Assembly: GCA_002269645.1 (NCBI GenBank)
Contig: NIVC01004040.1
Location: forward strand, 1-63,245
Origin: Macrostomum lignano
Taxonomy: Eukaryota
Direction: 5' to 3'
Length of the DNA stretch: 63,245 nt
The notes under the pieces were generated by a model. The model was not told where the DNA came from, did not search any database, and saw nothing but the letters and a program-made list of their open reading frames with translations. The first letter of the stretch is position 1. Every line of letters starts with the position of its first letter. The translations under genes were made by a program, and so were the position numbers. Of the stretch, positions 1 to 63,245 are shown piece by piece.

Positions 1-692
1 ATGAGTTGCGCAGCTCAACTCACGAGGTAGCCAGCTCGCTCACACTTAGTGTTACATGTGGTCTAGATCTATACCCAAGGCTACTTTCCCTATTCTGTTT
101 CTACTCTCCGAGAAATCCGAATTATGTAAATATCCTCAATCATAACTTGTGGGGATTTCTGATGAACAAACGCCAGCCAAAATCAACAGTGCGTACTAGC
201 CCTTGGAGTGTTGTCAGTTAAGCTCCAAGCCAAACATTGGCTACACAAAACTTTCAAAATGAAAATGGAGTAAACACAGACAAGTTCAGATAACTGGATA
301 AATGACTAAGAAAGTTTGTGCTGCTTTTCATGAGTGTGAAAAACGATAAGTCGCAGATAACGTTGAGAGGGGTTGGCCGTGGGAGTTCAATTAGCGTCGC
401 GAGATCACGCCACAAGGTCCAGAGCCCACTCACCCAGCGATTTAGTCTGGAAGCGAAGAGATTGCAGACAGGGGAGGGAGGGGTATCTGCATTCTGATTG
501 GCTGTTTAGTGGCGTGGGTTGACTGCTGGTGATTGGGGTGTCGGCTTGACTTTTTAAGTCAAAATTTATTGCAAATTGTGATTTTTAACCTGCTATTTCT
601 ACTGAAGTATTTTGCACTGCAAAATTTTTAGAAGCTCTTTCTATTTTCTAAGTTTTGTTTATACTTTGTTAAAACTGAACAACTTAGCAACA

Positions 693-1908
693 ATGGCGTC
701 TACAATCACCAAGAAGATTAGATTAAAATCTCCGGCCTGAACTGGGCTACATGAATACAGCGGTTACTGGCCTTGTGACCGAGTTGAAGGAGACCAGGTC
801 CTACATGAAGAACGATGTTCGTGGCGAAGTTTTTTCATTCGTCTTGGTGGACGACTCGGCTGAGATGAGAGTCAGTCAGATGAGAGAAAGTTTGTAATAC
901 TTCCGATGCTGTTCGCGTAGCCGGCGGTATGGTAAAGACTTCGGATCCGATATACAACTGAACGAACAATCCTATGGAGGTGTCTCTTTCAGTTGACTCC
1001 AAGGGATCAATATATCGAAGCAATGAAGTTTCGACTGTTATTGAACGGGCGTGTAACTATACTGAAATAAGCGACCTTCAAAACGTACGCCTGCAAGGGT
1101 GAGTTGCATTGTATCTGTCTACTTGTATGTATTGTATAGACAGACAGTATACAATATTATTATATGTACAATAGACATAATAGTATAGACAATGTGAATT
1201 GTATATGCAATCGTGTAGCACTGTAGTGTATGTTCGGCTTTTATAAATTATTTTGACTAGATTAGCAATCCAATCTATGCCTTCATCCCTTTATGTTGGC
1301 TAGTCTAGCAGTCCATTATATTCATTCGACCATTGATGTAGGTAGGATTCAAATGAACTTCAAAAAGCGTTTTAAGGTTTTAAAATACTTTTCAAATTGT
1401 CCCCTCTTCATTGCCTTTTATTAGAAATGTTGATGTCCTTGGAGCAATCGACACACTGCAGCAGTCCGAGAAAGTCATGACGAAGGCTGGGAAGCGAATA
1501 AACGTAGCTAAAGTGACTCTTGTTGACCAGTCCTGTCGTTCTGTCTCCTGCACGTTTTGGGGGTCGTCCTCCGATCAAGCTGTCAATTGGAGTGTCGGCG
1601 ACATTTTGTCGATACGACGAGCAAAAGTACAGGAGTACGCCGGCGCTGTTGTACTTGGATGTACTTGCTCTGAAGTTCGGCTCAACTCGGACGACACCGA
1701 GGTTACGACTTTGACTGACTGGTACACGAATGCTAAGCAGAGCGATACTGAGTTTCAACCTCTGGGTGCTCCGTGTCCATCAGGCGCGGTTGGCGGCTCT
1801 TCTGACCAAAGGGGAAACAACAGGCGAGTTTTTATGCAACTACCGGTTTCGCACGAATCCTTCCGGGATGTATACGAAATTGTCTTGGACTTTGGAGAAG
1901 GAATAAAG
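693..1908 (+). pseudogene. RPA70-like OB-fold (ssDNA-binding) gene remnant, two exons (~693-1097, 1425-1908)
   Basis: Exon 1 reads TAVTGLVTELKETRSYMKNDVRGEVFSFVLVDDSAEMRV (DBD-A-like) with a frameshift and a stop. Exon 2 reads VDVLGAI...VTLVDQSCRSVSCTFWG...ILSIRRAKVQEYAG (DBD-B-like). GTGAGT donor at 1098, TTAG acceptor at 1424, GT donor at 1909. Confidence 0.7.
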
Positions 1909-2384
1909 GTGCGCGTGTTCATTGTATATGTAACTTATTTAATGTTTAGTATCTTTCTTCTGTAGTACAGATCTATGCACTCTAACTTACTACAGTATTG
2001 TGCTAGCCCTTATGGTTCCTACTGAAATTATCTCACCAAGTTGCTGCAGTTCTTTAGTTCTAACTTCTCTATCCTATAAATTGTCACTAATATATCTACT
2101 TTGAGTAGCGTTGGCAGCCCTACTCTATGACTCTTTCCTAGAGATTTCTAATTTCACACGGTTTCCTAGAACCCTTGTAATAGCGTGTAGTGCCGAGCGG
2201 TAAGACACTGTCTAATTCCCTAATTCAGTTCGAAAGTCTAGCGTTTTCCGAGGATCAAGGGTGTCCAGCAGTAGCCAATCTATTCCCCTAATGCCTAATC
2301 CCTCAACACCTAATGTCTATTATAAGCCTGTACGGTTTTCTTAGGATCTGTACGATCTCGATCTCCCTACTCCGGTTTCTATTC

Positions 2385-2582
2385 TTGGGTCTCCACGACC
2401 TCAAGTTTCCTATTCAGATCCTTAATCTTGGGTCTCCACGACCTCAAGTTTCCTAACCAGATCCCTAGTTCTGGTCTCCACAACCTCAAGTTTCCTAACC
2501 TGATCCCTAGTTCTGGTCTCCACGACCTCAAGTTTCCCTATTAGGATCCCTAGTTCTTGGTCTCCACGACCTCAAGTTTCCT
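2385..2582. repeat. Tandem repeat, 5 copies of a 42-44 bp unit (GGTCTCCACGACCTCAAGTTTCC...)
   Basis: Unit starts seen near 2387, 2430, 2473, 2515 and 2559. Confidence 0.9.
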
Positions 2583-3569
2583 TATACAGTAAATAAATTT
2601 TAAGGTTGAACTTCAATTACTAAAAGTTTCTCACAAAAGCGATTGCCAAACAAGCAGAGAAGGTTGTTTTATTTTCATTTCATTTTTTTCATTTGGTAAG
2701 TTGGGGCTATCAAGGGGCCCTGCGCATCAGCCCTGGGGAGGGCTCTTACGCAACTAATTTGTTTTAGTTTCCAGTTTGAGCGATACATTTAGTATTTTGT
2801 TGGAGAAATAAAACAAATATTTTCTAATAAATAATACAATAATGCCATTTAAAAACTTAAAACAAATAATAGAGTACAATTAATCAATATAGAGTCAATT
2901 TAAAGCAAATGGTTGAAGTATTGAGTAAAACAAATAAATATAAATAAATATGATTGATAAAACTAAAACAAATATTGGGGTGTAAATATGTACAATGAAT
3001 CACAAAGCAGTAATGTTTTGAGTGTTTTGGTTTAAAAATGGAGGCCAGCTTCTTCACTACTATTGAGAGTAGCTAGACACGGCTATGATATAGGAACCTG
3101 CCTATGTTAGTTAACCTTACGAAAACGAAGGATTCCCTGGGAGGACTTGGAGAATACCGTAAGTAGAGAGGTCCCTACCCACAGGTGAGGGTTTTGCAAA
3201 TTTTGTTAATCGGCAAACCGGACGCAACAGCATCCCAACAAAGCAAGCCCAACTGGTAAGTTCAGCATTCAGATATCCTTTCTTAGTGATAATTATAAGT
3301 AGTGGACCTGGCCCCACAATAAACAGCATTTTGGGTGAATAATGTAAAACATGTTAGAGAAGTATAAAATATAATACTGTGAGAGGGTGTAAACGTTAAA
3401 ACAGAGTGTGATTGGTACTGTACTTTGAATGTCAAGTAATTAGCACAGCATTACATAGAATCGTAAGTATTCCCGACCCCGGACAGAGGCGCTCGAGTTA
3501 TAAATTGAATCACATTTGCGTAATCTGTCTGAGTTTAGTAGTAAAGGGGACCCTGAACCCAGGTCTGGC

Positions 3570-5171
3570 CTATTCTTTGGTGTCATTTTTGAACCCATGG
3601 ATTTCACTCTCCAGGGCTTTTTTGTACCATTTTTTAGCAAGATTGAGGAGTCGATCCTTAACCATAGGCATCTTGGTGACCTGGTGTAAGTATGTGATTT
3701 TAGTATAAGGCGGAGCATCTATAGAGAGGCGAAGAGCCTTATTTTGCAGAATTTGTAACTTGTTGACAAGGGATGCCAGTAGATTGATGAGCACTGGAGC
3801 GCCGTAAGTCATTGTGCTCTCAATGTAAGATCTATAGATGAGGCGAAGAGCCAGTTGCGAAATCCTGGAGTTCTTAGCCATCCTAGCTAGCGCAGCCATT
3901 TTGGCAGTCGAAGACCAAGCTACCTTGTCGATATGGGCCCTAAAGTTAAGCTGTTTGTCAAGAACCATCCCTAGGAAGGTGACGGAATCATAGTACTTGA
4001 TTTTGTCTTGTCCAAGTTTAATTGGAGGATCGTCTGGACCTGTTTTGTTCCCATTAGCTTTGAAAAAGGAAATGGCTTTACTTTTGGAGGGATTGATGAC
4101 TATGCCCAAATTGTCAAGCCACTTTTTGAGGACAATGAAGTATGAGTTAAGCCTTTTAGCGGACATAGTGGATTTTCTGGCAGAGGCCCATACTGCTAAG
4201 TCGTCAGCGAACTGACTAAAGCGGACCTTGCTGTCAGTGGGCTTGGGTATAGAGCTAGCGAAGATGATAAAGAGCAGGGGCGAGAGCACCCCACCCTGCG
4301 GGACACCCGCCGTTGGCTGAAAGACCTCGCCCCGGGCTCCTCCAACTATAATTCGTGTCATGTTGTGCGGGATTTTACTTTTCCAGATTTTATATTTAAG
4401 GTAGTCCAGCCAGACTCCATCGAAGGCTCCTTTGACATCAAAGAAGACCCCCAACGTGTACTGCCTCAACTGAAGCATTTTCAGCACATCGTCGGTGAGT
4501 CTTACTATATTGTCATATGTGCAGTGATCGAATCTGTAGGCACATTGTTCCTCATTAATAATTCCTAGGTTTTCTAAGATAATTCTAAGGTTTTTAGCTA
4601 GAATCTTCTCGTAAAGTTTACCAACACAGGAGGTTAGGCTGATGGGTCTATAGCTTTCCACGAGATTTTTGGATTTGTTTGGTTTAGGGATCATCTTGAT
4701 GATGGCCTTTTTCCATTGTTTAGGGAAGTATCCTATGAGAAAACTAGAGTTGTAAATTTTTGCGAGCACTCTGATGGAGTCCGGGCTGAGACCATATTTC
4801 AAAACCATGTTAGGAATTCTATCCGGACCGGGAGCTCCTCCTGACCTAAGTTTTCTGCTCTCCCAGAGCACGTCCTGGTCAGTAATGTTTAGGATATCGC
4901 TTTCGATATCTTCTTTATCTGGATCAATCGGGTTCGCGTGCTCTTTATGGTATGAAAGTGCCGCGATTATATTTTTATGGGGTTTGAAGATCTCATGATC
5001 TTTGTACTTGCTGACTTTTTCGTAGATAAGCGAGTCTTGGTTGGGGTGAGATTGCATTTGATCTTTTAGAAAGTCGCTGAAGAGTGAAGCTTTTTCTGCC
5101 TCAGTCTCGGCATGCGAATCCTTGTAGACTAGAAGGGGATAGTTGATCATTTTGGACCTTTCTCCTGTCAT
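3570..5171 (-). pseudogene. LINE ORF2 reverse transcriptase (5' part frameshifted, extends to ~5575)
   Basis: Motifs APGPDRIPN, WKKAIIKMIPKP, YRPISLTSCVGK, FFDVKGAFD, GVPQGGVLSP, QFADD, FLGMVLD, LQNKALR. There is a short internal deletion before GVPQG and a premature stop at the C-terminus. Confidence 0.92.
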
Positions 5172-5695
5172 CTTTTTGATGTCAATCCAAAATTTTTTGG
5201 GTTTTTTTTGTAACTAGTTTTAGCAATTTTGTGGCATAGATCTTCGAATTTCCTATATCTATGCATACGTATGGCATTTCGTATTTCTTTAGCTGCTTGA
5301 TTGGCTTGAACTCTGAAGTCGTCTATTCTAGTTTTTTGAATAATTTTCTAATTTTCCTCCTATGCTTAATTTTGTTAATAATATCTGGGGGAAGCTGCTC
5401 CCTAGGGTCCCGGTTGGGTACAACATCCTCAATGGTGTCATGAATGCACTGATTTAGCAGATCAACCGCTTTATCTAGGTCCTCAGGTGTGGAGAATCTA
5501 CAACTGAGAAGCTGTTGGTTGCTAAGTGTTGTGTCGTGACTAGGAGCCCGTAAAAGGGCCGTTCGTCTAACTAACCTTTTCTTACTTTTTCTTACTACTC
5601 TACTTTAAGTAGTGCAGTTAATAAATTATTCGTATATTGTATTGTGAAACGTATTTTTAATCACGTGACATTTTGGCGGTTAAATTTATCGATCG

Positions 5696-7605
5696 TGTAA
5701 CAATTTACTGTTAAATATCAAATATAAGCGCGGGTTGCCCTAAGTGGAGCTCATACCTTTTTCCCGGCAAAAAAAGTCTTACCTGCCACGTACTCGTGTT
5801 TTCCTGTGTTAGTCTGTTGAGACACCACATTGGCGACGAGGATGAGCGGACCCAGCCTTCCAGCACCAGCGCCTTTTCTTCCCGTGAGCGGCCAACCGGC
5901 AGTCCCGTGGCCAAGATGGCTGGACGCGTTCGAATTCTTCTACACGGCATCCCAGTTTCGGGAGCCGGAGGGGCAATCCGAGGCGGAACCCACAAAGAGG
6001 AATCTGCTGCTCCACCTGCTCGGATTCGAAGGCCAGCGCATTGCCAAGGCGAGAAAGCACTCACGGAGGGAGATTCCTTCAAGGAGGCGAAGGCAAAGCT
6101 GGACGGGCGGGATCTTCGGAGAGAAGCCCAACGTGATGGTGGCTCGCTTCCGATTCCGCCAACGACACCAGCTGCCCGGCGAAGACGCAGAGTCCTTCGT
6201 GGCCGCGCTCAGGGAGCTGGCCGAGCCCTGCGAGTACGGAAATCTCCGAGACCAGCTCATCAGAGACCAACTGGCAGAGAAGACTGGCAGCGCTCGCATC
6301 CGAGAGCGACTGCTGACGGAAGACGCGGCTACTCTCACGCTGGAGAGGGCCCTCGCCATCGCCGTCACCATCGAGAAGGCGTCAAAGGGCTGTCAGGCTC
6401 TGATGGAGACGGAGCCCGTGCACGCGGTCCGGCAGGCGCAGAAGCCAAAGGCGAAGTGGAGCGGCGCGGCGGAGCCAGCTAAGAAAGGCCAGCAAAGTCG
6501 ACCCGCCGCCAAGGCCTGCTCTCGCTGCGGACGCAGTCACGGCGACGGCAACTGCCCAGCGAAGGGGCAGTCCTGCAACAGCTGCGGCAAAATGAACCAT
6601 TTCAGCCGTTGCTGCCGGAGCAAGGCGCTCCAAGTGACCGGCCAGGCTCAGGACGGCCCGGACGAGGCGGTCACTATATACGCCGTGCAGGGAGACGGTG
6701 AGATCCGTGCGCAGCTGCGGTTCGGACAAGCAGAGGTGCCGGTCAATACTCTGATCGACTGCGGCGCCAAGGTGTCACTGTTGAACGCCGACACGGCCGC
6801 GCTCCTGACCGAGGTGCTACCTCAGCCGACAACGATGAAGCTGCGCGCATACGGCGGCAAGCTGATCGATCTCGTGGGCCAAGCGGTGGTCCCCGTTAAG
6901 CACAACAACCGGTCGCTGCAACACCTATTCTACATCGCGAAGCACGGCGACAACATCGCAGGCCGAGACCTCATGGATAAGCTCGGTTTCCATGTGAGCC
7001 TCTCCGAGGACGTCAGCGAGGTGAACAGCGTCGTGGAGCAGCTGGAGAGGCAGTTTCCAGCGGCCCTTAGCGAGCAGATCGGCTGCTGCAGCGGAGCCGT
7101 GCACAAGCCCGTCATCGAGCAGCAGCTGGTGGAGGCCGAGCTCGACAAACTGGAAGTGGCTGGCAGCATTCGAGCGGCCAAGGAGGACTGCACGCCGCTG
7201 TCCGACGCCATCACCCAGTTCCTGGAGGTCTACCGGAGCACGCCGCACAGCCTGACGGGCAGGAGCCCCGCCGAGCTCATGCTAGGGCGATCGATGCGGA
7301 CGATGCTGACTGCCCTGGCGCCGCCCAAAGACATCAATGAGACGGACGAAGGATGGCGACTGCGCGAGACCATCTACGACCGGCAACAGCGGACCAAGCG
7401 CTACACGGACCTACGCCGCCGGGCGCGAGTCAGCGACCTCCGACCAGGCGATTGGGTCCGAGTGCGGCGGCCCATCAAGAAGGGCAAGCTGGCCACGAGA
7501 CTGTCCGGCCCGCTACAGATCATGACCAAGGCCGGCGCCGCGTACCGGCTGAGCGACGGCACGACCTGGAATCAACAGGCGTTGGTCCCCACAAGCGCTA
7601 GGGCC
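5696..7605 (+). mobile_element. Internally deleted Ty3/Gypsy (Mag-like) LTR retrotransposon with short 5' LTR (~5696/5709-5829)
   Basis: TGT...CACCACA LTR-like end followed by a primer-binding site. ORF 5830-7722 has Gag, CCHC knuckles (CSRCGRSH..C, CNSCGKMNH..C), protease LIDCGA and only the integrase C-terminus (YRSTPHSLTGRSPAELM). RT, RNase H and the integrase core are absent. Confidence 0.88.
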
Positions 7606-7722
7606 GTACCAGAGGAACAGCTGGTACAAAATATTGCGTACCAGGCCGGAGCACAACTGGTGCAGGAAACACGGTGGACAGCCGCGGACAAAGTCAAACC
7701 CGTGCAGTCGAGACAGCGGTGA
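5830..7722 (+). CDS. Gag-protease-integrase C-terminus fusion ORF (a local frame disruption in gag is likely)
   Basis: 630-aa ORF; probable start MSGPSLP after the PBS. The last ~35 aa are read antisense into the adjacent CACTA element. Confidence 0.7.
   Translation: MATRMSGPSLPAPAPFLPVSGQPAVPWPRWLDAFEFFYTASQFREPEGQSEAEPTKRNLLLHLLGFEGQRIAKARKHSRREIPSRRRRQSWTGGIFGEKPNVMVARFRFRQRHQLPGEDAESFVAALRELAEPCEYGNLRDQLIRDQLAEKTGSARIRERLLTEDAATLTLERALAIAVTIEKASKGCQALMETEPVHAVRQAQKPKAKWSGAAEPAKKGQQSRPAAKACSRCGRSHGDGNCPAKGQSCNSCGKMNHFSRCCRSKALQVTGQAQDGPDEAVTIYAVQGDGEIRAQLRFGQAEVPVNTLIDCGAKVSLLNADTAALLTEVLPQPTTMKLRAYGGKLIDLVGQAVVPVKHNNRSLQHLFYIAKHGDNIAGRDLMDKLGFHVSLSEDVSEVNSVVEQLERQFPAALSEQIGCCSGAVHKPVIEQQLVEAELDKLEVAGSIRAAKEDCTPLSDAITQFLEVYRSTPHSLTGRSPAELMLGRSMRTMLTALAPPKDINETDEGWRLRETIYDRQQRTKRYTDLRRRARVSDLRPGDWVRVRRPIKKGKLATRLSGPLQIMTKAGAAYRLSDGTTWNQQALVPTSARAVPEEQLVQNIAYQAGAQLVQETRWTAADKVKPVQSRQR
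5831..5844 (+). promoter_or_regulatory. Primer-binding site complementary to the tRNA-Ser(GCU) 3' end
   Basis: TGGCGACGAGGATG immediately after the LTR-terminal CA; it is the reverse complement of the typical eukaryotic tRNA-Ser(GCU) end ...CAUCCUCGUCGCCA. Confidence 0.75.
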
Positions 7723-9359
7723 CAGGCCACGGACACCGAGGACGTCAGTCCGAATGTCGCCACCCTGCTGTGCGTGCTGCTCAGCGAGAGTGTGAGTGTC
7801 GCTGGTCGACCGCACTACAGTCTGAACGCATCCTAGACGTCTGGCCTGATTAAGCATCGCGTCAGTAACCCCGACGCCGTAGACTCGTCCATGGCCTGAT
7901 GGATGCAATGATGTCCGGATGTAGCACTTCTCGCATCCGTAGATAGCCGAGAAACGCTTCATGCACAGAGCGTCCGCTCTCGCTGGAGCGTCGAACAGCG
8001 CCATTAGCGGATGCAGATGCAATCGACGCTGAACCCCGAGGCTGTCGATATACTGTACACCATCGAAGCGCAGAGTATTCAGTGCATTTACGACGATTGG
8101 CAGAAAGGCGGCGGCATGGACCTTTTTCTTGCCGGCCCACACGCCACACTTCATCACGAATCGGAGCTTCAGCCGCTCGTGCACTTCGTTAATACTCAGA
8201 TAGACGGGGCACACCTCGACATTGCTAGTGCAGAAAAGAGGAAATCCGTCTGCACAGATGGTGTATGTAAGGTCGCTCCGAGTCTCGGGTTCGATGTTCT
8301 CGAGAAACGACTTGTACAGTTCGCTGTTGGCAAAGTGCAGCTTCTCTTCGTCCAGTGCAAGCCGTTCAATCGGAAATGTTACGCTCTGTAGAAGACCGCG
8401 AGATTCAACGAATGTTCGGATCTGCGCAGGTATGTCGAATAACCAGAAGTTGGCCACATTTTCCGACGTACAGTGCGCACAATTAGAGTTTCCTGGATCG
8501 CAGCGCTGCTCGGAATGTAGATAACAGTCGTTGCAGACAGTGTAACATGTTGACGACCCCGAGATTGTTCCCCTCTTCTTCAAAGTTTCACGCAATGTTC
8601 GTCCGTGCTGAGGAAGGCGGTTGTCGGGTACTAGCCTGTGCAGTAGTGAAAGCAGCCTTGTCGTCCCGCTAACTGTCAGGTTCAGTTCCCTCGCGCAGGA
8701 GCTGACCTCCCAAATCGCCTCTCCGAGCGAAACGGGCAGAGCGTCGTGCCAATTGACTCCTGGAAACCCCGGGACGTCCTCGTCGTTGTCGGAGTCTGTG
8801 CTCTGGCCGTCAACAGACTGCGAACCTGGGAGGAATATATTGTGTGTGGTGAGCGTAGTGCGCATGTGTTCGGTGGACAGTGTGAGTGCAACGTGCAGGT
8901 AACACAAAAGTATCAAACATGAGCCATTGGGATGGATCCACAATCCACGATAAGCCAACTCTCTGACTGGGACTCACCACTAGAGGAAGAATCCCCGTCC
9001 GAAGTGCTGTCAGAGCTCGACACCGGGTCCCCATTGCGGCCATCGGCCTGTGCGCCACCGTCGTCGGACTCTGGATTGTCTATAGGCAGGTATACAGACT
9101 GCTCATCTCGAGATCGAGATACTGTAGATGTAGAGGCGGATCCGCTTGCAGCTGCGACGACTGCAGCAGTCCCACTGGTGCCTGCGCCGCCGGACTGGAC
9201 TTCGCCGGAGTCGACATCTGCAGAAGTTCCTGCGGTTGGACGCAGAGGTGATCGCGAACCTTCTTGTCGACTATTTGAATTGGCCAACGCACGCTGCCGC
9301 ATGTACTCTCGCATGTACTGCCTCCGCTGTAACCGCGGCGGTAAATCTGAATTGTCCAT
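7600..9359 (-). pseudogene. EnSpm/CACTA-type transposase (Transposase_21-like), C-terminus lost
   Basis: CxxC clusters (CNDC..CAHC), ADGFPLF...CPVY, FDAPARA, YGCEKC and LHQLCSGLVR, all typical of animal CMC transposases. Confidence 0.8.
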
Positions 9360-10191
9360 GCAGTTTGCGAGTCGTGCAGTACTGAAAGAGATTGGGTTGG
9401 TTTATGATGTCTAGATGCGCATATTCACTGTAGCACTATCTGCTGTGTGACCTATTCATCTATCCACGTATAGAATGGACGACATGTTTCTGAATTTCTG
9501 CATTTCAGTAACAACTCGGACGAGACCAATTTTGTCCAACAATACCCGCTGTTTCCAAGACCTCTATGATCCCTATCTAACATAGTGTACTATCTAATGT
9601 GTTGCACACATGCAAAAGATGCGAAGGCATCGAACAACATCGAAGTCTCCCATCAAAATCAGAACGTGGGAAATGTCATACGGAGAAGTATATTTTTCTG
9701 TAGAACTTGGAGCATAAGAAATAGAACACGTTGTGCTGCTGTTTCTGGAACATGTGTTACAAACTGTGGGCATACAAGTAGGAGAAAGGTGCCATTTTCC
9801 ACTATTCAATTCCACGTGCTCCACTATCACCCGGAAACATATCCGCTCTTCGTCCGGTTGTTAGGCGGGCGACAGCCCGGATTAAAATGCGGATGACTTT
9901 TCGGACGACAGTGACAATTCATCCGGCTAGTCATCCGTAAAGTCATCCGACGCTTCATCCGGTTTTTGTCCGGGTAAACAAGCGGATATAATTCCGGACT
10001 AAAATGGACCAATTAAGTAAAAAAATCACCACTTTGTCCGGCTCTGATCCGGAAACTGGCCCGCTACTTTGTCCGGCAGCTTAAACCGGATGAATACCGG
10101 ACGAAAAGCTGCATTTGTCCGGAATCGACCACCAAACGCGGACCAATGCGGACGACGGCCGGACGACAACCGGATCGGCTATCCAGGCGGG
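7600..10191 (-). mobile_element. CACTA/EnSpm (CMC) DNA transposon, 3'-truncated
   Basis: Minus-strand terminus CCCGCCTGGATAGC at 10191 followed by dense subterminal TCCGG/CCGGA repeats (9830-10180). Transposase ORFs 8913-9359 and 7513-8958. Confidence 0.75.
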
Positions 10192-12383
10192 TAATGGCAA
10201 TTTCGTTCGCTTCTTTTACTTTACTACATCTATATGAGTAAGCTGGGTGTTCTTCGCCGCAGTTTGCGCATTTAAATTTGCTTTCTTTCGGGCAGTCTGC
10301 AGAATAGTGATCTCCCGCACATTTGTTACACCTGTAGGTTGCTGTGCATCTGTTTTCATGATGCCCTAATCTCTGACATTTTTTACATTGGATTGCTTTT
10401 ACCGGAGCTAAATTAATAGACTCTTCGCATTTAAATTTGCTGTAACCAAGGTAGACTCCATGCTGGATGCATCTTTCCATCGTGCCCTTGCTCTTAGTGA
10501 AGAGGCGGATGTGCGGAGTAGGTGCACCAGTTGCCCTAGAGACAATGCGCACAGCGCCGTCAATTGGTAGTTGCTGCTCTGAGTCTGCCAAGTGTTTGGC
10601 TAGCATGTGTGCGTCTACGGTGATTGGCACATGTTTTACGATAAACGAGTACGTTGTTGGTGATTTTAGTGGAGCACGCGCCTGATCATCTCCTTGTCTT
10701 ATTGGCCTTTTGGCTGCTGTGCGTCGCGTGACTTCGTGGTTATTAATTTTATTTATTTTGAGAATAGCTGTTAATAGTGTGTTGAAGTCCTTAGGGTGAT
10801 CTGGAATCACGATGTAGCCGGAGCTATGGTATAGGTCCTTAACCGACCTGATGCGAACGTCTGGGAAATTTGTTTTCAGAAACCATTCGAATTTGATGGG
10901 ATCTTTGCCTTCTTGGTCGATTTCAAAGATGACAGGTGCTGAGTTAGTAGATTTTTGAGTATTATTAGTTTTAGGATGGTAGTTTAGAGTTGTAGAGTTT
11001 AGTTGGCTAGATTGGTTAGATTGGTGAATGTTAGGTTGCTGAGTAGCTGGCAGCTTGTAGTTGTTAGGTGGTTGAGTTTGGTCGCCTGATTGCTGAGTGT
11101 CTGAAGTGTCTGCTGATTGTTTGCATGTGGTTGCAGAGTTGCTGAGTGCTTCGGCAGAGTGCTAGACTGAGTGGCTGACTGTAGTGTACCTGATGGCTGA
11201 TTTGACAGAGTGTGCCTGCTGAGTGTTTGTTGAATGTTGCTGAGTGCCTGATTGAGTGTGTTGTTTGGTGCTAGACTGAGTGGCTGACTGCTGAGAGCCA
11301 GTGAGCTGGTTAGCTGTTTGAGATTGCTGAGTGCTTGATTTGTGCCCCGAAGTGCAGCTGTTCGAACGTGATCTGATCTTTTTCAGATTTTCGGCTTCTT
11401 GCTCTGCTCTGCGACGAACCGAATTTTCGTCGTCCAGATCGCAGGTGATATCGTTGTCAAGAGGCTGCACGCAAGGGTTTGCAAGAGCAGAAGCAGGAGC
11501 AGGATCAGGTGGGATTCTGCTATCATACGTTAGCCTGAATGTTAGATTTACTCTTGCCTCTTTGACTTTTAGGTCCTTAAGGACGGCGTGCTGGAAGTGT
11601 GCCTGTGTCGCACCCCCCATTACCAGCAGAGAACCACTGGCGAGTTTTTGGGACCAAGCGATGTTGGTGGAGCCTTTGGTTCGTAAGTGGAAGTCACGTG
11701 CGGCACCAATAGAGATAGAGGCTATGGTCGGATTAGCCCCTAGTTCGTCTTCATCGTCTGAGTGCCAAGGAATGTGCACGGACCCATCTTTGTAATAATT
11801 TACGAGGCATGAGTTGAAGACGGGTAGACCAAACTCAGCGCTCAGCCAAGTAGCAAGACTAGTAACCAACGGGTGCCAGTCGTCATTGGCCGGAATCTTA
11901 GTTCCCCCGTAGCTATATTCTGGCCTGAACCATACAATTTTGCGGGCTTCAGGACGGCCTTTTGTGAGATGGTGAAAGGCTTTTGGCCTGGATTTCGTCG
12001 GTTAGTATTTTGAGTATTTGATTTTCCGAGCTCTTAAGAGCAACCGGGTAGTAGCAGATGTTGCTGTTGTTTGGCAATGTGACAGTTTTCTCATCAGTCT
12101 TGTCAGCTATTGGAATTCGTATTATAGTTGTTTTACCATGTTCTTTTCTAACCTCTAAACTGTCCCTTTTAGGGGGAGGCAAAGGCTCAGCCCGCTCACC
12201 TTTGGACGTGCCGGTTTGCGGAGGCGTCTCGGGCAGCGGCGCGTTTGATGGAGACAGCATGGTCTTAGGTTCGGATCTTCGGCTTGGACCAGCTGAGTCT
12301 CGGTGATTGGCTTTTTTTGAGTTTGCAATCGGAGGTGAGTCCGTGTCGCGGGCACTGCGTTTGCTGTTACACTCAACGTTCAT
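10192..12383 (-). pseudogene. LINE ORF1: disordered N-terminus - AlkB domain - Q/S/T linker - RRM-like region - three CCHC knuckles
   Basis: Assembled from ORFs 11949-12383, 11162-11869 and 10064-10810. 1-nt frameshifts occur near 11981-11984 and in the linker. Knuckles are CKKCQRLGHHENRC, CNKCAGDHYSADC and CANCGEEHPAYSYRC. The ORF is cut at 10192 by the CACTA element. Confidence 0.8.
11525..12060 (-). CDS. AlkB-family (ALKBH2/3-like) 2OG-Fe(II) dioxygenase domain
   Basis: GRPEARKIVWF..YSYGG, NSCLVNYYKDG, HSD (HxD), SISIGAARDF, GSLLVMGG, HAV (distal His) and RVNLTFR (RxxxxxR). All iron and 2OG ligands are present. Confidence 0.92.
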
Positions 12384-14097
12384 TGACCTTAATAAAACAG
12401 TGGCCTATTTTACAAGAAAAAATCCTTAGAATATAAAACTATTAATAATAAAACTTATAAAACTTAAAAAATACTACTGATAGTAGGTCAAAGTAGACTA
12501 AATACAAGATAAGTCCTTAAGCTATCCTGGCCTGTCGCTTTAGGAGCAGATTCGCGCGAGACCGGCCGGCCGATGAGGAAGCCGCTGAGCGAAGCCTCTG
12601 ACTGTTTTTACCCTGGCTGTCTCTCTGGCAGCTTGTCTAAGGGTTGTGCGCAATCCGATTGGCCTAGCCAATTCTTAAGGGTCCGCCCCGGAGGGGCTGT
12701 GCCCATTACAAATACTAAACCCTATTCTTATTTCTAACCATTTTTTTGGCCCTCGGCCTTGGTTTAGGGGGGGGGGTGCCCGGAGTGAGTAGGTTCTCTG
12801 GACTGCAGTGTGGCTAGGACGGGACTGAGCCCCCCGGTCGAACCCGCCCTGCAGGAAAGAAAGACCTATTCACAAAGGTGTACGGTAGACCCAGTAGCAT
12901 GCCAGCCCTGAGGCTGAGCACCCGGGCTGCAGGCCGGCAAGCTGCCTGCTTTAGGGCTATGGTGCTCCTCCCCACTGCCATTCTTTTTTTCTGGGCTGGC
13001 ATCCCAGCGCGGTTTTATCCCCTGCTTTTATCTAGTTTTAGCTTAATTAGGCCTTGAGCCAAATCCAATTTCTCTGGAGTTATGAGCTCTGCCCTCGCCC
13101 GGTCCATCTTGCCCTGTCCTCGGGTCCATCTCCTGGCTCCTGCTGTAAGGTCCCTGCTTGCGTGTCTCTGGCTCTCATCCTGACAGTGGATTGGTGTCCT
13201 GGGAAGGATGTTCGTCCCGTACCGGGGACAACCGGCTGAGTCCGGAGTCCTCTTGCCCTGGGTGCCTCTTCTCCCGACCCCTTGGCCTGGCCCCCAATAA
13301 TGAGCTGGATAGGCGATGCCCTTGGGTTGGCAGCAATAGAGGTGAACGGTCTTCCCGCCTGGAGTCTCCCCCTCGGATACAAGCCTTCCAGACTCACTCC
13401 AAAATAGAGCTGGGTAGTGAAAAGCCTTGAGGCTCGAGACCTACAGTTGACGGGTGCTGTATAGGATCGCTCTTGGTAAATTAGCTGCCCAGACTCGCTC
13501 CAATAGTTTAAGCCATTTCCAAGGTTTAGGAGTAGTTCCTCACTTGGACCGCTTTCAGTAGTATCCCAAACTTTTCGTTTTCAAATTTCTCTGCGCACAC
13601 CCAAAAGACTTGCTGGCTGGGGGATGGTCTGGGTGGATTCGGTCCTAGCACCGTCCCTGATTCCACTGTTGGTTTGGCGGTGTCTTGTACCATAGGCTTG
13701 AAGTCCCTCGCCCTTTCCCTAGCTTTAAGCTGGGGCCCAACTAAATTGGTGTTTCGGGTATCTCGGGTACACAGTCTTATCTGTGCCCTTGGCAGTGCCC
13801 TCTGCGGCAGAGCCCCTCCCAGGGCTGATCCGCGGGTAGCAAAGCTTCCCACCCCGTTTAACAACAAAACCGTGGCCGAGTCGACGAGCCGTTGCCGAGC
13901 CGCCGCTGGCTGCGTCACCGAGCCGCGCCGCCTAGTCGCGCCGCCGCCGCCGCGCCGGACCGCCTAGCCGAGTCGCCGAGCCTGGTCGAGCCGCTGGTCG
14001 AGCCGAGCCGAGCCGAGCCGAGCCAGAAGCCGAGCCGAGAGCCGAGTGCCGTCAGAGAGCCGCCAGTCGCCAGGAGAGCCGCCAGTCGCCAGGAGAT

Positions 14098-14315
14098 TGT
14101 AACGACCCAAGTGAGTAAGTTTGAAATTGACAAGTAGGTATACGTCGCCCCACACTGTGGATAACGATTATAGCTTGTTGTCAAGTGCTTGCTTGTCACC
14201 GGAGAGGCTACAAAACAAGCAAAAAGAGGCCCTACAAAACAAGCAGAGAAGGTTGTTTTATTTTCAGCGCCGACCGCATCCTTTATATACTAAATTTTAG
14301 GGGAGAAAGATTACA
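14098..14315 (-). mobile_element. Short LTR-like unit (218 bp)
   Basis: TGTAA...TTACA inverted termini. On the minus strand it has TATATAAA (14289-14282) and AATAAA (~14262-14257). No TSD found. Confidence 0.45.
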
Positions 14316-14838
14316 TTAAAACAAAATTGATGAGTTAAACAAAACTAGAGAAATTATTTGATTGGTGGAGAAATTTTGCTCGCGTTTAACTACTGTTAGT
14401 AGAGATTACCGGGTAATTAACTTCTGCCTCAACTGGCTTCCCTTACTTAAATTTTCGAATAAAAATATGAGTGAAAAAATTTAACATAGTATTATAAGTA
14501 GTATACAAATGAGAATCGGTAAGGATATATACATTGAATATACGCACGTTCGAGAGTATTAAACAATAATAAGTATAGTGAGCAACGCAAAGAAGCAGGA
14601 TTATTATGAGTGTGAGCATAATCAATAAGTATGAGCAATAAGATAAACGAAAATAAGCGAGATAAGCAAATTAAGCAATAGGTATACATATTAGCAATAG
14701 GTAGGTTATAAGCAAAATAAGCGATAGGGGCACATAAGCAGTAAGTTCATATAAGCAAAGTGAGCAAAGGCATATATCAAATAAGCAAATAAGCAATAAG
14801 TAGTAATAGAGCATGTTGTCAAAATGAGTAATAGTTAT

Positions 14839-15566
14839 TTAGTTATTAACGTTCATTCCGAACTCAACCGGTAGGCTGTGCCGGACTGGCCAGCCGATAA
14901 GCTCTGCTGTCCAGCAGACTTCATGGCGTAGCTGCAGTTGCTGGTGCGCCCACCCTGATTGCATGATTGACTGCAATGCATACATGACCGCTCGCCTCCA
15001 GGCGGCTACGGCCTGTTCGTGGCTAAATGCGGCCTGCAGTTCGCGGAGCGGGGTCTCGGCCTCGTTGGTTTGCGGCAGAAAATCTCGGCCGTCCAACCTT
15101 AATAGCGCCACTCTCATGTAATAAGTTTTGAGTCGGCCGATCAGTTGCTTGTAGGTATCGTGCTTGCTGCCGGGGATTTCTGCCAGAATGCTTGAATAAT
15201 TGGCGCCATAGGCCATTAGTTCTTGTGATGCCGGCCGCCGATTGACGTGCACCGCCGGCGGAGTCGCTGGCGCGGCGACGGCGGTCTCGATCTCGCTGGT
15301 GTCGGCGGCTCCCGCTGTGGCGGCTTTGGCTGGATGAGCCGCTGTTTCTTCGCCGCAACGTATTGAGTAGGAGTCGACCCAGCTGGATATCGCTTAATTA
15401 AAGATGCTTTGGGCACCACCGGTTTCTCTGCCTGCCGCCTTAGCAGAGCTTGCCGCGCCTCAGGGTCGTGCGGCACGGGCGGCATCCTTTTGATCACGAC
15501 TGACTTCAGCCTTGTATTTCGCTGATTGTCCACCACTTCGTTTGATGAAGCATGTACTGCATTCAT
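14839..15566 (-). CDS. Orphan ORF pair (15216-15566 and 14839-15252), probably one frameshifted ~240-aa gene
   Basis: Overlapping GC-rich ORFs inside AT-rich flanks. The N-terminus is Pro/Arg-rich and the C-terminus looks helical. No family recognised. Confidence 0.35.
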
Positions 15567-15613
15567 AATATAATTAACATCGTACTTGTTTTTTCCGAGG
15601 CATACCTCATACG

Positions 15614-15990
15614 AAAGTTACCAGATGTTACCAATTTATTTGAAAAGTTCCCAAAAGTTTCCGTACGTAATGAGTCATGCAGGGCGCTCGCCACTCATGA
15701 GGCCACTGATAAGTTACCATAAGTTGCCGAAAATTCCCTAAAACTCACCAAAAAGTGCCAAAAGTTTCCAAAATGTTGCCATTTTTTACCTCTCCAAAAA
15801 GTTACCAAAAGTTACCATTCGCCGCGCTCAATGTTCCTAAAAGTTGCCAAACAGATAGCCAATCAGTGCACGCCACGGCGGCGCCCACCTCTTCAACTTG
15901 AAAAGTAACCACAAGTTACCAAAATTTACCACTATATTTAGCCATAAATTGCCATAAGCTACCAAATGTTCCCACAAATTGTTCCCATAA
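15614..15990. repeat. Dispersed degenerate ~10-bp motif array (AAAAGTTACC-like)
   Basis: More than 15 variants are visible (aagttacca, aaagttccc, aagttgcc, aaagtttcc, aaatttacc). Confidence 0.75.
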
Positions 15991-16469
15991 TTTTTCAACG
16001 GGCAGACTGGTGCCGTCTGGTGAGAGCCAACTCGAGTCAACACGAATCGACTGGGGTACGCAGGCGGATGAAACAAGCAGAATGTCATGCGAAGATTTCT
16101 CTGGCGGTTCAAGAAATCAGTGAGTTATTGAAGCACATGTGTTGAAAAGCCATCACAAGTAAATTTTAGCATTTACAGAATTGCTACCTTGGCCCTACAT
16201 GCTAAAATTCCTGCTGCATTGGCATTGAATGAATATGAAGTACCTTTAGATTGGGTGCGTAAGTCAAATTTGGAGACTAAAATTTAGGATATGGGCTATT
16301 TAAGATATATAGGTAAAACTTGATTGTAGTTTTGGTACCCCAATGGTCTAATCTAATAACATTCTAAGAATTTCTTTAATGGACATTCTGAGAATTTCAG
16401 CTAATGGGATTTCTGAGATTTTCAGCTAATGGGATTTCTGAGATTTTCAGCTAATGGAATTCTAATGGG

Positions 16470-17280
16470 CTAATGGCCCGAATGCCCGATGATTCACCTT
16501 AGGAACACCTTGTTAGAGGCACCTAAGCGGTTGAGCTGCCCGATACAGTCGAGGACTGTACGCGAACAGGTGGTGGTGCGCTCAAGGGCGTGAATCGCCG
16601 CTTGACTGTCTTAGTGGAGGGTAATTTCATTCCCCCAGACGCTTGATTGTACAGCTCCATGGCGCAGGAGCTGATGGCGAGAACTTCGTTCTGGAAGACG
16701 GTGGAGCAGGTGCCGGTGTGTTGGGAGAAGTCGCCACAGTTCTCCCTCCAGACACGATGCAGTAGCCGTAGCCAGAGGCGGAGTTGATTTGGGACCCATC
16801 AGTGAAGCAGTGGATTTCATGGGGTTTCCAGTTGTCTCTTGTTTCATGACGTGGTGGAATGCTGGTTTTGAATTTGAGCGGAGGGCAGAGCGTGGACGGG
16901 ATTCCGTCCGAGAGGGTCAGCAGCCCTCCCACTGCTTCCAGGTCACGCAGGCTGAGGTCGCCATGCGGCCGGAGGTTCCGCTTTCTGAAGGCGAACTTAG
17001 CTCCCTCCTTCACCTCCTTTGCTGCCTTTCTCTTCTGAGCTGGCCGATCTACTGGATCGCATGTGTGCGGGGCAAGGGCTTCTGGATTAGGACACCCGCG
17101 TCAACCTGAACTAGCTGAACAAGAAGGAGTTCGAAGGGCGTAGAGGGAGCCGCGCTCATGATAGCTCGACAAGCGCGGCCTTGCACCCTATTTAGAACCT
17201 CAAGAACCCCTTTCACCTCTAGGGCACTATTCCAAATGAAAATTGACTTGACAAGTGAAATCGATTGGCGCATTACCTGT
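16470..17280 (-). pseudogene. RNase H-bearing non-LTR retrotransposon fragment (RT C-terminus + RNase H)
   Basis: LNRVQGRACRAIMSAAPSTP (RT C-terminus) and HCFTDGS (RNase H Asp1), followed by frameshifted TVFQNEVLAI and DSQAAIHAL motifs. Confidence 0.8.
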
Positions 17281-18967
17281 TGATTCCCAAAGGCAACGAA
17301 AGCAGGCTTGATAATCAGCTTGAGCCTTACCAGACATCAAAAAGAAGGCAAGTGGTACCTGCCTCTCCTGCCCATCAAAGCGAATTGCACCGTGTACACT
17401 GTAAAGCTGTTTCAAAGTTGCCTTGACAATGCTAAAAGTTCCGTCGCACTGCAAGATTCGTCGGGATGATAATATTTCTCGCTGAGTTGTTGTCATGAAG
17501 ACGAAGTGTCGCCCGTTTGTCTCAGGAACTGTCACATCCTGCAAATGAAACTGGGCAGGTACATGTCTAGGATCAACTTGGAAAGGTATGTCAGCAGGTT
17601 CCATGGGGCGATCTTTTGACAACCTTCATCAAAAAGAAGGCAAGTGGTACCAGCCTTTTGCTGGTACCAACCTGCCCATCAAATCGATTTGTCTCAGGAA
17701 CTGTTACATCCTGCAAATGAAACTGGGCAGGTACATGTCTAGGATCAACTTGGAAATGTATGTCAACAGGTTCCATGGGGCGATCTTTTTTGCGACTGTA
17801 ATGACAAGTGAAATCAATTGGCGCATTACCTGTTGATTCCCAAAGGCAACGAAAGCAGGCTTGATAATCAGCTTGAGCCTTACCGGACATCAAAAAGAAG
17901 GCAAGTGGTACCTGCCTTTCCTGCCCATCAAAGCGAATTGCACCTTGTACACTGTAAAGCTGTTTCAAAGTTGCCTTGACAATGCTAAAAGTTCCGTCGC
18001 ACTGCAAGATTCGTCGGGATGATAATATTTCTCGCTGAGTTGTTGTCATGAAGACGAAGTGTCGCCCGTTTGTCTCAGGAACTGTCACATCCTGCAAATG
18101 AAACTGGGCAGGTACATGTCTAGGATCAACTTGAAAATGTATGTCAACAGGTTCCATGGGGCGATCTTTTTTGCGACTGTAATTAGCATTGCGACTTAAT
18201 GACTCAATACTAAGCACCTCCTGCACTTCTGGTGAAAATTCTCTTACCTTCTCCTCCACAATAATTCTAGCAGAAGTAAACAACATGCGCTTTGCTCCCT
18301 CTTTTACCTCCTTTGCTGCCTTTCTCTTCTGAGCTGGCCGATCTACTGGATCGCATGTGTGCGGGGCAAGGGCTTCTATGGTTCCATCAGCCCGGCGAAC
18401 GGCGGAGCCATGACAGTGCAGTGATAAACGCTTAGTGCAGCGATAGTACGTGTTGCCATTTCGCCGCGTTTTTGCATCCATCAGGTGGCCAAGGTCTCGT
18501 TGGACGTACTGCCCTAGAAGGTCTTTTCCGTGACTGCATCCCGCACCTGTAAGAATCTCAAAGGGCTGGGGAGGTGGGCTGCGGGGCGGTGCAAGCTCTG
18601 CTGGAGGAATTTGAATGGATTCTTCCAGAGCTGGATCAGGGTCGTTGAAATCTGCATACTGGTAAAGAACATTTTCCGCTTGTGCCGGAATCAGATGCAC
18701 TGGTTCTGGATTTTCAGCAGGTACAGCTGCTGGTCCAGCATTTGGGGCTTGTACCACTGCAGCCTCTGCAGGTTGGGACACTGCTAAGTTACCTGCAGGA
18801 CCCCGTCTATTGCACTGATTGCAAAGCCAGAAAAACTCACCGACATTTCTCATTGCAGCATACTGAGACATTGTGACACGACTATCACATGCACGGTGCT
18901 GCCAATTCAGGCATTGAGAACACTCAATTGCTTCTTGTCCATCGAGAACCGGCTGCAGACACCACAC
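17227..18967 (-). mobile_element. Mutator-like (MULE) transposase remnant, PHD-FLYWCH-MULE, with internal tandem duplications
   Basis: CSQCLNWQHRAC..WLCNQC (PHD), YYRCTKR..CHG..HTC (FLYWCH-like) and LQCDGTF..QLYSV..PLAFFLM (MULE). A block of ~340 bp is repeated at ~17275-17610 and ~17825-18160. Confidence 0.85.
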
Positions 18968-21406
18968 ATGGATATGCGCCTGCCATTTTGTATCTGAGTT
19001 CTTAGACTGTTTGTTGTCAGTGAATGAAACAGATAAATTTTAAACAGGCATAAAATTTACCCTGTTTTTATCCCTTTTAAACAAGTAAATTAGTCTCAAC
19101 CAATAAGAGAAGAGAAGCTATAACTGGTTTTAGATGAAGAAGAAATAGAGATTTGTTTATTACGAAATATGTTAACAACTTTTTAGGTGCCTACTGTAAG
19201 TAGGAAATTAAGACCCGTAACCATTTTTGTCTTTAACCCAATTACTAATAAAATTTTCTGACTGTCTGTCTAACCCCCCCCCTTGCAACCCCACATCTGC
19301 CCTCCCCATTCTATCCAATAGTAAACCAGTTGTCATTTTCTGTGACCCCCACCCCAGATGTGGCCATCTTGGTCTTACACCATAGCAACAGGCCTAAACA
19401 CTAAATAGCAAACGATTGACAAATAACTAATGACATAACATAAGATATTATTTAGTAGGTCTGGTATAATAGTAGGGGTAGTAGACAAGACAATGCATAG
19501 GCTAGACAATGGAATGGCCAATATTGGCAATAACTCACAATAATTGTAATAAAAAGCTAGCTTATCCAAATTCCAAAGTGTAGGTTATTTATTTCCTATT
19601 TCTCTAATGGATTAGAAAAAAGGCAATAGACATTTTCTACCTGGCTTTATGGCAAAAGAGCTGATGCTAGGTCTACCGCTAAGCCCTAATGCAAAAATGC
19701 AAGTGATGAAAGCAAAGCAAAAATCACAAGGTCACATCACATGATGAAGAATCACATGGTTGCTTCAAGGACCTAATTAAAAATTAAAAAATGGTGCGAA
19801 CAAATTTTCAAAACTCATTTTATTTTCATAAATTAAGTTTTAATAAAAAAATACATTACGGCTTCATTATTTTCTTAGCAAATTTTGTTAAATTTCACGT
19901 TTTTGTGAATATTCCGCAAAAGCACCCTCATCAATAATTCATTTTTTTTCTCTAAGAACCTTTGAAATTCAAAAGAGTTAGCGCACAAAAAACACTTACA
20001 TTAAATGAGAAGTTATTATTTTTATTTTAAAAAATCATCCCCGTTGCCTGAATTTGCGAAAATCGTTAAAAGTATGAATTTGTGAAAAGTCGGTCAACTA
20101 ACGAGGTTCATTTTTAGTATATAGAAGATTGCAGTGTAAGATGGTTTGATTAGTTGATTGCATGTGCGCAAGTTTACTAGCCCGTATGTACATTTGTTCG
20201 CTGTACAATCATAATATATGAGTGCCTTGGCGCCCTGGGCAGCCAAGAGTCGGTCTACGCCTAAGCCTATTTCTCGTATTCGCTTGTTCTTACACAGTAA
20301 TTTGATTTTTAATACATAATCATGAGCATCGACGAACATCGTATTCGAAAAATTAAGGCACGAAAAGTATCTTGGTGGCTTCTCGTACTCTGATACCGAT
20401 GGCCTTATTGATATTGTATCATGGAAAGGTGCGCCATCTGCTGTCGGTGAACAACTCAGCATCGAGTATTACGGAAGCCAGCAGTTAGTAAAGGTGCTTT
20501 GGATGTCAGGTAAGAGTATGTTTTTCTATCAGCTTGTTTTCAGTGCGGCGTAGGGATCAGTAAATATGTACATGTACATGCTTTTTACATTTTTTCTTAA
20601 GTTTTCAACTGCCGATTACCTAAAATTGGTTTTTGCTAGTCTGAAAATTTAGAAAACCAAAGCGCTGTTCGACAAAGTGACTACGACTCTGGCTCATCGA
20701 TGCAACCTCGCGCCATTGTCACGGAAAAGCAGAGACGAGAGAATGGTAACAAAGACACAAATGACGGTTTTCTGGAGGTTTCTGCGACTACTAGATCAAA
20801 GCAGCAGTAGCAAAGGTCTTTGAGTGCTGGCAAGAAAGCAGTGAACGCAGTGACCGCAGCAATCGAGTGCCCAATAAAAAGCACAAAAGCATAAATCGCG
20901 GCTGGACGCGCTAAATCGTCTGAATCTGCAACAGTTGTCAGAATTGTCGAGCCCGGCTCTCAGCAATCACAAGCAGCTTGTCAGGCGTCAGCAGCAGCAA
21001 TGAACGACCCGTGCGTCAGGGAGATTGTGAATACAACCCATCTTGATCGAGTGCTAGAGAGTGTCTAAAAATTATCAGCTTTAACCAGTCTAAGAAAAAT
21101 GACACTTTCTTCGTAATGAACAATCTGATTGCCGAACGCCTGAGGACGTTCGGTATTTTGCAAAGCTGCTCTCGCGACTCGAGTCGTGGGTTCGCAAGGT
21201 ACCCATTGCAAGGATCGTTGACCTTGAAGATAAGATAAACGAGCTTTATTATGCAGTATCTTTATCGTATACAAAATCTTGCAAAAATCTTATAATACAA
21301 AATTATCTAAAGACATTTTGGTCGTAATCGGCAATGTCATCAGTCTAGCGTAGCCAGGGGGCGTATCACTCCCCAATGGCGTTAAAAGGAAGCCAAGCAG
21401 AGTGTA

Positions 21407-22720
21407 CGAGGGGTGATAAAAAAGTTCTGCAACCTTTTGTTATAGCTTTTAGTTATAGAATCGGCAAAAGCCAAAAACTTACACATATGCGGCTGTATCT
21501 TTTTGCTATATTTATATGCATTTTAGGCTTCCAAATGTGCTCCAGTAAAATTTCACAGCCATATATTTTCCATGTGTTTTCAGTAGCTGATGGAAACATC
21601 AAAAGACAGTGTTCGCTTCTATATCTTTATGTGCATGCAACTTGGTTGCAAAGTGACTGAGATTCACACTAATCTGGTGAATGTTTTAGCTGACTCTGCT
21701 CCATCATTTGACACGGTTGCCCGCTGGCTGCGCCATTTCTTGGAAGGCTGGGACAGCTTCAACTATGAACCAAGGTCTGGCCGACCCCGGACATCTGTGA
21801 CCGAAGATGTCGTGGCCCATGCCGATGCAATAATTCGTGAGGATTGGAGCATTATGCTAAGATTCATTGCCTATGAGCTTGGTGTCAGCTATGGAAGTGC
21901 TCATAACATCATGCATGAGCAACTAGGCCGCACAAAGACCTGCGCTCGTTGGGTACCCAATCTTCTCACTCCGGAGCAGCAAGCAGAGAGGGTGCGCATC
22001 TGTCGCTTGTGGCTGCAAATGTTTGAGCCCCACGGCCCACGACGACTGTCGGATGTCATCACAGGAGACGAATGTTGGATCTCCTTCTTTTACCATGAAG
22101 GATAAGCAGTCCAACATGGTCTGGCTGGCAGAAGATGAGCCAAGGCCTGAGGTGCTGAAGACCGGATTCCACAGTCGGAAGCGGATGTTCACCATTTTTT
22201 CAACTCTCAGGGTGTTGTATCGGTGAACATCCTTCCAGCGGGTGCCACAGACTGCCAGGTACTACACACACTGTTCTGCCAGGCGTGCTGCAGGAGCGGC
22301 AGGAACGTGCGCGAACCAGGCATGGACCTCGACTCCTGCTGCACCATGACAATGTGGCACCGCACAGAGCGGCATCAACTATGGCGTACCTAGAGCAGCA
22401 GGGGGTCCGGCTGCTGCCCCATCCACCCTACTCTCTAGACCTAGCACCTTGCGACGTTTGGCTGTTCCCGAGGATCAAATCCGTCATTTCTGGGAGGCCG
22501 TTTTCACGCATGCAAGACCTTGCCCAAGTGGTACATTCAGCTCTACAGGGTATACCAACTTCGGAGTACCAGGACTGCTTTCAGACATGGTGCACACGGA
22601 TGCGACGGTGCATAGATAGTGGTGGAAAGTACTTTGAAGGAATGTGACACTGATTAGACGCCTCGGCTGCTGTAGCACAGAGTTGTGAGGTCACTTGCAG
22701 AACTTTTTGATCACCCCTCG
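21407..22720 (+). mobile_element. Full-length mariner transposon (1314 bp) with TIRs and TA target duplication
   Basis: Left TA|CGAGGGGTGATAAAAAAGTTCTGCAA and right TTGCAGAACTTTTTGATCACCCCTCG|TA. Confidence 0.95.
21590..22647 (+). pseudogene. Mariner DD34D transposase, frameshifted into three ORFs
   Basis: WVPNLLT, TGDECWI, HHDNVAPH and HPPYSLDLAPCD motifs. Confidence 0.93.
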
Positions 22721-23523
22721 TAGTCTAAAGGGGCAAGGCAGCCGCCCGAAATATTTGGCAACCTCCCATACATTTTTTGGTGCCCTATTGAAAGCAATTA
22801 GAAAACAGAGAGAGTTTGAAGCTGAGCTCATTGTAGAAGAGGTGAGAAATGCGCGCAAAAGTCATCGCTGTGGGGTTCGGGGTTCCTCAATATTCAAGCC
22901 AGCAGCTGTATGGAAAGCCACACTGCATTCCATTGTGGCCACACGTTGCATGCCCTTCTTGGCAGAGATGTCCTCTGTGTTCAAGTTAGTACTGAGGACA
23001 GCATCAGCGCAGTCAACAGTGCCACCGCATCGGTGAAGGCGTACCTCGAATTGAAAATAAGGACGCCAGACCAAAGTATTCGCAAGATCGCTTCCGTTCG
23101 CTCGGCAACTGATGCAGTGAACTGGAGCTGGACAGACTGCTGAATGAAAAATCACCGAACCAGTCAGGTTCTCCTTATGGGCGTCTCCCATTCTGGTTGC
23201 CGCGAAGCCATCGGCTGGAGTCATACTGTGTGTGAACTGAAAGTCAACCCTAAATCGTCAGCTGATGCAGGATTCGCGTCCGACACCCAGGGCTACAATC
23301 GAAAAAAGTGCTTTCTACTGTGGCAGGTTGTACTAGATACAGCATTCTAGACCTTAAAATACATGCATATAACCAGATGGTACTCGATGAGGAGTCCAAG
23401 TCGCTGAAAATGATGAGCATGCCTTTCGGAAATTGCTAGTACGAGCTATAACCAACTATTGTAGTTTTTGGAATTAAAACCGCCCGGAGATACATATGGC
23501 AATTCATCCAAGATGTACAAGTC

Positions 23524-23850
23524 ATAGTAGTATGTTGATGACATCCTCTTCGATGGTATGAATGAAGTGGAGCTTGGATCGCGAGAGAGATGTTTTTTCT
23601 GAGGCTGGAAAGGGAAGATCTAAACGTGATCTTTCAGAAGTGTCAGCGGAACAAGACCCCAGTGAATTTCTTGAGGTTAGTGTTGGACGGCGGCAACATA
23701 TACTTGAATGAGGGCCAGGTTGAAGCCAGAGTATGTCAACGCCTAAGAATTTAGTGGAGCTGAAGTCCTGACTCAGGCTGGTGAACTTTTGTGCCCGCTT
23801 TATCAAGAATTTCTCCTACGTGACAGCACCACTGGTTCATCTGAAGCAGA
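23524..23850 (+). pseudogene. Gypsy-type RT relic
   Basis: YVDDIL followed by degenerate KC..VNFL and TPKNLVELKS.L.LVNFCARFIKNFS..APL, with stops and frameshifts. Confidence 0.7.
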
Positions 23851-25114
23851 AAAATGTGACGCACCAGCAGAAATGACCAGAAGACACAACAATCAATTTC
23901 CAAAAACACCATACTGCGATTATATGACCCCAAGCTGCCTATTAAACATGCAAAGGTTGATGCCAAAGACTTCTGTAAATGTAGCAGCATAGCATAACTA
24001 AATAAATTCAAGCAATATTATCATGATATTTTCTAGCTACATGAATGTATGTTGATTTGATAAAAATCTTTTCACCTAACTTCAAATATAATATACCGTG
24101 TGCTTTTTTCTATGATCACGACTGTCGCGTCCTACTTTAGTATTCCTTGGCTGACCGTTGACACATTACAGGAAACTCAAATCGAAGATTTAGTTTAATC
24201 TTTAAACATAAAAAGTTGCCAATAAACTAATACGTACATTCACGTAAAACGATTTCATTGTTTTCAAACAACCTAAAAGCATCTAAAGTCCCTTGGGCCT
24301 TGACAGCAATCACAAAGCCTCTAAACGCAAAAGTTTGTAAAGAAACTAAAAAACGAAATTTCGCTACATTTTCTACTATCTCAAGTAGAAGTAGAAGTCG
24401 CGCGAATCCTAGCGTCCCAAAAGGAGGACTATTCCACAAAAGCCTATTCTAAGTGCCAATGGCACTATCGCACTGAAAAAGCAGGGCAAAACATGCTGGA
24501 AATCACGTGAGAAAGCTTGCCACCCAGACTCAAGCCAAAGACTACAAACTTTCAGCCTGTCAAAGGCCATTGCAAAAGCTGTAAAAGTGTTCCAGAACTT
24601 TCCATGGCTTGTAAACACAACCGGCTGCATTGCATTGTAAAGCTTGTATTGTCCAGGTGACCCAATTTAATTTGGGCAGCTTCTAAATTTAGAATTTCGC
24701 GTGGCAAAACAAGAGGCAAGAGGGGAGAGCGGAAATGTACGCAATGTCCCATGTGTTCACATAGAAAATTTGGGACAGACATACTATTAAAAAGGCCAAA
24801 TTGAAAGCCGGCAAAGATTGGCAGGTTTCTTCTGCTTCAATTCTGGAAAAAATCGAGCAGATTTTTTTACAATTCTTTCGATATGAAATTTGACTCAAAG
24901 AAGATTTGTCTTCTTCTGCTTGCCTGGATTGGCGTCTCTGGCGCTTGCGACCCCGGAGGGACTGGGAGCGACTGTAAGACCGGTAGGTGAAAATCTCTTT
25001 CTACTGTTTCCAAGGACGCGTCTAGAAGCAGAACCAAAACCCGAGTTTGCAGAGAAAAGTAGCCTAAGGATAAGTTTATTGGGACGCCATCATTGGAACG
25101 CCTTGCCTAGCCAA

Positions 25115-25830
25115 GACCAAGGGGCTTTAGCACCAAGGGGCTTTAGCACCAAGGGGCTTTAGCACCAAGGGGCTTTAGCACCAAGGGGCTTTAGCACCAA
25201 GGGGCTTTAGCACCAAGGGGCTTTAGCACCAAGGGGCTTTAGCACCAAGGGGCTTTAGCACCAAGGGGCTTTAGCACCAAGGGGCTTTAGCACCAAGGGG
25301 CTTTAGCACCAAGGGGCTTTAGCACCAAGGGGCTTTAGCACCAAGGGGCTTTAGCACCAAGGGGCTTTAGCACCAAGGGGCTTTAGCACCAAGGGGCTTT
25401 AGCACCAAGGGGCTTTAGCACCAAGGGGCTTTAGCACCAAGGGGCTTTAGCACCAAGGGGCTTTAGCACCAAGGGGCTTTAGCACCAAGGGGCTTTAGCA
25501 CCAAGGGGCTTTAGCACCAAGGGGCTTTAGCACCAAGGGGCTTTAGCACCAAGGGGCTTTAGCACCAAGGGGCTTTAGCACCAAGGGGCTTTAGCACCAA
25601 GGGGCTTTAGCACCAAGGGGCTTTAGCACCAAGGGGCTTTAGCACCAAGGGGCTTTAGCACCAAGGGGCTTTAGCACCAAGGGGCTTTAGCACCAAGGGG
25701 CTTTATCACCAAGGGGCGCCAGCACAAAGGGGCTTTAGCACCAAGGAGCTTTATCACCAAGGGGCGCCAGCACCAAAGGGCTTTATCACCAAGGGCGCCA
25801 GCACCAAGGGGCTTTATCACCAAGGGGCGC
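25115..25830. repeat. 16-bp minisatellite (CTTTAGCACCAAGGGG)n, ~37 perfect copies then degenerate copies
   Basis: Exact 16-bp periodicity from ~25115 to ~25705, then variants containing TTATC and GGCGCC. Confidence 0.97.
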
Positions 25831-25831
25831 C

Positions 25832-26313
25832 GGGTCCATGAGAATTTCCCGCAGACGATTTGCCCGCCGAGATTTGCCCGCAATGCTTTTTTCCTGCAGC
25901 GCATTTGACAGCTAGATTCTGTCTGCATTGCCCCCCCGCCCCCAAAAAATATACATTTGATATGCAGTTACTATGAAAACGTTTTGATCCTGTAAATATT
26001 TTTATTAAGACTTACAAAGCATTGGGGAGGCAATGCAGACAAAATCTTTCGCGTGGCTAAATGCGCTGCAGGAAAAAAACATTGCGGCCAACTCTCGGCG
26101 GTCAATTCTTGGCGGGCAAATCTCCACGGGCAATAACTGACGGGCAAAATGCACTGCGGGCAAATCTCGGCGGGAAAAGCTCGGCGGGAAAATCTCGGGC
26201 AAATCTCCTGCGGGCAAATCTCGGCGGGAAAAGCTCGGCGGGAAAATCTCGGGCAAATCTCCTGCGGGCAAATCTCGGCGGGCAATTCGTCTGCGGGAAT
26301 TTCTCGTGCTCCC
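25832..26313. mobile_element. MITE-like element with ~50-bp TIRs and internal GGGCAAATCT repeats
   Basis: Left CATGAGAATTTCCCGCAGACGATTTGCCCGCCGAGATTTGCCCGCA is nearly the reverse complement of right TGCGGGCAAATCTCGGCGGGCAATTCGTCTGCGGGAATTTCTCGTG. Confidence 0.8.
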
Positions 26314-29300
26314 AGATCTACCTGCTGTAAAGTGGCGCCAAAACTTCTGAGGGGTCGCGGACCCGCTTGACCTCCTTCGGCTACGGGCTGCTACACGCTG
26401 AATGAAGCATTTGTAGCTCTGTTGATCAAATCATCGGTTTCCAAGAAATAATAGATAATCATTTTTATTTTCTGGATTACAACATTTTGACGTCTAGCTC
26501 TAAACTACAAGTATTTGGTGTTCCGGGGACCTTCTGGTCTATTGCTCAGAGTGACATACTTTTTAACTGAGCTTAACTGCGCTCTTTTTAACTGAGCTAC
26601 TTTTTAAAAGATGGTTTGCAGTTTAAAGAGCCACGTTTATCCGTCGGCTCTTCTTACTTGCTCAATTAGTTGCGGCGTTCTGTGTTAGTCTCTTATTGTA
26701 AAACGCTACAATTGCATACCAAGTTAGGATGAAAAAAACTTTCCGATCAAATTTCAATGTACTTCTGGATCTGATGTGTGTGTTCTTATGTTCTTATAGA
26801 TATGACGTGTGTGTGTATGTGTGTTCTTGTGGGTCTGATGTGTTTTTTCTTATAAATCTGATGTGTGTGTTTGGTTGGGTGTTCTTGTAGGTCTGATTAA
26901 CGTTTTTATAGACTCAATAGATAACCTGTTTTCCTTTGTTTCGTTATCCGTATCTGATGCTACAACCATCGCAGACGAGAATGAGGCAGCGGTAGATTCT
27001 GCCGCTGCACTTATGACTAAGTGACTAGCTGATTAACTATTGAAATATTGACTGTACATCCAGTGTACCCACCACCCCGATTTCGTTCCCGGTGCGCCCC
27101 CCCCACTCCAATGCGTTAATAATTTTGTATTGAGCATCGTTTGTGTTAGCATCGTTTATGAATAATATATCGAAACTGAAACATCATTTATTCTGCCAAA
27201 TCATCGTGCTACTTAGTTTGAACTCTTAATTAAACAACGCGACAGGGAACAAATGCGATTCGAAGCCCTGTGGTCTGTACGCTACCTGCACGGACACGCT
27301 AGAGTCATACAATTGCACCTGCATCAATGGATTTCAAGGCAACGGAAAGGATAATTGCACTGGTAAATTTAATTTTTTATTTTAGTAACTTGTCAATAAA
27401 TTTCTGACTCCTTGAATACTTGTATGAGATCGTCCATAAACTAAACCCAATTAAAGACGTTGACGAGTGTCTCAGCAGCTCCAAATGCGATGCCCATGCT
27501 GACTGCATCAACCTGATCGGCTCATTTGATTGCATTTGCAAGCCAGGTTACTATGGCAACGGGACTGTCTGTTATCGTGAGTTGAAAAGATATATTCGTA
27601 TTTTATTCATTATTTAGCGGAAGTCACTCCAGTTGTCTTAATCCCGGATTCATTTTTTCAGCTCAGATGCTTCTATCAACAGTAAATGCAACCCGTAGCT
27701 GGTTTAACGATCAAGTCCTTGAGGCACCACTTGGCGATCCATTTCTGATCGGCAGTCAGGAAAGTTTGTTTTGTCGAGTAAGTCCTGTTCTGCAATATCT
27801 CACTTTGTAAAAGGTGAGCTGTAACTTCGAATTGACAGTTTTTTTCTAGGAGTTGAGGGGAAATCAGCTCAAATCAACTCCTAAATTATGCTTAAATTCT
27901 CCTTTTTAACTTGGAATTTAAAATATATCATCACCATAGGTCGGTCGCTACGGCGCTATCAGTTTCTCTGCTGCTAAAACAATTTATTTACCATACAACC
28001 GCACCAAAATGATAATCAACTTTCCTGGTGCCGTCGTGGCGCCTTACTGGTTCGTTTATCCTCGTAACTACTACGTTTTTCGAGGAGATTAAACTCCAAA
28101 GCCAAGGGACTACGAGCTGCTGAATTCGAGAAACCACAGCTCCAGCTCGAACTGGCGCGCGGTCAAGCAGATCATCGAGCAGGAGATTCGATCCAAGTTC
28201 AACCCTCTGACAGCGCTCATCGTGACTTGGCGCATCCTGACGCCGTCACTGCCGTCACAGAGCTATTCGGATCAATTCCACTGCCTTTCGAAATGTAGCT
28301 CTTCGCTAATTTGGAGACAGACGAACGGCTATGTAGACCTCTGCCAGGGCCTGTGTTCTCGAGCCAAGGCGAATGCTGTAAGTGGGGAAATGTCTCCTAA
28401 GTAACAGAGCTCTTTCTAACGACCATAATTAGCACTTGCTGGCACTTTGCACTTTGCACTTTGCACCTGCTTTAACTTGCTGGCGATAACTGACAGATGC
28501 AAATATATCGTAGTTACTAAGGCCGACACAGGCCTTATGGCTTTGTAACGCATCTCCTAGAATTCTTGCAATTCAAATGTTATACCGGCAACAATCGACG
28601 CAAAATTTCCTAAAAATCTGTAGTTTAAAACTTACTTCCACTTTTTCATTGACTCTCTCTTAAAAAGGAAAGAGTACTAAAATATCCGAATGTTTTTTCC
28701 TAAGGTCAAAAGTTGTGCATGCACTTTTTAATGCTACCTACGTACCTGCAACCTGTTTCTAGTCGCTGATAATATCTAGTCTAAGTACGGGATTTAATAG
28801 TTATTTCATTGCAAAGCAGAGAGTTATTTCTTTTATGAAGATCTGACACCCGGGAATGCTAAGACTTAGCGGTGTTGGGTAATTAAAATCAAAGTATCGT
28901 GCATGGAAGTCCAAACGAAACAACAAATTAGCTCGTAGTACAAGTTCTTTCGCTTTTAGGAATCTGACCTTAAATCATGATTTTCTGCTATTTCTTGGGA
29001 TACAATGCGTGCCACATGCAATTTCAGAGCATCGAGTTCCAAGCAGTTGTAACACGCAACGAGACTCACTCATACGCCATCTTCAACTACGGTGACTTCC
29101 GCCTGCCTGTGCCGAGAATCTTCAACTCGAGCTCTCAAAAGTGGGACCTGATAGCATTCTCAGGATTCACGGATAACGTTATTGTTCGAAAGGAGCTGCC
29201 GTTCAGCCTGCGCCCAGACTGGCCCGAGCTGCCCAACCTGAGCCCAGGAAGCTCGGGAAGACCCGGACGTCACGTGATGCAGCTCAGCAGCTGGTATCAA

Positions 29301-30223
29301 CAGACCAGCGATTCAACAAAGTGCAGCAGGTGGATCGCAGCAGCCAGGGCCAAGGTTTCGTCAGCCCGTTCCCCGGCTGCTTCGACTGTCCATTCGATTT
29401 TTGCACAGCAGTCCTTGACAGGCGGTACATTCCGTACGAGTTTGAGTGCTCCGGTGGCAGCATCCGGATGTGCTTCCGCAACACCACCTACCAGTGCGCT
29501 CAGAGGTTCAGTCGTGGTTGGTCTTATTATTCTCGGGCCTGCAAGCTTGAGAACTGCCGTCACCTGGTGTCAACCAGGTGCTGCTACAGAATTTCATCGG
29601 CAGCTGCTGGCAGCGAGATCCGTGAGCTGTGCAATAAAATCTACGGCATTTGGAGGATCCGGAACATCATGCGAAGGATTATGTTCGATAGGGCTACCGG
29701 TGAGCTTACTTTAAACATATCAATAGAGGGCTCATTAAAAGCTGAAAGCTTTAGTTCATTGAATTGTTGTATCCCCTAATCCCTAGCCTACCCAGTCTGT
29801 AGGGGGGGGGGGGATGGTAGGGCACAGGACACACCTCGGTTGTACGGGTCTCGCCTGCGTCAGGACGCGAGTATTTACAATTACCCAGCGTCTGCAGCAT
29901 CGGGGCGCATCCACGTGACTGTCACCCGCGTCGGGGCGCTGGAGTGCCAATTACCTTCAGCAGGGCTTAAGGATGCACAGGTTGGCGTGCGATACAGTAT
30001 GTACCGTACTAATGTCTTCCTCTAACCTAGCTGAGTCGGCGGGCAGGACACACGACTCTTCACAGCCCTTAGGCAACCGGAAAAATAAATGCAGAACAAC
30101 GCACTTAACGTGACTGACAATAGTGCCTTACACCCGGGGCCGGCACGAACTGGTGGCTTTTCCGATGTTTATTTACTTGACTGAGTTTCCAGTATTGCAG
30201 CAGACTGCCGTAAGAGACCGTCA

Positions 30224-31691
30224 ACACCTTTTCACTGTCATTTTCAAACATCCTGCAACCAATTTAAACTTTCTGGCATACGATTCCATCCTTTTTTGGC
30301 TGTGACTGCTTCGGTTTTCATCCAGTTTCAACAAACTTCGAAACAGATTGACAGTTGTGTGATGAACCAGGGGAAGAATTCCGAGGCTCCCTGCCTGACT
30401 CGGGTTCGTGCACTGACCCTTAGCGCTACGGTTGTCCAACCTACTCAGGTACAACGCAGAGTCGGCTAAGATCAGGCTGATCGAGTGTACGACGCACGAT
30501 GGCCTCCGAGCTAAGCGGAAGACGCTGAGCTGGTTGGGGTGGGAGTCGGCGTGCGATGCTTTCAATCCCGGCTAGGCCCTAAGCAGCAAACCCCGAAAAG
30601 ACAAAGACAGTAAGTGCTCACGATTCGCATGCTGAACAGCTCGGTAGTCAGCTCGGCTCCATATTTGTACTTGCAGTAGCAAAGCACAAATACACATCGC
30701 AGTCGCAGAGTGCATATACAGACGCAACGGGGCAGCGCCGACCGGAGAGGGCGAGGGCGAGGGAAATTGGGGGCCGCAAAGGCCTCATATAAATAGAAAG
30801 GCCAGGGCAGGCATAAAAGGGGGAGGCGCAGATAGGCGGGCCCCGGGGACTCGCAGCCAATCAGAGAGCGCCAACTGGCTGAGCCTGCGCCGGGGGTACA
30901 TTGCAAAGGGCTGGGAAGGGATTGGGAGCACAACAAGAAAACAAAATGGGGCTACTCTTACTGAGCCTCCTTAGCTGCAGGGCTGTCCCGGAGGGGACAC
31001 AGTGGGAAGGCGCGGACGCCCATTTCGCTAACTGACTGAGCCTCTGCCAATCAGGCACCGGGAGGCTTACGCAAGCGCCAGAGAGGTGGGGCACAAATAC
31101 AATGGGCGACGGAGAAAGAAAAGGACAATGGGGGGAGGGTAATAGAGCACGCAAGGGCGAGTGACTCAAACAAATGGGCAAAACAATTTAAGGGCAGGGG
31201 CTGAGAGAGACACATTCATCACAGTTTGCATAAATTTCCATCAAATACTCGATCCTGGTTCTAACAACTGCGTGCCAACCAATTCCGTCAAGTCAGGCAT
31301 CCGTTTTTAACGGGGAATTCAAACAGTTGCGACAAACAGAAATTCAGAATCGAAACTTTGCATATAATTTCGACAAGAGTTCAATCAGTTTGAGCAATTG
31401 CCAACCAATTTCCGTCAAGTGAGGTAGAAAGTAGGTAATCTTAACCGATTAAAAAGTTTCGGGATTGAATTTACGGAATGGTATTTTCAACCAGAAAAAT
31501 GATATGCCCAGCCTCTTACTACCCCACTTGACGGAATTGGTTGGCAGTTCTTGAAACTGATCGACTGTTTGTTGGAAATTTATGCCAACTGTCGAATTTT
31601 GACGAAACTGTCCCAACCAAAAACCGTCTGAATCGGATGCGAGAAAATTAAAATTGGTTGCCGGTAGTTCAAACTGAAAATGAAAAGGTGT
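30224..31691. mobile_element. Imperfect palindromic (foldback/MITE-like) element interrupted by a solo LTR
   Basis: The left arm ACACCTTTTCA..GCAACCAATTT..GACAGTTG/GCATAAATTTCC..GCCAACCAATTCCGTCAAGT matches the reverse complement of 31510-31691. Confidence 0.65.
30358..31223 (-). mobile_element. Solo LTR (866 bp)
   Basis: Perfect 9-bp inverted ends TGTGATGAA...TTCATCACA. 4-bp TSD GTTG/GTTT with one mismatch. TATATAAAT-like and CCAAT boxes inside. Confidence 0.8.
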
Positions 31692-32317
31692 AGTGAACTT
31701 CACCAAAACGCAGAGAGGAGAGGCAGAAAGAAAAGCACCGCCTAAAAACCCGGCGGGAGCCGCAAAATAGCCATTGCCTGCGGAGGGGGAAGACCACAAG
31801 CCCACCTACCACCCAACCACCGATCCAGCCAAACACCCCGCCAAGGGGAGGGCAACTCAAGCAGGGGAGGGGTGACTCGCGTAAACCACGAAAAAGGGGA
31901 CGCATGGGTGACTCATACAGTCTGGAGGACAGGGTGCACTCCGTACTGCAAAGTGCGCACACAACAGAATTAATAAAACGGCATCATTTGCAGCTGGCCA
32001 CCTCATCAGCAGCAGCTCAGACGGTGCCGGACACGCAATGTACTTCTTTCGGAACAGCACAAGTGATAAAATTCGATATGGCTTCTGGTTTCGTCAGGAT
32101 GAATTATATGGCCAAAAAATCTGCTCAGCTGCCGGAATGATGTCCGCTTATTCTACCGTAAGACCCGTGTGCACCAGCCAGCACTACCAACCACCAGCTG
32201 GAGGTAACTGCTTTGCTTTAACTTTAGATCTGGGTACACATATATTGAGTAATTTCATTTATTTATTCACTTTTGGCAGCTCCAGCGTATTGCGGCTCAA
32301 CTGCTTTAGGACATTTT

Positions 32318-33535
32318 TAAGCATCAAACCAAAACCTAAGCAACTAAGCATCAAACCAAAACCTAAGCAACTAAGTGAAGTACAGGCTATTTGCTTCCCG
32401 GATTAGGCCCTTGCGGATTACCTTAAGCCTCGAGTCTCTTCAATGGGAAGTTCTCTCAACTCTCAGTAGCGTAGGTAATGCTGCCACCAGTTCCTTCAGG
32501 TCTCGGCCTTCGGTGAGGTGAGCTTCCCGTCGGAACGAAATAACGAAGTCAACGAACACAGCACCAAGTGCAGAATTGCAGCTCAACGTACTAGGCGTCT
32601 CGTCAGCAGTACCTGCCGGGCTTGGATGGTAAAGGGAGGGCTAAGTTAGCCTCTCGTAGGCTCAGGTTGGCTTTAGTCGGGTCTCAGTCAGACCAATAGG
32701 AATAGACTCAATGTACGCAAAGACTCAAACACTCGGGACTCAGTCACATAGAACTCAAGGTTGGACAGAAAAACGGCTAGCACAGAACCAGACTAGCACA
32801 GAACAAGACTCCTTGACGGAAACAAGGGGGAAGGGGGTCCTATTTATAGCGCGGGATCCACCTCCGACCCATTGCACAAGATCTCGCGACTTGCAGTTCT
32901 ATTTTTAGAACTGACGTCACTCATGGCCTCTGGGCAGAGTCCCTTTACGCACGGACCCCGTGACTCGCTCTTTTTTTAGAACTGACGTCACTTGGGGTCC
33001 CCCGGCAGAGTGCACACGGCTGTGACTCAGTTGCTATTTTTAGCAACATGAGTCACTCCTCTCCTTAGAGAAGGGAGGGAACCGAAGCATGTGACTCCCC
33101 GGTAAACAGGGCCAGCAAGTGCAGTAAACATGTTTACTGCACTTTAAGACTCAAAGAACGCAAGAACTGTCATGTAACTAGCTCACAACACAGGGAAAAA
33201 CGGGACGAAAGCGAAAATGAAACAACCCACAGTCGAGAGACTGGGGGCTGAGAACGGAGACGCAGAAGGGCAGAACAGGCCAAGGGCAGCAACAGGCGGG
33301 AAAAGGGGGCGGGAAGCTGACCAGCGGCAGACAGCAACCCAGGGCAAGGGCGAGGGCGAGGGAGACTGCTGACAAAGTGGGACGCCTAACATTAACTAGC
33401 GGATCACTACATAAGCATCAAACCAAAACCTTAAGCAACTAAGCATCAAACCAAAACCTGAGCAACTAAGCATCAAACCAAAGCCTGAGCAACTAAGCAT
33501 CAAACCAAAACCTGAGCAACTAAGCATCAAACCAA
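32318..33535. repeat. 27-bp tandem repeat (TAAGCATCAAACCAAAACCTRAGCAAC) split by a solo LTR
   Basis: About 2 copies at 32318-32375 and about 4.5 copies at 33412-33535. Confidence 0.85.
32376..33411 (-). mobile_element. Solo LTR (1036 bp)
   Basis: TAAG|TG...CA|TAAG with a 4-bp TSD. Minus-strand TATAAAT at ~32845. Multiple TGACGTCA and TGA(C/G)TCA motifs. Confidence 0.82.
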
Positions 33536-35118
33536 ACAACCAACCTCCGATCGCCAGGCTTCAACCGAGGCGACCCCCACCTGAGCACGCTCTCGAACCG
33601 CAGCTACACATTCAACGGTCACTGCGAGTACCACCTGCTCACCAGCGATCGGTGGCCGGACTCACCGATGCTGCGGCTAGAAGCGCGCACCGCGCCAGTC
33701 AACGGTGGAGCCGCCACGGCCTTCGTCGGCGTCGCGCTGAAGTCCGGCCTCAACGAGCTGGCCGTGTCGGTGACCCGCAACGAAAGCTTCGACGACCTCG
33801 ACGTCTTCAGCAGCGACGGACGTCGGATCGGCAGCGTCAGGGGCGAGCTGGCGGCGCTGAGCAACGCGACCAGACTGGACAGCTACCGGCTGGAGGTCCC
33901 CGACAACAGCACCATCGACATTGTCGACGAGTCTACCGGCGTCAGCGTCACCGTTACCATGGAGACTAGCTCGCTCAGAGTCGGCGTTCAACTGGACTTG
34001 GCAGGAAAATACCCAAGCGGACTGGACGGGTTGCTAGGCAACAGCAATGCGAGCGGATTCAGACTGAGAAACGGCAGCGTCCTGCCAGCTGACAGCTCCG
34101 AGAGGCAGCTGTTTGAGTTCGGGAACAGCTGGAGACTCAACAGCTCAGAGCCGAGCTACCTGCACTACCCGGCTGGCAAGGGCCGAGCTGACTTCTGCGA
34201 TCTCAGCTTCGTGCCGGCCTTTGCCGAGGACTTCAAGGACAACATGCTGGCGCTGTTCGGCGGGAACGCGGAGCTCAAGAACGCTTCGGAAGAGGTGAGT
34301 AGACAGGACAGAATAGTTAAAATTTGGTAATGCGGACAAATGCGAGAGGAATAACTATTTTTACCTTAATGCGACCTGCTGTGAATCCATTGGGTCAGCT
34401 GACCCTTGGGGGGTAAGTTTCTTGATGAACGCTCATGATCCCATTTTCCAGCGAAAAAAACATCGCACCTGTAGTGGTAATTAAATAGCACTGAAGGCTC
34501 TCCAACTTTACCCCTGATTAAATAAAACGACCCAATAACTTGACAACCATCCTCGATCCACTCCTTAATGTAGAACTTGACACGTTGCATTTGAGGCTAA
34601 ATTTCGTGTACTGACCCTGTGTACACACTGCTTTTTCCCCGGCAGGTGTGCCGCAGCTCCGGCTCCTCCTACCTCACCTGCATGTTCGACGCCGCTCAGC
34701 TTCGCTCGGTCGCAGCCGCTCAAGACGCGGCCGTCGCCATTCGAGACGAGACTCGAACCCGGGTCGTCCTGGCTAACCGACCACCGCAGTTCGTGAGCGC
34801 CCCGAAGCAGCTGCGAGTGAACGACAGCAACAGCGTCAGTGTCACCTTCTCCGTGACGGATCCCGACGGCACCTCACCGAATGTCACCGTGCTGGAGGCC
34901 GTCGGGGGGACCGCAAAGCTGGAGGCTGTGGCTAGCGGTAGCTGGCAGCTCGTGTTGCAGCCCGTCGACAACTGGCGAGGCGACATCAAACTGCAGCTGG
35001 CGGCGGTGGACGAGGTCGGAGCCGTCACGGTGTGGACTCCCAGGATTGTGGTGTGCGACTGCGGGAGCAGGGGCCGCTGCTGTCCTGACTGCGACATGGC
35101 TGACGACACGGGTGAGTA

Positions 35119-35815
35119 GCTGACTGACTGACTGTCTTGAGTGAGTGGGTGACTGACTGACTGACTGACTGACTGTCTTGAGTGAGTGGGTGACTGACTG
35201 ACTGAATGACTGGCTGACTGACTGACTGACTGACTGACTGACTGACTGACTGACTGACTGACTGACTGACTGACTGACTGACTGACTGACTGACTGACTG
35301 ACTGACTGACTGACTGACTGACTGACTGACTGACTGACTGACTGACTGACTGACTGACTGACTGACTGACTGACTGACTGACTGACTGACTGACTGACTG
35401 ACTGACTGACTGACTGACTGACTGACCTACTGACTGACTTGAGTGAGTGGGTGACTGACTGACTGACTGACTGACTGACTGACTGACTGACTGACTGACT
35501 GACTGACCTACTGACTGACTTGAGTGAGTGGGTGACTGACTGACTGACTGACTGCATGACTGACTGACTGACTGACTGACTAACTGACTGACTGACTGAC
35601 TGACTGACTGACTGACTGACTGACTGACTGACTGACTGACTGACTGACTGACTGACTGACTGACTGACTGACTGACTGACTGACTGACTGACTGACTGAC
35701 TGACTGACTGACTGACTGACTGACTGACTGACTGACTGACTGACTGACTGACTGACTGACTGACTGACTGACTGACTGACTGACTGACTCACTGACTCAC
35801 TGACTCACTCACTCA
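35119..35815. repeat. (GACT)n microsatellite filling an intron
   Basis: About 700 bp of GACT repeats between the GTGAGT donor (35112) and CAG acceptor (35839). Confidence 0.98.
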
Positions 35816-36699
35816 CCCCCTCACCCGTAACCATTGCAGCTTACTATCACCGTGAAGAGTGCAAGTGCGATCTGGGATTCACGGGACCCCAGTGCGAGCA
35901 GTCAGTGAAAATCTGTCTGAAATCTGACTGCAAGGAGCCGCAGGGTGAGCAGCTGCTCAGTAAATTACCGGATTGCAGGAGATTCAGCAGCCTCAAATTT
36001 ATTTGCCTAAATTCTCCACTTCAGACAAGGGGGATGAAGAGGATGGCAGAGTCGATGACGAGTGGTCAGGAGCTTTCAATGTGGGCAGGTCGGTGCACGG
36101 GAGGTCCGGCTTCACCGCCACTGTCGGTGCTGTGACGTCACTGGTGCTTCTGCCATTCCGGCTCAACTGAGCGACGCTTCGATGCTATGAAAAATTGAAA
36201 AAATTACGACAGGAAAATACTTTGTGAAGTTTCTTCAATCACACTCAGTGTGTTCCATGTTTATCCAGAATAAACTGTACGTTTAAATACAATAATTGAA
36301 TTTTTATTGAACTCCTCTCTGTGTTATCACTTTTTATGAGAAACGAAAAATACGTCGTTAATTTTGTGCCATTTCAGAGACAGCTTAAGTAAAAATGTGT
36401 GATTCGTTTTACTAAACATTTTGTTGCAATCATTTTCACTATAAATCTTTTTTGCTAACAGAAGGCAATTGCTAATTAATGATTTTCAGTTGACAAAATA
36501 CAAAGTGAAACAGCATCGAAATGATTCGCAAGCCATAGATCATGAGCCTCGCGGTTAACAAAGCCTAATTAGCAGAAACTGATATACCGTATATACTGCT
36601 TCAATATTGATTTTTAACGCTGATCTCATCAGCAGTGGAACTACCAAGTGAACTACCAGAAATTTTTTTGCTGCGCCGTATTGGAGCAACGCAGGCACA

Positions 36700-38170
36700 C
36701 GAAATTCAAGAAGACGGGCTATCTTTTTGTTGTGCACCTTCTCAAACAAGAATCAAGTCGCCAGCCCTCCGGACCGTCGAGATATTCGACGATTCTGCCA
36801 GAAGGTCGGATTTTTCCCATAAGCGCCAGTGTATTCAGTACACCCCTGTGCGCCAATCAGCACTGCGCGTCAGTGCAGCCTTGCCAAGCCTCCAAATTTC
36901 ATCAGCACGTCGACCGCATGTGTCTGGATCAGCTCTGACTTCGTTGGTCACTAGCCTTCACCCAGCGGGAGCTTCTGGACCTTTCGTCGAGGCTTGATCA
37001 GCGAAAATAGAGATATTCGCATCATTCTGTTCATAGTCACCTGGTGCCACCTGTTGGAGGTCCAGCAGTTCAAAACTTAAAAGACTCGCACCGGCTTCTC
37101 TGCAGCAGTTGCCTCCGCGGCAGCAGTGCTCCCCAGGTCCAGGAGGCATTCCGGCGCACACTGGAACTGTCATCCGGATGCCATCAGCCCAGTGGTGCAG
37201 GGGACTGGCCAGCCTCCTGAAGCGATGCCAGCGAAGGTTCCAGTCTGCAGCACAGGAGAGTGTGGTCGGATAGGATACATTTCAGGGTGCATGATCAATG
37301 GCCCGAAGACGAGCTCTTTGCGGCATTGGGCAGAGAATCCAATCAAGCCGGGTGTCGCAACCTTTTGGGCTATGAAAGGTTGGTAGAAGGGCAGCGCCAG
37401 GAATTCCATCTTCAGCATCCTGCGCGCAGGGCACCCTGGCATTGTGAAGATATACCTGAAGGCCAAGGATTTTTTCCACTGGCCGGGCATGCGCAGCTGC
37501 AACGAGCAAACAGTCAGCCAGTGCGAGGCCTGCCAGCGGAACATGAAGGCGCAATCAAGGAGGCTCTGAGGTCCGTGGAAATGCCGACTTCCCCTTTTTC
37601 CAATCTGCTCGACTGTTTTATTTGAGTACAGCGGTGCCTCATACCTGGTGTACGTTGATGCATGTAGCCGCTGGCTGAGCGTCACTCAACTGCGGTTAAC
37701 AACCAACCTGGCCGTAGTGCAAGTACTGTAAGGACCACTTCCAGAACTTCCTGAGAGGTGTGCCTGAGAAGCTCATCAGCGATGGTGGCCCACAGTTCTT
37801 GGCTCGCGAGTTCTACCAACTGATGAAGAGGTTCAAGATCGAGCACAGGACGTCAAACCTAACATATTAAACGGCAGAGCAGAGCGGTACGTGCAAACTG
37901 CGAAGAATCTTATGAATAAGTGCAATGAGACTGGCCAAAGCCTGGAGATAGCACTCTCCTGAAACACTCCTCTTGGCAGCGGCTTTCCAAGTCCGGCTGA
38001 AACGGCATTCCAGCCGAAGGCTTCAATGCGACCTGCCCACGACTGTGCAGTATCTGCGACCTGGAGAGACTTATGTCCACGACAGCATCGAAGCGTTTCA
38101 GAAATAGCGGATCCGAGCAGCACAACTGTAGAACCGCGGTGCACGTCTGACGCTGCAGCGAGTCAGTCTG
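36700..38170 (+). pseudogene. Degenerate Gypsy pol (integrase) relic
   Basis: GHPGIVK..HWPGM..CEACQ (zinc-binding domain), FEYSGASYLVYVDACSRW, GVPEKLISDGGPQF and NGRAERYVQTAK, broken by stops and frameshifts. Confidence 0.8.
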
Positions 38171-39226
38171 GCTTTAGCGTGGGTGGCTGCTGAGATCGAC
38201 AGCAAAGTAGGCGACACTCCAAGATTTTACTGAGTCCGCACGGAGACCGGCCAGCAGCTGAGGCTTATCGGCGCTTCATCCGACTTCGCAAGTTGGGCGT
38301 TCCCTTCTTCGAAAGTGACATTGCAGCTAACGAGAGCATTTTCGACATGGAAGCTGCACTGCATCTCGGCAATCAGCCGGCTACCCTGCTGCTGCGAGTG
38401 ACAATAAGCAATAACTTGTTTATTACACACAGATCTTATTAGAAAGCGCTATTTTAGCAGGTGTGATGATAACTTTAACTAATCGAAATCGCAGACAGTG
38501 TCTGTTGTTTATTTGAGTTCTAGGAAGCTACTGAACTTTATTTATCAGATACGGCTGTATGAGCACGGTCTGGAGTTATGAGTTGTGCAGCTTCTGCTAA
38601 ATTCAATTCAACCAGTCTAAAAATAGAAACGACAAGTTCACTACCAAAAAAGAAACTGGTTAAATAGAACGCTTGGATGGTGAGAGTCTAGAGAGTTAAA
38701 AACTCTTAAAAATTCAGATAAAATGGATATTAATAATAATTAATTATACTGCCCCAATGGGCAGATGTGTACCCGACAGCTCAGCCGCAGCTATTGCGCG
38801 GCGCATCTGAAGGCTGCGTACGGCTCCTCAGTCCAAGGACGCCACGCACACACCCACACCCTCTCAATTACCCCAGCTAATTGTCGCATCATTTTACAGC
38901 TGAGTGAACTGAAGCCTTCTAAAATCTGTTACTAAAAATAGAAAGTCTCAAACGGCACCAATCGAAGCAGACCAACTTGATGCTAAATTGAATTTCCGCG
39001 GATTTTACTTTGACGAAGTTCACATAAATTTAATTATTTAAACCCTGAGTGCCGTCCAAGGCCGACTGAAGTAATCCATATATCTCTTCAATCTACTTAC
39101 GTAGTCCCTGGTGCCGCTTCAGGAAACCGCGAGGTAAGAAACGTTTGTCCTGCATCAGTTGGACCATCATTGAAGATTAACCTTTTTTGAAACTTGCACC
39201 ACTTTTGACAAAAATTAGAAAGCATC

Positions 39227-41545
39227 ATGAGACTAAGATTTGCTTTAGTCAACGGTGACTTTGGCCGGCAACTACTGTGTCTGTTTCTGCTTATCGTTGT
39301 GGGAAGCTGTTGCATCTGCAGCAACTACAAGACAGGTGAGCTGACATTATACTTTGTGATACTCTAGCTTTTAAATGTGGCCACTTCATGTCAAATGTCG
39401 AAAAATGAGTTTGCCTAGGCCAGCCACCTGTTTCATCTGATGATTTATTGCCTGTTCTTTAGGTCATTTTCTCTATTTTTCTGTACGCACAATGTACTCT
39501 AAATTATCTATCTTTCCGCCGACCACCCAACCTTTTCCACCCTGTGATTTCCACCTTCGTTTTTCTTATCACCAGTCGCAATCAAGAATTCTCGGTTTAT
39601 CTTGTAGAGTTGTTTTAGCTACAGCTGTTGGTTTTCACGGACTATACTTGTAAAAACAAACATGTTAAGAATTTTGTTTCAACCGTCACAATATCGTATA
39701 ATGGCAAATGATGAAACTGTGACGTACTTCATGATCCAACCAAACGGGCATCCATAACTCGGAAAGGTTTTCCTTATTTTTTAACGGAATTAGTTGGTGC
39801 ATACTATTCAATAACTGACGAAATTTTGAGGTTGTACAATGCATTTACGTGCAGTGCGACTTAAGTTTGTGCTTAAAAAATTCTACCGATTTCTTTAAAC
39901 ATTCCAAAAACATCAACGACTGTTTTTCAGAGCTATGCGGTCTGTACGCGACCTGCACAGACGCGCGGGGGTCGTACAACTGCACCTGCATCAATGGATT
40001 TCAAGGCAACGGAAAGGATAATTGCACCGGTGGGTTAAAACTTTTGGTTTTGGTTACTAGTTAGAAAAAGCACTTATGTTTGTATGAGATCGGCCATAAA
40101 CTGAACAGTTCAAGATGTCAACGAGTGTCTCAGCAGCTCCAATTCGATGCCCATGCTGACTGCATCAACCTGATCGGCTCATTTGATTGCATTTGCAAGC
40201 CGGGTTACTATGGCAACGGGACTGTCTGCTATCGTGAGTTTACATAATATATTTGTAATATAATTTGGCTGAAGGACTTTGTCTCAATCCCGGATGCATT
40301 TGCAACTCAGATGCTCCTATCGACAGTAAATGCAACAAATACGAGCAAATCGGACTATGACATTGTGCACGCACCACGCGGCATTCCGTTTCTGATTGGC
40401 AGTCAGGAAAGTTCGTCTTTTCAAGTGATTCCAGTTCCGCATCATCTTACTTTTTGTACAGATTTGAGCTCTAACTTCAAATTAACAGTTGCTTCCACGA
40501 GCTGAGGAAAAATATTCTAAGAAAAAACCTTAATTAAGAAGAATTAACTCCACGATCCTTTAAATTTGTCTGTTAACTGAAATTTAAAAACAATCTCAAC
40601 ACCCAGGTCAGTAACTACGGCGCCATCAGTTTCTCTGGGTATCTATGGTATTTACCGTACAACTCCATCACGGACAGTATCAACTTTCCTGGAGCCTTCG
40701 TGGCGCCTTACTGGTTCGTTAATCCTCGCACCTACCGAAGCAGTTGGACTCCGAAGGTGTGCTACGAGCTGCTGAATTCGTGGAACCACAGCTCCGGGTC
40801 GAACTGGCGCGCGGTCAAGCAGATCATTGAGCAGGAGATTCGACCCGAGTTCAACCCTCTGACGGCGCTCATCGTCACTTGGCGCATTCTGACGCCGTCA
40901 CTGCCATCACAGAGCTCTTGGAATCGATCATCAGAATGGTCAGAATCGTCAGAATGGTCAGAAAATGTTATTCTAGGCCTTGGAATGAGACGAACGGCTA
41001 CATCGACCTCTGCCGGGGTCTGTGTTCTCGAGCCAAGGCGAATGCTCTAATTGGGGAAATCTCTCTCAAGTGCCAGAGTTTTTTCTAATGACCATAATCT
41101 GCACTTCTTGCTGGCGATGACCCGCGGATGCAAATATATAACCTACTTACTAACAAAATATTCTAAGTAGCTGTAGTTTAAAATTCTGCTTCAGCTTTTA
41201 CTTTATATCTGAAAAAAGAAAAAGAAAACCAAAACATCAGAATGTTTGTTTTTCTGTAGAAGGTCAACCGTTTTGCATGCACTTTTTCATACTTGAGTTA
41301 GATTTGCTTCATGAAGATATTACTATAGTTGGGTATACTAAGTCTTATCGAAGCAACTACTTACGAAATCACAGTTTTTACGAAATTATAAATATGACCT
41401 CAAGTCAAGCTTGTCAGCTCTTTCTCATAAAACTGCATTCTGCATGCAATTTCAGAGCATCAAGTTCCAAGCAGTTGTAACGCGCAATGAGACTCACTCA
41501 TGCGCCATTTTCAACCACGGTGACTTCCACCTGCCTGTGCCTCGT
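39227..41545 (+). pseudogene. Mucin-like paralog B (signal peptide, EGF, EGF_CA, NIDO), truncated
   Basis: Signal exon MRLRFAL..LLCLFLLIVVGSCC (39227-39335, GTGAG donor). Its exons and some intron sequence are closely similar to gene A. There is a 1-nt deletion in the EGF_CA exon near 40143, and the gene ends before AMOP. Confidence 0.85.
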
Positions 41546-41689
41546 AGTTTCATAAGCGGCGTTCACCTTACCTACAGTTTCTATAGCAACAGTGTCCTTA
41601 GCTACGGTTTATATAGCAACAATTGCCCTCGTCTTACTGTATCATAGAGCACTACAGCTTACAGAGTGTCAGCCAGAGTGGTGCAGCGA

Positions 41690-42037
41690 GCCTCGGCTAC
41701 GGCGAGGCAGGCCAGATTTTGACACGGAAAGCGGGAGCTACGGCGAGGCAGGCCAGCTTGGCACAGGGAAAGCGGGAGCTACGGCGAGGCAGGCCAGCTT
41801 GGCACAGGGAAAGCGGGAGCTACGGCGAGGCAGGCCAGCTTGGCACAGGGAAAGCGGGAGCTACGGCGAGGCAGGCCAGCTTGGCACAGGGAAAGCGGGA
41901 GCTACGGCGAGGCAGGCCAGCTTGGCACAGGGAAAGCGGGAGCTACGGCGAGGCAGGCCAGCTTGGCACAGGGAAAGCGGGAGCTACGGCGAGGCAGGTC
42001 AGCTTGGCACAGGGAAAGCGGGAGCTACGGCGAGGCA
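41690..42037. repeat. 41-bp tandem repeat (~8 copies)
   Basis: Unit GGCACAGGGAAAGCGGGAGCTACGGCGAGGCAGGCCAGCTT at 41760, 41801 and onward. Confidence 0.95.
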
Positions 42038-42039
42038 CC

Positions 42040-42540
42040 ACTTCATAGCTGTGCAGCTGAGGAACTCCATGCTGCTGGAGGAGCCAGGCAATGGCCGCCC
42101 GGCTGACGGAGTCAAAAGCTTTGCAGAAATCTACAAAGACAACTGAGACCACATTTCTGGAGAGGCTGACAGGTGTCAATGATAAACCGGATCGCTGCGA
42201 TTTGCTCTTCTGTTGACCGTCCAGGTCGAAAGCAGCTCTGGATGTTGAGAAGCCCCTGGTTGATGATGGGTTAAATGCGGTTTCGAAGAATGGTGTTGAG
42301 GACTTTGGTCAGAGTGCACTCCAGGGCGATGTCACGCAAGTTGTCGAGGCCGCTAGAGTTCTCCATCGCTCTGGGGCACTAGCAGTTGAGTCCCCGCCCA
42401 GACAGCAGGAGCGGTTGAGGATTCCGGTGATGATAGGCAGCAGCTCGGGCTCTTCAGGACACGCGGTGGGATATCATCGATTCCCGCTGCTGCATCAGCC
42501 CGCATGGTTCTTAGGGCCTTGGAGACTTCATCCATGGAGG
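42040..42540 (-). pseudogene. Non-LTR (RTE/L2-like) RT fragment
   Basis: AAAGIDDIPPRVLK, RPGRSTEEQIAAIRFII and VVFVDFCKAFDSVSR. Confidence 0.8.
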
Positions 42541-44490
42541 TCGGTGCGCAATTGATGACGAATGGGCAGGTAAGTCAGCGAGTCAGCGAGTGATTCTTAA
42601 CCATCAAGTAGCATTAATTTAGCCCCTTTGGGATGTGATTTATCGTAAAAACTAGTAATTTTTCTTCCATAGCCGACGCACCCCTCCCAAAGACCCGTCG
42701 GGGTCGGAAAGATGTCCGCTCGAGCCTACTTTTTACACCAGGGTGCTACTGGTTCGATCAGTGGACGAATTGGCTGCAAATCTGCACTTTTTTAAATACA
42801 GGCTCGCCTGGGCTGTCTTTCAGTGAGGCACATCTGACGCTTTGCATGACTGCCAGAGGGTGTCGTGGCAACTTCACCTGACAGGCTACATCGTCTGTAC
42901 CGAGTCGTACTGTTCACAGCCGGTGCAGGTGCTGTTATTTGCACATGCCTTCGAGGGCAGACGCCCCAGATGCCAGATGTAAGAGGCCTTGAGACGCGCT
43001 TTGCAACGCTGTTTTTTCATAAATTTCGTTGCTCTGATACATCTTAGAAACTAAACAGCTCCATGGGTAAATCATTCAATTAATATGCTTACTGCGAGTT
43101 TAACAATATTTATAAAGTTTCATGATTTATTGTTGCTTTAGCAAACACAGAACCAAGTAAATTTTAAGCGTTAAGCTCCCGCTTGGAGCGAATATAAAAT
43201 ATCAGAGCAGATTTTTTCTAAACTGCTTAAGATGGTCTGCATGGCCCATAATAGTCATAGATGTTTCAATAAAAAGCCACTGCTCCAGAGTAGCCTGGAG
43301 CAGCGTACCGAGTCTCTCTGTATGAAGATCTTTAATCAAACAGCGATGCTGGGGTAGAAAAGTATTCGGTTCGGTAGGGCTGCTATAAAGGCAACGGCTT
43401 CAATGATGCTCTACTCCTTAAATGTACAAGGAATCTAGTTTCATTTTGCTGCTCATTATATAGGTGGATTCAGGTTATGCGAACGATTTATGCGAAAATC
43501 TTTTGTTCAAACTCTTCTGGTGCTGTTACTCTGTCCCTCCATTCCCTGTCTCTCCATTCCAGCTATTCAGCTGAGCCTTGAGAAATTTGTCTGTCTTTCC
43601 GCTGCTAAACTATTCGACATTGTCTGACGTCCAGGCCCCTACATCTGTTTTGCTCCACTGCCTGTCCTGTCAGGTGTGCTATCAGGTGCCTTGTCAAGTA
43701 GATTGCTTAAGTTTTGGGAAACTGGGGTGTCTGAGTACGGCTTTGAGTTTTGAGTTTCGCAGCTGCTTCTGAATCATCAACAAGTCTAAAAACAGAAATT
43801 ACGCTCGTGGCTCTGACAACAAAAAGAAACTGGTTAAATAGAAACAAGGCTTCAAAATTGCAAGTCTGGAGAGCTGGAAACTCGAAAATTCAGATGAATG
43901 GCAAAGATTTTAAAGTGAGCAGACCAAACATTTTTATCGGACAAAACGTAGCAATCGTGAATAACATGTCAAAATTCACAAGATATAGAGCTCAGACTCA
44001 GAGAACAATGGCATCAGAGTAGAAGGCATGAGGGGGCTTTTGGGACAAAATTTTTCACCTCCTCCATAATCCACCTAAATCCATCCATATTATCCCTGAC
44101 AGAATCAGAAAAAAAGGGGGGTCGCACTCGCTCCGAAAACATCGTCCATAATCCACCTAAATCCATCCATATTATCCCTGACAGAATCTTGAAAAAGGGG
44201 AGGGGTCGCACTTGCTCCGAAAACTTCGAACATAATCCTATTAAATCCATCCATATTATCCCTGACAGAATCAGAGCATTATCCCTGACAGAATCAGAGC
44301 ATAACAGTAGGACACCTGTTATGCTCACTGACAACGACATCCACCCATAGCATGTTCGAAACAATCAGAAAATAATCTGCATTCTTCTCCCCACATTCAA
44401 TTTGCAAAGCGAAACCAGATCCCTAAGACTTTAAATCCCCTAACCCAGGGTCCTCACCCTTTGAAAAAAAAATTAATTTCTCAATAAAAA

Positions 44491-44733
44491 ATGTTTCCAG
44501 TTGTCTCTCCAGGTTCTTATTACAAAGCGCACGAGCCCAATTACAAATCCAAGTACCGATGCAAACTTGAATGCAGCGAGTACATGAGAAAATATTGGCC
44601 CAGCGTTGATATCAATGTCCCTAATATTAATCTAGCTCTCCAAAGACACTGGTTTCATAAGTATGGAGTAACCTATGTAAAATATTACGACAGCTATTAT
44701 AACTTTGCAGAAATAATTAGGCAATTGTGTTAA
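44491..44733 (+). CDS. Small Tyr-rich hypothetical protein of Polinton 1
   Basis: 80-aa ORF with the same TAAAAAATG start context as the other element genes. Confidence 0.45.
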   Translation: MFPVVSPGSYYKAHEPNYKSKYRCKLECSEYMRKYWPSVDINVPNINLALQRHWFHKYGVTYVKYYDSYYNFAEIIRQLC

Positions 44734-44990
44734 AAAACATACTGAGTTCATTTATTCCCAAGTATATTTACATAAAACAGGAGGAAATAAGGAGGAAAGA
44801 GCAGACACTGAGTGTGCAGAGCTATCCGGCTGAGAATTTTCTTCCGCGACGTGTGCAAGCTAGTTGCAAGGTTGGAAATGAATGAAGGTAGAGAAAGAAC
44901 AAGATATTGTAGATCCTCGCACAATCCAAAATCGATATTCTTCGGATCCAGAATAATATTGATTTTCCTCCAAGTCATTTTGTGAACAGC

Positions 44991-45270
44991 ACTTTCCTGT
45001 ATTGTCAGGAATTCCTGTATTGTCAGGAATTGGCACGAGTTTAAAAAAATCCTGGAGATCCAGAAAAGTGTTTAGAAGACTACTATGAGTAGCTTACATT
45101 GATAAAATCCTGAAAAAATCCAGTAAAAAGACTTTCCTGTATTGTCAGGAATTCCTGTATTGTCAGGAATTGGCACGAGTTTAAAAAATCCTGGAAAAAA
45201 TCCTGTAGATCCACGAAAGTGTTGAGAAGACTACTATGAGTAGCTTACATTGATAAAATCCTGGAAAAAA
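44991..45270. repeat. 140-bp tandem duplication
   Basis: ACTTTCCTGTATTGTCAGGAATTCCTGTATTGTCAGGAATTGGCACGAG at 44991 and 45131. Confidence 0.9.
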
Positions 45271-46240
45271 AATTGTTGATAACTTAGAAGTCAATCTTCA
45301 TCAGCAACAAATGATTGGCGAAGTTCGTCAAACACCATTTCGGTTCTCATGGCATAGTTGCGAACCTGGGTCTCCTCGGCCGCTCTTGAACGAATTCGCT
45401 GGTTCTCAACTTTTTCATTGAAGAAATTGTGGAGAACTTCTTGAATTCGCTCTGATGCCTGTTCGTCGGCATCTAATCCTTCAATAAGGCGACCTTGGAG
45501 ATTTTCTAGGTCGGTCTAGTAGAACGTAATTTTTTGTGAACTAAAAATAAAGATTTAATTAAAATAAGAGATTTTTCAATTCCTCACACAGGATAGAATT
45601 TCAGTAAGTAAAAAAATGAATAAACTTACAACATAATGAAATCAGCAGCCACAACGGTGCAGAATTGCGTGACGAAGAACGTGAGCGAGCAAAAGGAGCT
45701 GAATTTTCTTGCTTGCTTTAACTAGCTTCCGAGCGATCGATTCCCTCCACCCGCTTCCTTCCCTCCAGTTGTCAAAGCGGAAAGGAATGCACGCGTGGAA
45801 CAGGGCTGCGCTCCCTCAGCAAATAGCAGTTACCCCACCCCTTTTCAAAATGCAGCTGTTGCGTTTGGCTAGGGCTGAGAATAATAGTTAAGCCCTTCCC
45901 GACTCAAGCGCCCCTCTCTACCCCCCCCCCATATTTTCATACCGTATAGACCAACTAGGCGGGCCCATGGTCTGTGGGCGGGCCACATTCCGAGGCCAAA
46001 TCGGCGGGCCGAGGCCAACTCGGCGGGCCAACTGGCCTCGCAATTTGGCCAATAATCAATATCAATCAAGGAGGGAATCTCAACATACACAGTCCATGCA
46101 TGCTAATGGCGGCGAAGCGGTTGACTTTTTATTTTCTGCTCTTAGCTCTCTGGAGAATGAGAATCTCTCTTGTGCGCAACTCTTTAGGGAATAAAAAACT
46201 GTACTTACTCAAATCCACACTTGCTCATGCCCTTCCCGAT

Positions 46241-46741
46241 TCAAGCGCCCCTCTCTACCCCCAGCTCTTTCAGCAGTCTTCCCAATTTCTTGTTAGGAGC
46301 GCACAAAATAAACCCTACTCCCAAGCCTCCGCCCTCTCTCCCCACGCACCCGCCCTCTCTCCCCAAACACCCACCCTCGTCGTCGATCCCCAACCCTAGC
46401 TTTTTCTTACCAAAAATAACCGCCTTGACTAATTTCCGAGCAATCGACTCACGAAATCCGCTTGAAGCCCCTATATTGTCTAGTCTCTTAAGCATTTCTT
46501 TGTCCCAGCGATTCTTCTCCTCAGGAAAATCTCTATATTTAACATCGTGCCACATGCAGACAGAGTCTAGCTCGTTCACAGGCTCATGCCCAGGATTTGG
46601 ATTATCGTTTGTATCTAACTGTATTTCAAGTGGATTCAAAGGCCCGCAATATTTATAGCCGGGAAGTGTCCAGCCTTTGTTCGGATGAGGAAGCTTTTCT
46701 ATCAGTCCATGTGAATCTAACTTACCACCAGAGCGTTGCAT
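46241..46741 (-). CDS. Parvovirus VP1u-like phospholipase A2 domain protein (PLA2X-type)
   Basis: TLPGYKYCGPLN..PVNELDSVCMWHDVKY, containing the HD catalytic dyad. Confidence 0.85.
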   Translation of the reverse strand: MQRSGGKLDSHGLIEKLPHPNKGWTLPGYKYCGPLNPLEIQLDTNDNPNPGHEPVNELDSVCMWHDVKYRDFPEEKNRWDKEMLKRLDNIGASSGFRESIARKLVKAVIFGKKKLGLGIDDEGGCLGREGGCVGREGGGLGVGFILCAPNKKLGRLLKELGVERGA

Positions 46742-46771
46742 TATTTTATTTTAAATTTTCTTTTTAAAAAA

Positions 46772-47806
46772 ATGACAGATCAGAAACTTAAAAAACTCTA
46801 CTACAGCGACAAAGGATTCTTTGTAGGAAAAAATTCCGTTAGTAAACTCATGGAGCTGAGTAAGGAATCAAAAGCTACAGTAGAAAAATGGCTCTCTAAG
46901 CAGGCTGTCTTTCAAGTCTATTTCCCACCAGTAAAATTTGAAAGGCCCCATTTCAGTATTTATAAACCTAATGAAGCGCACCAAGCAGACCTTTTGTTTC
47001 TCCCCAACGACTCAGGCTACAAGTATGCTCTTACAATTATAGACGTTGCTTCCAGATATAAGGAAGCTCGCCCACTCAAGACGAAGAAGTCAGAGGTTGT
47101 TGCCAGCGCACTGCAAGAGATCTATGAAACCTCTCCTCTAACCTATCCAGAAATGTTCATGGCCGATCAGGGTAAGGAATTCTATGGGGCAGTACGAAGT
47201 CTCCTACATAAGTATGACACAAAAATTCGCTATGGCAGAACAAACTTGCACAGAGACCAAGCGTACGTTGAGAGATTCAATCTAACTCTAGCCAAGAGGC
47301 TATTCACTAAGCAGACAGCGCAAGAACTCAAACTGAGTGCGGGGCAGTACTTTACCAAGTGGACAGACCGGCTCCCCACTGTTATAGAGCAACTGAACAA
47401 TGAAGTCACACGTATGACTGGATTGAAACCGTCCCATGCAATTAAACAAGACACTGTCGAACTTAAGGCATCTCATAAAACAGACAACACACACAACACA
47501 CACAACACACACAACACAAAACACACCTCGAACTACCCTAAGCTTCCAGGAGTTGAATCACCATACATACTGACAAACTCTGAGTTTCTACGCTTTTTAT
47601 ATCTACCTGGAGAGCTAGAGAAGGACACCAAAAGAAGAGCTACAGATCCATACTTCAGCCTTGATGTACATAAAATAGACAGACATTTTACCTCCGACTC
47701 CGGTGACTATTACTTTTTATCTCAGGCCTTTAACCCTAAATCCCCCACGCGGTCATTCACTAGAGCTGAACTCCTAGTGATACCAGCTGACACGGAAATT
47801 AATTAA
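46772..47806 (+). CDS. int: Polinton retroviral-like integrase (DDE)
   Basis: HQADLLFLP (D), MADQGKEF (D), YVERFNLTL (E) and C-terminal RSFTRAELLVIP. The ORF is intact; the ATG at 46772 is preferred. Confidence 0.93.
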   Translation: MTDQKLKKLYYSDKGFFVGKNSVSKLMELSKESKATVEKWLSKQAVFQVYFPPVKFERPHFSIYKPNEAHQADLLFLPNDSGYKYALTIIDVASRYKEARPLKTKKSEVVASALQEIYETSPLTYPEMFMADQGKEFYGAVRSLLHKYDTKIRYGRTNLHRDQAYVERFNLTLAKRLFTKQTAQELKLSAGQYFTKWTDRLPTVIEQLNNEVTRMTGLKPSHAIKQDTVELKASHKTDNTHNTHNTHNTKHTSNYPKLPGVESPYILTNSEFLRFLYLPGELEKDTKRRATDPYFSLDVHKIDRHFTSDSGDYYFLSQAFNPKSPTRSFTRAELLVIPADTEIN

Positions 47807-47822
47807 AATATTAAAATAAAAA

Positions 47823-48269
47823 ATGACAAAGATTGAAACTAGAACCCTCAATAAACTCAATAAAATAATTGAATCAAAGAAACCAGGTCTTATATCAATT
47901 AAAGGTGCCAAAGTAAAAGTCGATCCCGTGCAGCAAATAGTTCAGTGTAATGAGCAAAGACACAGCATCACAGATGAAAAGTCAGGAGGAATCCTACCAT
48001 TAGCAGCTCTTATTCCGATCATTGCAGGCGCTGTAAGTGCCGCAGGTGGTGTAGCTGGAGGTGTAGCAACTGCTGTTAAAGCTGGTAATGGTAGAGCCCA
48101 CCAGCTGGAATTGCAAAAGATTGCAAGAGATAAAGGTATAACAATTAAGGCAGGAGAGGGCTGCCCGGATTTTGATGATTGTGAGCATGAAAATTCTGTA
48201 AGCAAGTCTGACATTGTCAAAGCAATCATGACACTAAACAATGCTGGGTTTACAATAATGCGGATGTGA
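47823..48269 (+). CDS. Adenovirus pX/mu-like core or membrane-active protein
   Basis: GGILPLAALIPIIAGAVSAAGGVAGGVATAV, a GG-hydrophobic small-residue motif after a basic N-terminus. Confidence 0.65.
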   Translation: MTKIETRTLNKLNKIIESKKPGLISIKGAKVKVDPVQQIVQCNEQRHSITDEKSGGILPLAALIPIIAGAVSAAGGVAGGVATAVKAGNGRAHQLELQKIARDKGITIKAGEGCPDFDDCEHENSVSKSDIVKAIMTLNNAGFTIMRM

Positions 48270-48539
48270 TGAGGTTTAAAACCCCACTTTATCCAGCTTC
48301 ATAAACCTAGCGCTACTTATAGGATGTAGAAACAGTTCAACTTTTCTATCAGGGTGGTCACCCTCAAAAATTTTGTTTATTTTAGAGAAAAAAATGCCAA
48401 AAGCTAATCCAGCAAAAGATTTAGTCAACAAACATTTTTCAAAAGGCGTCTCATTTCAAGACAAAAGTAATTTACTAAGAGAAGCATGTAAACAAAAGTT
48501 TAACACCGACCCGGTCACCTGGGAAGCTATGAAAAACAG

Positions 48540-51500
48540 TTGGAAATCATCAAACAATTAGAATCCAACCAGTATGCGCCTATACAAAATCCTGCAAAGG
48601 AACACCAAGAGAGGAGTCGCAACTTAGTTAACAAATATGAAACTCTCACTGGTGAAAAAGCAAAGTACCCACAAAATAAGCAGGAACAAGAGAAATTAGA
48701 GCAATTAATCCATTTAAAAGAGTCGGAGCTTGCCATTGAAGAGATTAATTTTGCACAGAGGAAGTTTACAGAACATTACATAGAGTACACAATCCCAATT
48801 AACGGCACCAACGGCACCACCGCAAACATCTACGACTATAAAGACAGCATCCAATCAGTTGTTGATCACACACTCAAAACACGCAAGACCTTTAAACTAC
48901 AGATATCATTCAAGATTGCGTTTTATATGCCTGCAAAACCCACTGAACATCTCGAGTATTACATGACAACAAAGGCAAAGCCATTCACCCCTACAGACAC
49001 ACTGGATCCTTTCCTTCAAGATGTCACTAAGAAAATTGAAGCGTTTACATCCAGAGGTTCCGGATGGGTCGTGGGAGGGATTCAAAGAGCACTGTCATGG
49101 TCATGAAATATGACCCACTTAAAGCCTCCTCTTATATAGAGCTCCCGCATAAGCTAGCCGGTAAAAAAGCTTGCATAAATGTTAAAAATAAAGACAATTG
49201 CTGTGCTCTATGGGCAGTTCTTTCTGCACTTTTTAGTGTCCCTCACCACCCCGAAAGAACCTCAAATTATCAAAATTATTTCAACTACTATCTCATCGAA
49301 TGCGAAAAGAAGGGAATCAGGTTTGACAAAGGAGGCTTGGCGATCTCTCAGATCCCAAAGCTAGAAGAAGTGTTTAATAACAAAATTAGAATCACAGTCT
49401 TTGAGTGGAGTGAGAAAACTGAGAAAGTTCAACCGGTCAGATGTAGCAAAGACGTTTTAGATCCTGAGGGGAAAAGGCGGACTGAAGTGGATCTTCTAGT
49501 GATTGGTAATTTACTAGAGGAGGCTCACTATGTTTGGATTAAAGATCTTTCAAGACTCATTCACAAGCAGTTGAATAATCATCACGAGGCTGTTGCCATC
49601 TGCCGCTTGTGCCTTAAGCATTACAGTGGACCTGAACGCTTTGAAAAGCTAACAGAGCATGAATTATCATGCGAGGATCACCCGACAAACTGCTCTCTTC
49701 CTTCAGCTGAAGAGAAGTATCTCCGTTTTTAAGAACTATCACAAGATGGAGAAGCTCCCATTTGTTGTATATGCTGATTTCGAATGCTCAATCGTGCCAG
49801 AGACTCAAAAACAAACTCAAACTCAAAAACAAACTCAAACTCAAAAACATGTCCCGAATTCAGTAGCATATGCCTTTATTAATACAAAATGACTTCTTGA
49901 GTATTTATTATTTCTTTGGAGAGCAGTGTGTGGAGCAGTTTATTGCCAGAATGTTAGAGTTGCAAAGAGTGATTAGCACCCTTCAACCTATTCCAATAAG
50001 TATGTCTGAGGAGGATGAAAGCAATTTCCTATCAGCAACTCATTGCCACATCTGCAGGAAACAGTTAACTTGCACTGATATTAAAAACCCCACCGTTAGA
50101 GACCACTGCCACTTTACTGGGAAATTTAGAGGTGCAGCGCATAACACCTGTAATCTAAAGCTAAAATCAAACATTCATGATCTAACAATATTTTGTCACA
50201 ACGCAAAGAACTATGACATGCATTTAATAGTTGAAAAAATAGGCATGATTCCAGACATACACCTTGACTGCATCGCAGAGAACAAGGAGAAGTTTAAGTG
50301 TGTTGATATTAAACAGGATAATTCGGGTACAGGTAAAATAAGACTGAAGGATTCATATCAATTTCTAGCTGCCAGTCTAGACGAACTAAGCAAGAATCTA
50401 AAAGATGAACAATGTACTTTCACTAAGATATTTGCATGTAAAATTAACAACAGTGATGAATCATTTAAACTTTTAAGAAAGAAAGGCTTCTACCCCTATG
50501 AGAATATTACTAGGTATCACGTATTTGAAGAAGGTTTACCACCACAGGAAAAGTTCTTTTCAAAGCTAACAGACTCTGGAATCTCTGACAAAGACTATGA
50601 GCACGCGAAGCATGTCTATAATTACTTTAATTGTCAAAACTTTTTCCAGTATAACCTGCTTTACCTCTTCACAGATGTGTTTCTGCTGGCTGATGTGTTT
50701 GAAACCTTCAGATACACCTGGTACACAGCATATGGCCTCGATCCAGCACATTATGTGTCTCTGCCTGCCACTAGCTGGGAATCTTTGCTTAAAATGAAAT
50801 GGGATCAAGATCCAGATTGGTACATTGAACTTCTTACAGACATTGACATGTACAATTTTGTCGAATCGTCAAAGCGAGGGGGAATCTCAATTTGTGTTAA
50901 CAGGTATGCAAAAGCAAACAATCCCTACATTGGATCTTACAATAAGGAGCAGCCCTCAAACTACATTACTTACTTGGACGCTAATAATCTCTATGGGTGG
51001 GCGATGAGTCAAGATCTTCCAGTTAGAGATTTTCGATGGTTTACCCTCATCAGAACTAAAGTGGGACTTTTCATTGGCTGCCATTTATGAAGTTGATGTT
51101 TACATTCCACCAGAGCTTCACGACTATTTCTCTGACTTTCCACCCTTCCCAGAGAACATCAAGTGCCCGAAAATAATCGAAACTCCCAATGGAACTTGGC
51201 ACCTGTCAGGAACAGAAAAAGAACATACAGAGAAACTAACACAGAATCTAAACAACAAAAACACGTTACAAAATCCATTACAAACTGCTTCAATATTTTA
51301 TCTCACTGGGTTGCAGGGTCACCAAAGTTCACAGGGCTCTTACATTTACAGAGGAAGCTTGGATGAAACCCTACATTGATAAGAACACCCAGTTTAGGAC
51401 CAAAGCAACCAACGACTTTGACAAGAACCTCTTTAAGTTGGCCAACAACTCTGTCTATGGCAAGACTCTTGAGAATGAGCGGAAAAGAACAAACCTGAAA

Positions 51501-52249
51501 CTTGTTACCTCATCAGAGCCTGCTGTTATTCAGGCAAATATGTCAAAGCCAACATTCAAAGAACTCCATATCTTTAATAGCTACTTGGTGTGATCATATT
51601 TTACAAAACCAAGGTGACGCTGCGCAAGCCGATCTATACAGGTGTCACTGTTCTCGACGAATCAAAACGTCTGATGTACCAGTTCTTCTATGGCATGAAG
51701 CAGCAGTACAAGGATAAAATGAAACTCTTGTACACTGACACAGACAGTTTTATTATGGACATTCAAACAGAAGACATTTATCAGGACATGCTGCAGCAAA
51801 AAGATTTGTTTGACTTGTCTGAGTATGATGAATCTTGCAGGACACAGAATGGTGATCAAGTGTTTGACGCCACTAACAAGAAAGTGATTGGGAAAATGAA
51901 GGACGAGATTGCTGGTGACATAATCACTGAATTCATTGGGTTGAGAGCAAAGTCCTATTTTGTAAAATGTGAGTCGTCAGACTCAATTAAAAAATCAAAG
52001 GGAATTCCGAAACGTGTGGTTAGGAAGGAAATTAATGAAGCTGAATACAGAGACGCCTTGAATTGCAACAAAAAGACATCTCATGAGTTCTCAAAGCTAC
52101 AATCCAAAAACCATATTATTCACACAATTCGGCAAAAGAAGATTGGACTGTCAGGTGCAGATAACAAGAGATTCATTTTTGATGACAATATTAACAGTCT
52201 ACCGTTCGGGCATTGGAGGTTAGGTTTAGGAGGTGGGAGTTGGGTTTAG
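48540..52249 (+). pseudogene. polB: Protein-primed family B DNA polymerase of Polinton 1, split into 7 ORFs by ~6 frameshifts
   Basis: TP-like N-terminus ending GSGWV, YADFEC (ExoI), DHCHFTGKFRGAAHNTCNL (EndoVII/HNH-like insert), HNAKNYD, YLDANNLYGWAM, KLANNSVYGKT and YTDTDS. Confidence 0.93.
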
Positions 52250-52316
52250 GAGATTGGGTTTAGGAGGTTGAGATTAGGTTTAGGTTTAAGAGAAAGTTTA
52301 ATAAACCTCATAAAAA

Positions 52317-52718
52317 ATGACAACAAATAACTTTCTTGAAGATTTGGCTAACGAACTGGAAATCCCAAACTTTAGAGGAATATTTATGAGGGACACTCTG
52401 CCTGATTTTCCTCTAAGAAAGGAATGCGGCATCATGAACTTTGACACCACCGATAAGCCAGGATCTCATTGGGTTTGCTGGGTGATTGATCCTGATCGCA
52501 AGCACAAGTGTTATTACTTCGATAGCTATGGGACGGCAGTACCAGAAGAGCTAAGAAATTATATGAAGGGAAAAAAGAATAAAAAAATTTATCGCTCAGA
52601 CTTTATTCTCCAAGGTCTTAGCAGTGATATTTGCGGTGAGCTGTGCATGACTGTTTTGTATGCAATGACCAAAACACGAAAGACCTACAAGGAAATTATT
52701 CTTGGCTGTGTTTCATAG
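52317..52718 (+). CDS. Adenain-like cysteine (maturation) protease
   Basis: GSHWVC (His), YFDSYG (Asp) and LQ..SDICG (Gln/Cys). Confidence 0.9.
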   Translation: MTTNNFLEDLANELEIPNFRGIFMRDTLPDFPLRKECGIMNFDTTDKPGSHWVCWVIDPDRKHKCYYFDSYGTAVPEELRNYMKGKKNKKIYRSDFILQGLSSDICGELCMTVLYAMTKTRKTYKEIILGCVS

Positions 52719-52722
52719 GGGT

Positions 52723-53029
52723 TCATTGTGCATTTCTCGTCGTCCTTACCGAATTTCTCACCGTCCTTCTTGCCGACTTTCTTTCCACATAATGTTGAAG
52801 AACTTTATCGAGTTCATTTCTCAGCTGACTCATGTCATCAGTACCGACCATGTTCAAGTTCATTCGAATTGTTTGTTCATAAAGATCCTGAATGGTTTTG
52901 AACTCATCCTCTGAAATGAACTTATCCTCGATTGCCCTTGAAATGTACCCTATGATTGATGTGTGCACCCCTTTCTCTTTTACTTGCTTCTCCTGTAGCT
53001 GCTTTAGTTTTTTTCGCCTGTTTCGCGCT
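52723..53029 (-). pseudogene. C-terminal half of a conserved Polinton helical/membrane protein ('GasderminX'-like), 5' end removed by element 2
   Basis: KKLKQLQEKQVKEKGVHTSIIGYISRAIEDKFISEDEFKTI resembles the ISKAL.D..IS.EEF motif of this family. The frame is open up to the 53029/53030 junction. Confidence 0.5.
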
Positions 53030-53106
53030 AGTAGTAGGGCGAATTATGATACTGCCGCACTAGCACTGGCGAGATAGGCGGCAATGCAAATGTATAGGGA
53101 AAAATA

Positions 53107-53580
53107 CACTGCGGAGATATGAGCCCTATCTCTGTGCATTGGGGACGGCTAAGCACTGCAGAGATATGAGCTCTATCTCTGTGCATTGGGGACGGCTAAG
53201 CACTGCAGAGATATGAGCTCTATCTCTGTGCATTGGGGACGGCTAAGCACTGCAGAGATATGAGCTCTATCTCTGTGCATTGGGGACGGCTAAGCACTGC
53301 AGAGATATGAGCTCTATCTCTGTGCATTGGGGACGGCTAAGCACTGCAGAGATATGAGCTCTATCTCTGTGCATTGGGGACGGCTAAGCACTGCAGAGAT
53401 ATGAGCTCTATCTCTGTGCATTGGGGACGGCTAAGCACTGCGGAGATAGAGGCGATTCATGATACTGCCGCACTAGCGCTGGCGAGATAGGCGGCAAAAA
53501 GGATATAGGAAAAATACACTGCGGAGAGGATCCTATCTCTGTGCATTGGGAACGGCTAAACATTGCAGAGATAAGAGGGG
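53107..53580. repeat. 47-bp tandem palindromic repeat in the left TIR of Polinton 2
   Basis: Units at 53107, 53154, 53201, 53248, 53295, 53342, 53389, a partial unit at 53436 and a diverged copy at ~53517. Most units contain CAGAGATA-TGAGCTC-TATCTCTG. Confidence 0.95.
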
Positions 53581-53789
53581 TGGCCAATCTCTGTGCTCTG
53601 TGTTAGGGTAAGGTTATAAAGTTTTACAACTGCACAGAGGACGGCTGGTGTTGCTTACCTGGATAAGGGGACGGGGGGGATACACTAATTACAGCCAGTG
53701 GCCTCTATAACGGTAAAGTAATTATTACCTGAGCATGGCTGGATGTTCATATACGATATGATAAGGAGAGGGCATGCATGTACAAATTA

Positions 53790-53800
53790 CTATATAAGCA
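53790..53800 (+). promoter_or_regulatory. TATA-box-like element upstream of the first ORF of Polinton 2
   Basis: CTATATAAGC about 105 bp upstream of ATG 53900. Confidence 0.45.
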
Positions 53801-53899
53801 GCCACGCAAGTACAAATAAACAAATAGACAAAAACAAATTGTATAAAAGGATTTTTAAAAACCTTACTACTTCTAAAAAACAACTCTTTCTCTTTCAAA

Positions 53900-55334
53900 A
53901 TGAAAACTTTTAAAAGTTGTCATAGAGACCTCTATGAGGTCTGTATAAGCTGCGAAGTGTGCCTGCTTGGAGGCGTGTCCCCAAGACACCACGAGAATGA
54001 GAACTGTCTGGTCTCATGCTGGTTGGCATGCGACCAGTGCGGCACCGTCGAAGCTCTGCAGGAGGGAAAAATTCCAGCATATCATCGAGGACACAAGATC
54101 GTCAGCGATGACAAGAAAAAGCAAGAAAGTAACCGCTGGAAAGTAATCCGCGCCATCAAAAAGAGCAACGAGAGAGAAAAGAAGAGCCAGCAGAAAAAGG
54201 GAGCCAGCAGGAGTCTGCTATCAGCTCACTTGAGTCAAGTAATTGACTCTACATTGAAGAGGATGAGGCCAAGCGGGTCTTCAGCAGCTGCAGAATTTGA
54301 AGTTGAGCTGTCTGCTGGAGTCGAGGCTGCTGGAGTCGAGGCTGCTGGAGTCGAGGCCGCTGGAGTCGAGGCTGCTGGAGTCGAGGCTGCTGGAGTCGAG
54401 GCTGCTGGAGTCGAGGCCGCTGGAGTCGAGGCTGCTGGAGTCGAGGCTGCTGGAGTCGAGGCTGCTGCTGTCATAAACTTCATAGAGGAAGATGTCCTGG
54501 ATCAGTTCCTCAGGGAATTCAACGCTGGTCAGCAGCAGCAGCAGCAGCAACCTGTCTCTTCGGTTCCGGTGATTGCTGGAAAACAACTTCATCTAATTGA
54601 AGACGACCACGAAATGGAAATCCTAGAAGAGGAGGGCAGCGACAATGAGTCGCATAATGCAATTGTGCCACCTGCAGCTCCAGCCGCCCCAGCTGCTCTG
54701 GCCGCCCCAGCTGCTCTGGCCGCCCCAGCTGCTCTGGCCGCCCCAGCTGCTCTGGCCGCCCAGCTGCTCTGGCCGCCCCAGCTGCTCTGGCCGCCCCAGC
54801 TGCTCCAGCCGCCCCAGCTGCTCTGGCCGCCCCAGCTGCTCCAGCCGCCCCAGCTGCTCTGGCCGCCCCAGCTGCTCTGGCCGCCCCAGCTGCTCTGTCC
54901 GCCCCAGCTGCTCTGTCCGCCCCAGCTGCTCTGGCCGCCCCAGCTGCTCTGGCCGCCCCAGCTGCTCCAGCCGCCCCAGCTGCTCTGGCCGCCCCAGCTG
55001 CTCTGCCGCCCCAGCTGCTCTGGCCGCCCCAGCTGCTCTGGCCGCCCCAGCTGCTCTGGCCGCCCCAGCTGCTCTGGCTGCCCCAGCTGCTCCAGCCGCC
55101 CCAGCTGCTCTGGCCGCCCCAGCTGCTCCAGCCGCCCCAGCTGCTCTGGCCGCCCCAGCTGCTCTGGCTGCCCCAGCTGCTCCAGCCGCCCCAGCTGCAG
55201 CCTCTACAATTCCAGCTTCTCAATCCGAAACTCCACCCGTGCCAGCTGGAGTTGCCTTCTTTCTGCCTCCTGTCGGCGGGGCTGGGTACGAGGTAACGAT
55301 TTTCGAAAATCGTATTAGAATTGTGCCGCTGTGA
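53900..55334 (+). CDS. Hypothetical protein: Cys/His-rich N-terminus, basic patch, (AAGVE)n and (PAALAA)n repeats; frameshift within the repeat
   Basis: ORFs 53900-55318 and 54645-55334 join plausibly through the 18-bp repeat array. Cys/His cluster: CISCEVC..HH..C..CWLACDQC..H..H. Confidence 0.55.
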
Positions 55335-56217
55335 CTAAGCAATTTTTGTACTTTTTTGCTTTCTGTGTGGAGTGAGAAATCTACCCATTTATTGCAATTA
55401 TTGCTAAAACTTTATTTCAACTAGCTTTTTAAAGTTGAAAGTAGGTACATTAATTAATGATTTGATCATCTCATAACTCTGTATTCGCTTCTAGGAATCT
55501 TGCTTATAAGTTTTCAGTTTTCATTTCCAAATTAGTTTTAAAAAAAGCTCGTAGCTCGTAGTGGCAACCAATATTTTTTTGGTATCCGAGGTAAAAAAAA
55601 ATTATTTGAAAAGTAGGTGAAACATTATACAGTTGAATTTAACAAATTAAAATCAACATAACATACTTTCAATAAATTGGTGATGGTTTCGTATGCTTGG
55701 TGCGATTGATTAGGTATAATTTTCTTTCTACTGCTTTGACGCGGTGTTTCCTCATTCTTTAATTATTGAACTTTTCAGCTATATTTCTGCTTCTAAACTC
55801 TCGTCTGTATTTGTAATTCATTGTTCCATGCATTGTTTATTGACTATGATTGCACCATGTGAATTCGATATTTTTTTTAAAAAAATATATATAATGTCAG
55901 CATTTTTCCACTCGGTGATTGGTTTGTTAATTAACTATTGGCTTCATTTTGCATTTTTTACCGATTGAGTCTGCGTAGGAGGCAAATAGAAACGAACTTT
56001 TACGAATAGGGATCAATAGAATATGCATGCAGAGAGCTAGCTTAAGGGAGAACCAAAAAAATATAACCAGCATCTACTAGCTTGTAAGTGTGGATATTGT
56101 ACCAGTATTGCAGCAATAAAGACTTACGAAAAAGATTTCAAATATTCACTCCCAGTTGCTTATGACACTCAGTTGCAGCCAGTAAACACTGTCAGCTTTT
56201 AACTGCTTGCCTTTTCT

Positions 56218-56614
56218 ATGGTTGAGCACTCCTGGATGGAGCAGGAGAATGACCACTCATGGATGGAGAATGACCACTCATGGATGGAGAATGACCACTC
56301 ATGGATGGAGAATGACCACTCATGGATGGAGAATGGCCACTCGTGGATGGAGGATGACCACTCGTGGATCGAGTATGACCACCCTTGGGTGGACCATGAC
56401 GTCAGCAGCGAGTCAGCAGCCAGCAGCGAGTCGGCAGCCAGCAGCGAGTCGGCAGCCAGCAGCGAGTCGGCAGCCAGCAGCGAGTCAGCAGCCAGCAGCG
56501 AGTCAGCAGCCAGCAGCGAGTCAGCAGCCAGCAGCGAGTCAGCAGCCAGCAGCGAGTCAGCAGCCAGCAGCGAGTCAGCAGCCAACAGCGAGTCGGTGAC
56601 TGATGCACACCAAG
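56218..56614 (+). CDS. Acidic repeat ORF/exon ((ENDHSWM)n, (SSESAA)n), possible 5' exon of PolB
   Basis: 21-bp and 18-bp repeats, then a strong G|GTAAGT donor at 56615. Confidence 0.4.
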
Positions 56615-57037
56615 GTAAGTGCCTTTATTTATCCTTTTCAACTTACTTAAAAATTTTCTTATCAATGCGATGTATATTATGCAGTCTAAAATTTTAGTCC
56701 AAAGAATGGGAGAAGGGGAGATAAAAGACTTTATACCGGTAGGGTTGTACATGTATGCTTGGGTACAGACGTTTAGTTTAGTATCTTTGATATTTGAAAC
56801 TATAGGCAGCAAAAAACAAAAATATTATCCTAAAACCACAAACCAGGTTCAACAGTCAGCTTCAGCAGAGTTGCCCAAGCCTATGATCAATCACTGGAAA
56901 TACTGAGGCTCAGATCGAGTCACCCAGACACGCTTCCGTCAGAATTTTTTGTCCAAGCTGGAGACAAAATTATTGAGGCAGTTCAGCAAAGAATTTCAAG
57001 ACATCATTACAAAGTTCAGCTAAAGGCGAATATTCGA

Positions 57038-60000
57038 ATGGTCCGAATAAGAGATGGGGAGATGCTTGCCGAAGAGGACAGATGGATAAGCTGTAAAATG
57101 CAGGCCCTAGACCTAGGTGGTGAAGCAGGCCGTTTAAACAACTGGTTGATTGAGCAGGAGCAGGAGTTGGAGAGGATCTGTAGTATGATTAATACGAACG
57201 GCAGTGGCTGGACAATTAAACAAATTAATTTTCTAGACATCAACCTTGCCAGGTACAATCCAATTCGATTTCGCCAGGGCAGAGCCGTTAGATTCAATCT
57301 TCCTGCCAGTTTGAAGAACAAAAAGGCTGTTATCAATCCACCGAGCACAGGCAAAGACTGTTTCCTGTACGCCTGTCTCGCTGCACTGCACAGCGCCGAT
57401 CCGAAAGTTCAGAAATCGCCCAACAGAATATCCTCTTACGATGAATGGTTGCGTGAGCTGGACTTTGCAGAAATCTCCATGCCAGTGAGTGTCGCTGATA
57501 TCGATCGCGTCGAGTCTAACAATCCAGGAATTTGCATTTCTGCGTTCTCTTGGCAGCAGGGCAGTGTGACTCTTCTCCGTCGCCGCAAGCATGAGTCAGA
57601 TGACCGAAGACACCTCATGCTTTTGCTAGTTAAAGACAGCTACGGATCGGAGCACTGGTGTGCAATTACTAATTTTGACAGGTTAATGAACAGTCGTAAT
57701 GGTCCCGCCATGAGGAAGTGGTGCACGAAATGTTTAACATCATTTTATAGCAACGAGAGGCTTCAAGAGCACAGGAACGAATGCAGCATTACTGCAGAAA
57801 ATCCTGTCAAAGAAACGCTTCCAGTTCCAGGACAGAATGAAATAAAGTTCCGAAACTGTCAAAACACTGTCAGTCCACCATTCGTTGCCTATGCCGACCT
57901 GGAAGCCATTTTGCGAGCGAACACAGACCCTGCTAACCTGATCTCAAAGCATGAACCATGTGCAGCAGCTTTTCTTGCAGTGCCTCGTGAAGGCATGACA
58001 GGACCTCCGCTTAGGCCAGAAGGAGACATGTACAAGGTCTTTTGCAATGCGGACCCTGATGAGTGTATCCTTGGTTTTCTCAAATCTCTTGAAAGCCTGG
58101 CTCAGGATATATTTCACTGGAACCAGAAGCATAGCCACCAGCCGGCTGACCGATCATCCGCGACCGTCATGGATGATTTCAATTCTGCTGAGGTATGTCA
58201 CTACTGCAAGAAGAACTTTAAAAGTTCTACAGATAAACATTTTGACCACGATCATTTAAATGGACAGTACAAAGGTGCAGCATGTCAAGAATGCAACCTG
58301 CGAGCACAGCTCCGACGCCGGTTTCTGCCCCTGGTTTTTCACAACTTAGGCGGCTACGACCTTCATCTTCTACTTTCCACTGCGCTTGGGAGCATGAAAA
58401 ATTGGAAACTTAGTGTTGTTCCGCAATCATCCGAGCGATACTTGTCACTAAGGGCGGAATTCCCTGTTGCAAGTTACGTAAAGAACGGAAAAGTTGTGCC
58501 AATCATGTTTACAATTCAGTTCATCGACTCGCTCTGCTTTTTGAAGGGAAGTTTGTCCAATTTGTTTGCTAATCTTCCCGAAGCTGAATGCAAGCTGACA
58601 ATGCAAATGCTTGAGTCAAGACCACATCTTTCAAGAGAGCTACTTCGAAAAAAAGGGATTTTCCCATATGATTACCTCACAGGATTTGAGATTCTCGAGC
58701 AGTCGGTTTTGCCGCCTAAAGATGCTTTTTTTAATCGACTTTCCGATCGGGGAATTTCCGACGACGACTACAATAGAGCAAGAGCGGCATGGGCGGCATT
58801 TCAATGCAAAAGTTTGAAGGATTATATGCTCGCCTATCTTGAAATGGATGTAAGGCAGCTGGCTGACATTTTCGAGACATTCCGACAGGCCAGTCTGAAA
58901 GAGGACGGATTGGATCCGGTACACTACTTTACTACTCCTGGTTTGTCTTACGACTCAGCTCTAAAGTCGACTGGAGTGGTTCTAGAGCAGCTGACTGATG
59001 CTGACATGTATCATCTGTTTGAGAAGGGAATACGAGGAGGCATGTCCTTCATTAATGTGCATTGCGTCAAAGGTAATAATCCTAGCTTGCCAGGTTATGA
59101 TGATCAGCAAGAGAGTGTAAGCCTCATGCCGATCGATATGAACAACTTGTATGGCTTTGCCCTGTCGCTTCCGCTTCCATGCAGGGAATTCAGGTGGGTA
59201 CCGGAACAGGAAATCCAGTTCTGGGACTCCAATCGGTTTCTGTCACTCAATCCAGAAGCCGAGATCGCCTACCTTGTTCAACTCGATCTAGAATACCCAG
59301 CTGAGATTCACGATTCGACTCAGGAGTTACCGTTTGCACCTGAAAAATCAAAACCACAGCCAGATCAATTCTCGCCGTACATGGCCGAACTATGGAAAGA
59401 GATTGCTGAACAGCGAACTGGCAATGCTGAAGCTAAGTTTCAAGCAACGGAGAAGCTTCTACTCACCTGTACCGACAAGGATTCTTACGTAGTTCACAGC
59501 ACCGTTTTAAGATTTTACCTGCAACACGGAATGCGGATCAAGTGCGTCAAAAAAATGATTTCGTTCAAGCAGGAAAATATTTTCGCGCCGTACATTGCCA
59601 GCAACAATGAAAAAAGAGCTTTGGCAACTTCCGAGTTTGCTAAGGATTTTTACAAATTGAAAAACAATTCTCTCTTTGGAAAAACTATGGAGAACGTTCG
59701 AAAAAGATGCGATGTTCGAATTTGCACTAACCAGACTCAAGCAGAAACTTGCGCCTCTCGACCAAACTGTGCCGCATTCTCGATTATCAATGAGTCGTTG
59801 AGCATTTTTCAGCTCAAAAAAGATAAAGTCACGCTTGACAAGGCCATTTTCGTTGGCCAGGCAGTTCTCGATCTCTCTAAGATGGCCATGTACAGCCTAC
59901 TATATGACAGGCTCCGACCGCTGTTCTGTCATTCAGACGGTTCCAGAGACATGATGCTTTGCGGAGGTGATACTGACTCATTTTTTCTAGCTTTCAAGAA

Positions 60001-60496
60001 TCATGATTTAACATCGGAGGTAATCCCGAAGCTTAGAGAGGAAAAAATACTTGACACATCCAACTATTCTCGAGACCATCCGCATTTCTCTGAAGAGTTA
60101 AAAGGAAAGCTGGGCTGCGTTAAAGATGAATCTGCTGGTGGAATTTACCAGGAGTGGATTCTTTTGCGTCCAAAACTTTATTCGTTTCTCCCTGCCGAGA
60201 ATTCGAGTGCAAAGATCAAGAAAACTGCCAAAGGCGTGAAGCAGTCAGTAGTAAGACAGCAAATTTCGCATGCGAACTATGTCGACGCGTTCGAGTCCAA
60301 GCAAGAGCAGATGGTTGCCATGACAGCGATTGTTTCCAAGAAACACGAAATCTTCACGTCGGTCATGGAGAAAAGAAGCCTATCGGTGTGGGAGGATAAG
60401 CGAGTGTGGCTTAGCAGTAATCGAAGCCTGCCCTACGGACACTATGCGCTGACGCCCGCATCCCACGATCAGCTGAAGCGCATCCGACTGGTCTAG
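57038..60496 (+). CDS. polB: Intact protein-primed family B DNA polymerase of Polinton 2 (frame open from 56834)
   Basis: NGSGW, YADLEA, DHDHLNGQYKGAACQECNL insert, FHNLGGYD, YLEMDV, DMNNLYG, KLKNNSLFGKT and GDTDS. 1152 aa with no stops. Confidence 0.96.
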   Translation: MVRIRDGEMLAEEDRWISCKMQALDLGGEAGRLNNWLIEQEQELERICSMINTNGSGWTIKQINFLDINLARYNPIRFRQGRAVRFNLPASLKNKKAVINPPSTGKDCFLYACLAALHSADPKVQKSPNRISSYDEWLRELDFAEISMPVSVADIDRVESNNPGICISAFSWQQGSVTLLRRRKHESDDRRHLMLLLVKDSYGSEHWCAITNFDRLMNSRNGPAMRKWCTKCLTSFYSNERLQEHRNECSITAENPVKETLPVPGQNEIKFRNCQNTVSPPFVAYADLEAILRANTDPANLISKHEPCAAAFLAVPREGMTGPPLRPEGDMYKVFCNADPDECILGFLKSLESLAQDIFHWNQKHSHQPADRSSATVMDDFNSAEVCHYCKKNFKSSTDKHFDHDHLNGQYKGAACQECNLRAQLRRRFLPLVFHNLGGYDLHLLLSTALGSMKNWKLSVVPQSSERYLSLRAEFPVASYVKNGKVVPIMFTIQFIDSLCFLKGSLSNLFANLPEAECKLTMQMLESRPHLSRELLRKKGIFPYDYLTGFEILEQSVLPPKDAFFNRLSDRGISDDDYNRARAAWAAFQCKSLKDYMLAYLEMDVRQLADIFETFRQASLKEDGLDPVHYFTTPGLSYDSALKSTGVVLEQLTDADMYHLFEKGIRGGMSFINVHCVKGNNPSLPGYDDQQESVSLMPIDMNNLYGFALSLPLPCREFRWVPEQEIQFWDSNRFLSLNPEAEIAYLVQLDLEYPAEIHDSTQELPFAPEKSKPQPDQFSPYMAELWKEIAEQRTGNAEAKFQATEKLLLTCTDKDSYVVHSTVLRFYLQHGMRIKCVKKMISFKQENIFAPYIASNNEKRALATSEFAKDFYKLKNNSLFGKTMENVRKRCDVRICTNQTQAETCASRPNCAAFSIINESLSIFQLKKDKVTLDKAIFVGQAVLDLSKMAMYSLLYDRLRPLFCHSDGSRDMMLCGGDTDSFFLAFKNHDLTSEVIPKLREEKILDTSNYSRDHPHFSEELKGKLGCVKDESAGGIYQEWILLRPKLYSFLPAENSSAKIKKTAKGVKQSVVRQQISHANYVDAFESKQEQMVAMTAIVSKKHEIFTSVMEKRSLSVWEDKRVWLSSNRSLPYGHYALTPASHDQLKRIRLV

Positions 60497-61078
60497 TGCG
60501 GGTGTTTAACAGACTGTTTAGTACTTTTTCTTGCTTTTAGAGTTGTTTAAATTGCCAAATTCTGTTTTAAATGTAGTGACTTGCATGTAGTAACTTTTAC
60601 AAATTTGTATGCTTGGCTAATTGCGCTAGATTTAGCTGTCAATTTGTTTTTGCGGCGTGAAATATTGATATCAATTTAAGTTTTACTTTTTATAAAGCTG
60701 TGTGGCAAGTGCGCTCATACAATATTAATTCATTTTTGTTTGCTTTGTGTACTACTTGTTTAAAATGTGTTTTTGGTTTTTATCTGACACAAATTGTTCC
60801 TGTAAATTCAATCAGCGTTTTAATCATATTTTCTCTATCACTTTTCTATTTCTCTTCTCTCGGTGCACATCGTTTGTTATAACGATGGTAGTATTGTTTA
60901 CTTTCGGATTTGATATGCGTTTTGCGATACTTTTGGTGATGGGCTAAATACGTTTTTGAAGTGTTCCATAGCTGTCTGCCTGGGAAAATGAATGTAAAGA
61001 ATACCAAGTTTATCCTTTTATTCACTTTTCACTAATCATTGAAATATTTGCGGCAAATTGCTTGACTTGACTTTATTT

Positions 61079-61651
61079 TTATTCAATGGAAAGAACTACA
61101 TTGAGTAGACGCATGCTATCGGTATGCAACTGATTCAAGGACCGAGCTCCACTGAGAACAAAAGAGCCGCTGTGAAAAAGCAGACATTTACAAAAGTTTA
61201 AATTGAAAATTAAAGCAGAAAAGGATTCTGGTTCATATTCGGCGTTTGGGATAATTGATTTTAACATTAATAAGGAAAGTGCGGAATGAACTGGGAGCTG
61301 TCCATGAGCAGTAATAGTTTTAATTCGAACACAAATTGTTTGATGAGGCAGCAGTTGAGCCGGCACTCTCCGATGCAGCATAGCCACGAAGCGACGGGCA
61401 GCCCTTTTGGCGTCTGCGTGGGTCTTGGCACCGCAGATGCTCAGTTGCCCAGTAGGGTAGAGTAGGAGAGTCACTCTGGGAATCCGCATCCGCTTGATGA
61501 GCACCCGGGGCCAGACGGGCCGGTAGATCACATGAGCCATGCTGAGAGCCAGTTCCCGTAGAGGCAGCTGAGCGCCCCTGCCACCATCCAGTCTCAGATC
61601 TACTCCGCCAACCAGATTGGTCACTCTTAGGGCTGTAGCTGGTGGGCTCAT
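61079..61651 (-). CDS. Divergent TATA-box-binding-protein-like protein (two TBP repeats, ~190 aa, intronless)
   Basis: Repeat 1: VTNLVGGVDL..IYRPVWPRVLIKRMRIPRVTLLLYPTGQLSICGAKT. Repeat 2: IKTITAHGQL..AEYEPESFSALIFNL..CLLFHSGSFVLSGARS. Confidence 0.88.
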   Translation of the reverse strand: MSPPATALRVTNLVGGVDLRLDGGRGAQLPLRELALSMAHVIYRPVWPRVLIKRMRIPRVTLLLYPTGQLSICGAKTHADAKRAARRFVAMLHRRVPAQLLPHQTICVRIKTITAHGQLPVHSALSLLMLKSIIPNAEYEPESFSALIFNLNFCKCLLFHSGSFVLSGARSLNQLHTDSMRLLNVVLSIE

Positions 61652-62171
61652 TTCGATCGTCAACTTCTTCACCAAATCTGCTTCTGCCAACTTTACTGCT
61701 CGTGTGCCACGGACACTGCTCGCTTCTTAAGTTGATGCAGAACTTTGGCTTAAGCCAACTGTAGTGCAGCAACGAATTTCTCACTGCACAGCCAGTATCT
61801 GAATCTTCAGTCGAGGGTGCTCCCAAATCTTCTAGGTTATAAACCTGTCTTCCAAGCAGCTCAGTCAGAAAAATCGACTTCCTTTCCCCATTTGACCAGA
61901 TCGGACCACTGGCAATGCTCAGAATGTCTTCCGCCAGTTCCATGTACGGACGGGTTCCATCATTCCACTTAAACTGGTGCAGACTCTTAGATAGCTGTCT
62001 GTAGTAAACTCGCATGTCAGGTGAGACTCTCTCCCATGGATACGGAGGTGCGTACACATGGTGAGCAATGTGGTAGCTCCCCGCTCTGATTTGAACAACT
62101 GCCAACTCCTTCACAACAAATTTTTTGCTTGTGCTGTTGCACGGGAATCCTTGGAAGTCAATGTAGTTCAT
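61320..62171 (-). CDS. Polinton DEDD/DnaQ-like exonuclease-fold protein; ORF runs on over the TBP-like gene
   Basis: YIDFQGF..FVVKELAV..APPYPW..HQFKWNDG..NGERK..VYNLEDLG..CAVRNS..W. The conserved part ends at ~61730. Confidence 0.65.
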   Translation of the reverse strand: MNYIDFQGFPCNSTSKKFVVKELAVVQIRAGSYHIAHHVYAPPYPWERVSPDMRVYYRQLSKSLHQFKWNDGTRPYMELAEDILSIASGPIWSNGERKSIFLTELLGRQVYNLEDLGAPSTEDSDTGCAVRNSLLHYSWLKPKFCINLRSEQCPWHTSSKVGRSRFGEEVDDRNEPTSYSPKSDQSGWRSRSETGWWQGRSAASTGTGSQHGSCDLPARLAPGAHQADADSQSDSPTLPYWATEHLRCQDPRRRQKGCPSLRGYAASESAGSTAASSNNLCSN

Positions 62172-62200
62172 GATGCAGCTTTCCTTCGAAAATTTCGGAG

Positions 62201-62893
62201 TCAGTCCACCTTCTTATATACTTTTCTGGCAGGCAATTTCAGCCAGGCTGTGTTGCTCCCGTACCCCTTGACTAGACTCTCCTGTTCTTTCTCCAGTTCA
62301 CCCCCTCTGCTGGTTGCCATTTTCTTCTTAACTGATTTACCAACAGCGGAAAGCGGAACATTAAGCTTTTTCTGCTGCAGAAAATCGATGAACTCGTTCC
62401 ACCCAACTGGTTCACGCTCACATGGCGAATCCCTCACTGTGTGCTGAATCAAGTCCAGTATGTTTGAGGAAGGGATTGACGTGCCTGCGATTTCCACCTC
62501 CCCGTTTTCACAAACTCGAATCAGCTCTGGATTGGTGGACAGGATCGTCCACAGACTGCGAGCCCTGGTTTTGAATTTCTGTGGCACCGACTTGCTGATC
62601 TTCTCTTCCCAGGTGCTTATCTGGGGTGTCTCTGTTTTCATCAACTTGGCTTCAGTATTGCGTGCTCCTTCTTTTCCAGCGTGCTTGCGCTTGGCCAGCA
62701 AACTTTGCATTGCACTTTGGTACATGGCGGTTTTCACATCTTCTGGACAATCCTCGGCATACAAGATGTCATCGCATTTCTTCTGAGCCTGCTTCAAGTC
62801 AGCTTCAGTGGTAGTCTCATTTGGCTTCAAATTCTGCATCAACATCTCATACTCTGCTTTAGGAATCAGAACCATTTCTGAAAATTTGTTCAT
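62201..62893 (-). CDS. Conserved Polinton hypothetical protein
   Basis: EMVLIPK at the N-terminus and NGEVEIAGTSIPSSNILDLI..PVGWNEFIDFL..NVPLSAVG, the pattern of a common Maverick core ORF. Confidence 0.7.
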   Translation of the reverse strand: MNKFSEMVLIPKAEYEMLMQNLKPNETTTEADLKQAQKKCDDILYAEDCPEDVKTAMYQSAMQSLLAKRKHAGKEGARNTEAKLMKTETPQISTWEEKISKSVPQKFKTRARSLWTILSTNPELIRVCENGEVEIAGTSIPSSNILDLIQHTVRDSPCEREPVGWNEFIDFLQQKKLNVPLSAVGKSVKKKMATSRGGELEKEQESLVKGYGSNTAWLKLPARKVYKKVD

Positions 62894-63195
62894 TTTGCTT
62901 CTTCTTCTTTACCAGCTTAAGCAGAATCGGGAGTATTTTGATGAAGCCAGCCTTCAACAAGTCTGTCTTTCTTCTTTTGTGAGTAATTTTTCGAATTATC
63001 TCTTTTGACTTTGCAAGAACAGCTTTTTCATCGAGCGAAAACGATAGATTGTTTTGTAAGAGATTATGGCAGGCCTCGACAAGAAAATAACGCACTTCTT
63101 TTGGACAATTTTTTATCAACAGCCGCTTGAAGCGCACGGTATATTTAGGTGACGCAAGAACCGCAAAAGACTTGCATATGAATCAAGCACTTCCA
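62859..63195 (-). CDS. Small basic Polinton core-like protein, probably frameshifted near 63140
   Basis: LVEACHNLLQNNL..EIIRKI..AGFIKILPILL resembles the EC..N.L.GN...GGFL family. The upstream ATG (MEVLDSY) is in another frame. Confidence 0.55.
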
Positions 63196-63245
63196 TTGCG
63201 ATGAAAACAATAGCTGATAAAAACAAGCTTCACTTTCTTAAGCAA

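Follow-up and report, generated by a model that had tools for sequence, protein, structure and literature searches.

A TATA-binding-protein-like gene carried by Polinton elements of Macrostomum lignano and its candidate promoter box

The TBP-like gene and the elements that carry it

The window analysed in this work is a stretch of 63,245 nucleotides of Macrostomum lignano DNA (contig NIVC01004040.1, assembly GCA_002269645.1), in which a gene for a TATA-binding protein (TBP)-like product of 190 amino acids lies at positions 61079..61651 of the minus strand. It is a single-exon ORF with two TBP repeats and no N-terminal extension, and the two AATAAA hexamers at its stop codon (61072..61083, minus strand) are a likely poly(A) signal. 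Repeat 1, in the N-terminal half (61373..61627, minus strand), is overlapped in another frame by ORF283 and is co-inherited with the capsid/packaging cassette, while repeat 2, in the C-terminal half (61097..61330, minus strand; coordinates transferred from identical copies), holds the YEPE stirrup, F144 and F159 and is co-inherited with the polB-side arm of the element. The protein matches PF00352 in Pfam over two stretches (E 7.9e-25, 87 bits; curated cut-off 22.9 bits), and the top match of a sequence search in the PDB was the archaeal TBP 1mp9 (E 2e-18). An AlphaFold model built from 11 natural sequences gave a mean pLDDT of 83 and a pTM of 0.74, and 44 PDB matches to it were obtained with Foldseek at E<=0.001; those listed were TBP or TBP-containing chains, nearly all with TM values of 0.75-0.82. 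Viral TBPs (BFVD) superposed less well on the model (TM up to 0.72) than cellular ones (~0.8). The predicted model thus adopts the saddle fold of the TBP family, with a TM of ~0.8 to solved TBPs, and the original prediction of an intronless ORF of about 190 residues with both TBP repeats agrees with the profile as well as with the structure searches.

The element begins at position 53030 with a left terminal inverted repeat (TIR; 53030..53369) that starts with AGTAGTAG; the 47-bp tandem repeats that had been claimed for it are present in this TIR (53107-53452). On the plus strand there follow a terminal ORF (53900..55318) with a Cys/His-rich N-terminus and an otherwise repeat-rich sequence, which has TATATAA (53791) and TATAAA (53842) upstream, and the gene for a protein-primed DNA polymerase (polB; 57038..60496; PF03175, E 2e-12), convergent with the TBP-like gene. 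On the minus strand, the latter is accompanied by ORF283 (61320..62171), made up of a conserved domain of ~156 amino acids that has no Pfam family and a tail that overlaps the 5' half of the TBP-like gene by 332 nt; by ORF230 (62201..62893), a conserved core gene without a Pfam family; and by a homologue of ORF112 (62860..63197), the frame of which is broken in the window copy. The contig ends inside the element, and the remainder was taken from other natural copies. In this family, which we call A, elements are 16.7-16.8 kb long with TIRs of ~340 bp. The left arm consists of TIR, terminal ORF and polB, and the opposite strand carries, in this order, the genes for the TBP-like protein, ORF283, ORF230, ORF112, ATPase, protease, putative major capsid protein, basic core protein, putative minor capsid protein, integrase with chromodomain and a PC4-like protein, before the second TIR.

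Several of these features are those of Polintons. The TIRs have AG-rich ends, and 6-bp target duplications were legible in three copies (C114, C738 and C530) among ten regions examined; polB is combined with an integrase (rve, E 3e-13, plus the chromodomain), and an adenain-type protease (Peptidase_C5, E 7e-5) with a packaging ATPase for which only weak P-loop matches were obtained in Pfam. The 427- and 272-amino-acid ORFs had no match in Pfam or PHROGs; by size, position and resemblance they are putative major and minor capsid proteins. Both the location of the TBP-like gene between polB and the core cassette and its position inside the TIRs were borne out.

The gene was found in many copies and in two Polinton families, so that it is not a one-off of the window. 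A search of the genome with the family-A protein, in which 150 of 231 candidates were scored, gave at least 152 matches, at least 32 of them full-length at 99-100% identity, with further tiers down to 75%. The second family, B, encodes a TBP-like protein with 38% identity to that of family A (68 bits against PF00352), for which 17 near-full-length matches were found at 93-100% to its own query. These raw counts overstate the numbers of insertions, since host TBP and TRF2 are each present three times in the assembly (L079, L083); the cores of both host genes consist of one exon. In 62 short loci around TBP matches (30, 12 and 20, from best-scoring or chosen full-length matches), an ORF283-like neighbour was present without exception; polB could be recognised in 29 of 30 and in 10 of 20 loci of family A, and 12 of 12 family-B loci had a PC4-like gene. 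The stretch was covered in 20 of 24 sequencing runs, none recorded as RNA, and contigs of four runs spanned all 30 bins, intergenic DNA included, with no informative joint. The window element is itself inserted, at 53030, into a copy of a third, unrelated and TBP-less Polinton family (44018-53030), in which PLA2-like, integrase, Adeno_PX-like, broken polB and protease genes were observed, and the protease of which has at least 150 matches in the genome.

Both TBP-bearing families encode a PC4/p15 coactivator domain (PF02229) downstream of a canonical TATATAA (L041:2280-3056; L056:9363-9797), with scores over the cut-off of 25 bits in family A (32.6 and 26.8) and just under it in family B (24.1 and 23). 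In a family-B element (L060) the PC4-like gene converges on the TBP gene and polB lies at the opposite end, both terminal genes being in a TIR-borne TATATAA context. A profile search for TFIIB, which could miss a very divergent one, gave 15 PF00382 matches among 23 genome candidates, at a few host-type loci and none at the places of the TBP-like genes; nor was a recognisable RNA polymerase found in the ORF lists and Pfam scans of the elements. Of the basal transcription module proposed to be encoded by the element, the TBP and a PC4-like protein are therefore present, and TFIIB was not found.

Selection, origin and exchange of the two repeats

Comparison of the window copy with 25 other distinct family-A genes gave dN/dS values of 0.05-0.31 for the N-terminal half (codons 1-111) and of 0.09-0.27 for the C-terminal half, where four pairs were saturated; copies of family B are too similar for informative dN/dS values. 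Being well below 1, these ratios indicate purifying selection on the TBP-like gene. The protein is 27% identical to host TBP and 25% to host TRF2. A quick tree, which covered the 126 rows (of 161) with no more than 260 amino acids and held no identified giant-virus row, placed families A and B and seven run- or metagenome-derived proteins in one clade (SH-aLRT 98), separate from both host proteins. Among 1.8 billion proteins searched at E<=1e-30 there were eight matches, seven from this clade and one duplicated plant TBP.

These data bear on the idea that the gene is a captured retrocopy of host TBP, a passenger without function, as its lack of introns, shared with the core of the host TBP gene, might suggest. 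Identity to host TBP of just 27%, the separate clade, the low dN/dS and a reading frame that stays intact across nine different C-terminal halves (see below) all stand against this explanation, which we hold to be extremely improbable and which can be regarded as effectively refuted already. Judging from the sequence comparisons, this is an old element lineage and no recent retrocopy.

Relatives were also sought beyond the flatworm. No Polinton genes were seen at the 11 of 32 metagenome loci that were examined; their TBPs were ordinary archaeal or eukaryotic ones, with one possibly giant-virus-like. On one metagenome contig (L116), a divergent TBP was observed beside genes resembling giant-virus genes. 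A scan of viral contigs gave no relative among 31 candidate stretches. Thirteen short TBP-like proteins of 169-203 amino acids (P0015, P0028, P0050, P0060, P0065, P0067, P0073, P0080, P0085, P0094, P0104, P0112 and P0117), many with F-H-[TNS]-G in repeat 2 and some with F-P-[NT]-G in repeat 1, could possibly represent a wider set of element-borne TBPs.

Within family A the gene is a mosaic, with an approximate boundary at codons ~110-118 (61297..61321, minus strand) between a homogenised N-terminal half and divergent C-terminal halves. In several tiers, codons 1-110 are near-identical to those of the window copy (dS ~0.06), with saturation beyond codon ~112-118, and the 26 family-A genes fall into three clusters by the N-terminal half and nine by the C-terminal half. 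The DNA downstream of the TBP stop codon largely tracks the C-terminal half, and in copies C114, C529 and C130 polB is 46-48% identical to that of the window, as against 85-99% for the proteins of the capsid cassette. This divergence of C-terminal half and polB relative to N-terminal half and cassette implies an exchange of arms with its boundary lying between repeats 1 and 2, each time without loss of the TBP frame. The integrase and PC4 genes at the other end of the element also diverge separately.

The mosaic boundary coincides with the end of the overlap between the upstream ORF (ORF283/293) and the 5' half of the TBP-like gene, which exists in both families: the upstream ORF is open over the first 110 (A) or 129 (B) TBP codons with an equal frame offset; at the observed codon usage, a frame open for so long has a probability of ~0.01 in each family. 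Within the overlap, the dS of the TBP-like gene (0.49-0.62) is slightly lower than in other cassette genes (0.65-1.9). A functional sequence in the ORF283 tail finds no support, the tail being unconserved, with an own-frame dN far above dS (0.25 vs 0.06). A programmed ORF283-TBP fusion was rejected: the fused frames present in some copies join at differing places, a pattern like that left by single-base indels or assembly errors. The predicted fold of ORF283 has a pLDDT of 32, and a resemblance to Maelstrom-like nucleases (score 0.88) is a weak lead. The simple reading of the mosaic is that the better-conserved N-terminal half stays competent for recombination; a bolder one would be that repeat 1 reads the boxes of the cassette and for this reason has to remain linked to it.

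DNA face, stirrup and candidate promoter box

The DNA-facing residues were compared with the yeast contact list given in Table 1 of PMC12529657. Equivalents of yeast N69, V71, L114, F190, F207, E186 and E188 are retained in all 26 family-A genes. As the original prediction had it, repeat 2 keeps both intercalating phenylalanines (F144 in YEPESF, equivalent to yeast F190, and F159 in LLF, equivalent to F207) together with the acidic YEPE stirrup, of which E140 and E142 are invariant in the 26 family-A genes and in 13 of 13 sequences spanning both families, next to a variable L189 position. The Trp and Tyr that had been placed at the corresponding positions of repeat 1 fared differently: Y65 does align with F116, and W47 falls one residue before the first intercalating Phe, the position itself being taken by P48. 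HMMER and MAFFT agree on this alignment, in a region where the register is uncertain because the model is unreliable (residues 37-47, pLDDT <50). In place of the four intercalating phenylalanines of canonical TBP, all 26 family-A genes thus have P, Y, F and F, with the Trp adjacent to the Pro of the F99 position, and in the central Asn pair N69 is retained and N159 has become Thr. The changes F116>Y, V122>S, T124>C, N159>T, V161>T and T215>S are invariant in family A, the P191 position is mostly Ser (S/T), and T112, K155, C73 and Y65 (element numbering) are identical in 13 of 13 aligned sequences. Several of the same DNA-facing residues are missing in host TRF2 too. The combination A100P/P191A belongs to the idea of a "reversed TATA", for which no confirmation was found in the literature.

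The acidic C-terminal stirrup, which is the TFIIB contact of TBP, is thus present as in canonical TBP, and its residues predict that the element protein would contact TFIIB. A DNA face that is altered but fixed, together with a retained host-factor face, is what would be expected of a re-specified TBP, and is also compatible with a decoy that does not bind DNA; with Pro at the F99 position and N159 lost, the protein may even have no affinity for TATA-like DNA.

A candidate for an altered binding site is the octamer YWTAAGAA, found on the sense strand upstream of most inner genes in both TBP-bearing families, whereas terminal genes in both have the canonical TATATAA. In the window, CTTAAGAA lies 80 nt before the TBP start, within the coding sequence of ORF283 (61724..61731, minus strand), and again before ORF112, 3 nt from the end of the contig (63235..63242, minus strand), while ORF283 is preceded by TATATAAGAA (62211..62220, minus strand), which matches the variant box as well as a canonical TATA. 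The 10-kb cassette of family A contains six CTTAAGAA boxes (0.53 expected; 0 of 200 shuffles) and family B seven YWTAAGAA boxes (1.59 expected; 1 of 200 shuffles); in the window taken as a whole, boxes are about as frequent as expected (4 vs 3.3). In three elements, 8 of 8, 7 of 7 and 5 of 6 sense boxes, and no antisense box, lie within 160 nt before a start, a distance set after seeing the matches and applied with three of ten family-B starts approximate. Upstream of the TBP gene itself, all 50 family-A loci examined have the variant box, and 11 of 12 loci of family B have TATAAAAG. Boxes in coding DNA fall in different frames and involve, at three sites, the rare codon pair TTA-AGA (TTA makes up 7% of Leu codons), sites that are kept across diverged lineages (host-gene dS 0.9-1.9); this argues for constraint at the DNA level. 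No full box precedes the genes for the protease and ORF230, and in one lineage of family A the box of the capsid gene contains a mismatch. Three copies of the TBP-less Polinton family had no match to the TBP profile and one to three scattered YWTAAGAA each, so that the association of gene and box is one of two related families against one control family. The earlier suggestion that the protein could retarget Pol II to element promoters receives indirect support from this strand-specific box before inner genes, absent from the TBP-less family.

Two other explanations of the box and the protein were weighed. In one of them, host TBP would read the canonical box and, weakly, the variant box as well, and the element protein would be a decoy or repressor that ties up TFIIB or other partners of TBP through the retained stirrup, with early or host genes being damped. 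The invariant E186/E188 equivalents beside altered residues at the F99 position and at four central sites of the DNA face could be understood in this way, and single-change boxes are tolerated by wild-type TBP, as in its crystals with G(-26) and T(-30) boxes (PDB titles). We nevertheless find it unlikely, given that the changed DNA-facing residues are invariant instead of drifting (26 of 26 in family A; four of them in 13 of 13), that the box pattern is absent from the TBP-less family, and that a box with three changes such as CTTAAGAA would be a poor site for host TBP.

The second explanation takes the box for an initiator or RNA-processing signal rather than a TATA-type element, with the TBP-like protein acting elsewhere, for example on the TIRs or together with a different polymerase system. 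TAAG is the late initiator of baculoviruses and is contained in YWTAAGAA; the distances from box to start are spread over ~35 to 150 nt, and the 47-bp arrays in the terminal repeats are conserved. Against it, in two copies an ATG located 12 nt past the box is followed after a few codons by a stop, and the start in use lies 42-51 nt away, which fits a transcription start ~30 nt past the box, and there is no recognisable RNA polymerase in the elements. On balance it seems to us quite improbable.

A possible transcriptional switch and its relation to known systems

These elements carry a genuine TBP variant that is under selection, a candidate promoter to match it and a gene for a PC4 partner, and the TBP variant is mosaic at the level of its repeats. 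The reading that we favour, and consider moderately probable, is that the element TBP recognises YWTAAGAA and brings host TFIIB and Pol II to the inner genes, the terminal genes being started by host TBP; binding, recruitment and timing are all things that we infer. Host TBP would initiate the terminal genes from canonical boxes (PC4-like, terminal ORF and, in family B, polB). The element TBP would then bind YWTAAGAA, recruit host TFIIB and RNA polymerase II and activate the putative capsid, core, packaging and integrase genes, with the PC4-like protein serving as coactivator or single-strand binder. The outcome would be a built-in early-to-late switch in a Polinton. In family B, with its TBP gene behind the canonical TATAAAAG, the order would be plainly early to late. 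The TBP gene of family A lies itself behind the supposed late box, which counts against the switch, as does the possibility that host TBP reads YWTAAGAA weakly; in family A, priming of its expression by host TBP or read-through from the TATATAAGAA box of ORF283 would be needed, and the protein would subsequently feed forward on itself.

A more far-reaching proposal, that of a minimal private transcription code, combines a re-specified TBP reading YWTAAGAA with host TFIIB/Pol II and the PC4 of the element and treats the two repeats as separate modules; we put it forward tentatively and would sooner doubt than accept it. According to it, repeat 1 would stay with the box cassette, locked by the overlapping frame, and the host-facing repeat 2 would be swapped along with the polymerase arm.

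Given a dedicated TBP with a box of its own, gene control and a possible virus-like late phase of Polintons could be tested directly: one small protein and a site of 8 nt would suffice, in a flatworm kept in the laboratory. If true, this would in addition be a naturally occurring TBP of altered specificity, and the natural half-swaps would reveal which repeat sets specificity.

A TBP-like gene in adintovirus-type elements is already in print as a label: in Starrett et al. 2021 (PMC8502044; bioRxiv 10.1101/697771), "TBP" appears in the legend of Figure 5 for an adintovirus/MELD virus, that is, as here, for a midsize linear dsDNA virus with an adintovirus-like polB. It is an abbreviation in that legend, and the available text of the article holds no carrier virus, promoter, residue or function analysis for it. 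The portions available of PMC10748475, PMC8097293 and 10.64898/2026.06.19.733378 make no mention of TBP, TATA or PC4, and the "PC4" in the corresponding portion of PMC11662393 was discarded as an unrelated label.

Cellular TBPs, eukaryotic and archaeal, have in common with the element protein the two-repeat saddle fold and the retained residues named above (N69, V71, L114, F190, F207, E186/E188). The element protein differs from them in being ~25-27% identical, without an N-terminal extension, with a short insertion after the first strand, with Pro and a neighbouring Trp at F99, and with P191>S/T and V203>K. The host paralogue TRF2/TLF likewise combines the TBP fold with changes at several intercalating Phe positions, but retains one of the C-repeat phenylalanines where the element protein retains both. 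Giant viruses (Nucleocytoviricota) and haloarchaeal viruses also encode the TBP fold, the haloarchaeal proteins being 26-28% identical to that of the element and the giant-virus ones matching at 8-21% identity, less well than cellular TBPs (BFVD). Giant-virus TBPs are usually accompanied by TFIIB and a viral RNA polymerase, and the pairing of TBP with TFIIB was not found in the elements.

The closest parallel in function may be the TBP mimic of beta- and gammaherpesviruses, described in PMC12529657 for KSHV ORF24, which acts at a TATTWAA late promoter and is more polar at V122, T124 and V161 (Table 1 therein). As far as that description goes, both systems combine a TBP fold that has a more polar DNA face with a variant TATA upstream of virion genes, lack a viral RNA polymerase and have host-type promoters at their early genes; the YWTAAGAA pattern corresponds to the variant TATA box before late genes, the lateness of the element genes being predicted. 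The herpesviral mimic is a large protein with an N-terminal Pol II-binding domain that belongs to a multi-protein activator complex, in contrast to the element protein, a bare, stand-alone core of 190 amino acids that retains the TFIIB stirrup. The likeness is thus a functional analogy, in which the element protein may work alike without being a member of that group. If this proves true, it would be the smallest known viral TBP to redirect host Pol II, convergent with the herpesviral one and with the TFIIB route retained.
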